A stretch of DNA of 64,000 nucleotides from an uncultured Eubacteriales bacterium (GCA_934643185.1 CAKUBN010000008.1:627-64626), one strand, 5' to 3'. Shown: positions 1 through 64,000, numbered from the stretch's first letter. Translations and numbers: made by a program. The notes: a model not told the origin generated them from the letters alone.

Positions 1-1122
1 GCCCATGCGCAGGTCATCGCTGTCGCCGAACTCGGCGGGCGTGTAGCCTGTGCCGTCGATCTTGAGCACGGCGAGGTCGGTGGTTTTATCAAACCCGACG
101 ACGACAGCGTCGTGCAGCGTGCCGTCATACGTTTTGACCTGTACGGAAACGGACTTGGAATTTAAAATGACGTGGCTGTTTGTGATGATGTAGCCGTCTT
201 CCGTGGCGATGATGCCGGTGCCTGTGCCGGTGGACTCGCCGCTTGTGGTGATGACGAGCACGGTGGACGGGATGACCTTATTGTACACCTCGTCGATGTC
301 GAGCTCGGCGGTGCTTGGCTCTTTATTTAAGGTGATGCCCTCCGTATTCGGGGTGACGGTGATGTCCGGCGGAGTGAAGCTGTCGTCCGCATCGGGCGTT
401 TCGTCTTCGCTGGGGGCGTCGCCGGGCGTTTCGGCGTCATTGCCGCCGTTTTCATCCGGGAAATTCGGGATGAGCTGGTCGCCCGGCAGCGTTGTGATGC
501 CGTAATCGCGGTTCACGGCAGCGTAGATGCCGTAGGAAGCGAAGCCGATGACGGAACCCGCGACGAGCACGGACATGACGATGATGAGGATGCGCAGCCC
601 GAGCGGCATTTTCTTCTTCTGCGGCGCGGGGTGCGGGTACGGGTTCTGCATATTCTGCGGGTACGGCGGGGGATAAGCGCCCGGGCCATAGGGCGGCGGG
701 TACTGCCCCGGCTGCTGCGGATTGCCGTAGGGGGCGTTATACGCACCGTAAGGCGGCTGCGGATTCGGCACGCCGTACACGGGCGGCTGCGGGGGATAAT
801 AGCCGGTGTTTTGAACGGGAGTCGGCTGCGGCGGGATATTTACGTTCGGGATGGGCTGGGCTTCCGGCGCTTGTACGGCGTTCGGGAGCGGTTCCACTGC
901 GGGTTCCGCGGGGGCGGGCTCTTCGGAGACGGTCGGTTCCGGGGTGACAGCCGGTTCGTTAGAAACGATCGGCTCTGCGGGAGCGGCCGGTTCGTTAGAA
1001 ACAGCCGGTTCGCCAGAAACGGTGGGCTCAGTGGGAACGGTCTCCGGGGCCGGTTCGGGGGTATGTTCGCCGGAGGGCGCAGGCTCCTGCGTCTCCGGGG
1101 TTTTGTTTTCAAAATCGTCCAT
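1..1122 (-). CDS. htrA: HtrA/DegP-family (S1C) trypsin-like serine protease, N-terminal 374 codons; the 3' end lies beyond the window start
   Basis: Absent from the ORF track because it is open at position 1. Reverse-strand ATG at 1122..1120 follows a GAGGT RBS. My translation starts MDDFENKTPETQEP with a long Pro/Glu-rich N-terminus. It continues with a TM helix (KKKMPLGLRILIIVMSVLVAGSVIGF) and then STGTGTGIIATEDGYIITNSHVI...VVGFDKTTDLAVLKI, typical of the HtrA catalytic His/Asp region. Confidence 0.8.
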   Translation of the reverse strand, partial: MDDFENKTPETQEPAPSGEHTPEPAPETVPTEPTVSGEPAVSNEPAAPAEPIVSNEPAVTPEPTVSEEPAPAEPAVEPLPNAVQAPEAQPIPNVNIPPQPTPVQNTGYYPPQPPVYGVPNPQPPYGAYNAPYGNPQQPGQYPPPYGPGAYPPPYPQNMQNPYPHPAPQKKKMPLGLRILIIVMSVLVAGSVIGFASYGIYAAVNRDYGITTLPGDQLIPNFPDENGGNDAETPGDAPSEDETPDADDSFTPPDITVTPNTEGITLNKEPSTAELDIDEVYNKVIPSTVLVITTSGESTGTGTGIIATEDGYIITNSHVILNSKSVSVQVKTYDGTLHDAVVVGFDKTTDLAVLKIDGTGYTPAEFGDSDDLRMG

Positions 1123-1145
1123 GGTGTGATACCTCACTTTTGGAT

Positions 1146-2741
1146 TTATTTTTGCTCGCTGTCGGGGTTATCTTTATTATCCTTGTGGCCGTGGTGCTCC
1201 TTTTTGGGGCGCTCCGAAATGACGGCGTCCTCGACCGGCACGGTGACCGGGATGGAGCCGGTGTTGTACTTTAACTTCGGGGCTTCCTGCGGCTTCGGAA
1301 TATAGAACGAGAAGCGGGTGTACTCGTTTACGACGGACGAAACGGAAATGTCGCCGCCGTGAAGCTTGATGATGGTGCGGACAAGGTACAGGCCAAGGCC
1401 CATGCCGTTTTTGTCCTGGCTTCTCGATTTATCGGTCTTATAGAACTTTTCGAACACGAGCGGGAGCTCATCGGACTGGATGCCGGAGCCGCTGTTTTCG
1501 ATGGTGACGGCGATGCGGTCGATGCTGTCCGAGACGTTGAACGAGATGTAGCCCTCGGTATTCGTGAACTTGACGGCGTTTTCGATGAGGTTGTAGACGA
1601 CCTGATGCAGGAGGTCTTCGTCGCCGTGCACCTGCATGGGCTTGAGGGTATCGAGCCCGCGGATGTCGATCTTTTTCTCGTCGATGCTCTTTTCAAACGT
1701 GAGCACGGTGGAGAGGACGGTCTCGGAAATATCGAAATCGCTCGGGCGGAGCTTTAACTCGCCGTTATCGATGCGGGAGAGATTTAACATGGTGCGGACA
1801 AGGCGCGAGAGGCGCTTGACCTCATCGGAGACGATGTGCAGGTAATGCGACTGGCGCTCCGGCGGGATGGTGCCGTCTAAAATGCCGTCGATGAAGCCCG
1901 CGATGGTCGTCATCGGGGTTTTTAACTCGTGTGAGACGTTTGCGACAAAGCTGCGGTTCATGCTTTCGCTGCTCGAAAGCGAATCTGCCATGTTGTTGAA
2001 CGCGGTGGCGAGCTGGCCAATCTCATCGTTGCTGGTGACGGGCACGCGGATGGAGAAGTCGCCGTCGCCGAAGCTTTTGGCCGCGGCGGACATTTGCCGC
2101 AGGGGCTTGACGAGCCGGTAGGAGAAAAGACCGACGACGACGAACGCCAGAATGAACGCGGCGGCTGCGGCGATGAGGAACATCTGCAGCGCGGCGAACT
2201 GGTACTCCGTGAGGGAGGCGGCGTTCATGGCGGCGAAGACGGCGCCGACAGGCACCTTGGCGTCGGTGGTATCGGACGCGTCGGCATTGGAGTAAAGCGG
2301 CACGCCGACGACGTAGTACGGGGTATCGTAAATGCCGTTTTTGCTGCCGTCGCCGCTATAAGAGCCTTTGGACGCGATCTCGGCAATGTTTGCGGGGATC
2401 TGCGTTTTGGGGGTGAAGTTTGCGCCGGTGTTGGAGGTGCTGTTGGCGTATGCGCCGAAGAGCACGTTGCCCTCCAGATCGGTGACGAAGATGTCGGCAT
2501 CGATATTGAGGGAGAACGACTGGACGAAGAGCGTCAAAAACTTCGGCGCGCCGGTGTTGGAGATGTCCACGGCGGAGGTGATGGACGCCATGGACGTGGC
2601 GCTTTGCGTGAGCAGCTTGCGCTTATCGTTTTTGGTATATTGCGCGAACGCCAGCATCATGACGCTGCCGAGCACGATGAAGCTTGCGAGCACGATGACC
2701 ATGGTGACGCGCAGGTATTTTCCGAACAGGGATCTTTGCAA
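1146..2741 (-). CDS. Sensor histidine kinase (two TM helices, extracytoplasmic loop, HAMP, HisKA, HATPase_c)
   Basis: 531-aa ORF with a TTG start after an AAAGGAAGG RBS. H-box SHELKTPMTTI, a HAMP-like segment (RLVKPLRQMSAAAKSFGDGDF) and G-boxes (NGMGLGLYLVRTIIKLHGG). It lies directly downstream of the response regulator. Confidence 0.9.
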   Translation of the reverse strand: MQRSLFGKYLRVTMVIVLASFIVLGSVMMLAFAQYTKNDKRKLLTQSATSMASITSAVDISNTGAPKFLTLFVQSFSLNIDADIFVTDLEGNVLFGAYANSTSNTGANFTPKTQIPANIAEIASKGSYSGDGSKNGIYDTPYYVVGVPLYSNADASDTTDAKVPVGAVFAAMNAASLTEYQFAALQMFLIAAAAAFILAFVVVGLFSYRLVKPLRQMSAAAKSFGDGDFSIRVPVTSNDEIGQLATAFNNMADSLSSSESMNRSFVANVSHELKTPMTTIAGFIDGILDGTIPPERQSHYLHIVSDEVKRLSRLVRTMLNLSRIDNGELKLRPSDFDISETVLSTVLTFEKSIDEKKIDIRGLDTLKPMQVHGDEDLLHQVVYNLIENAVKFTNTEGYISFNVSDSIDRIAVTIENSGSGIQSDELPLVFEKFYKTDKSRSQDKNGMGLGLYLVRTIIKLHGGDISVSSVVNEYTRFSFYIPKPQEAPKLKYNTGSIPVTVPVEDAVISERPKKEHHGHKDNKDNPDSEQK

Positions 2742-2765
2742 GGGGAATCCTTCCTTTCGTTCGGC

Positions 2766-3455
2766 TTATTCTTTGACTTCAAACTTATAGCCGACGCCCC
2801 AGACGGTCTTTAAGGACCACTTATCGGAAACGCCTTCGAGCTTTTCGCGCAGGCGCTTGACGTGCACGTCTACGGTGCGGGAGTCGCCGTAATAATCGAA
2901 GCCCCAGACTTCGTCGAGCAGCTGGTCGCGCGTGAAGACGCGGTTCGGGTTCGATGCGAGGTGATAAATGAGCTCCATTTCCTTCGGCGGGGTGTCGATC
3001 TGCACGCCCTTGACCTTGAGCTCATAGTTTGTGAGGTTGATGGAGAGGTTCTCGTAGTGAACTTCTTTCACCTGAGAGGATTCTTTTTTGCCGATGCGGC
3101 GGAGGACGGCGTTGATGCGCGCGATGACCTCTTTCGTCTCAAACGGCTTTACGACGTAATCGTCTGCGCCGAGTTCCAGGCCGAGGACCTTATCAAACAC
3201 CTCGCCCTTTGCCGTCAGCATGATGATGGGGCACTGGGATTTTTTGCGGATCTCGCGGCAGACCTGCCAGCCGTCGAGCTCCGGGAGCATGATATCGAGC
3301 AGCATGAGGTCCGGATTGACGGAATCAAACATTTGGACAGCCGCCTTGCCGTCGTTTGCGATGGCGGTTTCAAAGCCTTCCTTTTCAATATACAGTCTTA
3401 AAAGTTCACAGATATTTCTATCGTCGTCTACGATCATGATCTTGCCGGATGCCAT
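2766..3455 (-). CDS. OmpR/PhoB-family response regulator
   Basis: 229 aa. Receiver motifs IMIVDDD...DLMLLDIMLPELDG...LTAK and a winged-helix C-terminus (RVFTRDQLLDEVWG...VDVHVKRLREKL...TVWGVGYKF). Confidence 0.93.
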   Translation of the reverse strand: MASGKIMIVDDDRNICELLRLYIEKEGFETAIANDGKAAVQMFDSVNPDLMLLDIMLPELDGWQVCREIRKKSQCPIIMLTAKGEVFDKVLGLELGADDYVVKPFETKEVIARINAVLRRIGKKESSQVKEVHYENLSINLTNYELKVKGVQIDTPPKEMELIYHLASNPNRVFTRDQLLDEVWGFDYYGDSRTVDVHVKRLREKLEGVSDKWSLKTVWGVGYKFEVKE

Positions 3456-3665
3456 AAATTTCTACCTTCCTTATTTCAATATTACGGGGCGAAAAGCGAC
3501 CCTGTTTCCTCCCGGATATACCCCGTTTGTGCAGAGTATGACCAGTTTGTATTTATTGTACCGATTTATTGCGTCGAATGCAAGAACAAAAGGTGAATAT
3601 TCTGTGACGATAGGGCTTGTTTTGGGGCGCGGAATTGGTGAAAATGCGCGTTTTTATGCGAAGTG

Positions 3666-3694
3666 TTGCGGCGGAAAATAAAGTGTGTTATACT
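3666..3694 (+). promoter_or_regulatory. Candidate sigma70-type promoter for the MATE gene (TTGCGG, 17-nt spacer, extended -10 TGtTATACT)
   Basis: TTGCGG at 3666..3671, TG at 3686..3687 and TATACT at 3689..3694, read directly from the sequence. Confidence 0.35.
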
Positions 3695-3768
3695 GTATCA
3701 GTTCGATTTTAGACTGTTGAACAGGATAACGGTCGGACAAAATGAAAACTAAAGGCTTTAAACAGCGT

Positions 3769-3797
3769 ACTTCGCCGTGCTTGCGGCGAAGTCTTTT
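3769..3797 (+). promoter_or_regulatory. Leader hairpin with a short T-tract (possible attenuator) in the MATE 5' UTR
   Basis: acttcgccg-tgcttg-cggcgaagt forms a 9-bp stem and is followed by cTTTT, about 75 nt upstream of the start codon. Confidence 0.3.
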
Positions 3798-3869
3798 CAT
3801 GCGAAAAACCGCGTTTGGAGCGTAGAGATTTGCAAAAGAATTTACAAAAATGAAAGGAAGTTTGATTTT

Positions 3870-5273
3870 ATGGCGGAAAAAACGGTGAAGCTTGAGGACC
3901 CGGCAAACAACCGCATGGGCTCCGCGAAGATGCTGCCGCTGATTTTGACGATGGCACTGCCGGCAATGTTCTCGATGCTGATTCAGGCGCTTTACAACAT
4001 TGTGGACAGCTACTTTGTGGCGCAGGTGAGCCAGAACGCACTGACGGCGGTCTCGCTGGCGTTCCCGATTCAGAACCTGTTGGTGGCATTCGGCGTGGGC
4101 ACCGGCGTGGGCGTGAGCTCACTCATTTCCCGCAGACTTGGCGAGCGCGACCAGGAGGCGGCGGACAACGCGGCGACGCACGGCGTTATTCTTTCCGCGA
4201 TCACGTATGTGGCCTTTGCAGTTTTCGGTGCGATCGTGGCGCGTCCGTTTACGGCGCTTTACACGCAGGACGCGGAAGTGCTCAGCATGGGCACGACGTA
4301 CATCACGATTGTGACGGTAGCATCGTTCGGCTTCTTCTTTGCCGCGGTCATTGAAAAAATGTTACAGGCGACGGGCAACATGGTGATGCCGATGATCATT
4401 CAGCTTGTGGGCGCGGTGGCAAACATCATCTTTGACCCGATCCTCATTTTCAACTTCAACATGGGCGTAGCCGGTGCGGCGTATGCGACGGTTGGCGGCC
4501 AGATCCTTTCGATGATTGTGGGCCTTTGTATTTTGTTTTTCGGCAACCACGCGATTGCGCTGGAATTTAAGGGCTTCCGTTTCCACGGCAAGACGATAAA
4601 GGACATTTACGTTGTGGGTCTGCCGAGCATCGTAATGAACGCCATCGGTACGCTGATGACCATGGCGATGAACGGCATTTTGGCGGGCTTCTCCGCTGTG
4701 GCCGTGAACGTGTTCGGCGTTTACTTTAAATTGCAGTCCTTTGTGTTTATGCCGGTGTTTGGCTTGACGCAGGGCCTCATGCCGATCATGGGTTACAACT
4801 ACGGCGCGCGCAACAAGAAGCGCGTGACGGGCGCGGTGAAGATCGGCTGCGCGATCGCGCTGATCATTGAAATTGCGGGCCTGATCGTGTTTGAAATCTG
4901 CCCGGGCACGCTGATTTCCATCTTCAACGCGACGCCGGAGCTGCACGAGATCGGCGACTCGGCGCTTAGAATCATCGCGATCCACTTCCCGATGGCGGCG
5001 ATCGGCATTACGCTTTCGACGCTGTTTCAGGCGACGGGCCACGGCATGTACAGCCTTGTGCAGTCTGTGATGCGTCAGCTGGTTGTGCTGGTGCCGGCGG
5101 CGTGGCTGCTCTCGAAAATCAGCCTCGGCGCTGTGTGGTTCTGCTTCCCGATTTCCGAGTTTGTTTCGCTTATTGTGACGATCGTGTTCTTTGTGATTTT
5201 GTATAATAAGGAAATTAAGAACCTCGATAAGCCGGCGGCAGAGAAGACGGCGACGGAATCGGTGAAGGGGTAA
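3870..5273 (+). CDS. MATE-family multidrug/toxin efflux transporter
   Basis: ORF 3777..5273 trimmed to the ATG at 3870, which follows an AAAGGAAG RBS. The N-terminus (MLPLILTMALPAMFSMLIQALYNIVDSYFVAQVS) and 12 predicted TM segments are typical of the MATE/NorM family. Confidence 0.9.
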   Translation: MAEKTVKLEDPANNRMGSAKMLPLILTMALPAMFSMLIQALYNIVDSYFVAQVSQNALTAVSLAFPIQNLLVAFGVGTGVGVSSLISRRLGERDQEAADNAATHGVILSAITYVAFAVFGAIVARPFTALYTQDAEVLSMGTTYITIVTVASFGFFFAAVIEKMLQATGNMVMPMIIQLVGAVANIIFDPILIFNFNMGVAGAAYATVGGQILSMIVGLCILFFGNHAIALEFKGFRFHGKTIKDIYVVGLPSIVMNAIGTLMTMAMNGILAGFSAVAVNVFGVYFKLQSFVFMPVFGLTQGLMPIMGYNYGARNKKRVTGAVKIGCAIALIIEIAGLIVFEICPGTLISIFNATPELHEIGDSALRIIAIHFPMAAIGITLSTLFQATGHGMYSLVQSVMRQLVVLVPAAWLLSKISLGAVWFCFPISEFVSLIVTIVFFVILYNKEIKNLDKPAAEKTATESVKG

Positions 5274-5297
5274 GAGAGCTAAAGTAGAGCGGGCAAA

Positions 5298-5872
5298 TAA
5301 AGTCTTTAGTCAAGTTTTCTTCGAGAAAACTTGCGGGGTCTTGGGGCAGCGCCCCGAGTCGCTTTCCGCAGAAAGCGAAATCTTATTGCGTTCGCGAAAA
5401 CTAGGAAGGTAGGTTTGAACGTCCGGGGGACGCTCAAACCGTAGGGAACCCAGTTGCATGGGTTCCCTAAAGGGCGGCACAAAGCCGCCCTTTTTTATAT
5501 ACGCAAGGTTTGATTAAGTAAGAGGTACGGTGCGATTCGTTAATATAGTGTATCTCTCCCTCAGTCAGCTGCGCTGACAGCTCCCTCGTCAGAGGGAACC
5601 TGCATTTTTTATATACGCAGGCATGAAAAACGCCGCACTCTCGGGGTGAAACGAGAGTGCGGCGTTGCTTTATTTCTAAGAACTCGCTGTGGCGAGTTCT
5701 TCAAGGAACCCCTTAATAGGGTTCCTTGCGGCTCAACTGTCCACCGGACAGTTGAGCCTATCTTCCTGATTTTTGAGTAGGCAAAAGGGTTTCGTCGTCT
5801 GCGGACGACGCCTTAGGGCGCTGCCCTAAGAACTCGTAAACTTTCTCGAAGAAAGTTTAATCAAAGACTTTT
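5298..5872. repeat. Composite multi-hairpin intergenic repeat: two inverted arms of about 195 bp (5298..5496 and 5677..5872) around a core of about 180 bp
   Basis: Each arm is a string of 6-7 short hairpins, for example caagttttcttcgagaaaacttg, cttggggcagcgccccgag, tcgctttccgcagaaagcga, gtttgaacgtccgggggacgctcaaac and gggaacccagttgcatgggttccc. Homologous copies lie at 21771, 33382, 38169 and 49861. Arm ends and the core contain terminator-like stems followed by T-tracts on both strands. Confidence 0.8.
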
Positions 5873-5913
5873 ACGTCGCGGCGCTGTGGGGGACGGCGGC
5901 TTGCTTTATTCTT

Positions 5914-8900
5914 TTAAATAAAGAACCAGCTGGGGAGCCATTCTAAGGCGTTGGCGTAGTTCTGCGTGGTTAAGGTGCCGGTAAGCACGGGGTAGAACGC
6001 GATGAACATAATCATATGCACGAGGACGCAGGCGAGCAGGGCGACCCGGCCGGTCGTAAGCGTGACGGCGCCTTTTGTGAAGATGATGCGGCTGAGCGCG
6101 GGGGCTTCTGCAAGGCGTTGATACGCGATGAGGAACGCGATGAGGATGAACGGCACGGCGGTGAAGTAATGATAGATGAACGTACAGCGCGGGACGAGCA
6201 CCCACGGCAGGTACGCGGACAAGAAGCCGATGACGCAGACGAGTGCGGTGCGCGAATGCTGTTTCACGGCTCTTATAAACGCGTACACGGTGGCGGGCAC
6301 GCACGCCCAATAGAACAGCGGGTTGCCGAGCACCGAGATGGTGCGGATGTGGCCCTCGCTGTCGGCGCTGTAATTGCCGTAGTACCACACGTTGCGGATA
6401 TCAAACGGCCACTGGTACCACGGGGACTCAAACGGGTGGGTCGCCTGCAGCGTGGAGTGGTAGTTATACATATGCGTTTGGTACGCGATGAACCGGCCGA
6501 AGACATCGTAGCGGTTATGCGGCAATGTGGTGAGCGGCAGGAATGCCGTGAAATAGATGCCAAACGGAATGGCGATGAACAAAAGGCAGCACCAGAGGCA
6601 GAGCTTGACGGATTTTGTAAGGAGCGCTTTCTGCACGGCGGCGTGGCCTTTTTCTTCGCGATAAGAGACGATGAGTTTGCCGAAGAACAGCACGGCGAGG
6701 CCGACTGCGCCATAGGCGACCGTCCATTTGCTTGCGATGCCGAGCCCCATGAAGATACCGCTCAGGAGCAGCGGGGGCAGAAGCTTTTTGAAGCTGTCGG
6801 TTTTTAAATCGTGCTGAATAAACACGAGCATGGCGTCGTACATTAAAATGATGAAGAACACGGCGTAGGTATCGATGGTCGCGATGCGTGTTTGGACGTA
6901 GTGCAGGAAATCGAACGCAAAGAGGACGGTACCGGCGGTGCAGAGGAACGTGGAGCCAAAGAGGCGCTTTAAGAAATGGTAGAGCGCAGGGAGCATCAGA
7001 ACGCCGAACAGCGTGCCCATGAAGCGCCAGCCGAACGGGTTCATGCCGAAGATGCGAATGCCGACCGAGATGATGAGCTTGCCGAGCGTGGGGTGCGTGT
7101 TTTCGTATGGCTCGAGTCCCAAAATGTGCTCGTAGGCGGTGCGGGCGTGGTAGATTTCGTCGAAATAGGTGGAGTTCATGTAGCTTGGGTAGAGCGGGAC
7201 GGTGTTTTGCTCATCCGTGAGCTGCCACGCGTTGCCGGAGACGGCGGTGAGCGTTGCAAAGCCGGTGTCGTCTGTCTTTTTGAGCGCGAACTCGTTGATG
7301 GCGAGGTCGTCGCACATAGACGTGATGCGGATATATTTGCCGGTGGCGGCGACGGAGACGTTTTTCCACGCATAGACGCTGCCGTCCGTGTTTTCGGCGG
7401 CGGTCGTCCAGTTGGTTTGATCGTTTGAAACCTCAATCTTCATATTGGTACCGACGCGCTGGCCGATGCCGTTATCCGCGGGGGCGATGCCGGGCAGGTA
7501 GAAAATTTCACTGTACGCGTCGTCGGTCTCAAAGACGGCAGATTCGCCGTTTTGGGGCGTCCATGTCGTATTGGCGGTCTCGTGATCACCGAGATTCGTG
7601 AACGCGACAATGCCGTAAATCAAAGTGACGGCGGCGATGCAGAGGAGATCGATACGCGTCAGGCGGACATTATGATTTTGGTCGGTGATGAGGGAAGACT
7701 CGGGCGCTGCGGGCTTTGCGTGCTTTTCGGAAGCGGCGGCTTTCTGCGCTTTAAACGCAGGCAGCGGGCGCGGGGCTTTTTCGGAAATAAAGCAGCGATA
7801 CGTGGTATAGAGCATATAAACGTACAGCAGCACGTGCAGCGCGGAGAGGAACAGAATCTGGATGGACGTGGGGGAGATGTAGGCGTTATTGAGGTACAGC
7901 ACATAGGCGACGTTTAAGAAATGCACCGTGGATGTGCCCGCGAACAGCAGCAGGAAGCGCTTTTCCTTTGTGAAAACGTAGGTGAGCAGCAGGCACAGGA
8001 GCACGGGGAACAGGTAGCGTTCGTGCATTTTGACGCAGAAAATGTAGACCGTGAACATCAAAACGGTGGGGCAGGCAAACAGGGCATCCCCGCGCTTAGA
8101 TTTGAGCAGTAAGATGCCTGCGAGGACGGTTGCGAGCGGCACGCCGAATTGCAGCCACGTGCTGTGCTCCGGCAGCGCGGCCCAGTTGAGCCCGAAGAGC
8201 GCCCAGACGTTGTAGGCGTTGATGGTGTAGTAGTTATAATAATCGATGGTGCCGGTGTAAATTTCGATGAGCTTTAGGTAATCGAAATTTTTCACGAACG
8301 GCGTGGAGAACAGGAGGATGGTCGCGAGGGCAATGATGGGGCCGAGGACGAGGTGTTTCCAGTCCTTTTGGCGGATGACCCAGAAAATGAGCACCGGCGC
8401 GAAAATGAGCATCTGCGGCTTGCTTAAAATGCCGAAGCCGTAGACGAACGCAGCGAGCGGCGTGTGGTTATACCAGAGCAGAAGCAATGTGCACAGAAGC
8501 AGGAGCGCGCAGAAGCTATCGGCCTGACCCCAGACGGAGGAATTGACGATGACCGCGGGGCAGAAAAGATAGGCGGACGCGATGAGGAGCGCGCTTTTCT
8601 CGCTGAGCTTTTTGCGGGCGAGCACCCAAAGCGCCGCGGCGCAGGCGATGTCTGACAAAATGGGCGCGAGCTTTATCATGAGCGTGTAGCTCTGCGCGTA
8701 TTGGTCGATGGAGAACAGGCGGCGGAACGCTTCGATGATGTAGAGCACGTAGAGGTAGCCGGGGGGATAATCGAGGAAAAAGTCCCGGTAATACATGTTA
8801 TTAAAGCCGTAATCGTGCGTATAGGCAGCCCAGGCTTTAAAGCAGGAGATGTCGGCGTCGAACCCGTTGATATTGTAGCCCAAAATAAAGCGCAGGATGA

Positions 8901-9072
8901 GCCCTAAGGCGAGCACGGCGCAGAAGACGGGCACGGGGGACATGCCGAAGACCGTAGTTTCTTTTTTGTGGGCGCGGCGGACGGGGGCATCCTCCGTTTC
9001 CGGCGCGGCGCGAAAGCCGAGCCAAAGCACTGCCGCAAGGAACAGGGCGGCGAGCAAGATCTGTATCGTCAT
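5914..9072 (-). CDS. Large polytopic membrane glycosyltransferase: N-terminal GT-C module (ALG6/8-like LDYPPGY signature), then a PMT/GT39-like module carrying an inserted F5/8-type-C (discoidin)-like domain
   Basis: 1052 aa, ATG after an AAAGGA RBS. N-terminal half: GFDADISCFKAWAAY...FFLDYPPGYLYV plus many TM helices. Residues about 480-640: TM helix, then YAWKNVSVAATGKYIRITSMCDDLAINEFAL (discoidin-like). This is followed by YFDEIYHARTAYEHILGLEPYENTHPTLGKLII, the DE/THPPLGK signature of polyprenyl-phosphate-dependent PMT-type transferases. Confidence 0.85.
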   Translation of the reverse strand: MTIQILLAALFLAAVLWLGFRAAPETEDAPVRRAHKKETTVFGMSPVPVFCAVLALGLILRFILGYNINGFDADISCFKAWAAYTHDYGFNNMYYRDFFLDYPPGYLYVLYIIEAFRRLFSIDQYAQSYTLMIKLAPILSDIACAAALWVLARKKLSEKSALLIASAYLFCPAVIVNSSVWGQADSFCALLLLCTLLLLWYNHTPLAAFVYGFGILSKPQMLIFAPVLIFWVIRQKDWKHLVLGPIIALATILLFSTPFVKNFDYLKLIEIYTGTIDYYNYYTINAYNVWALFGLNWAALPEHSTWLQFGVPLATVLAGILLLKSKRGDALFACPTVLMFTVYIFCVKMHERYLFPVLLCLLLTYVFTKEKRFLLLFAGTSTVHFLNVAYVLYLNNAYISPTSIQILFLSALHVLLYVYMLYTTYRCFISEKAPRPLPAFKAQKAAASEKHAKPAAPESSLITDQNHNVRLTRIDLLCIAAVTLIYGIVAFTNLGDHETANTTWTPQNGESAVFETDDAYSEIFYLPGIAPADNGIGQRVGTNMKIEVSNDQTNWTTAAENTDGSVYAWKNVSVAATGKYIRITSMCDDLAINEFALKKTDDTGFATLTAVSGNAWQLTDEQNTVPLYPSYMNSTYFDEIYHARTAYEHILGLEPYENTHPTLGKLIISVGIRIFGMNPFGWRFMGTLFGVLMLPALYHFLKRLFGSTFLCTAGTVLFAFDFLHYVQTRIATIDTYAVFFIILMYDAMLVFIQHDLKTDSFKKLLPPLLLSGIFMGLGIASKWTVAYGAVGLAVLFFGKLIVSYREEKGHAAVQKALLTKSVKLCLWCCLLFIAIPFGIYFTAFLPLTTLPHNRYDVFGRFIAYQTHMYNYHSTLQATHPFESPWYQWPFDIRNVWYYGNYSADSEGHIRTISVLGNPLFYWACVPATVYAFIRAVKQHSRTALVCVIGFLSAYLPWVLVPRCTFIYHYFTAVPFILIAFLIAYQRLAEAPALSRIIFTKGAVTLTTGRVALLACVLVHMIMFIAFYPVLTGTLTTQNYANALEWLPSWFFI

Positions 9073-9216
9073 GGTTTTTGTTCCTTTCTGAAAATTTATT
9101 TGGCAACGGGCTTGACCCGCACCTTTTTTTCATGTAATCTTGTAGCAGATGGGTGTGCGAAAAAAGCCCAGCTGTGTACGCTCATTATAGCATAGGTTCA
9201 GAATGTGTTCAACTGA

Positions 9217-12267
<3,051 letters not shown>

Positions 12268-12293
12268 GACGGGCAAAATTTGATAAATCAGAG

Positions 12294-12328
12294 CCGCCGT
12301 GTGGGAGTTTTTCCGCACGGCGGTTTTT
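12294..12328 (+). terminator. Rho-independent terminator of lacZ
   Basis: ccgccgtgtgg-gagttttt-ccgcacggcgg stem-loop followed by TTTTT. Confidence 0.7.
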
Positions 12329-12467
12329 CTGTGTAGTGGCGTGCAAACGGGCGAATAAAGTTTTGCTCAAGCTTTTTCAAAGGGTTTGACCGCTGCGGCG
12401 CGATGGAAGACGGCGGTTTGCGCAAAATTTTTGGCTTTTTGAGGAATTTTGCAAAATATCTTGAAAA

Positions 12468-12513
12468 TAAGTCCGTACAAATTTTGCGAAAGGTCTTGCA
12501 AAAAGTTGTACGG
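12468..12513. promoter_or_regulatory. Two GTAC-core half-palindromes (candidate AraR-type operators) overlapping the regulator promoter
   Basis: taagtCCGTACAAAT at 12468..12482 and aaGTTGTACGG at 12503..12513 are inverted relative to each other (ccgtacaa / ttgtacgg). The second site lies in the promoter spacer. Confidence 0.35.
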
Positions 12514-12524
12514 CTTTTTATAAT
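12496..12524 (+). promoter_or_regulatory. Sigma70-type promoter (TTGCAA, 17-nt spacer, TATAAT) for the regulator-manA-kinase operon
   Basis: TTGCAA at 12496..12501, an exactly 17-nt spacer and TATAAT at 12519..12524. Confidence 0.5.
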
Positions 12525-12577
12525 AAGGTTGTATTGAACCTGTGCGAACAGGTATCCTTTTTGAAAGGAACGATGAC

Positions 12578-13666
12578 ATGGCAGACACAGAGAAGAAAAC
12601 TGCGAAATATCGCTTTCTGGTGGATACCATCAAGGAGAAGATCAAAAACGGCGAATATGAGCCCGGCGAGCGCATGGAATCTGAAAATACGCTTTCTGAG
12701 CAGTTTGGGTACAGCCGCCAGACTGTGCGGCAGGCGCTTTCTGTTTTAGAGCAGGAGGGGCTCATTGAGCGCAGGCGCGGCAGCGGCACGTATATCAGCT
12801 CCGAGAGCCGACGCACGCCGCGCGGCAACAGCATCGCCATTGTGACGACGTATATTTCCGATTATATTTTCCCGACGATTATCCGCGGCATTGAGGAGAC
12901 GCTGACGAACGCGGGCTATGATTTGACCCTGAACGTGACGAACAACCACGTGGAGGAGGAAGCGCGCATTTTGCAGTCGCTCATCTCCCGCCGGGTGGAC
13001 GGGGTGATCGTGGAGGGCACGAAGACGGCGTTCCCGAACCCGAACGTGGAGCTTTACCGCAAGCTTGAAAAAATGGGCGTGCCGGTGGTGTTCTTTAACA
13101 GCTACTACCGCGACCTGCCGGACTCCATTTATGTGGTGACGGACGACAGAAAAGCCGGCTTGCAAGCGGTGGACCTCTTGATTGAAAAGGGGTGCCGACG
13201 TGTTGGCGGCGTGTTTAAATCTGACGACATGCAGGGCCACGGGCGCTACGCGGGCTTTTCTGAGGGGCTCATCCACAACGGGTGCGCGCTTGGCGACGAC
13301 AACGTGGTTTGGTACACGACGGCCGAGCGCAGCAGGCTTTTCCGCCCCGACAACAGCGACTACATGTTTGAGCGCCTGCGCGGGTGCGACGGCATTGTGT
13401 GCTACAATGACCAGATCGCCTATGGAGTCATTGATCTTTTACAGAAGCACAACGTGCGCGTGCCGGAGGATGTGCTCGTCATCGGGTTTGACGACTCGAG
13501 CATTTCGGAATATTCGCCGGTGAAGATCACCTCTTTTGCACACCCGAAGGTGGAAATGGGCAGAGCCGCGGCGAATAAGCTCATCCACATGCTGCGCAGC
13601 AGCGACCCGGAGCAGCCGCTTGTTTTAGACATGCCGCTGCACGAGAAAGAATCGACAAGACGATAA
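12578..13666 (+). CDS. AraR-type transcriptional regulator (GntR winged-helix N-terminus fused to a LacI/periplasmic-binding-type sugar-binding domain)
   Basis: ORF trimmed to the ATG at 12578 (after AAAGGAA). N-terminus KYRFLVDTIKEKIKNGEYEPGERMESENTLSEQFGYSRQTVRQALSVLEQEGLIERRRGSGTYI is GntR-like. The rest (IAIVTTYISDYIFP...DGVIVEG...VIGFDD) is LacI-type. Confidence 0.85.
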   Translation: MADTEKKTAKYRFLVDTIKEKIKNGEYEPGERMESENTLSEQFGYSRQTVRQALSVLEQEGLIERRRGSGTYISSESRRTPRGNSIAIVTTYISDYIFPTIIRGIEETLTNAGYDLTLNVTNNHVEEEARILQSLISRRVDGVIVEGTKTAFPNPNVELYRKLEKMGVPVVFFNSYYRDLPDSIYVVTDDRKAGLQAVDLLIEKGCRRVGGVFKSDDMQGHGRYAGFSEGLIHNGCALGDDNVVWYTTAERSRLFRPDNSDYMFERLRGCDGIVCYNDQIAYGVIDLLQKHNVRVPEDVLVIGFDDSSISEYSPVKITSFAHPKVEMGRAAANKLIHMLRSSDPEQPLVLDMPLHEKESTRR

Positions 13667-13704
13667 ATTAAAATAGAAAAACAGTTTGAAAGGAACGAGT
13701 GAAT

Positions 13705-14664
13705 ATGAAAATCGAAAAATTATCCCCGGCGTTTAAGGACTATCTGTGGGGCGGCACGAAGCTGCGCGACGTTTACGGCAAAAAGTGCGACTATGAAAAG
13801 GTTGCCGAGAGCTGGGAGCTTTCTACGCACCCGGCGGGCCAGAGCGTGATCAACGGCGGCGAATATGACGGGCTGAAGTTCGGCGAGTACCTCGGGAAAG
13901 TCGGCGCAAAGGCGCTTGGCACGAACGGTGCGAAGTTTAAGGAATTCCCAGTGCTCATCAAGTTCATCGACGCGAAGCAGCCGCTTTCCGTGCAGGTGCA
14001 CCCGAGCGACGAATATGCGCTGCGCGTGGAGGGCGAATACGGCAAGACCGAGATGTGGTACGTTGTAGACTGCGAGCCGGGCGCTTCGCTGTACTTCGGC
14101 GTGAACCGCGAGCTGACGAAAAAGGAATTCAAAAAGCGCATTGAGGACAACACGCTGACGGATGTGCTCTATAAGGCCGACGTGAAGAAGGGCGACGTAT
14201 TCTTCATTCAGTCCGGCACCATCCACGCGATCGGTGCGGGTATCCTCATTTGCGAGATCCAGCAGAACTCCAACACGACGTACCGCGTGTACGACTACGG
14301 CCGCCGCGGTGCGGACGGCAAGCTGCGTGAGCTGCATATTGATAAAGCGATCGATGTTTCCAAGCTGACCCCGAGCGACACCTCCGACAAGCAGGGCAAG
14401 CCGGAGGAGATTCCGGGCGGCACGAAGTGCGCGCTCGCTTCCTGCCCGTACTTTACGACGGAGAAGTATGTCATCGACGGCGAAGTCGAGATCGACGTGA
14501 CGGACGATTCGTTTGCGTCGCTTGTGGTGACAGAGGGCAGCGGCAAGGTCGTCGGCAGCGAGAACGAAGTGGCGTTTAAGCCGGCGGACAGCCTGTTTGT
14601 ACCGGCGGGCAGCGGCAAGATTAAAATCAGCGGCCACTGCACGGTGGTGAAGACGACGGTCTAA
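13705..14664 (+). CDS. manA: Mannose-6-phosphate isomerase, class I
   Basis: Start at the ATG at 13705, 9 nt after GAAAGGAA. Motifs DYLWGG, ESWELS, LIKFIDAKQPLSVQVHPSD, KTEMWYV and IHAIGAGILICEIQQNSNTTYRVYDY. Confidence 0.9.
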   Translation: MKIEKLSPAFKDYLWGGTKLRDVYGKKCDYEKVAESWELSTHPAGQSVINGGEYDGLKFGEYLGKVGAKALGTNGAKFKEFPVLIKFIDAKQPLSVQVHPSDEYALRVEGEYGKTEMWYVVDCEPGASLYFGVNRELTKKEFKKRIEDNTLTDVLYKADVKKGDVFFIQSGTIHAIGAGILICEIQQNSNTTYRVYDYGRRGADGKLRELHIDKAIDVSKLTPSDTSDKQGKPEEIPGGTKCALASCPYFTTEKYVIDGEVEIDVTDDSFASLVVTEGSGKVVGSENEVAFKPADSLFVPAGSGKIKISGHCTVVKTTV

Positions 14665-14677
14665 AAGGGGAAACGCT

Positions 14678-15688
14678 ATGAAGATGGAGTTTGTAGACGA
14701 AAGTGAACTGAAAAAAGCAGAGGAAGAGCCGGAAGACGAGGTGCGCGGCCGCATTGTGTTGGTCGGCGAGCCGATGGGGCTTTTCATTGCAGAGGAGCTC
14801 GGCGAGCTCGAAGACGTGACGCATTTTTCGGCGGCTGTGGCCGGTGCGGAATATAACGTGGCGGTGGGGCTTTCCCGCCTTGGACATGAAGCGCTGTACT
14901 GTACGCGCCTCGGCGACGACCCGATGGGTAAGCGCATTTTAAAGAGCATGAAGGGCAACGGTGTTTCCGACGCGCTTGTGACCGTGACGGACACGGCTTC
15001 CACCGGCTTTATGATGAAGGGCAAGACCGAGGTTGGCGACCCGAAGATCGCGTATTTCAGAAGAAACAGCGCGGCTTCGCAGATCTCGACGCACGACATC
15101 GATAAGCTCGACTTATACGGCTGCGATTTTCTGCACGTGACGGGTATTTTCCCGGCGGTGTCGAAATCGGCATTGGACGCGGTGAAGCGCTTGATGAGCC
15201 GTGCGAGGGCGCTGGACATGTTTATTTCGTTTGACCCGAACCTGCGCCCGCAGCTTTGGAAGGACGAAAAAGAGATGGTGCGCACGTTAAACAGCCTTGC
15301 GCAGGAAGCCGACCTGGTTTTGCCGGGGCTTAGTGAGGGCAAGATTTTAACGAAGCGCGACACGCCGGAAGAAATTGCGGCGTTTTACCACGAGCGCGGC
15401 GTAGACAGCGTGATCGTAAAGCTTGGCGCGGACGGTGCATACTGGTCCACGGGCGGCGAAAGCGGCACGGTGCCGGCGTTCCCGGTGAAAAAGATCGTGG
15501 ACACGGTGGGCGCGGGCGACGGCTTTGCGGCGGGCGTGATCTCGGCTGTGGCGGAGGGCATGTCCTTGCAGGAGGCTGCGGCGCGCGGCACGGTGATCGG
15601 CTCGATACAGATCACGCACCAGGGCGACAACGAAGGTCTGCCGACGCGTGCGGAGCTTGAAGCCATCACAAAAGCGGGCATTGTGTAA
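14678..15688 (+). CDS. PfkB-family sugar kinase (2-dehydro-3-deoxygluconokinase-like) with an acidic N-terminal extension of about 25 aa
   Basis: AGAEYNVAVGLSRLG, DPNLRPQLW and VDTVGAGDGFAAGVISAV are PfkB signatures. Confidence 0.85.
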   Translation: MKMEFVDESELKKAEEEPEDEVRGRIVLVGEPMGLFIAEELGELEDVTHFSAAVAGAEYNVAVGLSRLGHEALYCTRLGDDPMGKRILKSMKGNGVSDALVTVTDTASTGFMMKGKTEVGDPKIAYFRRNSAASQISTHDIDKLDLYGCDFLHVTGIFPAVSKSALDAVKRLMSRARALDMFISFDPNLRPQLWKDEKEMVRTLNSLAQEADLVLPGLSEGKILTKRDTPEEIAAFYHERGVDSVIVKLGADGAYWSTGGESGTVPAFPVKKIVDTVGAGDGFAAGVISAVAEGMSLQEAAARGTVIGSIQITHQGDNEGLPTRAELEAITKAGIV

Positions 15689-15765
15689 ATTCTAATAAAA
15701 ACGGTGCCGCGCAGGAATTGATGGTTTGTTCTGCGCGGCATTGTGCTATTTAAGGAGTGAGAAAA

Positions 15766-16209
15766 ATGGGCAGAAAAGAAACGGTGGAGCTGACAAACAT
15801 GTGCATGGTGGAGGATGGCAAGGGCAACGTACTCGTGCAGAACCGCCTTGACCCGAACTGGCCGGGCATCGTTTACCCGGGCGGGCATGTGGAAGCGGGG
15901 GAATCCATCACAGCTTCGGTCATCCGCGAAATCAAGGAAGAGACCGGACTGACGATCGAAAACCCGACGCTGTGCGGCGTGAAGCAGTTTTGGCTTGATA
16001 ACGGCGTGCGGTTTATTGTGTTTTTGTACCGCGCGGACAAATTTACGGGCGAGCTGCGCGGCTCCGAGGAAGGCGATGTGTTCTGGCTGCCGCGAGCAGA
16101 GCTATTCCAGCACCAAACGGCGCCGAGCTTTGAGGGCTTAGTACATGTTTTTGAGACGCCGGAATGCAGCGAAGCGCTTTACAAGGACGATGAAACGTAT
16201 TTTTACTGA
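15766..16209 (+). CDS. NUDIX hydrolase (MutT-like)
   Basis: Start at the ATG at 15766, 8 nt after AAGGAG. Nudix box GGHVEAGESITASVIREIKEETGL. Confidence 0.85.
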   Translation: MGRKETVELTNMCMVEDGKGNVLVQNRLDPNWPGIVYPGGHVEAGESITASVIREIKEETGLTIENPTLCGVKQFWLDNGVRFIVFLYRADKFTGELRGSEEGDVFWLPRAELFQHQTAPSFEGLVHVFETPECSEALYKDDETYFY

Positions 16210-16227
16210 TTTTAAGGAGGAAGCTTT

Positions 16228-16941
16228 ATGACACCGCATAACGAAGCAAAAAAGGGCGATATTGCAAAGGTGGTACTGATGCCGGGCGACCCGCTTAGAG
16301 CGAAATTTATTGCGGAGACGTTTTTGGAAAATGCCGTGTGCTTTAACACGGTGCGCGGCATGCTGGGTTACACGGGTTTGTATAACGGCAAGCGCGTTTC
16401 TGTGATGGGCAGCGGCATGGGTATGCCTTCGATGGGTATTTATAGCTATGAATTATACAATTTCTACGATGTGGAGGCGATCATTCGCATTGGAACCGCG
16501 GGCGGCATTGCGGACGGCGTGGAGCTGCGCGATTTAGTGCTCGCGATGGGCGCGTGCACGGACTCGAACTTTGCGCACCAGTACCGTTTGCCGGGCGTGT
16601 TTGCGCCGACGGCGAGCTTTGAGCTGCTTGAAAAAGCGGTGCAGGCGGCGCGGGAGAAGAACATGCGCTATCGTGTTGGCAACGTAGTGACGAGCGACAT
16701 TTTCTACGGCGATGCGGAGAATGAGACCTCCGAGTGGAAGAAGATGGGCGTTTTGGCCGTGGAGATGGAGACAGCGGCGCTGTACATGACGGCGGCGCGT
16801 GCGGGCAAAAAAGCGCTTTCCATCACGACGGTTTCCGACTTGCCGCTGAAGGGGGAATCGACCTCGAGCGAGGAAAGACAGAAGACGTTCACACAGATGA
16901 TGGACGTGGCGCTGACGGTTGCCGCTGAGGTGGCGGACTGA
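16228..16941 (+). CDS. deoD: Purine nucleoside phosphorylase, DeoD type
   Basis: MTPHNEAKKGDIAKVVLMPGDPLRAKFIAETFL...GMGMPSMGIYSYEL...VEMETAALY. Confidence 0.93.
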   Translation: MTPHNEAKKGDIAKVVLMPGDPLRAKFIAETFLENAVCFNTVRGMLGYTGLYNGKRVSVMGSGMGMPSMGIYSYELYNFYDVEAIIRIGTAGGIADGVELRDLVLAMGACTDSNFAHQYRLPGVFAPTASFELLEKAVQAAREKNMRYRVGNVVTSDIFYGDAENETSEWKKMGVLAVEMETAALYMTAARAGKKALSITTVSDLPLKGESTSSEERQKTFTQMMDVALTVAAEVAD

Positions 16942-16942
16942 T

Positions 16943-17377
16943 ATGACGGATGAAGTCATTAAAAAGCTTGCGGAAGCGGCGCTCAAGGTGCGGAAAGACG
17001 CGTACTGCCCGTACTCCGGCTTTGCGGTGGGTGCGGCGCTGCTTGCAAAAAGCGGTGAAATTTACACGGGCGTGAACATTGAAAACGCATCGTTTACGCC
17101 GACGAACTGTGCGGAGCGCACGGCGTTTTTCACGGCGGTCGCAAAGGGCGAGCGGGAATTTGCAGCCATTGCGATCGCGGGCGGTAAGGCGGGCGAAGAG
17201 CCCGAGGACTTCTGCGCGCCGTGCGGCGTATGCCGGCAGGTGATGCGGGAATTTTGCGGGGATGCGTTTGAAATTATCCTTGCAAAGCCCAATAAAGAAA
17301 AGGTTTACACGTTAAAGGAGTTGCTGCCGCAGAGCTTTTCGCCGAGAGATGTTTTGGATGAGAAAGCAAAGCGGTAA
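16943..17377 (+). CDS. cdd: Cytidine deaminase
   Basis: ATG at 16943, just after the deoD stop. Zinc-binding motifs CAERTA and PCGVCRQVM. Confidence 0.92.
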   Translation: MTDEVIKKLAEAALKVRKDAYCPYSGFAVGAALLAKSGEIYTGVNIENASFTPTNCAERTAFFTAVAKGEREFAAIAIAGGKAGEEPEDFCAPCGVCRQVMREFCGDAFEIILAKPNKEKVYTLKELLPQSFSPRDVLDEKAKR

Positions 17378-17392
17378 AAGGCGGTGATTTTT

Positions 17393-18700
17393 ATGCTGCA
17401 TATGTTGGATATTATCCGCAAAAAGCGGGATGGCGGCGTTTTATCAAAAGACGAGATCGAATACTTTGTGCATGGGTGCACGGACGGGAGCATCCCGGAC
17501 TACCAGCTTTCGGCGCTTTTGATGGCAATTTATTTAAACGGCATGACGCACGAGGAGACAGCGGAGCTGACGCTTGCGATGGCGCACTCCGGCGACATGG
17601 CGGATCTTTCTGCGATACACGGCGTGACGGTGGACAAGCACTCCACGGGCGGCGTGGGCGACAAGACGAGCATGGTGATCGTGCCGATCTGCGCGGCGTG
17701 CGGGGTGAAAATTGCCAAAATGAGCGGCCGAGGGCTGGGACACACGGGCGGCACGGCGGATAAGCTTGAAAGCATCCCGGGCATGCGGATCGACCTTTCG
17801 CCCGAAGAATTTACGGCGCAGATCAACAGAATCGGGTGCGCGATGATCGGGCAGACGGGCGAACTGTGCCCGGCGGACAAGAAGCTTTATGCCTTGCGCG
17901 ACGTGACCGGGACGGTGGAGAGCGTGCCGCTCATCGCTTCGAGCATTATGAGCAAGAAAATAGCCTCCGGGGCGCAGCGGATTTTGCTCGACGTGAAGAC
18001 GGGCAGCGGCGCGTTTATGAAGACGACGGAGGACGCGATCACGCTTGCGGAGGAAATGGTGGAGATCGCGCGGCTTTCCGGCAGGCGTGCGGCGGCGCTC
18101 ATCACCGATATGGACAGGCCGCTTGGGCACGCGGTGGGCAATATGCTTGAAGTGTTGGAAGTGCTTGAGACGCTGCACGGGCGCGGGCCGGAAGACCTCA
18201 CCGAAGAATGTTTGGAGCTTGCGGCGAACATGATATGGCTCGGCGAGCAGGCGGAGAGCGTGGAGCACGCGCGGAAGAAAGCGAAAATGGCGCTGGAGAC
18301 AGGCAAGGCGTTCGAGAAATTCTGCGAGATGGCCGAGGCGCAGGGCGCGGACGTGCGGTATTTGAGAGAACCCGAACGGTTTGCGCTTTCGCCGGTGAAA
18401 CAGGACGTGTGCGCGCCGTGCGGCGGGTATGTGGCACATATCAACGCGGAGCAGGTGGGCAGAGCGAGCGTGCGGCTTGGCGCGGGGCGCGAAAAGGCCG
18501 ACGACGTGCTGGACTACGGCGCAGGCATCGTGCTGAAAAAGACGGTGGGCGACGCGATGCAAAAAGGCGAGGTGATCGCCGAGTTGTACGGCGCGAGCGC
18601 AGAAAAGTGTAAGGACGCGGAAAGTGTGCTGCACGGTGCGTTCCGCTACGGCGACGAGAAAACAGAAGAATGTTTACTTGTACTGGCAAGGGTAGAGTAA
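17393..18700 (+). CDS. pdp: Pyrimidine-nucleoside (thymidine) phosphorylase
   Basis: MLDIIRKKRDGGVLSKDEI...KHSTGGVGDKTS...SGRGLGHTGGTADKLESIPG. Start taken at the ATG at 17393; the GTG at 17384 is possible. Confidence 0.92.
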   Translation: MLHMLDIIRKKRDGGVLSKDEIEYFVHGCTDGSIPDYQLSALLMAIYLNGMTHEETAELTLAMAHSGDMADLSAIHGVTVDKHSTGGVGDKTSMVIVPICAACGVKIAKMSGRGLGHTGGTADKLESIPGMRIDLSPEEFTAQINRIGCAMIGQTGELCPADKKLYALRDVTGTVESVPLIASSIMSKKIASGAQRILLDVKTGSGAFMKTTEDAITLAEEMVEIARLSGRRAAALITDMDRPLGHAVGNMLEVLEVLETLHGRGPEDLTEECLELAANMIWLGEQAESVEHARKKAKMALETGKAFEKFCEMAEAQGADVRYLREPERFALSPVKQDVCAPCGGYVAHINAEQVGRASVRLGAGREKADDVLDYGAGIVLKKTVGDAMQKGEVIAELYGASAEKCKDAESVLHGAFRYGDEKTEECLLVLARVE

Positions 18701-18765
18701 AATAAAAAACCGCACCTGAAAAGGTACGGTTTCTGTGCGTTCGGTTTTAACGTTTGCGATTAAAA

Positions 18766-19293
18766 TCAGCCGCGCTCGGGGCCGGTGACGGGCTCGTCGT
18801 AATCAACGCCGAAGGTCTCGACGGTGACTTTCGTCATGATCTGATCTTCGCGCGGGCGGTCGGACCAATCGCGCGGGGAGGAAACGATGGCCTGTGCGAC
18901 ATCGATGCCCTCGGTGACCTTGCCGAATGCGGCATACTGGCCGTCGAGATGCGGAGCGTCATCGACCATGATGAAGAACTGGCTGCCTGCGCTGTTCGGG
19001 CGCTGGCTTCTTGCCATGGAGAGAACGCCGGTGGTGTGCTTCAGATCGTTCTTGAAGCCGTTCATAGCGAACTCACCCTTGATGCCGTAGCCGGGGCCGC
19101 CCATGCCGGTGCCTTCCGGGTCGCCGCCCTGGATCATGAAGCCAGGGATGACGCGGTGGAAGATGGTGCCGTCATAAAAGCCCTTCTGAATGAGGGAAAT
19201 AAAGTTGTTGACCGTGTTCGGCGCAATCTCGGGGTAAAGCTCCGCCTTGATGGTGCCGCGGGTGGTCTCGAAAGTAACAATAGGATTCTGCAT
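18766..19293 (-). CDS. ppiB: Cyclophilin-type peptidyl-prolyl cis-trans isomerase
   Basis: FHRVIPGFMIQGGDP...GVLSMARSQRPNSAGSQFFI. AAAGGAG RBS. Confidence 0.93.
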   Translation of the reverse strand: MQNPIVTFETTRGTIKAELYPEIAPNTVNNFISLIQKGFYDGTIFHRVIPGFMIQGGDPEGTGMGGPGYGIKGEFAMNGFKNDLKHTTGVLSMARSQRPNSAGSQFFIMVDDAPHLDGQYAAFGKVTEGIDVAQAIVSSPRDWSDRPREDQIMTKVTVETFGVDYDEPVTGPERG

Positions 19294-19389
19294 ACCGAAT
19301 AACTCCTTTCATAGAGGTCTTTCGGGAAGAAAGACCGTTCGTAAAATTCAGTATACCATATTTAATTTGAAATTGGAAGTGATTTTGCT

Positions 19390-20160
19390 TTGAAGTTGAT
19401 TTCTTGGAACGTAAACGGGTTGCGCGCCTGCATGACAAAGGGTTTTAATGACTTTTTAGCGGCGGAAGACCCCGATGTTATCTGCTTGCAGGAAACGAAA
19501 ATGCAGCGCGAGCAGGCGGATTTTGATTTTGCGGGGTACACGGAATTCTGGAACTCCGCCGAGAAAAAAGGGTATGCCGGCACGGCGATCTTTACAAAAA
19601 CAGAGCCGCTTAATGTGACGTATGGCATCGGCGACGAACAGTTTGACTGCGAGGGGCGCGTGATCTGCGCGGAATTCCCGGAGTTTTACCTTGTGACCGT
19701 GTACACGCCGAACGCTCAAAAAGAGCTTGTGCGCATTGATTTTCGCATGGCGTTTGAGGATAAGTTCCGCGCGTATCTCGAAAGGCTGCACGAAACGAAG
19801 CCGGTTATTGTGTGCGGCGACATGAATGTGGCACACAGGCGCATCGACATCAAAAACGCAAAGCCGAACATCGGCAGCGCGGGATTTTCGTACGAAGAAA
19901 GAGGGAAGTTTTCCGAACTGCTCGCGGCGGGTTTTGTGGATTCGTTCCGCGAGCTGTACCCGGATGCGGCGGACGCGTACTCCTGGTGGTCGTACATGGG
20001 CAAGGCGCGCGAGAAAAACGTCGGCTGGCGCATTGACTATTTTCTCATCACGGAGGAGCTGAAAAAGAATTTGGCGGACAGCAAGATCCTCTCCGACGTG
20101 ATGGGCAGCGACCATTGCCCGGTGGAGCTCATCTTGAATTTTAGCGAGGAAAACGCATGA
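19390..20160 (+). CDS. xth: Exodeoxyribonuclease III (AP endonuclease)
   Basis: TTG start; MKLISWNVNGLRA...DVICLQETK...GDMNVAH...WRIDYFL...SDHCPV. Confidence 0.92.
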   Translation: MKLISWNVNGLRACMTKGFNDFLAAEDPDVICLQETKMQREQADFDFAGYTEFWNSAEKKGYAGTAIFTKTEPLNVTYGIGDEQFDCEGRVICAEFPEFYLVTVYTPNAQKELVRIDFRMAFEDKFRAYLERLHETKPVIVCGDMNVAHRRIDIKNAKPNIGSAGFSYEERGKFSELLAAGFVDSFRELYPDAADAYSWWSYMGKAREKNVGWRIDYFLITEELKKNLADSKILSDVMGSDHCPVELILNFSEENA

Positions 20161-20804
20161 TTTTTAAGGAGAAAAAGACACCGACGCTTTTGATGATGCC
20201 TTTGGCGAACGGCTGGCGCGCGGTGCACAAGAAATATAAAAACGAATACGGCACGGTGATCTGCACCGAAAAGGGTGGTACGGTGGAAGTCGTGGCGGAC
20301 TTCGGTGAATTTTCCACCGAGCGTACGGAAGCGGTGGAAAGCGCTGCGGCGATGATTTTTGAAAACAGCGGCGTGAAAGAGATTACGGTGGACGGAGAGA
20401 AGCTTACCCGCGAAGCGTGGCAGGAAAAAGAAGATGCGCGCCTAAATGCGCTGCACAGGACGCGGGAGGATTACAAAAATGTGCTCGGAAAGCCCGTGCA
20501 CTGCGTGACGGACAGGCCGCTTGGCTCTGCGCACCCGCGTTATCCGGAGATGATCTACCCCGTGAACTACGGCTATGTGCCGGGCGTGATGGCGGGGGAT
20601 AACGCCGAGCAGGACGTGTACATTTTGGGTCCAACGGAGCCGCTTAAAACCTTTGACGGCGTGGTGATCGCGGTGGTGCATCGCTTTAACGACGTGGAAG
20701 ACAAGTGGGTGGCAGCGGAAAAGACCGGCGTTTACACGGCGGAGGAAATCCTGAAAATTCTCGATTTTCAGGAAAAATACTACGAAAGCGAGCTGATCCT
20801 CTAA
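20157..20804 (+). CDS. Two-domain protein: unknown N-terminal domain plus a C-terminal soluble inorganic-pyrophosphatase-like domain
   Basis: Its ATG overlaps the xth stop (ATGA). The C-terminus (DRPLGSAHPRYPEMIYPVNYGYVPGVMAGDNAEQDVYILG) resembles short PPase-like proteins. This is recall only. Confidence 0.5.
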   Translation: MIFKEKKTPTLLMMPLANGWRAVHKKYKNEYGTVICTEKGGTVEVVADFGEFSTERTEAVESAAAMIFENSGVKEITVDGEKLTREAWQEKEDARLNALHRTREDYKNVLGKPVHCVTDRPLGSAHPRYPEMIYPVNYGYVPGVMAGDNAEQDVYILGPTEPLKTFDGVVIAVVHRFNDVEDKWVAAEKTGVYTAEEILKILDFQEKYYESELIL

Positions 20805-21767
20805 ATGACCGAAGAACTCATGCGCAGGCTACGGGTCATCACGCCGGAGGAACAGCGCATTTTGGACGGCGGTGCGGTGGACAAGGCGGCGTACACGGCG
20901 CGGGCGGTATTTACGGTGGACAGCGAGAAGCTTTTGGAGCGCGGGCGGCTCATCTCCGTGCGCGCGCACACGCGGTTTGCACCGTTCCCCAGACACGCAC
21001 ACAGCTATATTGAAATCATGTACATGTGCTCCGGCAAGATGGTGCACCGCATCAACGGCGGCGAGCCCATCACCGTACATGCGGGCGAGCTGCTGTTTTT
21101 GGGGCGCGGCGCTTCGCATGAGATAGAACGTGCGGAATATGAGGACATTGCGGTGAATTTCATTGTGCTGCCGCAGTTCTTTGATACGGCGTTGGAGCGC
21201 ATCGGCGCGGACAACGCGCTTGGGCGGTTCATCGCGAACAGCATCAGCCGCGCGGGGGGCTCGGATTTTTTACTGTTTAGAGTTGCGGATGTGCTGCCGG
21301 TGCAGAATCTCGTTGAAAACCTCGTTTGGACGCTTGTGAACGACACGAAAAACCGCAGACGCATTACGCAGAACACGATGGCGCTGCTGTTTTTGGAGCT
21401 TTTGAACTGCACGGATAAGCTGGCGGCGAGCGAAAACGAGGGCGATCACAGCGCACTTGTGATGACGGCGCTGCGGGAGATTGAAGAAAATTACCGCACG
21501 GCGAGCTTGACGGACATTGCGGAAAAGTACGGTGTGACGATTTCGTACCTCAGCGCGGCGGTACACAGCACGACGGGGTTCACGTTTAAATCGCTTTTGC
21601 GGCGCAAGCGAATGGAGAAAGCGGCGGCACTGCTTTCCGGCACGAGGCTTTCCGTGAGCGATATTATCATGGCGGTGGGGTATGAGAACACGAGCTATTT
21701 TTACAGGGCGTTTTCGGAAATGTACGGCGTGACACCAAGGGAGTATCGGTTGAGGCAGAGAGGTTAG
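20805..21767 (+). CDS. AraC-family transcriptional regulator (cupin sensor plus two HTH motifs)
   Basis: The N-terminal HAHSYIEIMYMCSG...HAGELLFL is cupin-like. The C-terminus ends LTDIAEKYGVTISYLSAAV...SVSDIIMAVGYENTSYFYRAFSEMYGVTPREYR. Confidence 0.88.
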   Translation: MTEELMRRLRVITPEEQRILDGGAVDKAAYTARAVFTVDSEKLLERGRLISVRAHTRFAPFPRHAHSYIEIMYMCSGKMVHRINGGEPITVHAGELLFLGRGASHEIERAEYEDIAVNFIVLPQFFDTALERIGADNALGRFIANSISRAGGSDFLLFRVADVLPVQNLVENLVWTLVNDTKNRRRITQNTMALLFLELLNCTDKLAASENEGDHSALVMTALREIEENYRTASLTDIAEKYGVTISYLSAAVHSTTGFTFKSLLRRKRMEKAAALLSGTRLSVSDIIMAVGYENTSYFYRAFSEMYGVTPREYRLRQRG

Positions 21768-21770
21768 TAC

Positions 21771-21871
21771 GCATAAAATAACGCCGCACGCTCGATGAGG
21801 AAAACGAGGGTGCGGCGCTGCTTTATTTCTGAGAATTTGCCGCCTTTGAAAAGGCGGGCGAAACTTTTAAC
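21771..21871. repeat. Short deletion derivative of the multi-hairpin repeat family (core hairpin joined to the terminal hairpin)
   Basis: ataaaataacgccgcacgctcg...cgagggtgcggcgctgctttatttctgagaa matches the core seen at 5628..5680 and 50140..50185. tttgccgcctttgaaaaggcgggcgaaacttttaac matches the outer end of the copy at 50305..50345. It doubles as a terminator between the convergent araC-type and abfA genes. Confidence 0.6.
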
Positions 21872-21892
21872 TACGCTTTTCGGAAGCTCGGT

Positions 21893-23422
<1,530 letters not shown>

Positions 23423-23629
23423 TCAAAAGTTGTATGTACAATTTATGTGTTCATTTTAGCTTGATTTTTTTGGAATGTCAACGCTATTTCGGCGGAATTC
23501 TTTTGCTGTGTGCCGAAAAGTGAAGCGCGGATTTGTGCAGTTTTGCGGAATAGACTTTTTTATAGCGAAAAAGTTAAAATAAAGACAGTTTTAAATGAAA
23601 ACAACGTCCTTATTTTTTAGCGCAGTTCC

Positions 23630-23638
23630 TGTTATACT
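23630..23638 (+). promoter_or_regulatory. Extended -10 element (TGtTATACT), candidate rhaB promoter
   Basis: tgTTATACT lies 33 nt upstream of the rhaB ATG. No convincing -35 element. Confidence 0.35.
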
Positions 23639-23670
23639 GTTGCTGTAAACGAAAAACGGAGGCGGCGTAT

Positions 23671-25059
23671 ATGAAAACGTATTTGGCGGTGGACATTGGG
23701 GCTTCGAGCGGGCGGCACATTTTGGGGTGGCTTGAGGACGGCAAGCTGAAGCTGAAAGAGATCTACCGCTTTAAAAACGGGGCGGAAGACAAAAACGGGC
23801 ACTTGTGCTGGGACATTGACCGCCTTGAAAGTGAAGTCATGAACGGCATTGCGGCATGTGACGCTGCGCCCGAGAGCGTGGCGGTGGACACGTGGGCTGT
23901 GGACTACGTTTTGCTGGACGAAAACGGTGAGCGCATCTGCCCGGCGGTGGCGTACCGCGACGGCCGCACGGAGACGGTGCCGGACGAACTTGAAAAAACG
24001 ATTCCGTTTGCGTGGCTGTACGGGAGAACGGGCATCCAGATGCAGAAGTTCAACACGGTGTATCAGCTGGCGGCACAGAAAAAGGAAACGCCGGAGGTAT
24101 TTGAAAAGGCCGAAAAGTTTTTGATGATCCCGGAGTATCTTTCCTATAAGCTTTCGGGCGTGGCGGTGAACGAATACACGAACGCGAGCACGACGGCGAT
24201 GGTCTCTGCGGAAAATAAGACGTGGGACAAGGAAATTTTGGCGCGGATAGGGCTGCCGGAGGAAATTTTCGGCACGCTGCACATGCCGGGCGAAGCGCTC
24301 GGCGGGCTGACGGAAAGCGTGAAGGAGAAGGTCGGGTTTGATTTGACGGTGCGGCTTGCGGCTTCGCACGACACGGCTTCCGCGTTTCTGGCAGTGCCGG
24401 CGAAGGATGAGAACGCAGTGTTCCTTTCGAGCGGCACGTGGAGCCTCATTGGCGTGGAGCTGAAAGCGCCGGTGACGAACGACGAGAGCCGTGCACAGAA
24501 TTTTACAAACGAGGGCGGGTATGAGTACCGCTATCGGTATTTGAAAAACATTATGGGCCTTTGGATGCTGCAGAATATGCGGCATGAGCTTGGCGACGAG
24601 AACAGCTTTGATAAGTTGACGGAGCTTGCGCAGAGCGCGGCGGATTATAAGGGCCGTGTGGACGTGAACGCAGAGTGCTTCTTGGCGCCGAAAAACATGT
24701 GTGCGGCGGTGAAAAACGAGCTTATGAAGCAGGGCTTCAAAGAACCGACGGTGCCGGAGATGCTCTCCTGTGTATACCACAGTCTGGCGGAAAGCTACGC
24801 CGAGACGATAAAGGCACTTGAAAAGCTGACGGGCAAAGTATATACGAGTTTAAATATCGTCGGCGGCGGCAGCCGGGACGAATATTTGAATAAACTCACG
24901 GCGAAAGCTTGCAAATTACCTGTATATGCGGGCCCGACAGAGGGCACGGCCATCGGTAATCTCATCGTGCAGATGATCGCGGACGGCGAGCTTGCGAGCG
25001 TACAGCAGGCGCGCGACGTGATACGGGACAGCTTTGAAATTAAAATTTACGAACCCTGA
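23671..25059 (+). CDS. rhaB: Rhamnulokinase (FGGY family)
   Basis: YLAVDIGASSGRHILG...HLCWDIDRL...VDTWAVDYVLLD...IVGGGSRDEYLNKLTA. Confidence 0.9.
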   Translation: MKTYLAVDIGASSGRHILGWLEDGKLKLKEIYRFKNGAEDKNGHLCWDIDRLESEVMNGIAACDAAPESVAVDTWAVDYVLLDENGERICPAVAYRDGRTETVPDELEKTIPFAWLYGRTGIQMQKFNTVYQLAAQKKETPEVFEKAEKFLMIPEYLSYKLSGVAVNEYTNASTTAMVSAENKTWDKEILARIGLPEEIFGTLHMPGEALGGLTESVKEKVGFDLTVRLAASHDTASAFLAVPAKDENAVFLSSGTWSLIGVELKAPVTNDESRAQNFTNEGGYEYRYRYLKNIMGLWMLQNMRHELGDENSFDKLTELAQSAADYKGRVDVNAECFLAPKNMCAAVKNELMKQGFKEPTVPEMLSCVYHSLAESYAETIKALEKLTGKVYTSLNIVGGGSRDEYLNKLTAKACKLPVYAGPTEGTAIGNLIVQMIADGELASVQQARDVIRDSFEIKIYEP

Positions 25060-25105
25060 AAAGTGTATTATAATAGAGTAAAAACCAAACGGAAAGGACG
25101 ATAAA

Positions 25106-26302
25106 ATGCTGAAAGGTAAAACGGTTTTACTGGGCGTGACGGGCAGCATTGCGGCGTACAAAATTGCGGGGCTTGCGAGTATGCTGAAAAAGCAGCACGC
25201 GGATATTACGGTGCTGATGACGCAGAACGCCACGAATTTTATCAACCCCATTACATTTGAGACTTTGACGGGCAACAAGTGCCTCATCGATACGTTCGAC
25301 CGCAATTTCCAGTACAGCGTGGAGCACGTTGCGCTGGCAAAGCGCGCGGACATTGTGCTCATCGCCCCCGCGAGCGCGAATGTCATCGGCAAAATTGCGA
25401 ACGGCATTGCGGACGACATGCTGACGACGACCGTGATGGCGTGCCGCTGCCCGATTTTGATTTCGCCTGCGATGAACACGAATATGTTCTTGAACCCCAT
25501 TGTGCAGGATAATCTTGCAAAACTGAGACGCTTCGGGTACACGGTGATCGAGCCGGACAGCGGGTATTTGGCTTGCGGTGATATAGGCGCGGGCAAGATG
25601 CCTTCCGAAAAGACGCTGTTTGACTGGATCATGCAGACGATCGGTGCGGAGAAAGATCTTGCAGGGCAGAAAATCCTCGTGACGGCGGGCGCAACGGCGG
25701 AGAAGATCGACCCCGTGCGGTTCATCACGAACCACTCGACAGGTAAAATGGGCTGCGCGCTTGCACGCCGTGCGGCGATGCGCGGTGCGGACGTGACGCT
25801 CGTCTGCGCGAACATGACCGTGGAACCGCCTCCGTTTGTGACGGTGGTGAAGGCGGAATCTGCGGAAGACATGTTCAACGCGGTGACGAGCCGTGCGCCG
25901 AAGATGGACGTCATCATCAAAGCGGCGGCGGTGGCGGATTACCGCCCGAAAACGGTCGCCGAGGAGAAAATCAAAAAGCACGACGGCGGCATGAGCATTG
26001 AGCTTGAGCGCACGCAGGACATTCTGGCGTACCTCGGCGCGCACAAGCCCGCGGGGCAGTTCCTCTGCGGCTTTGCGATGGAGACCGAAAATCTCATTGA
26101 AAACGCGCGTGGAAAGCTCGAGCGCAAGAACCTCGATATGATCGCGGCGAACAGCCTGCGCACGAAGGGTGCGGGCTTTGCGGGCGATACGAACGTGGTG
26201 ACGCTGCTGACAAAAGACGAAACAGAGGAGTTGCCGATGCTCTCAAAAGACGAGACGGCAGATCGCATTTTAACAAAAATCAACACGCTTAGGAAAGGAT
26301 GA
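25106..26302 (+). CDS. coaBC: Bifunctional phosphopantothenoylcysteine decarboxylase / phosphopantothenate-cysteine ligase
   Basis: LLGVTGSIAAYK...APASANVIGKIANGIADDMLTT...ISPAMNTNM...ITNHSTGKMG...AAAVADYRP. Confidence 0.93.
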   Translation: MLKGKTVLLGVTGSIAAYKIAGLASMLKKQHADITVLMTQNATNFINPITFETLTGNKCLIDTFDRNFQYSVEHVALAKRADIVLIAPASANVIGKIANGIADDMLTTTVMACRCPILISPAMNTNMFLNPIVQDNLAKLRRFGYTVIEPDSGYLACGDIGAGKMPSEKTLFDWIMQTIGAEKDLAGQKILVTAGATAEKIDPVRFITNHSTGKMGCALARRAAMRGADVTLVCANMTVEPPPFVTVVKAESAEDMFNAVTSRAPKMDVIIKAAAVADYRPKTVAEEKIKKHDGGMSIELERTQDILAYLGAHKPAGQFLCGFAMETENLIENARGKLERKNLDMIAANSLRTKGAGFAGDTNVVTLLTKDETEELPMLSKDETADRILTKINTLRKG

Positions 26303-26307
26303 ACGAT

Positions 26308-27573
26308 ATGACACAGTATGAGGCGGCAAAAAAGCGCTATGCCGAGCGCGGTGTGGACGCCGACGCTGCCATCAACACGCTGAAAAGCGTGCCGGTCTCT
26401 CTGCACTGCTGGCAAGGCGACGACGTGCGCGGCTTTGACGGCGACCCGAATGCCCCGCTGACGGGCGGCATTCAGACGACGGGCAACTACCCCGGCCGTG
26501 CGCGCACGCCGGAGGAGCTGATGGCGGACATCGACGAGGTGCTGCGCCTTTGCCCCGGCACGAAGAAGCTGAATTTACACGCGAGCTACGCGATCTTCAC
26601 CGAAGAAAACGGCGGCTGGGTGGACAGAGATAAGCTGGAGCCGAAGCACTTTGCGCCGTGGGTGAAGTTCTGCAAGGAGCGCGGGCTGGGATGTGACTTT
26701 AACCCGACGTATTTTTCGCACCCGAAGTGCGACCCGCTGACGCTCTCGAGCCCGAACCCGGAGACGCGCAAATTCTGGGTGGAGCACGGCAAGGCGTGTA
26801 TCCGCATTTCGCAGTATCTGGCGGAGGAGCTCGGTCAGCCGTGCATCATGAACATCTGGACGGGCGACGGACTGAAAGATATTCCCGCCGACCGCATGAC
26901 GCCGCGCATGCTGTATAAAGAGTCTCTCGATGAGATTCTCTCTGAGCCGTACGATTTTAACCTTGTAAAGCCGTGTGTGGAATCGAAGGTGTTCGGTATC
27001 GGGGTGGAGGCGTACACGGTGGGCAGTGCGGAATTTGCACTGAGCTATGCGGCGATGAATAAAGATAAGTGCATCCCGCTGCTCGATAACGGCCACTACC
27101 ACCCGACGGAGGTCGTATCCGATAAAATTCCGGCGATGCTGACATTCTTCCCGGAGATTGCGCTGCACATCACGCGCGGCGTGCGCTGGGACAGCGACCA
27201 CGTGGTGCTGTTTGACGACGAGACAAAGGAGATTGCGAAGGAGATCGTGCGCTGCGGCGGGCTTTCGGGTCGTGTTAAGATTGCGCTCGATTACTTTGAC
27301 GCGTCCATCAACCGTATCGGCGCGTGGGTGACGGGCTTCCGCAATGTACAGAAGGCGCTGTTGTTCGCGCTGTTGCAGCCGACGGAGGAGCTGACGAAGC
27401 TGCAGAACGAGCAGGACTTCACGTCTTTGATGATCCGCGCGGAGGAGTTGAAAACGATGCCGTTCGGCGATGTTTGGGCGGAATACTGCAAGGAACAGAA
27501 TGTCCCCGCAGACGACATGGCGTGGCTTTCTGAAATTAAAAAATACGAAAACGAAGTGCTTTTAAAGCGCTGA
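26308..27573 (+). CDS. rhaA: L-rhamnose isomerase
   Basis: SLHCWQGDDVRGF...LHASYA...GHYHPTE. The ATG at 26308 has better RBS spacing than the ATG at 26299, which overlaps the coaBC stop. Confidence 0.9.
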   Translation: MTQYEAAKKRYAERGVDADAAINTLKSVPVSLHCWQGDDVRGFDGDPNAPLTGGIQTTGNYPGRARTPEELMADIDEVLRLCPGTKKLNLHASYAIFTEENGGWVDRDKLEPKHFAPWVKFCKERGLGCDFNPTYFSHPKCDPLTLSSPNPETRKFWVEHGKACIRISQYLAEELGQPCIMNIWTGDGLKDIPADRMTPRMLYKESLDEILSEPYDFNLVKPCVESKVFGIGVEAYTVGSAEFALSYAAMNKDKCIPLLDNGHYHPTEVVSDKIPAMLTFFPEIALHITRGVRWDSDHVVLFDDETKEIAKEIVRCGGLSGRVKIALDYFDASINRIGAWVTGFRNVQKALLFALLQPTEELTKLQNEQDFTSLMIRAEELKTMPFGDVWAEYCKEQNVPADDMAWLSEIKKYENEVLLKR

Positions 27574-27587
27574 GGAGGTATATAAAA

Positions 27588-28409
27588 ATGATGACGGAAA
27601 TTCCCGCAGTACGCGGTTTTATCCGCATGTGCACGGACGGCTGGGAGCAGGGCTGGCACGAGAGAAACGGCGGCAACCTGACCTACCGCATGAAGCTGGA
27701 AGAAGTGGAGCAGTGCCGTCCGTTTTTCACCGCGCCGCGCGAGTGGAACAGCATGGGCGTGCAGGCAGATAACTTAAAGGGCGAATATTTCATCACGACG
27801 GGCAGCGGCAAGTTTTTGCGCAATGTGCAGGATGACCCGGAGCACAACATCGGTATTGTAGAGATCAACGATGCGGGCGACAGCTGGCGCATTGTGTGGG
27901 GCCTTGAGAACGGCGCGCGCCCGACGAGCGAATTCCCGAGCCACTTTATGAACCACAGTGTGCGCAAGGCGGCGACGAACGGCGCTTACCGCGTCATTTA
28001 CCACGCGCACACGCCGAATCTCATCGCGATGACGTACATCATGCCGCTGACGGCGCGCGACTTTACGCGTGCTTTATGGCAGAGCGCCACGGAGTGCCCG
28101 GTGGTGTTCCCCGGCGGCGTGGGCGTGGTGCCGTGGATGGTGCCGGGCGGCGCGGACATTGCGATGGCGACGAGCGAGCTGATGAAAAAATATGACGCGG
28201 CCGTTTGGGCGCACCACGGCTTGTTCGTTTCCGGACCGGATTACGACATTACGTTTGGCCTCATGCACACGATCGAGAAGGCGGCGCAAATTTATATGCT
28301 TGCTATTACGGCGGGCGGCGGTAAAATTCGCCAGACCATTACAGACGACAATTTGAGAGCCATTGCGAAGGAATTCGGCGTGGAACTGAACGAAGAATTT
28401 TTGAACTGA
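27588..28409 (+). CDS. rhaD: Rhamnulose-1-phosphate aldolase (class II)
   Basis: GWHERNGGNLTYR...TGSGKFLRN...YHAHTPNLIAMT...WAHHGLF. GAGGAGG RBS. Confidence 0.9.
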   Translation: MMTEIPAVRGFIRMCTDGWEQGWHERNGGNLTYRMKLEEVEQCRPFFTAPREWNSMGVQADNLKGEYFITTGSGKFLRNVQDDPEHNIGIVEINDAGDSWRIVWGLENGARPTSEFPSHFMNHSVRKAATNGAYRVIYHAHTPNLIAMTYIMPLTARDFTRALWQSATECPVVFPGGVGVVPWMVPGGADIAMATSELMKKYDAAVWAHHGLFVSGPDYDITFGLMHTIEKAAQIYMLAITAGGGKIRQTITDDNLRAIAKEFGVELNEEFLN

Positions 28410-28502
28410 TATTTACAGTTTTGTTACAAACAATCTGTGCGGACAGGTGTATAATCTACTTAGTTAAAAAATTCCCATATTTGGGATTAGGAGATGTATT
28501 TT

Positions 28503-29677
28503 ATGGTCAGCAGAATCGTATTGAACACAATTTCTTATCACGGCAAGGGCGCGATTGAAAAGATTCCGGAGGAGCTTCAGGCGCGCGGCTACAAAAAGCT
28601 TTTGTTTGCTCGGACCCGGACCTTTTGAAGTTCGGCGTTACGCAGAAGGTGACGGATCTTCTGGACAAGGCCGGCTTCCCGTATTCCGTTTACAGCGAGA
28701 TCAAGCCGAACCCGACGATTGAGAACGTACAGCACGGCGTTGAGGCCTTCAAGGTTTCCGGCGCAGACTGCATCGTGACCATTGGCGGCGGCTCCTCCAT
28801 GGATACCGCAAAGGCCATCGGCGTCATCATTGAGAACCCGGAGTTCGCAGACGTTCGCTCTCTGGAGGGCGTTGCGCCGACGAAGAAGCACGCGGTGTTC
28901 ACCATTGCTGTGCCGACCACTGCCGGTACCGCTGCGGAAGTGACAATCAACTACGTTATCACCGACGTGGAAAAGAAGAGAAAGTTCGTCTGCGTAGACA
29001 CGAACGACATCCCGGAGATCGCGGTTGTTGACCCGGATATGATGTCCTCCATGCCGAAGGGCCTGACCGCTGCGACCGGTATGGACGCTTTGACCCACGC
29101 GATCGAGGGTTACATCACGAAGGGTGCCTGCACCATTTCCGATATGTTCCATCTGGAGGCCATCCGCCTGATCTCCGAGAACCTGCGCGGCGCGGTGCAG
29201 AACACCGAAGCCGGCAGAGAGGGTATGGCGCTCGGCCAGTACATTGCAGGCATGGGCTTCTCGAACGTTGGCCTCGGCATTGTGCACTCCATGGCACACG
29301 GCCTGTCCGCTCTGTATGACACCCCGCACGGCGTGGCTTGCGCGATCATCCTGCCGACCGGCCTCGAGTACAACAAGTCCGTTGCAGGCGAGCGTTACCG
29401 TGCAGTAGGCAAGGCTATGGGCGTTGAGGGCATTGACGCAATGACCGCTGAAGAAGCTGCTGACGCAACGATCGCTGAAGAAGCTGCTGACGCAACGATC
29501 GCGGCTGTGAAGAAACTGAGCGAGGATGTGGGCATTCCGGCAAACCTGAAGGGCATCCTGAAGGAAGAAGACGTACAGTTCCTTGCAGAGAGCGCATTTG
29601 CAGATGCTTGCTGCCCGGGCAACCCGCGCGACACCTCCGTGGAGGAGATCGCCGAGCTGTACAGAAGCCTGATGTAA
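28503..29677 (+). pseudogene. fucO: Lactaldehyde reductase / 1,2-propanediol oxidoreductase (Fe-ADH), interrupted by a -1 frameshift in an A5 run
   Basis: The ATG at 28503 (AGGAG RBS) gives MVSRIVLNTISYHGKGAIEKIPEELQARGYKK and then hits a stop at 28626. The other frame continues AFVCSDPDLLKFGVTQKVTDLL...GGGSSMDTAKAIG (ORF 28625..29677). Adding one A to aaaaa at 28593..28597 restores GYKKAFVCSDPD. Confidence 0.85.
29447..29500 (+). repeat. Perfect 27-bp tandem duplication (two copies) inside fucO
   Basis: gctgaagaagctgctgacgcaacgatc occurs at 29447..29473 and again at 29474..29500. It encodes AEEAADATI twice, in frame. Confidence 0.95.
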
Positions 29678-29714
29678 GTTTGGCTTTTGCCTTAAAATAG
29701 CTGAATAAAACATA

Positions 29715-29768
29715 AAGCCCCCCGCTTTCGGAAGAGTGATTTTCCGGGAGCGGGGGGCTTGTGTTTTT
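29715..29768. terminator. Bidirectional terminator between the convergent fucO and GT2 genes
   Basis: aagccccccgc...gcggggggctt is an 11-bp GC-rich stem, followed by gtgTTTTT on the + strand. Confidence 0.7.
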
Positions 29769-29795
29769 GGGTTTGAAAAGAGGGTGAGAGGGAAT

Positions 29796-30788
29796 TCAGT
29801 GCTCGTCTGTGACTTTTTCTTCCGGTTCGGCTTTGAGATGGGTTTCGATGAGGAAACGGGGGCGCTGCTTGACTTCGCTGTAAATTTTGCCGATGTAGCC
29901 GCCGACGACGCCGAGGCAGAGCATTTGCAGACCGCCGAGCAGCCAGATGGACGCGACGATGGCTGTCCAGCCCGCGACGGTGACGCCGCACAGGTGCGAG
30001 ATGAGCGCGTACAGGAGGCCGAAGATGCTGAGGACGGAGATGAGGATGCCGAGGTTGGAGATGAGCTTTAAGGGCTTTACGCTGAACGATGTGATGCCGT
30101 CGAGCGCGAAGGAGATCATCTTTTTTAAGGGGTATTTGGATTCGCCCGCGAAACGCTCGGCGCGGTCGTAATAGACATAGTCGCTTTTAAAGCCGATGAG
30201 CGGCACGATGCCGCGCAGGAACAGGTTGACTTCCTTATACTCGGAAAGGCCCTCGAGCGCGCGGCGGCTCATCAGGCGGTAATCGGCGTGATTGAAGACG
30301 ACGTCTACGCCGAGAATCTTCATGAATTTATAAAAGCCCTCTGCGGTGGTGCGCTTGAAGAACGTATCGGTCTCGCGCTTGTTGCGCACGCCGTAGACGA
30401 CGTCGCAGCCCTCCATATATTTTTCGACGAAGCGGTCGATGACGTTAATGTCATCCTGCAGGTCGGCATCCATGCTGATGGCGCAGTCGCACAGCGGCAT
30501 GGCGGTCATGAGGCCGGCGAGCAGGGCGTTTTGGTGGCCGCGGTTGTGCGCGAGCTTTACGCCGTCCACATAGGGAATAGCTTCAGCATATTCGGAGATA
30601 ATCGCCCAGGTTTTATCCTTGCTGCCGTCATCGACATAGAGAATGCGGCTTTCGGGATCGACCTGCTCGGCGCGGATCATGGTGTGCATTTTTTCGGTCA
30701 GACGCTTGGTGGTCTCCGGCAGCACGGCTTCCTCGTTGTAGCAAGGAATGACGAGGTACAAGACCGGAATATTACGTTCAGTCGTCAT
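29796..30788 (-). CDS. GT2 polyprenyl-phosphate glycosyltransferase (GtrB/CsbB-like) with two C-terminal TM helices
   Basis: LYLVIPCYNEEAVLPET...ILYVDDGSKDKT...MDADLQDD, plus two C-terminal TM helices. The ATG at 30788 overlaps the upstream yfhO-like stop by 11 nt. Confidence 0.88.
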   Translation of the reverse strand: MTTERNIPVLYLVIPCYNEEAVLPETTKRLTEKMHTMIRAEQVDPESRILYVDDGSKDKTWAIISEYAEAIPYVDGVKLAHNRGHQNALLAGLMTAMPLCDCAISMDADLQDDINVIDRFVEKYMEGCDVVYGVRNKRETDTFFKRTTAEGFYKFMKILGVDVVFNHADYRLMSRRALEGLSEYKEVNLFLRGIVPLIGFKSDYVYYDRAERFAGESKYPLKKMISFALDGITSFSVKPLKLISNLGILISVLSIFGLLYALISHLCGVTVAGWTAIVASIWLLGGLQMLCLGVVGGYIGKIYSEVKQRPRFLIETHLKAEPEEKVTDEH

Positions 30789-33327
30789 TATCAAAACCTT
30801 CTTTCTTTTCCAAAGCGCGGTCGGTTTGACTGCGCGGTTTTACGTGAATAATCCCGCTGTTTTCAAAATGCGCGCCGTGCTTTTTTGCATAGTGGGAGAG
30901 CGGGCGCAGCACCATATTGTGGCGGGCGAGCGGCACGGGGACTTCTTTGAAGATCGTGCGCATGAGTACCATATAAAGTGCGAACAGAAGCACGCACACG
31001 ACGGTGATTGCCATGCCGAGGAACAGGCCGGGCGTGCGGTATTTGAACTCGATCTTGACATTGGTGCCGGCGTTGACGCGGATGGCCATGAAGCCGACGT
31101 TCACCTTTTCGATATCGACCTTTTCGCCGTTGACGTAGGCCGACCAGCCGTTTTCATACGGGATGCTGAAGAACACGGGCACGTCGCGGCTTGCTGTGAT
31201 GGTGGCGTTAAAGCCGGTATTTGTATATTCAAAGGTATCGCAGGTGAGCTTTGCGCGGTTTTCGCAATCTGTTTTGTAGGTTTCCTTGGTGTAGGAGAGT
31301 TCGCTTGTATCGAGCGGAGAAAGCATATCGCCCCATTTTGAAACCTGTTTATCGGTGAGGACGATGCCCTTGAGCATCAAAAGCTCGCGGTAGCTTTCGC
31401 TTGTGTTTTCGTAGTCCTTTTCGGTGACGTAGCTGTCGTAGGTGAAGCCCATGGGAATGTAATGGTCGTTTTCCCAAACGTCAAAGCCGTTTGTGTTGCC
31501 GTAGTACATCCAGCCCGGCATGGCGGGGTCGGCGTAGTCTTCGCCGGCGAAATACTCGGTATCGTGATCGTCGTCAAAAAGATACTTGACGCTTGTCAGT
31601 CCGCGCAGGCCGTAGTGAGTGGTATCCGGGCGGGAAGCGACATCGCGCTGCACGCCGATGGAATCGTAGAACTCCATGAGCGAGCCGGGGACGATGCTGT
31701 GGAACGCCTGAATGGACTGTACCTCCCAGAACATGGCGGAGTTATCGAGGCTTTCGTAGAAATCCGTACGGACGTTGTCGTCGCGCAGGTCGTCTATGGC
31801 GACATCCGCGCCGCCGTTTAAGGCGTAGGGGATGATGTGGTCATAGGTGTAATCCGACTGTGTTTTGCCGAGCGCGATGAAGAAAACAGAATACAGCACG
31901 ATAGTGATGCTGAGGCAGACGGACGCGGCGCGGTAGAACGGGCGGGAGCCGCGGTTATAAAATGCAAGGACAAAGCCGGCGAGTGCAAGTGAGAGGAGCG
32001 CAATGGCGGCGTATGTCCAGAAGCGCGTGGGGTATTTTTCGAGACCGAATGTGACATCGGTAATCTCGCCGTCCGTTTTGGTGAGCGTGGGCATGAGGCC
32101 GATGACGAGCGTCATCGCGAGCGTGATGAGCGTTGTCCACTTTAAGGAGCGGCGCCAATCGATGCACGGGTTTTCGAGCGCCATCATGGTGGCGGCGGCC
32201 ATCATGAGCGTGAGCATGTAGAACCAGCGGGCGTAGTAGGACGCATTCATGAGCTGGAACGACGCGTTGAGACCCGGGATGAACGCCATGAAAAGCAGGA
32301 TGTAGAGCATTTTTTTCAGCCAGTGGCGGCGCTTTAACTGCATCCATCCGATGACGCCGGTCATGCTGAACATGGGCAGCCACGCGCCGAGGGACGCCCA
32401 CTTGGATTCGGAATCCGGGGTGAAGTTCGGGCGCGCGGGAAGGTCCGGCGGGAAGAAGAGGCACTGCAGAATGTGAATGTAGCGCTGATTGCGGTCGTAG
32501 AGCAGGGCGCTCCAGCCGCTGATGGGGTTGGAAACGCGGTAGTTTTGAATGATGCACAGAACGCTCGGCACGAGCAGAATGCACGCGATGCCGAGACCAA
32601 GCACGGCTTCGAGCGCGAGCAGGAGGAAATCCTTGACTGTGATGTGCCAGCTGCCGGAGAGCAGGCGCACAAAGAAATAGATGACGGTGAATGTCACCAT
32701 GCCGACGAAGAAATAATAGTTTACGATGCACGCCGCGGCGACCATGAGCGCGAAGATGCCGCGGCGTTTTTTGTACATGTATTCATCGAGTGCGGCTAAA
32801 AGCAAGGGGAACACGATGATGGCTTCGTGAAAATGGTTGAAGAAAATATTGTAGATAGAGTAGCCCGAGAATGCGTAGAGTAAAGATGCCAAAAGCGCGG
32901 TGCTGGGGTTCTTTGCGTAGCGGTGCAGATAAATGTAGCCTGCGAGGGACGCGCAGCCGAACTTTAAAATGAACAGCAGGCCCATGATGTATTGCAGCCA
33001 TTCGCCGGGGAACGGGATGGTGAGCCAGAAGAATGGGCTGCCGAGCAGGTAGAACGAATAGGAGCCGATGAAGTTGACGCCAAGATCGGTTAAATGGTTC
33101 CAGCCGATGTTGCCGGAACGGATGGCATCGTGCGCAATGCGGTAGAACGGCACCTGCTGCACGTTGAAATCGCCGTAGAACAGGAAGCGGCCGCCGTCTG
33201 CGACCATGAAGGGTACAAAGATGACGAAGGCCAGAGCAAGACCGAAGAGGAAAGAGAAAAGGAAATAATTGCCGCGCGGCTTTTGCTGGATGCGCCCATC
33301 GCGTACGTAAGATTTTGAGGTATCCAA
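30778..33327 (-). CDS. YfhO-family polytopic membrane glycosyltransferase
   Basis: 849 aa, TTG start after AGGAGGA. N-terminus FLFSFLFGLALAFVIFVPFMVADGGRFLFYGDFNVQQVPFY is typical of YfhO. About 13 TM helices and a large extracytoplasmic C-terminal domain. Confidence 0.88.
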   Translation of the reverse strand: MDTSKSYVRDGRIQQKPRGNYFLFSFLFGLALAFVIFVPFMVADGGRFLFYGDFNVQQVPFYRIAHDAIRSGNIGWNHLTDLGVNFIGSYSFYLLGSPFFWLTIPFPGEWLQYIMGLLFILKFGCASLAGYIYLHRYAKNPSTALLASLLYAFSGYSIYNIFFNHFHEAIIVFPLLLAALDEYMYKKRRGIFALMVAAACIVNYYFFVGMVTFTVIYFFVRLLSGSWHITVKDFLLLALEAVLGLGIACILLVPSVLCIIQNYRVSNPISGWSALLYDRNQRYIHILQCLFFPPDLPARPNFTPDSESKWASLGAWLPMFSMTGVIGWMQLKRRHWLKKMLYILLFMAFIPGLNASFQLMNASYYARWFYMLTLMMAAATMMALENPCIDWRRSLKWTTLITLAMTLVIGLMPTLTKTDGEITDVTFGLEKYPTRFWTYAAIALLSLALAGFVLAFYNRGSRPFYRAASVCLSITIVLYSVFFIALGKTQSDYTYDHIIPYALNGGADVAIDDLRDDNVRTDFYESLDNSAMFWEVQSIQAFHSIVPGSLMEFYDSIGVQRDVASRPDTTHYGLRGLTSVKYLFDDDHDTEYFAGEDYADPAMPGWMYYGNTNGFDVWENDHYIPMGFTYDSYVTEKDYENTSESYRELLMLKGIVLTDKQVSKWGDMLSPLDTSELSYTKETYKTDCENRAKLTCDTFEYTNTGFNATITASRDVPVFFSIPYENGWSAYVNGEKVDIEKVNVGFMAIRVNAGTNVKIEFKYRTPGLFLGMAITVVCVLLFALYMVLMRTIFKEVPVPLARHNMVLRPLSHYAKKHGAHFENSGIIHVKPRSQTDRALEKKEGFDNDD

Positions 33328-33381
33328 GTGAATGTCCTCCTGTGTATGTTAAAATTAGTAGTGTCCGTAAAGGGGTGGATA

Positions 33382-33571
33382 AAAGTCTTTAGTCAAGTTT
33401 TCTTCGAGAAAACTTGCGGGTTCTTAGGGCAGCGCCCTAAGTCGTCGTTCGCAAACGACGAAACCCTTTTGCCTCCTTAAAAATCAGGAGGGGAGGTTTG
33501 AGCGTCCGGTGGACGGTCAAACCCGGGGAACCCTATTCAGGGGTTCCCCGAAAGGCGTGAAGCGCCTTTTT
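33382..33571. repeat. Solo copy of the multi-hairpin repeat arm (same orientation as 5298..5496)
   Basis: aaagtctttagtcaagttttcttcgagaaaacttgcgggttcttagggcagcgccctaagtcgtcgttcgcaaacgacga...ggggaaccctattcaggggttcccc...aaaggcgtgaagcgccttt. Confidence 0.8.
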
Positions 33572-33651
33572 AAAAGCGCTGTTATTTAAGCCCAGTATAA
33601 CACAAATAAAGGGTAGATTAAAGGCAAATTCTAATTTTTAAGGAATTTTTA

Positions 33652-33683
33652 TTGAAATGTGCGGGGCAGTTCGGTATTATAAT
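33652..33683 (+). promoter_or_regulatory. Candidate dusB promoter (TTGAAA, 17-nt spacer, TATTAT, overlapping TATAAT)
   Basis: TTGAAA at 33652..33657, TATTAT at 33675..33680 and TATAAT at 33678..33683. Confidence 0.45.
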
Positions 33684-33726
33684 ATAAGTAAAATTAAAAA
33701 TATAGAAAACGCAGAAGGATATAAAA

Positions 33727-34713
33727 ATGAAAATCGGAAATCTGACTTTGAACGGTGTGGCGGCGCTGGCTCCGATGGCGGGCGCGACCGATCGGCCGTT
33801 CCGCGAGCTTTGCTGCTCGTTTGGCGCAGCGTACTGCGTGACGGAAATGGTCTCGACGAGAGCGCTGCAGTATAACTATAAAAAAACGCAGGAGCTTATC
33901 ACGCTCGGCGAAAAGGAACACCCCGTCGCGATCCAGATGTTCGGCGACGACCCGCTCATCTTTGCATCTGCCGCAAAGCGCGCCGCAGCGGCCGGGCCGG
34001 ATGTTATTGATATCAATATGGGTTGCCCTGTGCCGAAAATTGCGGGCAATAACTGCGGCAGCGCCCTCATGAAAAAGCCGCCGCTGTGTGGGGACATTGT
34101 CCGTGCCGTGAAAAATGCGGTCGACCTGCCCGTGACGGTGAAAATTCGTAAGGGCTGGGACGAAAACAGCGTGAACGCGGTGGAGGTCGCAAAATATTGC
34201 GAAGATGCGGGCGTGGACGCCATTTGCGTGCACGGCAGAACGCGCACACAGATGTATGAGCCGCCGGCGGACTGGGATATTATCCGTCAGGTGAAGGAAG
34301 CTGTGAAGGTGCCCGTCATCGGCAACGGCGACGTAAAATGCGTGCAGGACGCCGTGCGCATGATGAACGAGACCGGGTGCGACATGGTGATGATCGGGCG
34401 CGGGGCGCTCGGCAATCCATGGATCTTCAGGGAGATCAACGGCTATTTCAGCAGCGGTCTGCGCATTATGCCGCCGCCGACGCTTGCGGAGCGCATTGTG
34501 GTCATTAAAAAGCATATGGATGCGCTGTGCGCCGCAAAGGGAGAGGAGCGCGGCATGCGCGAAGCGAGAAAGCATGTGGCGTGGTACATGCACGGTCTGC
34601 GCGGTGCGGCGGAATTCCGGCGCATGGCGGGCGAGCTGGAAACGCTCAGCGACCTCGATAAATTGCTCGAGAAAGTGTATATAGAAAACAAAGACGTGTC
34701 TTTTGACCCGTAA
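33727..34713 (+). CDS. dusB: tRNA-dihydrouridine synthase
   Basis: LAPMAGATDRPFR...QMFGDDP...IDINMGCPVPK...VTVKIRKGWD...HGRTR. Confidence 0.92.
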   Translation: MKIGNLTLNGVAALAPMAGATDRPFRELCCSFGAAYCVTEMVSTRALQYNYKKTQELITLGEKEHPVAIQMFGDDPLIFASAAKRAAAAGPDVIDINMGCPVPKIAGNNCGSALMKKPPLCGDIVRAVKNAVDLPVTVKIRKGWDENSVNAVEVAKYCEDAGVDAICVHGRTRTQMYEPPADWDIIRQVKEAVKVPVIGNGDVKCVQDAVRMMNETGCDMVMIGRGALGNPWIFREINGYFSSGLRIMPPPTLAERIVVIKKHMDALCAAKGEERGMREARKHVAWYMHGLRGAAEFRRMAGELETLSDLDKLLEKVYIENKDVSFDP

Positions 34714-34730
34714 CGGAAAGGAAGATCAGC

Positions 34731-37325
34731 GTGAAGCTTTTGGTACTGGACGGCAACAGCATTTTAAACCGCGCGTTTTACGGCATTAAGCTGCTTACAA
34801 CGAAAAGCGGCGAGTTTACAAACGGTATTGTCGGATTTTTGAATATTTTGGAGAAATTAAAGGACGAAACGGAGCCGGACGCGGTGGCCATCGCATTCGA
34901 TATGAAAGCGCCGACGTTCCGCCATAAGGCGTATGCGGGCTACAAGGCGCAGCGCAAGGGCATGCCGCCGGAGCTTGCCGCGCAGATGCCGGTTTTAAAG
35001 GAGCTTTTGGGCGACCTCGGCTATAAGATCGTGACGTGCGAGGGATGGGAAGCGGACGACATTCTCGGCACATTTGCGGAGACATGCGAAAACACGGACA
35101 ACACATGCATGATTGCGACCGGCGACCGCGACAGCCTGCAGCTTGTCTCGCCGAAGACGACGGTGCGGCTTGCGACGACAAAATTCGGGCAGTCTGCCGT
35201 GACGCTGTGCGACGAGGCGTATATCAAGGAGACGTACGGCGTGGAGCCAAAGCAGCTCATTGACATCAAGGCGATTCAGGGCGACACCTCGGACAATATT
35301 CCGGGCGTTGCGGGCATCGGCGAAAAGGGCGCGGGCGAGCTGATCCGCAAATTCGGCTCTTTGCAGTATATTTATGATAATCTCGAGACGCTGGACATCA
35401 AGCCCGGCATGCGCACAAAGCTCATAAACTCCAAGGATAACGCGTTTTTGAGCTATGACCTCGGCACGATTCGCCGCAATGCGCCGATCGATACGGAGAT
35501 CACGCATTATGTTCCCGGTGCGGGCGACCCCGCGGCCGCGGCGCAGATCATGACGCGCTTGGAGCTGTTTAAGCTGATGGAGCGCCTGCACCTGACCCCC
35601 GGCGCAGCGCCGGCGGCGAGCAATGCGCAGACCGAAGAAACGGTTTTGCTGCCCGTGAAGAACTACACGGACGGCGCGGCGGTGCTCGGCCAGTGCGAGG
35701 ACGAGGGCGCGGCGTACTTTGTACCGGTGTTTGAAAACGACGAATTAAAGCGGCTCGTGTTCAACGGCAAGTTTGACGCGGGCAAGCCGGCGATCGCGGT
35801 TGTGGACGCAGACGACGCGTTTTTGAGGGCGTTCCTCGGCAGCAAGGTGACGAAAAAGTACACGTTTGCGCTGAAAAAGCTGCACCGCACGGCGCTGCAT
35901 CTCGGCACCTCGCTTGAAAATGCCGTGATGGACACGGAGCTTGCGGCGTATCTGTTGAATCCCTCGGGCTCGGATTACGGCGTGCTGCGCCTTGCGGCGG
36001 AATATGGCGTTGCCGTGCCCGCGTATGAAGACGCGAACGTGCAGGCGGCGGCTGTGCTGCCCGCTGTGTGCGCGGCGCTGCAAAAGGGCATTGACGAAAA
36101 CGGCCAGCACGAGCTGCTGGAAAACATTGAGATCCCGCTTGCGCTTGTGTTGGGCGAGATGGAGGAAAGCGGCTTCCTTGTGGACCGTGAGGCCATAAAG
36201 ACCTACGGCGAGGCGCTCTCCGAGCAGGTGGACGCACTGCAGAAGGAAATTTACGAGGACGTGGGGTATGAGTTCAACATCAACTCCCCGGTGCAGCTGG
36301 GCGAAGCGCTGTTTGTAAAGCTCGGCCTGCCGCACGGCAAGAAGACGAAAAAGGGCTACTCTACAAACGCGGACGTGCTGGAGGGTCTGCGCGGCGTGCA
36401 TCCGGCGGTCGATAAGGTGCTGCGCTACCGCACGCTGACGAAGCTGCGCTCCACGTACTGCGAGGGGCTGCTCAAAGCCATTACGGCGGACGGGCGCATT
36501 CACTCGAGCTTCAACCAGACCGAAACGCGCACGGGACGTATCTCCTCGACAGAGCCGAACCTGCAGAATATCCCGGTGCGCACGCCGCTTGGGCGCGAAT
36601 TCCGCCGATTCTTCATCGCAAAAGAGGGCAATGTGCTCGTCGATGCCGACTACTCGCAGATCGAACTGCGTGTGTTGGCGCATGTAGCGAACGACACGCG
36701 GATGCAGGAGGATTTCCGCCTTGGGCGCGACATCCACACCATGACGGCGGCGCGTGTGTTTGACATGCCGGAGGACCTTGTGACGCCGCAGATGCGCAGC
36801 CGCGCGAAGGCGGTCAACTTCGGCATTGTGTACGGCATCGGCGCGTTCTCGCTTTCGAAGGACATCGGCGTTTCCCGCCGCGAGGCCGAGGACTACATCC
36901 ACGACTACCTGCGCAACTATAAGGGCGTTGCGGATTACATGGAGCGCGTGGTGGAGGAAGCGAAGAAAAACGGCTATGTGGAGACGCTGTTCGGCCGCAG
37001 ACGCTATTTGCCGGAGCTTGCGAGTTCCAACTTCAATATGCGCGCGTTCGGCGAGCGCGTGGCGCGCAACATGCCGATTCAAGGCACGGCGGCAGACATC
37101 ATCAAGATCGCGATGGTGCACGTACGCAACCGCTTGAAAGCCGAAAAGCTCGACGCAAAGCTGATTTTGCAGGTGCACGACGAACTCATCGTGGAGTGCC
37201 CGGAGGCGGAAAGCGACACGGTGAAGAAAATTCTGGAAGAAGAAATGGCGAACGCGGTGCAGCTGAGCGTGCCGATGCTGGCGGAGGCCGGAAGCGGCAA
37301 GAGCTGGTACCAGGCCAAAGGTTAA
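34731..37325 (+). CDS. polA: DNA polymerase I (5' nuclease, vestigial 3'-5' exonuclease domain, polymerase)
   Basis: GTG start; LLVLDGNSILNRAFYG...GDRDSLQL...IPGVAGIGEKGA...DYSQIELRVLAH...QVHDELI. Confidence 0.95.
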   Translation: MKLLVLDGNSILNRAFYGIKLLTTKSGEFTNGIVGFLNILEKLKDETEPDAVAIAFDMKAPTFRHKAYAGYKAQRKGMPPELAAQMPVLKELLGDLGYKIVTCEGWEADDILGTFAETCENTDNTCMIATGDRDSLQLVSPKTTVRLATTKFGQSAVTLCDEAYIKETYGVEPKQLIDIKAIQGDTSDNIPGVAGIGEKGAGELIRKFGSLQYIYDNLETLDIKPGMRTKLINSKDNAFLSYDLGTIRRNAPIDTEITHYVPGAGDPAAAAQIMTRLELFKLMERLHLTPGAAPAASNAQTEETVLLPVKNYTDGAAVLGQCEDEGAAYFVPVFENDELKRLVFNGKFDAGKPAIAVVDADDAFLRAFLGSKVTKKYTFALKKLHRTALHLGTSLENAVMDTELAAYLLNPSGSDYGVLRLAAEYGVAVPAYEDANVQAAAVLPAVCAALQKGIDENGQHELLENIEIPLALVLGEMEESGFLVDREAIKTYGEALSEQVDALQKEIYEDVGYEFNINSPVQLGEALFVKLGLPHGKKTKKGYSTNADVLEGLRGVHPAVDKVLRYRTLTKLRSTYCEGLLKAITADGRIHSSFNQTETRTGRISSTEPNLQNIPVRTPLGREFRRFFIAKEGNVLVDADYSQIELRVLAHVANDTRMQEDFRLGRDIHTMTAARVFDMPEDLVTPQMRSRAKAVNFGIVYGIGAFSLSKDIGVSRREAEDYIHDYLRNYKGVADYMERVVEEAKKNGYVETLFGRRRYLPELASSNFNMRAFGERVARNMPIQGTAADIIKIAMVHVRNRLKAEKLDAKLILQVHDELIVECPEAESDTVKKILEEEMANAVQLSVPMLAEAGSGKSWYQAKG

Positions 37326-37331
37326 GAAATT

Positions 37332-38147
37332 ATGATGATATTTTGTTGTCCCGCATGCGGCGGCGCACTGGAAAAAGCAGACCACGCGCTGCGCTGCGCA
37401 AACGGACATTCTTATGATATTGCGCGCCAGGGGTATGTGCACCTTCTGCCCGTAAAGCAGATGCACGCGAAAATTCCCGGCGACACAAAGCAGATGGTAG
37501 ATGCGCGCCGTGCGTTTTTGGGCGGCGGCTACTACGATGCGTTCCGCGAAAAATTAGCGGCGCTGACGGACCAATACCTGCCCGAAAACGGTGTGGTTTT
37601 GGACGCGGGCTGCGGCGAGGGCTTTTACACCGCGGCTTTATATGAAAAAGCGAAGGCGAAAAACGGTTCGGTCTCCGGCGTGGACATCTCGAAATTTGCG
37701 GTGAAAGCGGCTGCGGGCAAATACAAGGGCATCGATTTTGCGGTGGCGAGCTTATTCCACCTGCCGTGCGCGGAAAACAGTGTAGATGTGCTGACGGATG
37801 TTTTCGCGCCCATTGTGCCGGAGGAGTTTTTTAGGGTGCTGAAGCCGGGCGGCGTGATGATTCTTGCGGTGCCGGGTGCGCGGCATCTTTACGGCATGAA
37901 AGAGATTTTATACAAAGAGCCATATGAGAATGAGGAGCACGACACCGTTTACGACGGGTTTGAATACCTCGGGCGTGAGTGTGTGCAAAAGTTTATCACG
38001 GTGAATGGACAAGAGAACATTGAAGCGCTGTTCTCCATGACGCCGTACTACTGGAAGACGGATGTAGAGGGCGGCGAGCGTTTACGCGCGCTCGATGTAC
38101 TGAAAACCGAGATCAAGTTTGACTTTTTGGTTTACAGGAAGAAGTAG
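37332..38147 (+). CDS. rlmA: 23S rRNA (guanine-N1)-methyltransferase RlmA-like (Zn-ribbon plus SAM methyltransferase)
   Basis: CPACGGALEKADHALRCANGHSYDIARQGYVHLLP...VLDAGCGEGFY. Confidence 0.85.
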   Translation: MMIFCCPACGGALEKADHALRCANGHSYDIARQGYVHLLPVKQMHAKIPGDTKQMVDARRAFLGGGYYDAFREKLAALTDQYLPENGVVLDAGCGEGFYTAALYEKAKAKNGSVSGVDISKFAVKAAAGKYKGIDFAVASLFHLPCAENSVDVLTDVFAPIVPEEFFRVLKPGGVMILAVPGARHLYGMKEILYKEPYENEEHDTVYDGFEYLGRECVQKFITVNGQENIEALFSMTPYYWKTDVEGGERLRALDVLKTEIKFDFLVYRKK

Positions 38148-38168
38148 GCAGCTTAGTGGGAGTATTTA

Positions 38169-38363
38169 AAAGAACTCGCTGTGGCGAGTTCTTCAAGGGA
38201 CCCCCTAATTGGGTCCCTTACGGTTCAACTGTCCCCCGGACAGTTGAACCTATCCTCCTGATTTTTGGTAGGCAAAGGGATTTCGAGCTCTGCGGAGCTC
38301 GACTTAGGGCGCTGCCCTAAGAACCCGCAAGTTTTCTCGAAGAAAACTTGACTAAAGACTTTA
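38169..38363. repeat. Solo copy of the multi-hairpin repeat arm (inverted orientation, as 5677..5872)
   Basis: aaagaactcgctgtggcgagttctt...gggaccccctaattgggtccc...gttcaactgtcccccggacagttgaac...tcgagctctgcggagctcga...cttagggcgctgccctaag...caagttttctcgaagaaaacttgactaaagacttt. Confidence 0.8.
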
Positions 38364-38555
38364 TTCGTTCGGTTACCGTTTGCTTTATTTGTTGTTTATT
38401 ATTGTCGTTTTGTTGCCGTTCACTGAAAATTCAAGAATACTTAGTAGAATTCTCTCCCGAACTGTGCTATGATAGGTAGCGGTCGTTCGGGAGCGTTTTC
38501 ATTTTGGAAGACGAAATACGACCGATTATAGAAATATCCGAGGTTTATAATAAAG

Positions 38556-38978
38556 ATGAAAATTTTGTTTATCTGCACCGGCAACACGTGCAGAAGCCCG
38601 ATGGCGGAGGGCATTTTCCGCCACGAAATGGAACAGCGCGGCTTTGAGAACATCATGTGCCAAAGCGCGGGTCTTTCCGCTCTTGACGGGCAGCACCCCA
38701 GTGAAAACGCGGTGCTCGCCTGCAAGGAGATCGGCGTGGACATCAGCGGCCACATTGCGCGCCGCTTTACGCCGGAAGAGATCGATGTGTGGGACGTATA
38801 TTTCACAATGTCGAAGACGCACGCATACATTTTGATGCAGGCGGGTGTGCCGGCGGAGAAAATTTACGTGCCGCACTACATTGACGACCCCTACGGCGGA
38901 GACCTGGACACCTACCGCAAGTGCCGCGACAAGCTCTGCGAGGAATTGCAGACGTTTGAGCAGCACCTCGGTTTTTAA
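38556..38978 (+). CDS. Low-molecular-weight protein tyrosine/arginine phosphatase
   Basis: MKILFICTGNTCRSPMAEGIF contains the CX5R(S) P-loop. The downstream DP motif (IDDPYGG) is present. Confidence 0.9.
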   Translation: MKILFICTGNTCRSPMAEGIFRHEMEQRGFENIMCQSAGLSALDGQHPSENAVLACKEIGVDISGHIARRFTPEEIDVWDVYFTMSKTHAYILMQAGVPAEKIYVPHYIDDPYGGDLDTYRKCRDKLCEELQTFEQHLGF

Positions 38979-38987
38979 GGAGTGTTT

Positions 38988-39422
38988 ATGCAGATCGTTT
39001 CGATGACGGCGGAACACGTTTCGCGCCTTGCGGCGCTTGAAAAGCTTTGCTTTTCGGAGCCATGGAGCGAAAAAAGCTTATTGGAGGAGATTGATAACCC
39101 TGCGGCCTGCTTTTTGGTGGCGGTGCGGGAAAACGAGGTGCTCGGCTACGGCGGCATGCACACGGTGCTCGGCGAAAGCTATGTGGATAACATTGCGGTG
39201 TTCCCGGAGTTTCGCGGGCATGGCGTGGGCAGAACGCTGACGGCGGCGCTGATCGAAAAAGCGCGGGAAAACGGCGGCGTGTTCATCACCTTAGAGGTGC
39301 GGGCCTCAAATGTGCCGGCCATTGCGCTGTACCGCTCGCTTGGCTTCACAGAAGTCGGCGTGCGCCGCAATTTTTACACAGAACCAAGAGAGGATGCGCT
39401 GATCTTTACGCTCTCCTTTTGA
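38988..39422 (+). CDS. rimI: Ribosomal-protein-alanine N-acetyltransferase (GNAT)
   Basis: ATG at 38988 after AAGGAG. LEKLCFSEPWSEKSLLEEI...IAVFPEFRGHGVGRTL...LEVRASNVPAIALYRSLGF. Confidence 0.85.
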   Translation: MQIVSMTAEHVSRLAALEKLCFSEPWSEKSLLEEIDNPAACFLVAVRENEVLGYGGMHTVLGESYVDNIAVFPEFRGHGVGRTLTAALIEKARENGGVFITLEVRASNVPAIALYRSLGFTEVGVRRNFYTEPREDALIFTLSF

Positions 39423-39449
39423 ATTTTTAGCTATACGGGGGTAAAAAGT

Positions 39450-40943
39450 ATGCTTTTCGGAAAAATCAAGGCGCTCGTCGAATACGGCGTGCGCACGGGA
39501 CTCATCGAAGAGGAGGACGCGATCTACACGCGCAACCGCTTATTGGAGGCGTTCTGCGAAGAGGATTACGTTGACGAGGAAGCGGAGCAGAGCGAAAATC
39601 TGGCGCTTTTGCTCGACGGTCTTTGCGATGAAGCGGTTCGCCGCGGCATCATGGAGGACGGTGTGACGTCCCGCGATTTATTCGATACGAAGCTGATGGG
39701 TCTTTTGACGCCGCGCCCGTCCGACGTGAACCGCGCATTCCGCGCGCTTTACAAGGAATCCCCGGAAAAGGCGACGGACTGGTTCTATAAGCTTTGCGGC
39801 GACTGCAACTATATCCGCCGTGACCGTGTGGCGCGCGATTTGAAATGGGTGTATAACGACCCGCGTTTTGGCGCGATCGACATCACCATCAACCTTTCAA
39901 AGCCGGAAAAAGACCCGAAGGCCATTGCGGCGGCGAAGAAAATGAAGGCGGCAGGCTATCCGGCGTGCATGCTATGTAAGGAAAACGTGGGCTATGCGGG
40001 CCGCATGAACCACCCGGCAAGACAGAACCACCGTGCTATCCCGATCACGGTGAACGATGCGGACTGGTTTTTGCAGTATTCCCCGTATGTGTACTATAAC
40101 GAGCACTGCATTGTATTCTGCGGTGAGCATGTGCCGATGCAGATCAACCGCAGTACGTTCCGCAAGCTGTTCGACTTTGTGGAGCAGTTCCCGCACTATT
40201 TCCTTGGCTCCAATGCCGACCTGCCCATCGTCGGCGGCTCCATTTTGACGCACGACCACTACCAGGGAGGCCACTATACGTTCGCGATGGCGCGCGCCGA
40301 GATGGAGGAGCACTGCACGCTGCACGGCTTTGAAGACGTGGAGGCGGGCATTTTGAACTGGCCGGTCTCCGTTCTGCGCCTGCGCCACAAGGAGCCCGCA
40401 AGACTCATCGACGCGGCTGACCACGTATTAAAAGCATGGAGAGGCTACACGGACGAGGATGCGTTCATTTTTGCGGAGACGGACGGCGAGCCGCACAACA
40501 CCATCACGCCCATTGCGCGCTGCGTGGACGGCGTGTACGAGCTCGACCTCGCGCTGCGCAACAACATCACGACGGAGAAATATCCGCTCGGCGTATACCA
40601 CCCGCACGACGAGTACCACCACATCAAGAAAGAGAACATCGGCCTCATTGAGGTCATGGGTCTTGCGGTTTTGCCGTCCAGATTAAAGGATGAGCTGAAA
40701 ACCCTGAAAGACGTGATCCTCGCAGGCGGCGACGTTGCGGGCGTGGAAAGCATCGCAAAGCACGCCGAATGGGCGGCGCAGGTGAAGCGCGACCACCCGG
40801 AGCTGAACGAAGAAAACGCCGAGCACATCTTGCAGCAGGAAGTGGGCAAGGTGTTCGTAAAAGTGCTGGAGGATGCCGGCGTTTACAAATGCACGGCAGA
40901 AGGCAGAAAGGCATTCAGAAAGTTCGTGGAAAGCGTACGCTGA
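39450..40943 (+). CDS. galT: Galactose-1-phosphate uridylyltransferase, long Firmicutes type
   Basis: 497 aa. CMLCKENVGYAG...NEHCIVFCGEHVPM...GGSILTHDHYQGG. Confidence 0.92.
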   Translation: MLFGKIKALVEYGVRTGLIEEEDAIYTRNRLLEAFCEEDYVDEEAEQSENLALLLDGLCDEAVRRGIMEDGVTSRDLFDTKLMGLLTPRPSDVNRAFRALYKESPEKATDWFYKLCGDCNYIRRDRVARDLKWVYNDPRFGAIDITINLSKPEKDPKAIAAAKKMKAAGYPACMLCKENVGYAGRMNHPARQNHRAIPITVNDADWFLQYSPYVYYNEHCIVFCGEHVPMQINRSTFRKLFDFVEQFPHYFLGSNADLPIVGGSILTHDHYQGGHYTFAMARAEMEEHCTLHGFEDVEAGILNWPVSVLRLRHKEPARLIDAADHVLKAWRGYTDEDAFIFAETDGEPHNTITPIARCVDGVYELDLALRNNITTEKYPLGVYHPHDEYHHIKKENIGLIEVMGLAVLPSRLKDELKTLKDVILAGGDVAGVESIAKHAEWAAQVKRDHPELNEENAEHILQQEVGKVFVKVLEDAGVYKCTAEGRKAFRKFVESVR

Positions 40944-40969
40944 ACCGACAATAGAATAGGATAAAAAGA

Positions 40970-41009
40970 GGCCTCACCGCATGGCTTTGTACATACGGTG
41001 GGGCCTTTT
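40970..41009 (+). terminator. Terminator after galT
   Basis: ggcctcaccg...cggtggggcc stem (one G-U pair) followed by TTTT. Confidence 0.6.
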
Positions 41010-41030
41010 GGTATTTGTAATGAGGCTGGT

Positions 41031-41279
41031 TTAAATCTCCTTGCCGCAATGCGGGCAGTATTTTCCGTTTGCGTATCGGATTTTTCCGCAGTGCGGGCAT
41101 TTGTTTGTGAGGACTTTATAGACGGCACAAATGAGGATGACGCCCCAGCAAGCGGCGGCTATGTAGGCTTCGGTCAGGACATCGTAATGGCCGCTGAATA
41201 GTTTTGCGCCGATGATGCCTAAGTCGATAATAAACAGAATGAATGCGATTGCAAACGCCCATGTCGTGATCTTTTTCAC
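41031..41279 (-). CDS. Small membrane protein with a C-terminal zinc ribbon
   Basis: 82 aa, GTG start. Two TM helices, then CPHCGKIRYANGKYCPHCG. Confidence 0.6.
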   Translation of the reverse strand: MKKITTWAFAIAFILFIIDLGIIGAKLFSGHYDVLTEAYIAAACWGVILICAVYKVLTNKCPHCGKIRYANGKYCPHCGKEI

Positions 41280-41298
41280 ACAAACACCGCCTTTTGAA

Positions 41299-42864
41299 TT
41301 ACGAGTTTTTCACTGTGTCTTTCAGGGGCTCACTTTTTGTGCCGTCTTCGTTGACCTTCTGCATGTTCGGGTAGACGAGCGCAAGGTAGTTGTCGTCTAA
41401 GTGCTTATCGAGGAACATTTGGAACGAGCTTGTAGCCGGGATGCCCTCGGCGCGCTCGTTGGCGCGGGTCAGGGCGGCGCAGGAGATGAGCCCGTCGAAC
41501 AGCATAAACGCGACGAGCAAGATGGTAAGGATAGCGCCCGGGCGCTTCGGGATCTTTTCGATCATGCGCGACATGGCGGGGTAGATCTCTTTGATCCAGA
41601 TGAGACCGAGCGTGCCCCAGATGAGCGCGAACATCAAATTTGTGCGGCCGTCAATGTTGAACGGCGTGCCGCTGTAATCCCACGAAACGGTGCCGAACAG
41701 CATCTCCTGTCCCCAGCTGCACAGGTACTCGAACGCCGCACCGATGATGCCGCTGGCGACGAAAATGACGATGTCGTCCTGCTTATAGAGCTTATAGAGG
41801 CACAGCGTGATGATGGCCGCGCCGCCGCCGTAAATGGGCTGGAACGGGCCGTACACGAGACCCACACGCAGCTCGATCTGATGCGCGATGAAGAACGCCC
41901 AGCATTCCTCGAGCACAAAGCCGGCAAGGCAGCCGATGAAGAAGATCCAGAAAAGCTTTGTAAAGTTCATGCCGAACGCGAACGGGCGGTCCTCCGGGTT
42001 CTCGAACGTAGCTTCGTATTCGTAACGGTTGCGCTTCCAGCGATCGGCAGAGCGTTTTTTGCGCGCTTCCGTCGTGATGCGGAACGCCTTGAGCTCTTTT
42101 TCGTACTGCTCGTTCGTCATTTCCGGCGAGGCGTTCATGAAGCGGCGCTTTAAAAAGTTCGATTTGTTGAGCAGTGCCGTGTAGTTTTCGTCGGCGGTCT
42201 TCTGCGCTTCCTGAAGCTTCTTTTGCAGGTCGAGATCGTCGATGGCTTCCGCAGCGCCAATGGCACCGCCTGTGACGGCGTTGCCGAGCGCATCCCGCGC
42301 CTCGCGCACGCGGTCGCCGAGCTCGGACAGAAGCTTAAACTGGTGGTTTAAGCGCTGCACGGTGATGGACGTGATGATGATGTCGAGCAGCATGACACCG
42401 AGGACGGCGTAGAGGATGACCCAGCCGACGGTGCGGTTCACGTAGTGTAAAAGCGAGGTGAGCACCGGCACGACGAACATCAGAATAAACGAGAAGCACA
42501 CGCCGCGCACGACGGCGATGGGCACGGAAACATAGCCCCTGATGTTCCACTTGAATTTGGAATAATCACGCATGCGGATGTGCGTCGTTTTGCGCAGCAG
42601 CCACGCGAACGTGAACTCCACAAGGAAGCTTGAAAGCAGGCAGAAAAACAGCGTGGCCACAAACGACGTTTGCCAGTGCAGCGCCGTCAGCGCCGCCCAC
42701 GGCAGCGCGATCATCAGGCCGTATTGCGGGCAGTACGGGCCGTTCAGCATGCCGGGGTTTTTGAATTTTCGGTATACCATGCCGATGTACCCCACCTCTG
42801 CGACCCAGCCGCAGAAGGAAGCGAGCACAAAGTACCACAAGAAAAGCCAGACCTTGTATGCCAT
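41299..42864 (-). CDS. Membrane protein with two CmpB/DUF1113-like ('putative ABC-transporter type IV') modules separated by a charged coiled-coil linker
   Basis: Module 1: FCGWVAEVGY...LNGPYCPQYGL. Module 2: GFVLEECWAFF...VYGPFQPIYGGGA. Residues about 175-300 are Lys/Glu/Arg-rich. The family call is from recall. Confidence 0.65.
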   Translation of the reverse strand: MAYKVWLFLWYFVLASFCGWVAEVGYIGMVYRKFKNPGMLNGPYCPQYGLMIALPWAALTALHWQTSFVATLFFCLLSSFLVEFTFAWLLRKTTHIRMRDYSKFKWNIRGYVSVPIAVVRGVCFSFILMFVVPVLTSLLHYVNRTVGWVILYAVLGVMLLDIIITSITVQRLNHQFKLLSELGDRVREARDALGNAVTGGAIGAAEAIDDLDLQKKLQEAQKTADENYTALLNKSNFLKRRFMNASPEMTNEQYEKELKAFRITTEARKKRSADRWKRNRYEYEATFENPEDRPFAFGMNFTKLFWIFFIGCLAGFVLEECWAFFIAHQIELRVGLVYGPFQPIYGGGAAIITLCLYKLYKQDDIVIFVASGIIGAAFEYLCSWGQEMLFGTVSWDYSGTPFNIDGRTNLMFALIWGTLGLIWIKEIYPAMSRMIEKIPKRPGAILTILLVAFMLFDGLISCAALTRANERAEGIPATSSFQMFLDKHLDDNYLALVYPNMQKVNEDGTKSEPLKDTVKNS

Positions 42865-43081
42865 GCGTGCATCTCCTTAATACGCCGGGCGGTCTATAAA
42901 CGCCCGGAAAAGTATAGAACAGTATAGCATATTTCGCGGTTTTCAACAATACTTCTGCGAGAAAAATTGTCGGAAACCGCGGCAAAACAGGAAATTTGCA
43001 GAAACATGGGAAACGAGAATTGATTTTTAACGATATATGTGATACGCTGTTAAAAGAAATACAGGAAAGGTGCGAATCCAT

Positions 43082-43516
43082 ATGAAAAAGTTACTGGAAG
43101 AGTTCAAGCAGTTCATTGCGCGCGGCAACGTGCTGGACATGGCCGTCGGCGTCGTTGTGGCATCTGCGTTCACGGCGATCGTCAACGCGGTCGTCAGCGG
43201 CTTATTGACGCCGATCATCGGCCTGCTGCTCCCGGACACGACGTTTGCGGAATGGGCGCCGGGCGGCTTTGCCATCGGTGAAGTCATCAACGCGGTCATC
43301 ACGTTCTTCATCACGGCTGCGGCGGTTTTTGCCATTGTGAAAGCGGTAAACGCCGTGTCGAACCTGAAGAAAAAGCCGGAAGAGGAAAAGGCGGCCCCCA
43401 CCACGAAGACCTGCCCTTATTGCCTGATGGACGACGTGAAGATCGGCGCGACGAAGTGTCCGCACTGCGCGTCTGTGCTTCCGCCGGAGGACGAAGAGGA
43501 AAAGAAGGACGCATAA
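43082..43516 (+). CDS. mscL: Large-conductance mechanosensitive channel with a C-terminal zinc-ribbon extension
   Basis: MKKLLEEFKQFIARGNVLDMAVGVVVASAFTAIVNAVVSGLLTPIIG is canonical MscL. The tail is KTCPYCLMDDVKIGATKCPHCASVL. Confidence 0.9.
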   Translation: MKKLLEEFKQFIARGNVLDMAVGVVVASAFTAIVNAVVSGLLTPIIGLLLPDTTFAEWAPGGFAIGEVINAVITFFITAAAVFAIVKAVNAVSNLKKKPEEEKAAPTTKTCPYCLMDDVKIGATKCPHCASVLPPEDEEEKKDA

Positions 43517-43728
43517 TATCTCAGCTATACATACGCGGCTCTGCGGTGCTTTCATGCGCAGAGCCGCGCTTTCTTTTTATTGTCCGAAGGACTATATCAT
43601 CCGGCGCAAGCCGGATATCATTGCGTAGCAATATCATTCGCCGACAGGCGAATATAATTAAGGCGCACTTTCTAAGAGAAAGTACGCCTTAAAAAATACG
43701 CTGTTCTTATGTTTTGCTTAAAGCAAAA

Positions 43729-44550
43729 TTACCAGCCGAGGCCCTTGAGGTAATCGCGGCTCATCTTGACAGCCTCGAGAGCGGGGGTGTCATAGGACTG
43801 ATCCTGCTCGACGACGACCCACTTGGAGCCGGCTTCCAGTGCTGCATCGAGCACCGGCGGGATGTCCTGCATGCCGTGACCGACCGGACGGAACTCGAAC
43901 TTGCCGGTCTCTTCCTTCTTCTCGGTCTCAATGCCGATGAGCTCGTACATGTTGGCTGGCTTGCCTTCCTTGTAGAAGTCCTTCAGATGGACGACCGGTG
44001 CGCGGCCGGAGTACTTCTTGATGTAATCGACCGGCTCTTCGCCAGCGACCTTGACCCAGCAGATATCGAGCTCGGTCTGGAGCAGGTCAGCGGGGATCTC
44101 GGTGTAGATGTAATCGAGTGCATACTGGCCGTTCGGCATCTTTGCAAACTCGAAATCGTGGTTGTGATAAAGCAGCGTGATGCCGACCTTCTTGCAGGCT
44201 TCGCCGATCTTCTTGAAGGTCTCGATGTTCTTAAGGAACTTCTCGGTGCCCGGGCGATCCTCTTCCATCAGATAGGGGATAGCGATGTACTGCATGCCGA
44301 TCTCCTTATACTGTGCGACCGTGCCTTCGATGTCGGCTTCGAGCTCCTGGAACGGAACATGTGCGGAAAGCGGAACAAGGTCCACTTCTTCCAAGATAGC
44401 CTTGACTTCTGCGGGCTTCATGCCGTAAAGGCCTGCAAGCTCAACGCCGTCATAGCCCATGTCCTTGATCTTCTGCATGGTGCCCTTAAAATCGCGCTCA
44501 GCGTCATCGCGGACAGAATAAACCTGTACCGCTACGGGTAAAGTTTTCAT
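43729..44550 (-). CDS. Sugar phosphate isomerase/epimerase (xylose-isomerase-like TIM barrel)
   Basis: VAVQVYSVRDD...MGYDGVELAG...LLYHNHDFEF...HLKD...VVVEQD. Confidence 0.85.
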   Translation of the reverse strand: MKTLPVAVQVYSVRDDAERDFKGTMQKIKDMGYDGVELAGLYGMKPAEVKAILEEVDLVPLSAHVPFQELEADIEGTVAQYKEIGMQYIAIPYLMEEDRPGTEKFLKNIETFKKIGEACKKVGITLLYHNHDFEFAKMPNGQYALDYIYTEIPADLLQTELDICWVKVAGEEPVDYIKKYSGRAPVVHLKDFYKEGKPANMYELIGIETEKKEETGKFEFRPVGHGMQDIPPVLDAALEAGSKWVVVEQDQSYDTPALEAVKMSRDYLKGLGW

Positions 44551-44610
44551 GGTGAACTCCTCCTGTGGTTTTGAAATCTGACTCCATTATACAAGGGTAT
44601 TTGCAAAAAA

Positions 44611-45369
44611 TCAATGGAATTTTCGTAAAAAGCCGAGTTTTAATTGGTTATTATCGCCCTCTTTTTCCATTTCGGTAGCGGGGTTCGTAAATTCCTTCAG
44701 GCGCGCCGCATAGGCTTCTTCAAGCGCGTTTTCAAAGGGGAGCGGTTTGACTTCGGCGCCGATCAGGTGTAATAGATAGCGCGTGAACGCGGGATTCATG
44801 GTGAGAAGCGGCCCCACAAGGTACGTGCCGAAAAAGTTGTGCGTGTGCACGCCCTCTAATTTGGAGCTTTTATTGAGCCCCATGCCGCGCTCGGCCTTGG
44901 CAAAATAGTAAGCGCTGTTGTCGCCGTAGGCCATGGTGAACTGCGTTTTGCAGCCGAGCAGCTGTATGTCTTGGAAAGTTCCGAGGAAGTTGCCATTATA
45001 GCGATGGTTGTAGTCCCGCACGGCGTAAAGGTCGAAAAGGTCAAGCCCCTGTATGGTGCGGCCGCCGTCCCGAATCTCGCGGAACAGGATCTCTACGGCG
45101 TTGCCGGTGAAAAGAAAGCAGCGCCCTTTTTCAATTTGCGCTGCAAGCTGTGCTTTGTACGGCAGCAGCTTTTCGATGACTTTTTCCTGCGTGTGCTCGG
45201 ACATGGAGCCGAGGTAGACAAGGTCAACGGGATGGTTTACAAACTGCGGCGTTTCATAGAGCGCGGTCTCGATGAATTCCGCTTCGGGCAGGCAGGCCTT
45301 TAATAGCAGTACGTTGCCGTAATCGCCGAAGAGATTGCAGCACTCGGGAAATAAGATCTCAATTTTCAT
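44611..45369 (-). CDS. GatD-like CobB/CobQ-type (GATase_3) protein, copy 1, apparently lacking the Cys/His nucleophile pair
   Basis: MKIEILFPECCNLFGDYGNVLLLK...FLFTGNAVEIL...FGTYLVGPLL aligns by eye with GatD (NLYSDIGN...ICGGYQFLG...GTYLHGPIL). Its ATG overlaps the murT-like stop by 11 nt. Confidence 0.8.
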   Translation of the reverse strand: MKIEILFPECCNLFGDYGNVLLLKACLPEAEFIETALYETPQFVNHPVDLVYLGSMSEHTQEKVIEKLLPYKAQLAAQIEKGRCFLFTGNAVEILFREIRDGGRTIQGLDLFDLYAVRDYNHRYNGNFLGTFQDIQLLGCKTQFTMAYGDNSAYYFAKAERGMGLNKSSKLEGVHTHNFFGTYLVGPLLTMNPAFTRYLLHLIGAEVKPLPFENALEEAYAARLKEFTNPATEMEKEGDNNQLKLGFLRKFH

Positions 45370-46741
45370 CGGTTGCCTCCTTGGCGCGCGCCATCAGGCG
45401 GTCGCGGGTCTGCTCAGCATCGGCGCGGGTGAACACGGCGTGCAGAATGTAAACGCGCTCAACGTTTTTCAAATCGACGAGCGCCACGGCGTCCTCCGGC
45501 TTTTCGGCGCAGCGGATTTTCTCCTGCGGAATGCCGGCGAGCAAAGCGCGCATTTGGTAATCGTAGCAGCGGCTGCCGACGTTGACAAGCTGACGCACAC
45601 AATCGGTATTCAAAAATTCGTAGTCCGCTTCGTAGAGCCACGCGGTGTTTTCCGAGGAATGCGCCGCGTCGTGCTGGTCGTAGTTCATGAGCACGACGGC
45701 ACAGGGGATATTCTGCTCTGCGATGAACTCGAACACGCGCGAGCTTGCGATGGGGCTTTGGCCTTTGGCCAGGCAAAGCACGATCTCTTTGTTACCGGCT
45801 GTTTGAATGTCGTAGCGCGTGCGGGTGAGCTCCGCTTTTTCGAGCGAGGACGCGATCTGCTCCATGGAAAGCCCGAGCGTTTTCAGCAGCGTGACAGCGG
45901 TGAGCTCGTTATAAAGATCGGTGATGTTTTTGCCGAGCAGGCGGTAGGTCTCCTCCCCCTGCGGCGCGGAAAGCGTAAAACGCATGGCGGTTTGGTCGAC
46001 GGCTTTCACCTCATAATCGATGCGCGGCGAGCCGTAATCGCAGTTTGGGCAGTGCGCGCGGCCAATGTGGTTATACCGCAGAAAGCGATAGGAAAGCGGC
46101 GCGCCGCACTGCGGGCAGGCGGTGATGTCCCGCACAAGGTTTGGGCGGGCGGCCTTGTCGCGCGGGAGTTCGTCAATGCCGAAATACACGCGCGGGTTCT
46201 GCGGCTTCAAATGGCTCGTGATGAGGTCGTCGCCGTTTAAAATGAGCGTGGCTTTGTCGTTCAGGTTTTTGTTTAGAAGGTCGGCGATGAATTCCACGTT
46301 TGCGTTGCGGTCCAGTGCATCGCGGCAGAGATTGGTGCAGACGAAGTAATCCGGCTGAATGTAGGAGAGGATCTTTTCCGCCGAGCGTTCGTCAAACTCA
46401 AAAATAGCCAGGTCGTGCTTCGGGTCGCCGAAAAAGGTGGAATCCGCAATGAGCGCCGAGGCGATGCCCGTGTTGACGTTTGCGCCGAAGCGGTTGCAGA
46501 CGTATTCCACATGGTTATCCGTTAGAATATCCTCCGTCAGGTTGCAGACCGTGGTTTTGCCGTTTGTGCCGGCCACCATGACGACGGTTTTCGGGCGCGG
46601 CATGCGGCCCAAAAAATCCGGGCACAAAATAATGGCCCAAGAACCCGGCATGGATGTGCCCTTTCGCCCGATGAGCTTTAAAACGCGCGCCGTGCATTTG
46701 GCAAAAAACAGGGCAAAATAAAAGCGAAATGATTTTTTCAA
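45359..46741 (-). CDS. MurT-like Mur-ligase-family protein (Mur_ligase_M, Cys4 ribbon, DUF1727 C-terminal domain), copy 1
   Basis: ORF 45359..46903 trimmed to the TTG at 46741, 6 nt after GGAGG and in register with the paralog start. GRKGTSMPG, P-loop AGTNGKTT, FEFDERS, NLCRDALDR, CPQCGAPL...HCPNCDY and ...ENTAWLYEADYEF. Confidence 0.85.
   Translation of the reverse strand: MKKSFRFYFALFFAKCTARVLKLIGRKGTSMPGSWAIILCPDFLGRMPRPKTVVMVAGTNGKTTVCNLTEDILTDNHVEYVCNRFGANVNTGIASALIADSTFFGDPKHDLAIFEFDERSAEKILSYIQPDYFVCTNLCRDALDRNANVEFIADLLNKNLNDKATLILNGDDLITSHLKPQNPRVYFGIDELPRDKAARPNLVRDITACPQCGAPLSYRFLRYNHIGRAHCPNCDYGSPRIDYEVKAVDQTAMRFTLSAPQGEETYRLLGKNITDLYNELTAVTLLKTLGLSMEQIASSLEKAELTRTRYDIQTAGNKEIVLCLAKGQSPIASSRVFEFIAEQNIPCAVVLMNYDQHDAAHSSENTAWLYEADYEFLNTDCVRQLVNVGSRCYDYQMRALLAGIPQEKIRCAEKPEDAVALVDLKNVERVYILHAVFTRADAEQTRDRLMARAKEATDEN
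46617..46684. repeat. Left arm of a 68-nt inverted repeat shared by the 5' ends of the two murT paralogs
   Basis: The reverse complement of 46617..46684 matches 47348..47415 at 62 of 68 positions by my manual alignment. The 35-nt stretch atgccgggttcttgggc(c/t)attattttgtgcccgga matches at 34 of 35 positions, synonymous sites included. Confidence 0.8.
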
Positions 46742-46819
46742 GGGTTTCCTCCAATTTTGAATGTGAAGATGTAAAGGCGTGCCGCACGGCGAGAAACACA
46801 AGGTGCGGTATCGGCAAAA

Positions 46820-46848
46820 ATTATAGCACTGCATGCACAAATAGTCAA
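46820..46848 (-). promoter_or_regulatory. Strong consensus-like promoter for murT-like copy 1 (TTGACT, 17-nt spacer, TGcTATAAT)
   Basis: The reverse strand reads ttgact-atttgtgcatgcagtgc-tataat. The -35 is at 46848..46843 and the -10 at 46825..46820. Confidence 0.6.
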
Positions 46849-46866
46849 TACTTGCTCTTTTTGCCA

Positions 46867-46895
46867 TTAAGAATGCAGCACAGATTGGGTATAAT
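46867..46895 (+). promoter_or_regulatory. Candidate promoter for the XRE-murT2-gatD2-glycosylase operon (TTAAGA, 17-nt spacer, TATAAT)
   Basis: TATAAT at 46890..46895. The -35 (TTAAGA at 46867..46872) is weak. Confidence 0.3.
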
Positions 46896-46934
46896 GAAAA
46901 CAAAAATCGGGAAGTGCGGAAAAAGAGGAAGCGA

Positions 46935-47285
46935 ATGAAAAATTTTTTGGGTGAAAAAATCAGACAATATCGCGTGGAAAACGGGCTGACGCAGCGCCAG
47001 TTTGCGGACCGGTGCGATTTGGATGAGTTTTATATCAGCCGCATAGAAAACGGAAAACGCACACCGGGCAGAAAGGCGCTGATTCAAATCGCGAATGCCA
47101 TGCAGATCTCGGTGGATTCTTTGCTGCAGACGGAATCAAACGCCGCTTTTCAAAGCGAATACGCACGCTTTATGCAGGAATTTGAAATTTGCTCCGCAGA
47201 GCTTTCAGCCGAAGACAAGGAGTATATTCTGGATACATTAGAGCTGCTGCGCAGACGCTTTTTTAAGATCGATCGGAAGGAATGA
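46935..47285 (+). CDS. XRE-family helix-turn-helix transcriptional regulator
   Basis: ATG at 46935 after AGAGGAAG. FLGEKIRQYRVENGLTQRQFADRCDLDEFYISRIENGKRTPGRKALIQIANAM. Its stop overlaps the murT2 ATG (ATGA). Confidence 0.85.
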   Translation: MKNFLGEKIRQYRVENGLTQRQFADRCDLDEFYISRIENGKRTPGRKALIQIANAMQISVDSLLQTESNAAFQSEYARFMQEFEICSAELSAEDKEYILDTLELLRRRFFKIDRKE

Positions 47286-48667
47286 AGAAAATGAAACGAA
47301 ATTTACGCTTTTATTTTGCGCTGATGTTCGCCCGCGGCACAGCGCTTGTTTTAAAGCTCATCGGCAGGAAGGGTACGTCCATGCCGGGTTCTTGGGCTAT
47401 TATTTTGTGCCCGGACTTTATCGGGCGCATGCCGAAGCCGAAGAAGATCATCGGCATTACGGGTACAAACGGCAAAACGACCGTCTCGAATATGATCGAG
47501 GACGTTCTGGAGGATAACGGCATTGAGTTTATGTGCAACCGCTCCGGCACGAATGTGGCGACCGGCGTGGCTTCCACGCTCATTGCGAACAGCCATTTCT
47601 TCGGCAAGCCGAAGTGCGACCTTGCGGTGTTTGAGCTGGACGAGCGCTCCTCACCGAACATTTACCCCTACATGCAGCCGGACATCGTGCTGTGCACGAA
47701 CATTTTTCGCGATTCGTATAAGCGCAATGCGCACGCGGAGTTCATCCTCGACATTTTGAATAAAGAGATCCCGAAGGGCACAAAGCTCGTCTTAAACGGC
47801 GACGACCCGCTGTGCAGCTCCATTAAGCCTGAAAACGACCGCGTGTATTTCGGCATTGACCACCTTGACACGGACAAAAAAGCATGCGACAATATCGTAA
47901 ATGATGTGCCTGCCTGCCCGGTTTGCCACGGCCCGCTCGTGCACGATGTGGTGCGCTACCATCATATCGGCCGCGTGCACTGCGAAAACTGCGGCTACCG
48001 CTCGCCGGACATCGACTACCTTGCAACGGATATCGACACGAAGAGCATGAAGATGAACGTGGAAGAGGGCGGCAAAAAATCGGAGTATCCGCTTTTGAAC
48101 AGCACGAATATCAATATCTACAATTCCCTTGCCGCCATTGCGACGCTGCGCGAATTCGGCCTTTCCGAAGAGAAGATCCGCCGGTCCATGGAGAAAATGG
48201 GCATCAGCGAGACGCGTTACTCCGAAAAAGAAATGAACGGCAGAAAGTACATTCTGCACCTTGCAAAGGGCCAGAACCCCATTGCGTGCTCCCGCGCGTT
48301 TGAGAATATCCGCAATGCGCCGGGCAAAAAGTCTGTTGTAATGTTCCTTGACGACTATTTTGATGCGCGCCACACCGTGGAGAACACCGCGTGGTTCTAC
48401 GATACCGATTTTGAATTTTTGAACGACCCGAGCATCGTGCAGGTCGTCATTGCCGGTGCGCGCCACCACGATACGTATGTGCGCACGCTTTTGGCCGGTG
48501 TGCCGGCGGAAAAAATCGTGCACATGCGCGACGAAAACGATACGCCCGCGGCGGTCTCGAAAGAAGCGGACACGGTGTTCATTTTGTATGACGTGTATAC
48601 CATCCGTTTGGCGAATGACATTCGCGATAAGATGATCGAGCGTGAAAAGGAGGGCGAAGCGAAATGA
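47282..48667 (+). CDS. MurT-like Mur-ligase-family protein, copy 2
   Basis: 461 aa. GRKGTSMPG, TGTNGKTT, FELDERS, NIFRDSYKR, CPVCHGPL...HCENCGY and ...ENTAWFYDTDFEF. By eye, roughly half to 60% aa identity to copy 1. Confidence 0.85.
   Translation: MKKMKRNLRFYFALMFARGTALVLKLIGRKGTSMPGSWAIILCPDFIGRMPKPKKIIGITGTNGKTTVSNMIEDVLEDNGIEFMCNRSGTNVATGVASTLIANSHFFGKPKCDLAVFELDERSSPNIYPYMQPDIVLCTNIFRDSYKRNAHAEFILDILNKEIPKGTKLVLNGDDPLCSSIKPENDRVYFGIDHLDTDKKACDNIVNDVPACPVCHGPLVHDVVRYHHIGRVHCENCGYRSPDIDYLATDIDTKSMKMNVEEGGKKSEYPLLNSTNINIYNSLAAIATLREFGLSEEKIRRSMEKMGISETRYSEKEMNGRKYILHLAKGQNPIACSRAFENIRNAPGKKSVVMFLDDYFDARHTVENTAWFYDTDFEFLNDPSIVQVVIAGARHHDTYVRTLLAGVPAEKIVHMRDENDTPAAVSKEADTVFILYDVYTIRLANDIRDKMIEREKEGEAK
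47348..47415. repeat. Right arm of the 68-nt inverted repeat (see 46617..46684)
   Basis: gttttaaagctcatcggcaggaagggtacgtccatgccgggttcttgggctattattttgtgcccgga. Confidence 0.8.
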
Positions 48668-49365
48668 AAATAGAGATCCTTTTCCCGGAATTCTGCAACC
48701 TGTTCGGCGACGCGTATAACATGGTCTACCTTGAAAAAACGCTGCCGGAAGCGGAGTTTATCCGCACGAAATTCAGCGACGACGTGCGCTTTACCGAAGA
48801 AAAAATGAACCTTGTGTACATGGGCCCCATGACGGAGCGCATGCAGGAGCAGGTCATCCGCAAGCTGATGCCGCTGAAAGAGAAGATCAAAAAAGCCATC
48901 GATGACGGCACGGTGTTCCTTTTCACGGGCAACGCGCTCGAGATTTTCGGCGATTACATTGAAAACGAAGACGGCAGCCGCATTGAGTGCTTAGGGCTTT
49001 ACCGTCTGTATGCCAAGCGCAACATGATGCACCGCCACAACAGCGACTTTGAGGGCGAGTTTGACGGCAACGTCATCATGGGCTTTAAGACGCAGTTCAC
49101 GATGGCCTATACGCCGGATGAATCGCACGGCTTGTTCGTAAAAAACAAGGGCGTGGGCCTCAACAAAAAGGCAAAGTATGAGGGCATCCGCGTGAATAAT
49201 TTCTTAGGCACATACCTTGTAGGGCCGATTTTGGTACTGAACCCGCCGTTTACAAAGTACATTTTGAATTTGATGGGCGCAGGCGACGTGAAGCTTGCGT
49301 TTGAAGCGGAGAACATGGCGGCCTACGAGCAGCGCAAGAAGGATTTTGCCGAGAAGGTGCACTGA
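48664..49365 (+). CDS. GatD-like CobB/CobQ-type (GATase_3) protein, copy 2, apparently lacking the Cys/His pair
   Basis: MKIEILFPEFCNLFGDAYNMVYLEK...FLFTGNALEIF...LGTYLVGPIL. ATGA overlap with murT2. Confidence 0.8.
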   Translation: MKIEILFPEFCNLFGDAYNMVYLEKTLPEAEFIRTKFSDDVRFTEEKMNLVYMGPMTERMQEQVIRKLMPLKEKIKKAIDDGTVFLFTGNALEIFGDYIENEDGSRIECLGLYRLYAKRNMMHRHNSDFEGEFDGNVIMGFKTQFTMAYTPDESHGLFVKNKGVGLNKKAKYEGIRVNNFLGTYLVGPILVLNPPFTKYILNLMGAGDVKLAFEAENMAAYEQRKKDFAEKVH

Positions 49366-49862
49366 TGGTGCAGCATGAGATCCCGCCGGTGTTCGACGAA
49401 AACAGCCGCGTGCTCGTTTTGGGCTCGTTTCCGTCCGTGCAGTCGAGGAAAGCGGCGTTTTTCTACGGGCACCCGCAAAACCGATTTTGGCGCGTGTTGA
49501 GCGCCGTTTTCGGTGAGCCGGTGCCGGGGGATGTTCCCGAAAAGAAGGCATTGTTATTGAAGCATCACGTGGCTTTGTGGGACGTTATTGCTTCGTGCGA
49601 CGTGACGGGTTCGTCCGACGCGAGCATTAAAAACGTCGTGCCGAACGACCTTTCCGTGATCTTATCGGCAGCGAACATCACGCATGTGTTCACAAACGGC
49701 CAGACGGCGCACAAGCTGTACCGGAAATACCTTGCAAATGAGATCAATTTGCCGGAAACGGTTTTGCCGAGCACCAGCCCCGCAAATGCCGCGTGGAGCT
49801 TGGAACGGCTGACGGAAGCGTGGAAGGTTGTTAAGCAGAGTGTACAGCGGAGCGACGAATAA
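49365..49862 (+). CDS. Uracil-DNA-glycosylase-superfamily enzyme (DNA-deoxyinosine/hypoxanthine glycosylase type)
   Basis: VLVLGSFPSVQSRKAAFFYGHPQNRFWRVL...LPSTSPANA. Its ATG shares one nucleotide with the gatD2 stop (TGATG). Confidence 0.85.
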   Translation: MVQHEIPPVFDENSRVLVLGSFPSVQSRKAAFFYGHPQNRFWRVLSAVFGEPVPGDVPEKKALLLKHHVALWDVIASCDVTGSSDASIKNVVPNDLSVILSAANITHVFTNGQTAHKLYRKYLANEINLPETVLPSTSPANAAWSLERLTEAWKVVKQSVQRSDE

Positions 49863-50345
49863 GGTCTTTGTCCAACTTTCTTCGAGAAAGTTGGCGGAAT
49901 CCAAGGGCAGTGCCCTTGGTCGCCATTCGCAAATGGCGAAATCTTGTTGCGTTCACAAAAACTAGGAAGGTAGGATTAAACGTCCAGTGGACGTTTAAAC
50001 CGTAGGGAACCCAGTTGTATGGGTTCCCTGAAAGGGCGGCAGGGCCGTCCTTTTTTATATAGCTATTTGTTTGCATTGGTGCGTATTATCTCTCCCTTTC
50101 TTTCATCAGAGGAAGCCTATATTTTTATATGTGCAGGTATAAAAGAACGCCGCATCCTCGGAGAAAAACGGGAGTGCGGCGATTTTCTTATTCTACGGTC
50201 GACGGCTAAACAGTCCGCCGGACTGTTTAGCCTATTCTCCTGATTTTTATGTAGGCAAAGGGTGTTTCGAGCTCTGCGGAGCTCGACCAAGGGCTTTGCC
50301 CTTGGAATCCACAAGCTTTTGAAAAAAGCTTGTGCAAAACTTTTA
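49861..50345. repeat. Second composite multi-hairpin repeat (arms 49861..50056 and 50185..50345, inverted, around a core of about 125 bp)
   Basis: The arms are homologous to 5298..5496 and 5677..5872 with different stem sequences. The core shares tatctctccct...cagagg...atttttatat.tgcagg.ataaaa.aacgccgca.cctcgg...gagtgcggcg with 5540..5670. Confidence 0.8.
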
Positions 50346-50376
50346 ACAGGCGTTGCCGTGAGCGCGGTGCGAAGCT

Positions 50377-50405
50377 TTCACCCATTTTGTCCCCCTCCAT
50401 ATAAT
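50377..50405 (+). promoter_or_regulatory. Candidate promoter of the ZIP transporter gene (TTCACC, 17-nt spacer, TATAAT)
   Basis: TATAAT at 50400..50405. Alternatively, ccccctcc (50391..50398) could pair with the RBS aggaggg (50412..50418). Confidence 0.3.
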
Positions 50406-50424
50406 AAAATCAGGAGGGCTGAAA

Positions 50425-51228
50425 ATGGATGGTATTGTAGTTTATGCGCTGTTGGCGACGCTGGGGACTTGGCTCGTCACGGCGCTTGGCGCTGCCACAG
50501 TGGTGCTGTTTAAATCGCCGAACCCCAAAATTCTCAATTTGATGCTTGGCTTTGCCGCCGGAGTGATGATCGCGGCAAGCTTTTGGTCGCTTTTGCAGCC
50601 GGCCATCGAGCGCGCGGAGGCGGCGGGGAACATGCCTGCGTTTTTAGTGGCGACGTTCGGGTTTCTCTGCGGTGCGTTGTTCATGTGGGGCTCCGACAAA
50701 TGCGTGACCTACGCGCAGCGGCGCTCCGCCCTGGCGCAGGGCGAGAAAAACGCGCGGCTGAACCGCATCATTTTGCTGGTGCTTTCCATCACGCTGCACA
50801 ACATCCCGGAGGGGCTTGCCGTGGGCGTGGCGTTCGGCGCGCTGAAAAACGGCGGCTATACGCCGGAGGCGCTCATGGGTGCGGTGACGGTTGCGGTGGG
50901 CATCGGTCTGCAGAATTTTCCGGAGGGCGCGGCGGTCTCACTGCCTTTGCGCCGTGAGGGGTGCTCCAGAAGAAAGAGCTTTTTCATCGGGCAGGCTTCC
51001 GGCTTTGTGGAGCCAATTGCGGGCGTTTTGGGCGCTTTGCTTGCCGTGTACATTGAAGCCGTTTTGCCGTTTGCGCTGTCTTTTGCGGCGGGCGCGATGA
51101 TCTTGGTTGCGGTGCACGAGCTCATCCCGGAGTGTCAGCGTAACCAGAAGGCGCAGCCGTATGCGGCGACGATGGGCATCGTGACGGGCTTTGCGCTCAT
51201 GATGCTTCTGGACGTGATGCTGGGGTGA
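50425..51228 (+). CDS. ZIP-family divalent metal transporter (ZupT-like)
   Basis: LHNIPEGLAVGVAFG...QNFPEGAAVSLPL...AVHELIPE. Confidence 0.9.
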   Translation: MDGIVVYALLATLGTWLVTALGAATVVLFKSPNPKILNLMLGFAAGVMIAASFWSLLQPAIERAEAAGNMPAFLVATFGFLCGALFMWGSDKCVTYAQRRSALAQGEKNARLNRIILLVLSITLHNIPEGLAVGVAFGALKNGGYTPEALMGAVTVAVGIGLQNFPEGAAVSLPLRREGCSRRKSFFIGQASGFVEPIAGVLGALLAVYIEAVLPFALSFAAGAMILVAVHELIPECQRNQKAQPYAATMGIVTGFALMMLLDVMLG

Positions 51229-51297
51229 AATTTTGAGGTAAAGAAAAAGTCCGAAACACGGTTTAAGTGCTTCGGACTTTTGGCATTTTGTTGTGTT

Positions 51298-52671
51298 TTA
51301 CGCTTTTGCAGGCTCAGGCTGCGGGGCGGTGAGCAGCTTTTTCCAGCGGTCGCTGTAATAGTAGATGAGCAGCGGGATGATGCCCAGAATATAGCCGATC
51401 GGCGCGGCAAACCAAATGCCGGTGGTGCCCATCCAAATGGGCAGCAGCAGCGAAAGGCCGATCTTGCTGCACAGCTCCACAACGGAGGAGACCATGGAAA
51501 TGTTGATCTTGCCCATGCCCTTGACGGTGCTGTTATAAAGCCAGATCCACCCGAGGAACGGGAAGAACCACGCCTGAATGCGGATGAATTCGAGCGAATA
51601 CGCAATGACCTCGGTCTCGTTCGCCTTGACATACAGCGAGACGAGCGGCTCGGCGAAAATGAGCGTCAGCGCGCCTGCGAAAATGCTCAAGCCGCCGACG
51701 AGCAGGAAGATCTGGCGCACGCCAAGCTTAATGCGTTCTGCGTTTTTTGCGCCGAAGTTCTGTCCGACATAAACAGAAAAGCCGAACGAGAAATTACTGA
51801 AGAGCATCACGGCTAAATTCTGCACGTTGCTGCCGACGGTGAACGCCGCGACGACGTTGGAGCCGTCACCGTTGATGACGCGCGTGATGACCATCATGCC
51901 GACGGACAAAAACAAACTTTGCAGCGCCATCTGCGCGCCCATGCCGAAAATTTTAAGGCTGACGGGCATATCCGGGCGCATGGTGTGGCGCTTCGGCATG
52001 AGATCCGGGTATTTGCGGAACATAACGATGATGCAGATGACGGCGGAAATGGCCTGCGAGCCGACCGTTGCAACGGCGACACCCGCAACGCCCATGTTGA
52101 GGCCGATGACGCTGATGAGGTCGAGAATGACGTTTAGAATGGAGCACAAAATGAGGAAATAAAGCGGCGTTTTGCTGTCGCCGAGCGCGCGCAGAATGGA
52201 AGCCGCACCGTTATAAGCGAACTGTGCAATGCCGCAGCCGCATACAATCTGAATGTATAAAACGGACATGTCGATGACGTCTTCCGGCGTTTTTAAAAGC
52301 TGCATGAGTGGCCGCGCGGCGAAAACGCTGATGAGACCCAGAACAACGCCGAGCAAAAGGGTGATCCACCCGGAGGCGACGATGCCCTTGCGCACGCGGT
52401 CGGTGTCGTTTGCGCCGACGTATTGCGAAAGCACGATGGAAATGGCACTCGTCACGCCGGTTGCAAGCAGCAGGATGAGGCCCGTTGTGGACGTGGTGGC
52501 ACCGATGGCGGCCAGCGCGTGCGAGCCGACGAAGCGGCCGAGCACGGCGGAGTCCACCATGGAATAAAGCGACTGGAAAATACTGCCGATCATCATGGGC
52601 AGCGCAAAACGAAGCATCAGGTTGATCGGTTTGCCCTGCGTCATGTCGATGGCACCGGACGGTTTGGACAT
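51298..52671 (-). CDS. MATE-family efflux transporter
   Basis: KPINLMLRFALPMMIGSIFQSLYSMVDSAVLGRFVGSHALAAIG plus 12 TM segments. Confidence 0.9.
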   Translation of the reverse strand: MSKPSGAIDMTQGKPINLMLRFALPMMIGSIFQSLYSMVDSAVLGRFVGSHALAAIGATTSTTGLILLLATGVTSAISIVLSQYVGANDTDRVRKGIVASGWITLLLGVVLGLISVFAARPLMQLLKTPEDVIDMSVLYIQIVCGCGIAQFAYNGAASILRALGDSKTPLYFLILCSILNVILDLISVIGLNMGVAGVAVATVGSQAISAVICIIVMFRKYPDLMPKRHTMRPDMPVSLKIFGMGAQMALQSLFLSVGMMVITRVINGDGSNVVAAFTVGSNVQNLAVMLFSNFSFGFSVYVGQNFGAKNAERIKLGVRQIFLLVGGLSIFAGALTLIFAEPLVSLYVKANETEVIAYSLEFIRIQAWFFPFLGWIWLYNSTVKGMGKINISMVSSVVELCSKIGLSLLLPIWMGTTGIWFAAPIGYILGIIPLLIYYYSDRWKKLLTAPQPEPAKA

Positions 52672-52702
52672 GATACAACAACTCCTAAAAAAATAAGATT
52701 AA

Positions 52703-52820
52703 GGTAAACCGTTCCGTAGAAAATAAGGGTAAACCGTGTTTGTAGAACCTCTTCGCTGCGTGTTAGTTTACAAGTATCATTGTACCAAGAAAGCAACGCG
52801 AGTTCAATGAACGGTTTACC
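52703..52820. promoter_or_regulatory. Three copies of GGTAAACCGT (two direct, one inverted) flanking the MATE promoter; candidate operator set
   Basis: ggtaaaccgt at 52703..52712 and 52728..52737, both in the 5' UTR. The inverted copy acggtttacc at 52811..52820 lies just upstream of the -35. Confidence 0.4.
52779..52807 (-). promoter_or_regulatory. Promoter of the MATE gene (TTGAAC, 17-nt spacer, TGgTACAAT)
   Basis: The reverse strand reads ttgaac-tcgcgttgctttcttgg-tacaat. Confidence 0.45.
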
Positions 52821-52867
52821 CAAATCAACAGGAAAAATATTTGGCTATTTCTGCCAATAATTAAATG

Positions 52868-53038
52868 TTAAACGATGGAATAGGTGAACATTTCGTAATG
52901 CAATGCGGTGCCGATATCGATCTCTTCCGGCAAAAGCGCGCGGGCGACCAGAATTTCATCGTGCGTGTCGTTATCTGTGCGGCGCAAAATGGCGTAGTCG
53001 CCGTCGATGGAAGCGACTTCGTATTCGTAGGGGCCCAT
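52868..53038 (-). CDS. Small 56-aa protein, DUF3006-like (below the ORF-track length cutoff)
   Basis: My translation is MGPYEYEVASIDGDYAILRRTDNDTHDEILVARALLPEEIDIGTALHYEMFTYSIV. Its ATG shares one nucleotide with the upstream GNAT stop (TGATG). The family call is from recall. Confidence 0.5.
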   Translation of the reverse strand: MGPYEYEVASIDGDYAILRRTDNDTHDEILVARALLPEEIDIGTALHYEMFTYSIV

Positions 53039-53622
53039 CACACCACCGTGCCTTCCTTGACGAACGTGGCGGCGTGCTCGCGCGCGGCCTCGTAGTCCTG
53101 CGCCAAAATGAGGTAGGCCTTTGTAAAGCGTTTCGCATTCGGGTCTTCGGGCTCGATGGCACGCTCCATTAAAAGCACGCCGTCCGTTTCAGAGACCTCG
53201 TGAAAGCCCATTTTTTTGTGGAACGCCACGGCGGCATCGTTCGGCAGGTTGATGTGCGCCGTCACGCGGCGGTAGTTCGCGTGGTGCATGATGTCGAGCA
53301 TCAGGCTGTAAAGCGAGGTGCCCACGCCGCTGTGTAAGCATTTTTCGGAGACGTACAGCTGTGCGTCGGCGGAGAACAGGTCATCCTTCGGAATATCGCG
53401 GTCGGTCAAAAAGCAGAAGCCTGCCGTCTGGTTGTTGATCTCCGTTAAGATCCACATGCGGCCGTATGTATAGGTGTCGATGCGCTGCACGTATTCAGCA
53501 AGCGTCGGCACTTCGGTGTCGGGCGTGTAGTGGGTCTTTTCCACATAAGGGGTGTAAATTTTGAGCATGGACGGGCCGTCCCACTCGTTCGTTCTGCGTA
53601 CTGCAACTCTGAAATCACTCAT
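53038..53622 (-). CDS. GNAT-family N-acetyltransferase (phosphinothricin-acetyltransferase-like)
   Basis: Trimmed to the ATG at 53622 (MSDFRVAVRRTNEWDG), downstream of AAAGGA. LYVSEKCLHSGVGTSLYSLML...NDAAVAFHKKMGF. Confidence 0.85.
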   Translation of the reverse strand: MSDFRVAVRRTNEWDGPSMLKIYTPYVEKTHYTPDTEVPTLAEYVQRIDTYTYGRMWILTEINNQTAGFCFLTDRDIPKDDLFSADAQLYVSEKCLHSGVGTSLYSLMLDIMHHANYRRVTAHINLPNDAAVAFHKKMGFHEVSETDGVLLMERAIEPEDPNAKRFTKAYLILAQDYEAAREHAATFVKEGTVV

Positions 53623-53626
53623 ATTT

Positions 53627-54514
53627 TTAAATCCTTTCGTTCGTAACTTCTGCATACAGGGGGATAGACGGCGCGGCGCCGGGGCGCGAGACCGCAATGG
53701 CAGCAGCTCTTGCCGCGAGGGTCAGCGATTTTTTCGGCGAAAGGCCGTCCAGCATGCCGCGCATGAAATAGCCGGTGAATGTGTCGCCGGCGGCGGTGGT
53801 ATCGACCGCGCGGACAAGCTCTGCCGGGGCAAACGCGCGCTTATCTTCCTTGGCGTACCAAGCGCCCTTGTCGCCGAGCGTCAAAACTGCGGCGGCGTGC
53901 GGGTATTTTTGAAGGAGCTTATCCAAAATAGCGGTGGGGATCTTTGTGCCCGTCAGCTGTTCGCCCTCGACTTCATTTAAAACGAACACGGAGACGAGCG
54001 ACAAATTGCACTTTAACACGTTTTCGTTCATCGGAGAGGGGTTGAGCCAGATCTCCATGCCGCGCGCATGTGCTTTTTCAATAATGTACGGCAGCGCGCT
54101 GATCTCGTTTTGCAGCAGGAGAATGTCGCCTGCGCCGAATTGCGCAAGCACGCGGTCGGCGTATGCTTCATCCACAGCCCCGTTGGAGCCGCCGAAAAGC
54201 AGAATGGCGTTCTGTGCCTCTCGGCTGACCTGAATGACGGTGTGCCCGCCCGGCATATCGCGCGTTTCGATGAGGGAGGTATCTACGCCGTTTTGGTTCA
54301 ATAAATCGCGCAGGTGCTCGCCGTCCGTGCCGATGAGCCCCGCATGGCAGACGGAAAGCCCCGCCCGCACAAGCGCAATGGACTGGTTTAACCCCTTGCC
54401 GCCCGGGAACACGGTGCGGCTTTCGCTTTGAATGGTCTCACCGCCCTGCAGAATGTGGTCGACCTTATAAACATAGTCTGTATTGAGTGAGCCGAAATTC
54501 AAGATCCTCTTCAA
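53627..54514 (-). CDS. Ribokinase-like PfkB-family sugar kinase
   Basis: Trimmed to the TTG at 54514, 8 nt after GAGGAG (MKRILNFGSLNTDYVY). GGKGLNQSIA...VDTTAAGDTFTGYF. Confidence 0.85.
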   Translation of the reverse strand: MKRILNFGSLNTDYVYKVDHILQGGETIQSESRTVFPGGKGLNQSIALVRAGLSVCHAGLIGTDGEHLRDLLNQNGVDTSLIETRDMPGGHTVIQVSREAQNAILLFGGSNGAVDEAYADRVLAQFGAGDILLLQNEISALPYIIEKAHARGMEIWLNPSPMNENVLKCNLSLVSVFVLNEVEGEQLTGTKIPTAILDKLLQKYPHAAAVLTLGDKGAWYAKEDKRAFAPAELVRAVDTTAAGDTFTGYFMRGMLDGLSPKKSLTLAARAAAIAVSRPGAAPSIPLYAEVTNERI

Positions 54515-54805
54515 GGTTTTGCACTCCTCTGTTTCAAAATCAATACAAGAATAGCACGAACAAAGCCCGCCGTCAAGGAAAGCAGGACAAAAGAAAAAAC
54601 GCAAAAACCCAATATTTCAGCGGTTTCGCCAAGGCGGAACATATTCACAAAACGCGCGAAAAGTGGTATAATATTTCGGTTAATGAGCAAACCGAGTTTT
54701 TAATCCGTTTTTTGCCGTATCCCGCGCATGCAAAACGGCGCGGCCGGTTTTGAATTTTTTGAAGCAGTTTGAAGTTAAGAACGATAAAGAAAGGGATTGA
54801 TAAAG

Positions 54806-56629
54806 ATGGGAAAAAGAGAAAATTTGCGCAACGTAGCCATTATTGCACACGTTGACCACGGCAAGACCACCCTTGTGGACCAGCTTCTGCGCCAGAGCGG
54901 CGTTTTCCGCAGCAACGAAGCCGTAACCGAGCGCGTCATGGACTCCGGTGATTTGGAGCGTGAGCGCGGCATTACGATCCTCTCCAAAAACACAGCTGTC
55001 ATGTACAATGGCATCAAAATCAATATTGTTGATACCCCGGGCCATGCCGATTTCGGCGGTGAGGTGGAACGTATTCTGATGATGGTAGACGGCGTTCTGC
55101 TGCTTGTCGATGCGTTTGAGGGATGTATGCCGCAGACGCGCTTCGTTTTAAAGAAGGCGCTTGGTCTTGGCAAAAAGCCGGTCGTTGTCGTCAATAAGGT
55201 CGACCGTCCGGGCGCACGTCCGCTTGAAGTCGTGGACGAAGTGCTTGACCTCTTCATTGAGCTTGGTGCAGACGAAGACCAGCTCGATTTCCCGGTGGTC
55301 TACGCTTCCGCACGTGACGGCTACGCCATGAACCAGCCGGACGAAAAGGGCACGGACATGAAGCCGCTGTTTGAAGCCATTATAAACGATGTTCCGGCGC
55401 CGGAGGGTGACCTTGACGGCCCGACGCAGGTGCTGTTCTCCAACATTGACTATGATGAGTACGTCGGCCGTATCGGTATCGGCCGAGTGGAGCGCGGCTC
55501 CGTAAAGGTTGGCCAGACCGTTACCATCTGCAGCAGCACAAGCGACGAAAAACGCAACGCGCGCATTACGAAGCTCTACCAGTTTGAGGGCCTCAAGCGC
55601 GTGGACGCAGAGAGCGCAGAGCTCGGCGACATCGTGGCCGTTTCCGGCATGGCAGACCTCAACATCGGTGAGACCGCCTGCGACCCGGAGCACGTGGAGC
55701 CGCTGCCGTTTGTCAAGATCGACGAGCCGACCGTTTCTATGATGTTCATGGTCAACAATTCCCCGTTTGCGGGCCGCGAGGGCAAATATGTCACCTCCCG
55801 CAACCTGCGCGACCGCCTGTTTAAGGAGGTCGAAACGAACGTTGCTATGCGCGTGGAAGAGACGGATTCCGCCGATACGTTTAAGGTATCCGGCCGCGGC
55901 GAGCTGCACCTCTCCATTCTTATCGAGCAGATGCGCCGCCAGAACTACGAATTCCAGGTCTCCCGCCCGAGCGTTATTTTCAAGGAAGAAAACGGCAAGA
56001 AGCTGGAGCCGATGGAACTTTTGATGATCGAAGTTCCGGATAACTACGTCGGCGCGGTTATGGAAAAGCTCGGCACCAGAAAGGCAGAGCTGCTCAACAT
56101 GGGTACCCGCGACAGCGGCACCACACACCTTGAATTCAAGATCCCGTCCCGCGGCATCATGGGCTACCGCTCCGAGTTCCTTACGGACACGAACGGCAAC
56201 GGCATCATGAACCACGTGTTCGATTGCTACGAGCCGTATAAGGGAGACATTCAGCAGCGCAGCACCGGTTCTCTCGTTGTACACGAGACCGGCGAGTCCA
56301 CGGCTTACGGCCTGTTCTACGCACAGGACAGAGGCCGCCTGTTTATCGGGCCGGGCGTACCGGTTTACGAGGGCATGATTGTCGGCAGCAACCCGAAAGG
56401 CGACGACATCGTCATCAACGTCTGCAAGAAGAAGCACGCGACAAACACCCGTGCTTCCGGCTCCGACGACGCACTGAAGCTGACCCCGCACACCGTGCTC
56501 TCTCTGGAGCAGTCCCTCGAGTTCATCGCGGACGATGAGCTTGTGGAGATCACGCCGAAGAGCATCCGCATGCGCAAAATGGTGCTGAGCAAAGAGCTGC
56601 GCATGAAGCAGGCTGCAAAAAAGAAGTAA
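54806..56629 (+). CDS. typA: Translational GTPase TypA/BipA
   Basis: [19 protein letters not shown]...[17 protein letters not shown]...VVVNKVDR, followed by EF-G-like domains. Confidence 0.95.
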
Positions 56630-56669
56630 TTTATAAACCTGACCAACGGAAAAGACACACGGAGAGCCA

Positions 56670-58367
56670 ATGAATATCGTTATTTTGGATCTGGAGTGGA
56701 ACGGTGCGTACAGCCGCCGTCTCCACGGCTTTATCAATGAGATTATCGAGTTCGGCGCTGTCAAGCTCGATGCACAACTGAATATCACAGACCGGTTTTC
56801 CTGCTTTGTCAAACCGCAGGTGACAAAAAAGATCAGCGCGATTATCTCGGACCTCACCAACATTACGGATGCGAATCTTTTGGACGCGCGCCCGTACATG
56901 CAGGTGATGAGCCGCTTCAAAAAATGGGCGGGCGACTGCGTGATTGCCACGTGGGGCACGTCGGACATTCTGGCGCTGATTGAAAACTGCCGCTATTTCG
57001 GCGGCGGGGAGACCGTTCCGTTTTTGCAGCGCTATGTCGATTTACAGCAGTACGTGGAAAAGCGCCTTGGCGAGGACGGCAAGGAGCAGCTTGGGCTTTC
57101 CAAAGCGGCAGAGCTGCTTTCCATTGATGACGGTGCGCTCGACCACCACCGCGCGCTTGACGACAGTGTGCTTTCCGCCATGGTGCTGGAGCGCATTTAC
57201 ACAAAGGATACGTTCCGCCCGTTCATTCAGGACTGTAAGGACCCGGAGTTTTACAGACGCATCACGTTTAAAACGACGTATATCTGTGACGTGAACAGCC
57301 CGTTGATCGAAAAGGAGCATCTGCATTTCACGTGCGAAAAATGCGGCGGCGAAGCAAAGCGCCGCGGCAAATGGACTGTGAAAAACAAGAGTCTGCGCAG
57401 CACATTTAAGTGCGAAAAGTGCGGCTACGAATTCTGCGGTCAGCTGCGCGTGAAGCAGAAGTATGAGGGCATCATCGTCAGCCGCAAGTCCATTCCGCTG
57501 CCGAAGATCGAAAAGCCGCGCCGCGCCGAAAACGCGGACATCGCCGATATGCGCTTGACGATCAAGGACAACGGCGTGGGACTGCTGACGTTTAAGGCGT
57601 GGGAGAACATCCCGTACCTCACACACTGCTTCTCCACGCGTATCGGCGGCGTGAGCGAAGACGAGTTCGCCGCCATGAACCTCGGCTTCAACCGCGGCGA
57701 CAGCGACGAAAACGTGAAAGAGAACTTCCGCCTGATCGCTCAGGCGGCGAATATCCCGGTCGAGAACATCACGGCGGGCGCGCAGGACCACCACACGAAC
57801 GTGCGCCGCGTCACGATGCAGAACGCCGGCACAGGCATTTGGAAACCGAAGGATATGGAAAGCGTGGACGGCCTTGTGACGGACGAAGCGAATCTGCCGC
57901 TGCTCATTTATGCGGCGGACTGCGTACCGCTTTATTTCTACGACCCCATTCACCACGCCATTGGCCTTTCGCACGCCGGTTGGCGCGGCACGGTAAACGG
58001 CATGGCGAAGGCCACCGTCGAAAAGATGGAGGAAGAGTTTGACACCCGTCCCGAGGATCTGCTTGTGGCCATCGGCCCGTCCATCGCGAAGGAGTGCTTT
58101 GAGGTGGACGCCCCGTGCGCGGAGGAATTCCTCGCGCTGCCCGGCAGCGACGCGTTCGTCACAGACGACGGCAACGGTAAATTCCACGTCGACCTTTGGG
58201 CGTGCAACCGTGCATTCTTATTGGGTGCAGGCGTGCTGCCGGAGCACATCACAACGGGTGGCGTGTGCACCATGTGCAACAGCGATCTGCTGTTCTCGCA
58301 CCGCGTGACGCGCGGCAAGCGCGGTTCTAACGCCGGGTTCCTGATGCTTCAGGGTCAAAACGCATGA
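56670..58367 (+). CDS. Fusion protein: DEDDh 3'-5' exonuclease, Cys4 zinc ribbon and a YfiH/PgeF (DUF152, 'laccase-domain') module
   Basis: N-terminus: IVILDLEWN...EIIEFGAVKL...ATWGTSD...HHRALDDS. Middle: FTCEKCGG...FKCEKCGYEF. C-terminus: HTNVRRVT...GLVTDE...YAADCVPLYFYDP...GLSHAGWRGT...HVDLWACN...CTMCNSDLLFSHR. Confidence 0.8.
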   Translation: MNIVILDLEWNGAYSRRLHGFINEIIEFGAVKLDAQLNITDRFSCFVKPQVTKKISAIISDLTNITDANLLDARPYMQVMSRFKKWAGDCVIATWGTSDILALIENCRYFGGGETVPFLQRYVDLQQYVEKRLGEDGKEQLGLSKAAELLSIDDGALDHHRALDDSVLSAMVLERIYTKDTFRPFIQDCKDPEFYRRITFKTTYICDVNSPLIEKEHLHFTCEKCGGEAKRRGKWTVKNKSLRSTFKCEKCGYEFCGQLRVKQKYEGIIVSRKSIPLPKIEKPRRAENADIADMRLTIKDNGVGLLTFKAWENIPYLTHCFSTRIGGVSEDEFAAMNLGFNRGDSDENVKENFRLIAQAANIPVENITAGAQDHHTNVRRVTMQNAGTGIWKPKDMESVDGLVTDEANLPLLIYAADCVPLYFYDPIHHAIGLSHAGWRGTVNGMAKATVEKMEEEFDTRPEDLLVAIGPSIAKECFEVDAPCAEEFLALPGSDAFVTDDGNGKFHVDLWACNRAFLLGAGVLPEHITTGGVCTMCNSDLLFSHRVTRGKRGSNAGFLMLQGQNA

Positions 58368-60874
58368 GTGCCTGTACCCTGTGCCCGAGAAAGTGCGGCG
58401 TTGACCGCGAAGTCACGAATGGTTACTGCCAAAGCGGCAATAAAATGCACATTGCACGCGCAAAGCTCCATTACTGGGAGGAACCGCCCATCAGCGGTAT
58501 GCGCGGCAGCGGCACGATCTTTTTTACGGGCTGCTCGCTGCGCTGCGCGTTTTGCCAGAACAGCGAGATCTCCGGCGAAAGCGTACACGGTAAGGATTTT
58601 ACGGTCGAAGAATTCATCGAGACCGTGAAAAGCCTCGAAGCCATGGGCGCGCACAACATCAACCTCGTCACGCCGACGCACTTCGCGTCGCAGATCGCCG
58701 AAGCGCTGCGCATCTATAAACCGCACGTGCCGGTGGTGTACAACTGCGGCGGGTATGAATCGGTCGAGACGCTGCGCATGTTAGACGGGCTCATCGATAT
58801 TTATCTGCCGGACTTTAAATATGCAGACGACGACCTTGCTGTGCGGCTTTCGAATGCGCCGCACTACTGCGAAACGGCGCTCAACGCCATTCATGAAATG
58901 GTGCGCCAGATGGGCGAAAACGTGTACGATGAAAACGGCATGCTGCAAAAGGGCATCATCATCCGGCAGCTCATTTTGCCCGGCCACACGCGCAACTCCA
59001 TGCGGGCGCTGGAGCTTATCCAGCAGCATTTTCCGGGCGTGCCCGTGAGCCTGATGAGCCAGTACACGCCGATGGGCCGCGTGCTGCACGAGCCGGAATT
59101 TGCGGATATCAACCGCCGCATCACCCTGCGGGAGAGCCGCAAGGTACAAAATTATATGTTGGAACTGGGTTTGCCCGGCTTCTGCCAAAAGCGCAGCGCC
59201 GCCGGCGAACGTTATATACCGGATTTTACACAGTTTGACACGGTCAACTTAGGGGAGGAAAAATCCATGCAGACAACGATCCAGCTTCTTTCACCGATGG
59301 AAAAAGTCATGGCGCAGGAAGAAAAGACCTTTGCGCCGTACCCGAAGGCGAGCGCTTTGCGCAGAGAAGAGACCGCGTTTCAGGCCATCGTCACGGGCGA
59401 GGGCGAGCACTACATTGAGGTGCGCACCGATGCACCTGTTAAAGTGGCGGTGTACCGCGAGGGCTATGTGCCGTGCACGCTTTCCGCGTACCCGAACAGG
59501 TTCGATGATGACTACATCACAACAGAGCCGAGCACGTTCCCGGATGTGCTGTATCCCGTCACGGACGGCGCGGTGAACGTTCATGGCCGCGAAGTGCTGT
59601 GGGTGAGCCTCAAAGTCAAAGACGATGCCGCGGGAGGCGATTACCCCGTGGAGATCAGCGCAAACGGCAAAAGCGAAATTTTCCGCCTGACGGTCGTGCC
59701 GGTCGCATTGCCGGAGCAGAAGCTCACGTTTACGCAGTGGTTCCACGGCGACTGCATTGCAGTGCGCTACGGCGTGGAAATTTACTCGAAAGAACACTGG
59801 GCTTTGCTCGAAAAGTACATGCGCACGGCGGCGGAGCATGGCATGAACATGATCTTGACGCCGGTGTTCACCCCGGCGCTCGATACCGAGATCGGCAAGG
59901 AGCGCCCGTGCACGCAGCTTGTGGAGATCACAAAGGACGACGCAGGCTATCATTTCGACTTTGCAAAGCTCGCCCGCTGGGTAGAGACCGCGAAGGACTG
60001 CGGCATCAAGAAATTTGAAATTTCCCACTTTTTCACACAGTGGGGTGCAAAATGTGCGCCGAATATCTACGTTACCGAAAACGGCGAACGCACATTGAAA
60101 TTCGGCTGGCATACCTCTGCGACCGACCCGGAATATGCGGCGCTGCTGCACGCTTTGCTGCCGCAGCTGCTTCAGTTCTTTGAAGAAGCAGGCGTCGAAA
60201 AAAATGACCTCATGTTCCACATTTCGGACGAGCCGAGTGAGGAGCACAAGGCGGATTACTTAAAGGCGAAGGCGATCGTGGAGCCGTATCTGCCGGGCTG
60301 CATCCTGCGCGATGCGCTCTCGTCGTACGATTATTACACAGAGGGTCTTGTGCAGCACCCGGTGGTCGCGACAAACCACATTACGCCGTTCATCGAAAAC
60401 AATGTGCCGGATCTTTGGGCGTATACCTGCTGCAGCCAGTGCATCGACGTAGGCAACCGTTTCCTCGCAATGCCCTCAAACCGCAACCGCATTTTGGGCG
60501 TGCAGATGTGGAAGTATCACATTACAGGCTTCCTGCATTGGGGCTACAATTTCTGGAACACGCAGCTTTCCAAGGCTGTTATCGATCCATTCAAGGTGAC
60601 GGACGCAGGCGGCGCGTTCCCGGGCGGCGACGGCTTCTCTGTTTACCCCGGCGAAAACGGCCCGCTGCCGTCGCTGCGGCAAAAGGTTTTCGCCATGGCG
60701 CTTTATGACATGCGCGTCTTGTCGCTCGCTGAAGAAAAGCTTGGGCGCGAAAGCGTTTTAAAGCTGCTTAAAGACGGCGAAAACATGACATTTGCGGCGT
60801 ATCCGCGTGAAGCAGAGTACCTGCCCGCCATGCGCGAGCGCGTAAACGAAGCCATCGGAAACGCGTGCAAGTAA
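58364..60874 (+). CDS. Single ORF fusing a PflX-like radical-SAM activase domain (about 300 aa) to a DUF4091 (GH123-like) domain (about 535 aa)
   Basis: N-terminus: CPRKCGVDR...IARAKLHYWEEPPISG...FFTGCSLRCAFCQNSEIS. There is no stop before the in-frame ATG at 59267, which is itself preceded by GGGGAGG. The C-terminal part is DUF4091-like (recall). ATGA overlap with the upstream gene. Confidence 0.75.
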   Translation: MSACTLCPRKCGVDREVTNGYCQSGNKMHIARAKLHYWEEPPISGMRGSGTIFFTGCSLRCAFCQNSEISGESVHGKDFTVEEFIETVKSLEAMGAHNINLVTPTHFASQIAEALRIYKPHVPVVYNCGGYESVETLRMLDGLIDIYLPDFKYADDDLAVRLSNAPHYCETALNAIHEMVRQMGENVYDENGMLQKGIIIRQLILPGHTRNSMRALELIQQHFPGVPVSLMSQYTPMGRVLHEPEFADINRRITLRESRKVQNYMLELGLPGFCQKRSAAGERYIPDFTQFDTVNLGEEKSMQTTIQLLSPMEKVMAQEEKTFAPYPKASALRREETAFQAIVTGEGEHYIEVRTDAPVKVAVYREGYVPCTLSAYPNRFDDDYITTEPSTFPDVLYPVTDGAVNVHGREVLWVSLKVKDDAAGGDYPVEISANGKSEIFRLTVVPVALPEQKLTFTQWFHGDCIAVRYGVEIYSKEHWALLEKYMRTAAEHGMNMILTPVFTPALDTEIGKERPCTQLVEITKDDAGYHFDFAKLARWVETAKDCGIKKFEISHFFTQWGAKCAPNIYVTENGERTLKFGWHTSATDPEYAALLHALLPQLLQFFEEAGVEKNDLMFHISDEPSEEHKADYLKAKAIVEPYLPGCILRDALSSYDYYTEGLVQHPVVATNHITPFIENNVPDLWAYTCCSQCIDVGNRFLAMPSNRNRILGVQMWKYHITGFLHWGYNFWNTQLSKAVIDPFKVTDAGGAFPGGDGFSVYPGENGPLPSLRQKVFAMALYDMRVLSLAEEKLGRESVLKLLKDGENMTFAAYPREAEYLPAMRERVNEAIGNACK

Positions 60875-60996
60875 ATAAACTTTCTAAAGGCTGTCGTATC
60901 GGTTTCGGTGCGGCGGCCCTTTTTTCTGAAATTTACTCTACCCATATTTGTCATTTTGTGCTATGATGGATGAAAACAGAGAAAGGAATGACCGAA

Positions 60997-62298
60997 ATGG
61001 TAAAGACTTCTGAAACGACAAAAAAGCTGCTGAAGTTCATCGACGCTTCTCCGTCGTGCTTTCATGCGGTGAAAAATATATGTGCAATGCTGGAAGAGGC
61101 AGGCTGCGTGCGCCTGCTCGAAAACGAAAATTGGACGCTTGAAAAGGGCAAGCGCTATTTTACAACGCGCAACGGCTCCTCCGTTTTGGCGTTCTCCGTG
61201 CCGGAAAATTACAACGGCATGCAGATTGTCTCCGCGCACAGCGATTCCCCGACGTTCCGCGTAAAGAGCGGCGCGGAGATCACCGTAGAGGGTCACTACA
61301 AAAAGCTCAACACCGAAGGCTACGGCGGCATGATCCTTTCCACGTGGTTTGATCGTCCGCTGTCGCTTGCCGGCCGCGCCGTGGTGCGTACCGAAAGCGG
61401 CGTAAAGAGCGTGCTTTTGAACATCGACCGCGACCTGTGCATCATCCCAAGCCTTGCCATTCACATGACGCGCGGCATGGCAGACCACAAGTTAAACCCG
61501 CAGGTCGATCTGCTGCCCTTGCTCGGCGGCGAAAACGCCGATTATAACGCGCTCATCGCGGAAGAGGCAGGCGTTAAAAAGGAAGACGTCATTTCGAGCG
61601 ATATGTTCCTCTATCCGCGCCAGCACGGCGTTGTATTCGGCATGGAGAACGAATTTATTGCATCCCCGCGCCTCGACGACCTCCAGTGCGCGTTCTCCGC
61701 AACGGAAGCGTTTTTGAACGCGGAAAACAAAGAAAAGCTGCTCATCAGCGCCGTGTTCGATAACGAAGAAGTCGGCTCGCTGACAAAGCAGGGCGCAGAT
61801 TCCACGTTCCTCACGGATACCGTGCGTCGCATCGCTTCCGCGCTCAATATCCCCGAAGCGGAGTGGCTGCGCAAAATGCCGGATAGCTTCATGCTTTCCG
61901 CCGATAATGCCCATGCCGTGCACCCAAACTACACGGAAAAGTGTGACCAGACGAATCGCTGCTACTTAAACGGCGGCATCGTCATCAAGTACAGTGCAAA
62001 CCAGAAGTATACGACGGATTCTGTTTCCGCCGCCGTGTTTGGCGAGATCTGCCGTAAGGCTGAGGTGCCGGTGATGATCTTCCACAACCGCTCCGATATG
62101 GCGGGCGGTTCAACGCTCGGCAATATCTCAAACGGTCATCTGTCGCTCAACACGGTCGATATCGGCATCCCGCAGCTCGCGATGCACTCCTGCGTGGAAA
62201 CGGCGGGCGAAAAGGACACTGCGTACATGGTAAAGGCCATGACGGCGTTCTATAACGCGGATATCCGCCAGACGGCAGACGGCATGTACACGTTTTAA
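60997..62298 (+). CDS. M18-family aminopeptidase
   Basis: FIDASPSCFHAV...VSAHSDSPTFRVK...FDNEEVGS...IGIPQLAMHS. Start uncertain; 60970, 60988 and 60997 are all in frame, and 60997 has the best RBS spacing. Confidence 0.88.
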   Translation: MVKTSETTKKLLKFIDASPSCFHAVKNICAMLEEAGCVRLLENENWTLEKGKRYFTTRNGSSVLAFSVPENYNGMQIVSAHSDSPTFRVKSGAEITVEGHYKKLNTEGYGGMILSTWFDRPLSLAGRAVVRTESGVKSVLLNIDRDLCIIPSLAIHMTRGMADHKLNPQVDLLPLLGGENADYNALIAEEAGVKKEDVISSDMFLYPRQHGVVFGMENEFIASPRLDDLQCAFSATEAFLNAENKEKLLISAVFDNEEVGSLTKQGADSTFLTDTVRRIASALNIPEAEWLRKMPDSFMLSADNAHAVHPNYTEKCDQTNRCYLNGGIVIKYSANQKYTTDSVSAAVFGEICRKAEVPVMIFHNRSDMAGGSTLGNISNGHLSLNTVDIGIPQLAMHSCVETAGEKDTAYMVKAMTAFYNADIRQTADGMYTF

Positions 62299-62340
62299 GT
62301 TGCAATCGGCATAACTCTCTTGAAAGGAACGAATATAACA

Positions 62341-63645
62341 ATGTGGGCAGATGAAGCGGTGTTTTACCAGATCTATCCCTTGGGCTTTACCGGTGCGCCC
62401 ATGCCGAACGACGGCGTGTGCGTGAACCGCATTCAAAAGGTCAAAGGGTGGATTCCGCACCTGAAAAAGCTGCATATCGGCGCGGTGTATTTTTCCCCGG
62501 TGTTTGAATCGGACAACCACGGCTACGATACGCGTGATTTTACAAAAATAGACTGCCGCCTCGGCACGAATGAAGACTTCAAAGCCGTGTGCGATGCGCT
62601 GCACGAAAACGGCATCAAAGTTGTGCTCGACGGCGTGTTCAACCACGTGGGACGCGGCTTTTTTGCGTTCCGTGACGTGCAGGAGAAAAAGTGGGACTCT
62701 CCGTATAAAGACTGGTTTCACTTGAATTTCGACGGTAACAGCGCCTATAACGACGGCTTTTGGTACGAGGGCTGGGAGGGCCATTACGAGCTTGTCAAGC
62801 TCAATCTCTATAATCCCACCGTTGTCGAGTACCTTTTAAACTGCGTCGGCAGATGGATCGACGAATTCGGCATCGACGGCCTGCGTCTTGACGTGGCGTA
62901 CATGTTGAATGAAGATTTCATGCGCCGCCTGCGCGCGTACTGCGACGGCAAAAAGCCGGAGTTTGTGCTCATCGGCGAGATGATCCACGGCGATTACAAC
63001 CGTATCACCGCAGACGGCCTGCTGCACAGCGTGACGAACTACGAGTGCTACAAAGGGCTTTACTCTGCGTTCAATTCGATGAATCTCTTTGAGATTGCGC
63101 ATTCGCTCGGGCGGCAGTTCGGCCCGGAGCCGTGGACGCTGTACCGCGGCAAGCACCTGATGAATTTCGCCGATAACCACGACGTAACGCGCATCGCGAG
63201 CATTTTAAACGACGAAAAGCAAATTTACCCGCTGTACGGCGTGCTGTTTGCCATGCCGGGCATCCCGTGCCTCTATTACGGCAGCGAGTGGGGCGCAAAG
63301 GGCGAGAAGCATGAGGGTGATAACGCCCTGCGTCCGTGTTTTGATGCGCCCGTTGAAAACGAGCTCACCGCGTTCATCGAAAAGCTCGCAAAGGTGAAAA
63401 CCGAAAGCCGTGCGTTAAATTACGGCGATTATAAAAACATCACCATTCAGAATAAAAATCTGCTTTTTGAGCGCCATTGCGACGGCGAAACGGTGTTCGT
63501 TGCCGTCAACGCGGAAAACGCGCCGTGTTCTATCGATGCCCGCAGCGACTACAAAGCGGTCGACCTTTTAACGGGTGAGACGCTCGACATCCACGGCAGG
63601 ATAGAGCTGCCGCCGTATGGGGTTCAATATTTAAAGCTCGTCTAA
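62341..63645 (+). CDS. GH13 alpha-amylase-family glycosidase (intracellular, about 434 aa)
   Basis: AVFYQIYPLGF...DGVFNHVG...GIDGLRLDVA...LIGEMIHGD...NFADNHD are GH13 regions I-IV. Confidence 0.9.
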   Translation: MWADEAVFYQIYPLGFTGAPMPNDGVCVNRIQKVKGWIPHLKKLHIGAVYFSPVFESDNHGYDTRDFTKIDCRLGTNEDFKAVCDALHENGIKVVLDGVFNHVGRGFFAFRDVQEKKWDSPYKDWFHLNFDGNSAYNDGFWYEGWEGHYELVKLNLYNPTVVEYLLNCVGRWIDEFGIDGLRLDVAYMLNEDFMRRLRAYCDGKKPEFVLIGEMIHGDYNRITADGLLHSVTNYECYKGLYSAFNSMNLFEIAHSLGRQFGPEPWTLYRGKHLMNFADNHDVTRIASILNDEKQIYPLYGVLFAMPGIPCLYYGSEWGAKGEKHEGDNALRPCFDAPVENELTAFIEKLAKVKTESRALNYGDYKNITIQNKNLLFERHCDGETVFVAVNAENAPCSIDARSDYKAVDLLTGETLDIHGRIELPPYGVQYLKLV

Positions 63646-63660
63646 CCGAATAATCCACAA

Positions 63661-63698
63661 ACCGGGGACTTTGCCTTTGTGCAGGTCTCCGGTTTTTT
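63661..63698 (+). terminator. Rho-independent terminator after the GH13 gene
   Basis: accggggac...gtctccggt stem followed by TTTTTT. Confidence 0.7.
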
Positions 63699-63707
63699 CA
63701 TGTTTGA

Positions 63708-63741
63708 TTGACAAAAAACTTAAAAAGGATTATGGTATAAG
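63708..63741 (+). promoter_or_regulatory. Promoter of the leader/ABC-exporter unit (TTGACA, 17-nt spacer, TATGGT; also an extended -10 TGgTATAAG)
   Basis: TTGACA at 63708..63713, TATGGT at 63731..63736 and TGgTATAAG at 63733..63741. Confidence 0.45.
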
Positions 63742-63768
63742 AAATTTTAGCAGAGGAGGAACGTTATC

Positions 63769-63825
63769 ATGAAAGTCAGAAAGATCACACGCAAAGCCAT
63801 TATGCAGAGGGTGATCGAAGTATAA
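63769..63825 (+). CDS. Candidate 18-aa leader peptide upstream of the ABC exporter
   Basis: GAGGAGG RBS 8 nt before the ATG; MKVRKITRKAIMQRVIEV. Its 3' end (cagaggg, 63805..63811) can pair with ccctctg (63831..63837). Confidence 0.4.
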   Translation: MKVRKITRKAIMQRVIEV

Positions 63826-63858
63826 TTTTGCCCTCTGTAACCATTTACGGAGGATCGA

Positions 63859-64000
63859 ATGAAGTCTCAGTTCACAAAAGAAAGATTTAAAAAATTCCTG
63901 TCTTATTACAAACCGCACCGCAAAATCTTCATCATGGATATGTTTTTTGCGGGGCTCAGCTCGCTGACGGTCGTGCTGTTCCCGCTCGTTTCGGGTTACC
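63859..64000 (+). CDS. ABC-type exporter (fused TMD-NBD type), N-terminal 47 codons; continues beyond the window end
   Basis: GGAGGA RBS. MKSQFTKERFKKFLSYYKPHRKIFIMDMFFAGLSSLTVVLFPLVSGY is typical of the first TM helix of MsbA/BmrCD-like exporters. Confidence 0.65.
   Translation, partial: MKSQFTKERFKKFLSYYKPHRKIFIMDMFFAGLSSLTVVLFPLVSGY

Follow-up and report, generated by a model that had tools for sequence, protein, structure and literature searches.

Glutaminase-dead MurT/GatD-like pairs in gut Clostridia, an unstudied variant of the cell-wall precursor amidating enzyme

The glutamine-hydrolysing lipid II isoglutaminyl synthase MurT/GatD has been described from S. aureus, S. pneumoniae and S. 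pyogenes (PDB 6GS2, 6H5E, 6FQB, 9SQ9) and is encoded by two genes, in the same order as at the locus described here. Functional roles of the MurT ligase-core residues with respect to ATP, Mg and the acceptor carboxylate have been reported (Morlot, 2018). The catalytic Asp of S. aureus MurT is D349 in GRD349TSW, three residues past DNAAD, and the D349N replacement severely reduces lipid II amidation. In S. aureus GatD, the C94G replacement abolishes glutamine-dependent lipid II amidation and leaves the NH3-dependent reaction intact at pH 8.5 (Munch et al., 2012, PMC3266927). MurT without GatD is inactive with either donor, and the enzyme does not use NH4+ at neutral pH (PMC3266927). Glutaminase-dead MurT/GatD pairs are an unstudied variant of this cell-wall precursor amidating enzyme, and we found no paper in the literature noting their dead triad. 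Here we describe two such pairs in a stretch of 64,000 nucleotides (the window) from an uncultured Eubacteriales bacterium (GCA_934643185.1 CAKUBN010000008.1:627-64626); all positions are counted from the first letter of the window.

Layout of the locus and its two modules

All six open reading frames named in an earlier sequence-only reading of the window are present (Table 1). Its description of two MurT-like/GatD-like modules diverging across a spacer of about 190 bp was accurate, the spacer being 193 bp. This dual-module arrangement was found on 23 independently assembled contigs and is therefore not an assembly artefact.

Table 1. Features of the two-module locus and its flank, in positions of the window
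Feature	Position	Strand	Description
Sugar-phosphate isomerase/epimerase-like TIM-barrel gene (AP_endonuc_2)	43729..44550	-	273 aa; next gene downstream of copy 1
GatD-like 1	44611..45369	-	252 aa; pseudo-glutaminase
MurT-like 1	45359..46741	-	460 aa; TTG start preceded by GGAGG; P-loop Lys62 present
Divergent control region	46742..46934		193 bp between copy 1 and copy 2 modules
XRE-family HTH regulator	46935..47285	+	116 aa from ATG 46935; first gene of copy-2 operon
MurT-like 2	47291..48667	+	458 aa; P-loop Lys62 at 47474-47476; alternative ATG 47282
GatD-like 2	48664..49365	+	233 aa; pseudo-glutaminase
DNA-deoxyinosine (hypoxanthine) glycosylase, UDG superfamily	49365..49862	+	165 aa

The most likely start of MurT-like 1 is the TTG at 46741, which gives the tabulated protein rather than a 514-aa open reading frame, and the same length was given by gene callers on other assemblies. 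For MurT-like 2, the most likely start lies at 47291, 9 nt after GGAAGGA, so that the XRE and murT genes are separated by a gap of 5 nt and not joined by an ATGA overlap. The four-gene operon proposed for copy 2 (XRE-murT-gatD-glycosylase, with ATGA/TGATG overlaps) was therefore upheld for the ATGA junction of MurT-like 2 and GatD-like 2 and for the one-base TGATG overlap between the GatD-like 2 stop and the glycosylase start, and had to be corrected for the XRE/murT junction. In copy 1, the MurT-like and GatD-like genes overlap by 11 nt. The XRE gene, to which gene callers on other assemblies also assigned 116 aa, has a possible alternative upstream start at GTG 46914.

The spacer contains two sigma-70-like promoters in back-to-back orientation. 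The minus-strand site is TTGACT-17-TATAAT with an upstream TG (46848..46820; 11/12 sigma-70-like matches), and the plus-strand site is TTAAGA-17-TATAAT (46867..46895; 10/12 matches). No riboswitch or any other Rfam family was detected in the control region. One copy is served by a strong, constitutive-looking promoter, and the other is preceded by the XRE regulator. A promoter-like site of its own was also identified for the AP_endonuc_2 gene (44614..44586).

The two modules are paralogous, as had been proposed, with identities of about 50% in both subunits (MurT-like 1 and 2, 51%, E 5e-169; GatD-like 1 and 2, 49%, E 6e-74). Calling them duplicated was misleading, since copy 1 and copy 2 belong to separate deep clades within the family. 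They are old paralogues with no recent duplication, and they probably differ in regulation or fine specificity.

Ligase core and glutaminase triad

The two large genes both matched Pfam Mur_ligase_M and MurT_C (MurT_C, DUF1727, PF08353, 1e-18 to 1e-22), and the small gene of copy 2 matched GATase_3. The variant is matched best, in sequence and in structure, by canonical MurT and GatD, at 20-30% identity and with scores far under the equivalog cut-offs: on the NCBIfam models, the MurT-like proteins reached 189-209 bits against a cut-off of 800 (NF045635/NF052464; 194 and 209 bits for the two genes on the MurT equivalog model) and the GatD-like proteins 59-68 bits against cut-offs of 400-450 (NF045636/NF052463), with 59-66 bits for GatD-like 1 alone. 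NCBI labels members of the family "DUF1727 domain-containing" or "hypothetical".

The ligase features reported earlier (the GTNGKTT P-loop, the E.DE motif and the Cys4 ribbon) were confirmed in both MurT-like proteins. In S. pneumoniae numbering, G58, K59, T60, G83, N85, E110, D112, E113, N132, R135, D136, R140, R304, K321 and the four Cys are invariant in 76/76 loci and in both copies, while N273 (75/76 loci), N322 (74/76) and P323 (73/76) are near-invariant. Alignments further revealed an N-terminal motif, G(R/K)xG(T/S)xxPG, that is common to the MurT-like proteins and canonical MurT, and the 13 best PDB matches (Foldseek) to the AlphaFold model of MurT-like 2 (pLDDT 84) are all MurT chains. 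Canonical MurT and the MurT-like proteins are alike in their Mur-ligase central domain, MurT_C domain, Cys4 ribbon and ATP/Mg/acceptor residues.

The low scores and the generic NCBI labels, together with a sugar-phosphate isomerase-like gene that is a recurrent neighbour in Oscillospirales, could mean that the substrate has moved beyond peptidoglycan to another envelope polymer, a cofactor or a peptide, with only the MurT/GatD architecture kept. We consider such a shift improbable, since the N-terminal motif, the acceptor-binding G-x-N85, the Cys4 ribbon and the K(GQ)NP loop are all kept, solved MurT/GatD chains outrank MurF, MurC and pMurC structurally, and part of the family adjoins cell-wall-related genes (PASTA kinase, polysaccharide deacetylase).

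The variant differs from canonical MurT at the position of S. aureus D349 (S. pneumoniae D355), an interface Asp that completes the triad or negative gate; this position is Asn365 in both copies ("ENTAW"; 45647-45649 in MurT-like 1 and 48383-48385 in MurT-like 2) and Asn in 66/76 loci; in MurT-like 2, it is preceded by a conserved Glu364. The triad Asp had been taken to be the last Asp of DNAAD, replaced by Ser/Thr, but the residue concerned is D349 in GRD-TSW, and its replacement is Asn. Family-wide, the loop at S. pneumoniae 135-143 is changed from RDQxDRxGE to RDSxKRNAH and the DNAAD region is remodelled. Compared with canonical MurT, two residues are inserted in the KNP loop.

In the GatD-like proteins, both HMMER and MAFFT alignments place the nucleophile Cys94 of S. 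aureus GatD (elbow T-I-C-G-G) without gaps opposite Gly89 (FT-G-NA; codons 45103-45105 in GatD-like 1 and 48928-48930 in GatD-like 2). The Cys had been read as replaced by Thr; however, this residue, Thr88, is the equivalent of S. aureus Ile93, and the family has T, V or I there. The AlphaFold model of GatD-like 2, with a strand at 84-88 and a helix from 89, agrees with the alignments. The reported change of His to Val was correct, the position of the catalytic S. aureus His189 (in Y-L-H-G-P) being Val185 in GatD-like 1 (44815-44817) and Val186 in GatD-like 2 (49219-49221). All three triad positions are accordingly substituted in both copies, by Gly, Val and Asn, and proper alignment shows no conserved Cys, His or MurT Asp at the catalytic positions of either.

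The loss extends to the family. Among 147 diverse family representatives, the Cys94 position is occupied by G (127), S (13) or A (3) and never by Cys, and the His189 position by L (75), I (34), V (8) or T (8); the single His-bearing member is without the Cys, and Cys and His together occur in 0/147. Across 75 related loci, Gly occupies the Cys94 position in 73, and His is never present at the His189 position. The oxyanion-hole Gly60 of S. aureus GatD is Pro, Ser or Ala in the family. A GatD-like protein that is still a glutaminase with substitute residues, for example Thr88 (present in 124/147 representatives) or the occasional Ser at 89 (13/147) as nucleophile, is very unlikely: Thr88 is Val/Ile in 11 representatives and aligns with S. 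aureus GatD Ile93, position 89 is predominantly Gly (127/147), the H189 position is L, I or V with no His or other general base instead, the oxyanion-hole Gly60 is lost too, and the S. aureus mutants C94S, C94G and D349N are inactive or nearly so.

The GatD-like 2 model (pLDDT 91.8) has the predicted fold of a CobQ/GatD-type class-I glutamine amidotransferase, including the additional C-terminal helix, and GatD chains account for its nine top PDB matches (TM 0.77-0.84, compared with about 0.58 for PdxT and HisH). Canonical GatD is alike in this fold, including the helix, and in Asp19/32, Gly59 and Arg128, which are kept; the residues retained are Asp16 and Arg123 in GatD-like 1 and Asp16, Gly54 and Arg124 in GatD-like 2. 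Many GatD-like positions are conserved at 90-100%. The elbow motif T-G-N-A-x-E is strongly conserved (N in 135/147 and E/D in 143/147 representatives), and Arg124, which in the S. aureus protein serves to sequester glutamine, is retained by 136/147. The conservation of TGNAxE and Arg124 suggests a new ligand-binding job of the old glutaminase pocket, beyond that of a scaffold.

Distribution and genomic neighbours

The variant occurs across gut Clostridia, and at least 581 species-level genomes, almost all of them from Clostridia, were found to encode it. The pairing is obligate: using a crude ORF caller, the murT-like and gatD-like genes were adjacent in 68/75 loci, and four natural MurT-GatD-like fusions were identified. 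The pair often lies amid housekeeping genes, and in many genomes, including one of 1.57 Mb, it is located between aspS/mnmA and rlmN-stp-prkC(PASTA)-rsgA-rpe or beside a polysaccharide deacetylase gene. The lost catalytic residues might be taken as a sign of decaying relics without function, which is hardly credible given the intact open reading frames in all these genomes, the invariant ligase core, the highly conserved GatD positions, the retention of the pair in reduced genomes and as fusions, the translationally coupled gene junctions and the good promoter-like sites.

The gene closing the copy-2 operon had been assigned to the hypoxanthine/uracil-DNA-glycosylase family, in agreement with its match to TIGR04274 (deoxyinosine glycosylase), which is above the equivalog cut-off (143 bits versus 80), and to Pfam UDG (2e-10). 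It adjoins the pair in only 10/84 related loci, on either side and either strand, and is probably an operon passenger and no conserved partner. The XRE protein matches Pfam HTH_3 (2.8e-14); a search of 84 other loci revealed no homologue of it, and it is present on same-species contigs. The associations with both genes are lineage-specific synteny. The AP_endonuc_2 gene is located beside the pair in 27/84 loci, is a recurrent neighbour in Oscillospirales and also follows copy-1-type pairs with differing other flanks. Its product gave generic family matches only, and it is an unproven candidate for a functional neighbour. The PADLOC anti-phage defence models gave no match for the MurT-like, GatD-like and UDG proteins, and generic HTH models only for the XRE protein.

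Proposed reaction and comparison with known systems

The sequence-only reading had proposed a Mur-type ligase with a pseudo-glutaminase partner, and this is supported by the triad loss in both copies and throughout the family, the conserved ligase core and the fold matches. Such a pairing argues against textbook glutamine-dependent amidation, and the combination of an intact ligase and a dead glutaminase across gut Clostridia suggests that the wall is probably modified with a different nitrogen source or chemistry. Each module would form a MurT/GatD-type enzyme of two subunits, in which the MurT-like subunit would act as an ATP-dependent Mur-type ligase and activate a carboxylate as acyl-phosphate. 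By homology, the acceptor would be the D-isoglutamate alpha-carboxyl on the lipid-linked peptidoglycan precursor. The GatD-like subunit retains the GatD fold and most residues shared among canonical GatDs; since the nucleophile Cys, the His and the oxyanion-hole Gly are lost together with the MurT interface Asp, the complex would be unable to produce ammonia from glutamine.

The reading that we favour, with slightly less than even confidence, is that the variant is an active lipid-II-type amidoligase with the pseudo-glutaminase as an obligate scaffold and, probably, free ammonia as donor. We infer both the substrate, lipid II, and the donor, NH3, from homology and from analogy to the S. aureus enzyme; amidation would then be glutamine-independent. 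Ammonia is plentiful in the gut. The dead GatD-like subunit would persist because MurT has no activity on its own. As the S. aureus enzyme does not use NH4+ at neutral pH, the variant would need adaptations for this reaction.

The remodelled 135-143 loop and DNAAD region could point to a change of nucleophile or of stem peptide. The same complex, acting on the same substrate class, might join an amino acid, an amino-acid amide or a diamine instead of ammonia to the stem-peptide carboxylate; the old glutaminase pocket (Arg124 and the new Asn90/Glu93) would then bind or gate the donor, and the paralogues could differ in donor/acceptor specificity. We regard this as a rather unlikely but serious alternative. 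It would be consistent with the strong conservation of the elbow and Arg124 despite the lost catalysis, with the divergence of the DNAAD region from canonical MurT, with the presence of two deep paralogue clades in one genome, and with the His gained by the 135-143 loop in 73/76 loci, which canonical Mur ligases have there and canonical MurT lacks. Gly, Gly-amide, D-Ala-amide or diamines on the D-Glu alpha-carboxyl reportedly occur naturally, and we know of no identified enzymes for these substituents. However, solved complexes put the GatD pocket far from the MurT acyl-phosphate site, and the connecting channel is thought to carry ammonia, so that a bulky donor is hard to picture. Moreover, the hosts have no known peptidoglycan chemistry that needs such a substituent, and no donor-synthesis gene is indicated in the neighbourhoods. 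It is rather unlikely, though conceivable, that the Clostridial variant is a distinct enzyme class whose old glutaminase pocket was converted to a binding or gating site for a non-glutamine donor. If so, dominant gut commensals would carry a stem-peptide substituent other than the glutamine-derived amide, e.g., an amino acid or amine on the D-Glu alpha-carboxyl, and the two paralogues of this genome would have different specificities.

For the favoured ammonia-dependent reading, the S. aureus C94G/MurT complex may serve as a direct functional model, since its nucleophile Cys is replaced by Gly as in the natural variant and both subunits are still needed. The mutant keeps His189 and D349 and uses NH3 only at high pH, whereas the natural family is changed at several further positions. 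Archaeal MurT-like ligases (Methanopyrales, Methanobacteriales; PMC11915815) are related to MurT and evidently function with no glutaminase. They are without any gatD, while the bacterial variant of Clostridia always has a conserved GatD-like partner. Ammonia-dependent and glutamine-dependent amidoligases are also found among the forms of NadE and in the pair AsnA and AsnB. The evolutionary theme of NH3-dependent NadE and AsnA is the same as here, in that the synthetase chemistry persists and the glutaminase function is given up where there is ammonia to use; in these enzymes, however, the glutaminase domain is absent, whereas the variant described here still carries it, as a conserved pseudoenzyme subunit.

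Two head-to-head murT-like/gatD-like modules

The sequence-only reading had described six genes at 44611-49862, and all of them are present in the ORF list. The adjusted starts of MurT-like 1 (M1), the XRE gene and MurT-like 2 (M2) match independent gene calls from other assemblies. Both large proteins contain the Pfam domains Mur_ligase_M and MurT_C. The nearest NCBIfam models of the large proteins are MurT equivalogs, with 189-209 bits versus a cut-off of 800, and those of the small proteins are GatD, with 59-68 bits versus cut-offs of 400-450. Since these scores are far below the cut-offs, the two pairs are distant MurT/GatD relatives rather than equivalogs. With 143 bits versus a cut-off of 80, the last gene qualifies as a DNA-deoxyinosine glycosylase.

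Features at and beside the two modules (window coordinates)
Feature	Position	Strand	Remarks
Membrane protein	41299-42864	-	521 aa, multi-pass; no NCBIfam match; the identical gene in other assemblies has a precomputed Pfam match to PF06541 (ABC_trans_CmpB)
MscL mechanosensitive channel	43070-43516	+	C-terminal CxxC...CxxC zinc-ribbon-like extension (TKTCPYC...KCPHC)
Gut-1 RNA (Rfam RF01706)	43589-43660	-	55.4 bits versus gathering score of 50
AP_endonuc_2/xylose-isomerase-like gene	43729-44550	-	recurrent neighbour; also at fetched loci L084 and L091-L093
GatD-like 1 (G1)	44611-45369	-	ORF list
MurT-like 1 (M1)	46741 to 45359	-	most plausibly TTG start at 46741, preceded by GGAGG; 460 aa
XRE regulator	ATG start 46935	+	Pfam HTH_3
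MurT-like 2 (M2)	start 47291	+	start 9 nt past GGAAGGA; Mur_ligase_M and MurT_C
GatD-like 2 (G2)	48664-49365	+	Pfam GATase_3
UDG-superfamily gene	49365-49862	+	Pfam UDG

Genes overlap at the M2/G2 and G2/UDG junctions, and M1 and G1 overlap by 11 nt. The modules are separated by a spacer of 193 bp with two back-to-back sigma-70-like sites, one on the minus strand (TTGACT-17-TATAAT, 11/12 matches, with TG upstream) and one on the plus strand (TTAAGA-17-TATAAT). No riboswitch or leader was detected in this spacer at gathering or relaxed thresholds. The dual head-to-head arrangement was seen on 23 independently assembled contigs of the same species.

Triad and ligase residues in the variant family

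It had been claimed that the glutaminase triad is substituted in both copies, by Cys to Thr, His to Val and Asp to Ser/Thr exchanges. Our alignments agree that all three positions are replaced, but two of the residues had been misassigned. When G2 was aligned with solved GatD chains using HMMER, with no gap from the conserved DG motif on one side to the FG/LG motif on the other, Cys94 (S. aureus numbering) was opposite Gly89, His189 opposite Val186 as proposed, and Ile93 opposite Thr88, the residue that had been taken for the Cys replacement. Adding 147 diverse relatives in a MAFFT alignment gave the same assignments. In the AlphaFold model of G2 (pLDDT 91.8) the strand comprises residues 84-88 and the helix begins at residue 89, which is therefore the elbow position. 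The third member of the triad, MurT D349, is the Asp of GRD-TSW three residues past DNAAD (numbering of the full-length chain 6gs2_B), and Noldeke et al. handle DNAAD and D349 as separate elements. In all alignments and in both copies, the D349 position is occupied by the Asn of ENTAW and not by Ser/Thr. The whole triad is thus replaced (Cys to Gly, His to Val, Asp to Asn). Thr88 was rejected as a substitute nucleophile, as it is opposite Ile93 and is Val or Ile in some members. Of the other S. aureus GatD residues, Gly60 of the oxyanion hole is changed to Pro or Ser, Gly95 to Asn and Gln98 to Glu, while Asp19, Gly59 and Arg128, the last of which sequesters glutamine, are kept.

To determine how widespread these replacements are, 1.84 billion cluster representatives were searched, which gave 168 clusters at E < 1e-30, 147 of them aligned. 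The Cys position holds Gly in 127, Ser in 13 and Ala in 3 representatives, and the His position holds Leu, Ile, Val or Thr; one member has the His without the Cys. A catalytic Cys and His kept together were found in none of the 147. The replacement elbow motif L-x-T-G-N-A-x-E is conserved across the family. Likewise, of 75 fetched loci with a called GatD-like gene, 73 have Gly at the Cys position and none has His at the His position. No canonical GatD with CGG or HGP motifs was found elsewhere in the window or in the 95 fetched loci. Residual glutaminase activity of the GatD-like protein is a very unlikely explanation.

With each GTDB species represented by a single genome, a scan using a query built from a 14-sequence alignment identified at least 581 carriers of the variant. 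Cultured carriers include Neglectibacter timonensis, Anaeromassilibacillus senegalensis, Coprococcus catus and Acutalibacter caecimuris. Among the matches listed, nearly all are Clostridia, and they include Acutalibacteraceae, Oscillospiraceae, Neglectibacter, Anaeromassilibacillus, Coprococcus catus and many uncultured small-genome lineages. NCBI names the members "DUF1727 domain-containing protein" or "hypothetical protein".

The MurT-like subunits were compared using the residue roles for ATP, Mg and the acceptor carboxylate described by Morlot et al. In 76 MurT-like genes, G58, K59, T60, G83, N85, E110, D112, E113, N132, R135, D136, R140, R304 and K321 (S. pneumoniae numbering) are invariant, as are the four ribbon cysteines, and N273 (75/76), N322 (74/76) and P323 (73/76) are nearly so. 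With such conservation, genes in decay are scarcely credible. The variant-specific changes, namely D355 to N (66/76), E201 to D, Q137 to S, G142 to A and E143 to H (73/76), are concentrated where MurT meets GatD and along the route proposed for ammonia. The loop matching S. pneumoniae MurT residues 135-143 reads FRDSYKRNAHAE in M2 and CRDALDRNANVE in M1, where copy 1 has Asn in place of the conserved His at the Glu143 position. A Mg-binding His is found in this loop in classical Mur ligases and is missing from canonical MurT (Morlot et al.).

In Foldseek searches, the small protein matched GatD chains at ranks 1-9 and the large one MurT chains at ranks 1-13. The gene order in the pair is always murT-like then gatD-like, and four natural fusion proteins (P0127, P0132, P0165 and P0233; 698-758 aa) join a MurT-like N-terminal part to a triad-less GatD-like C-terminal part in a single chain, which makes them handy for structure prediction or expression. 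Taken together, the comparisons show that the subunits have evolved as an inseparable pair, that the glutaminase machinery is gone and that the ligase machinery is intact.

Genomic neighbours and history of the copies

Three genomic contexts were distinguished, the first two annotated by inspection of representative sequences. The first, seen in a large set of uncultured Clostridia, has the pair between two blocks of genes, with aspS, mnmA plus a small ORF in one block and rlmN, the genes for a PP2C phosphatase and a PASTA kinase, rsgA and rpe in the other. As PASTA Ser/Thr kinases are cell-wall-sensing kinases, the pair is embedded in a conserved cluster of a wall-sensing kinase. It lies directly upstream of rlmN/PP2C/PASTA kinase/rsgA/rpe at loci L021, L023, L039, L040, L047, L051, L053, L057, L058, L060 and others, all from uncultured small-genome Clostridia. 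In another group the pair adjoins a polysaccharide deacetylase and a cysteine desulfurase.

In the third context, that of the Oscillospirales, the sugar-phosphate-isomerase-like TIM-barrel gene adjoins the pair in 27 of 84 loci, either divergently upstream or co-directionally downstream. It is also found downstream of copy-1-type pairs that differ in their remaining flanking genes, and it matches generic families only. About 70 nt downstream of this gene in the window, on the strand of copy 1, is a Gut-1 RNA, an orphan motif from human-gut metagenomes; it was rejected as a recurrent partner of the gene because it is absent in 7 other loci. Lysine riboswitches are found 1-3 kb from the pair in the Acutalibacteraceae-type loci L008 (9056-9228, +) and L010 (7172-7345, -), where they control neighbouring genes; their closeness to the pair is probably coincidental synteny.

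Only 10 of 84 loci have the glycosylase gene next to the pair. All of them are close relatives, and in L010 and L011 the gene is on the opposite side and the opposite strand. A functional link to the pair was therefore rejected in favour of local synteny. None of the 84 other loci searched contains a homologue of the XRE gene, which rules it out as a conserved regulator; an unrelated XRE gene is upstream of the pair in 6 loci of another clade. A defence system was also considered and rejected, since PADLOC gave no match for the ligase, the GatD-like protein or the glycosylase and the neighbourhoods are housekeeping ones. This distribution of neighbours speaks for a core envelope function of the pair, not a mobile or defence function, and for the glycosylase as a passenger.

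The GatD-like proteins of the two copies are 49% identical and the MurT-like proteins 51%. In a neighbour-joining tree rooted on three canonical MurTs, its only canonical sequences, the copies fall in different deep clades. Copy 1 forms a group with the metagenome loci L091 and L093 and with Neglectibacter sp. X58, at 62-68% identity; L094 is the sister of this group, and the clade around them also contains Coprococcus catus. Copy 2 clusters with Acutalibacteraceae. Close relatives of the species have copy 2 only, at the same site between isomerase and glycosylase genes. A recent tandem or inverted duplication was rejected, given about 50% identity and separate deep clades. The head-to-head layout is thus a juxtaposition of old paralogues, which arose by ancient duplication and differential loss or by transfer.

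Nitrogen donor and relation to MurT/GatD

MurT/GatD is an essential antibiotic target, and D-iso-glutamate amidation governs peptidoglycan cross-linking and the NOD1/NOD2 sensing of wall fragments. The substrate of the variant would be a lipid-linked peptidoglycan precursor, since the MurT-specific N-terminal G(R/K)xG(T/S)xxPG motif and the acceptor-binding Asn85 are kept; that the pair acts on a non-peptidoglycan substrate is rather improbable. The nitrogen donor may be free ammonia. The strongest support for this comes from S. aureus GatD C94G, which lost glutamine-dependent lipid II amidation and kept the NH3-dependent reaction, while MurT alone was inactive with either glutamine or NH3 (PMC3266927). 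By analogy, this would explain why a dead GatD is kept. The function of the variant is argued entirely from homology and this one mutant precedent, and we give ammonia-dependent amidation slightly less than an even chance. A ligase using another nucleophile is a distinctly less likely possibility. Three observations speak against a purely structural role of the GatD-like subunit and give scope for a different donor or nucleophile: the new TGNAxE motif is strongly conserved, Arg124 is conserved, and the 135-143 loop is remodelled.

If amidation with free ammonia is true, a natural pseudoenzyme has been retained as an obligate scaffold and wall chemistry would be tied to gut ammonia. If something else is attached, a peptidoglycan modification with no assigned enzymes would gain them. 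In both cases the prediction of peptidoglycan chemistry from the genomes of gut commensals would change. The putatively glutaminase-dead clade includes abundant gut Oscillospirales and Lachnospiraceae.

A full-text literature search returned no description of the variant. Clostridial homologues have been counted as ordinary murTgatD, yet a large Clostridia-wide clade has a conserved partner that is predicted to be glutaminase-dead. Morlot et al. (2018) describe murTgatD as "widespread in the Clostridiales" with the dead triad unremarked. According to Munch et al., the triad is conserved in C. perfringens, so that canonical forms exist in Clostridia too. The variant probably works like MurT/GatD, but it lacks the three defining catalytic features and remains below the equivalog thresholds, and therefore it should not be filed as a lipid II isoglutaminyl synthase (glutamine-hydrolysing). 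Its Cys to Gly substitution is the same as that engineered in S. aureus GatD C94G.
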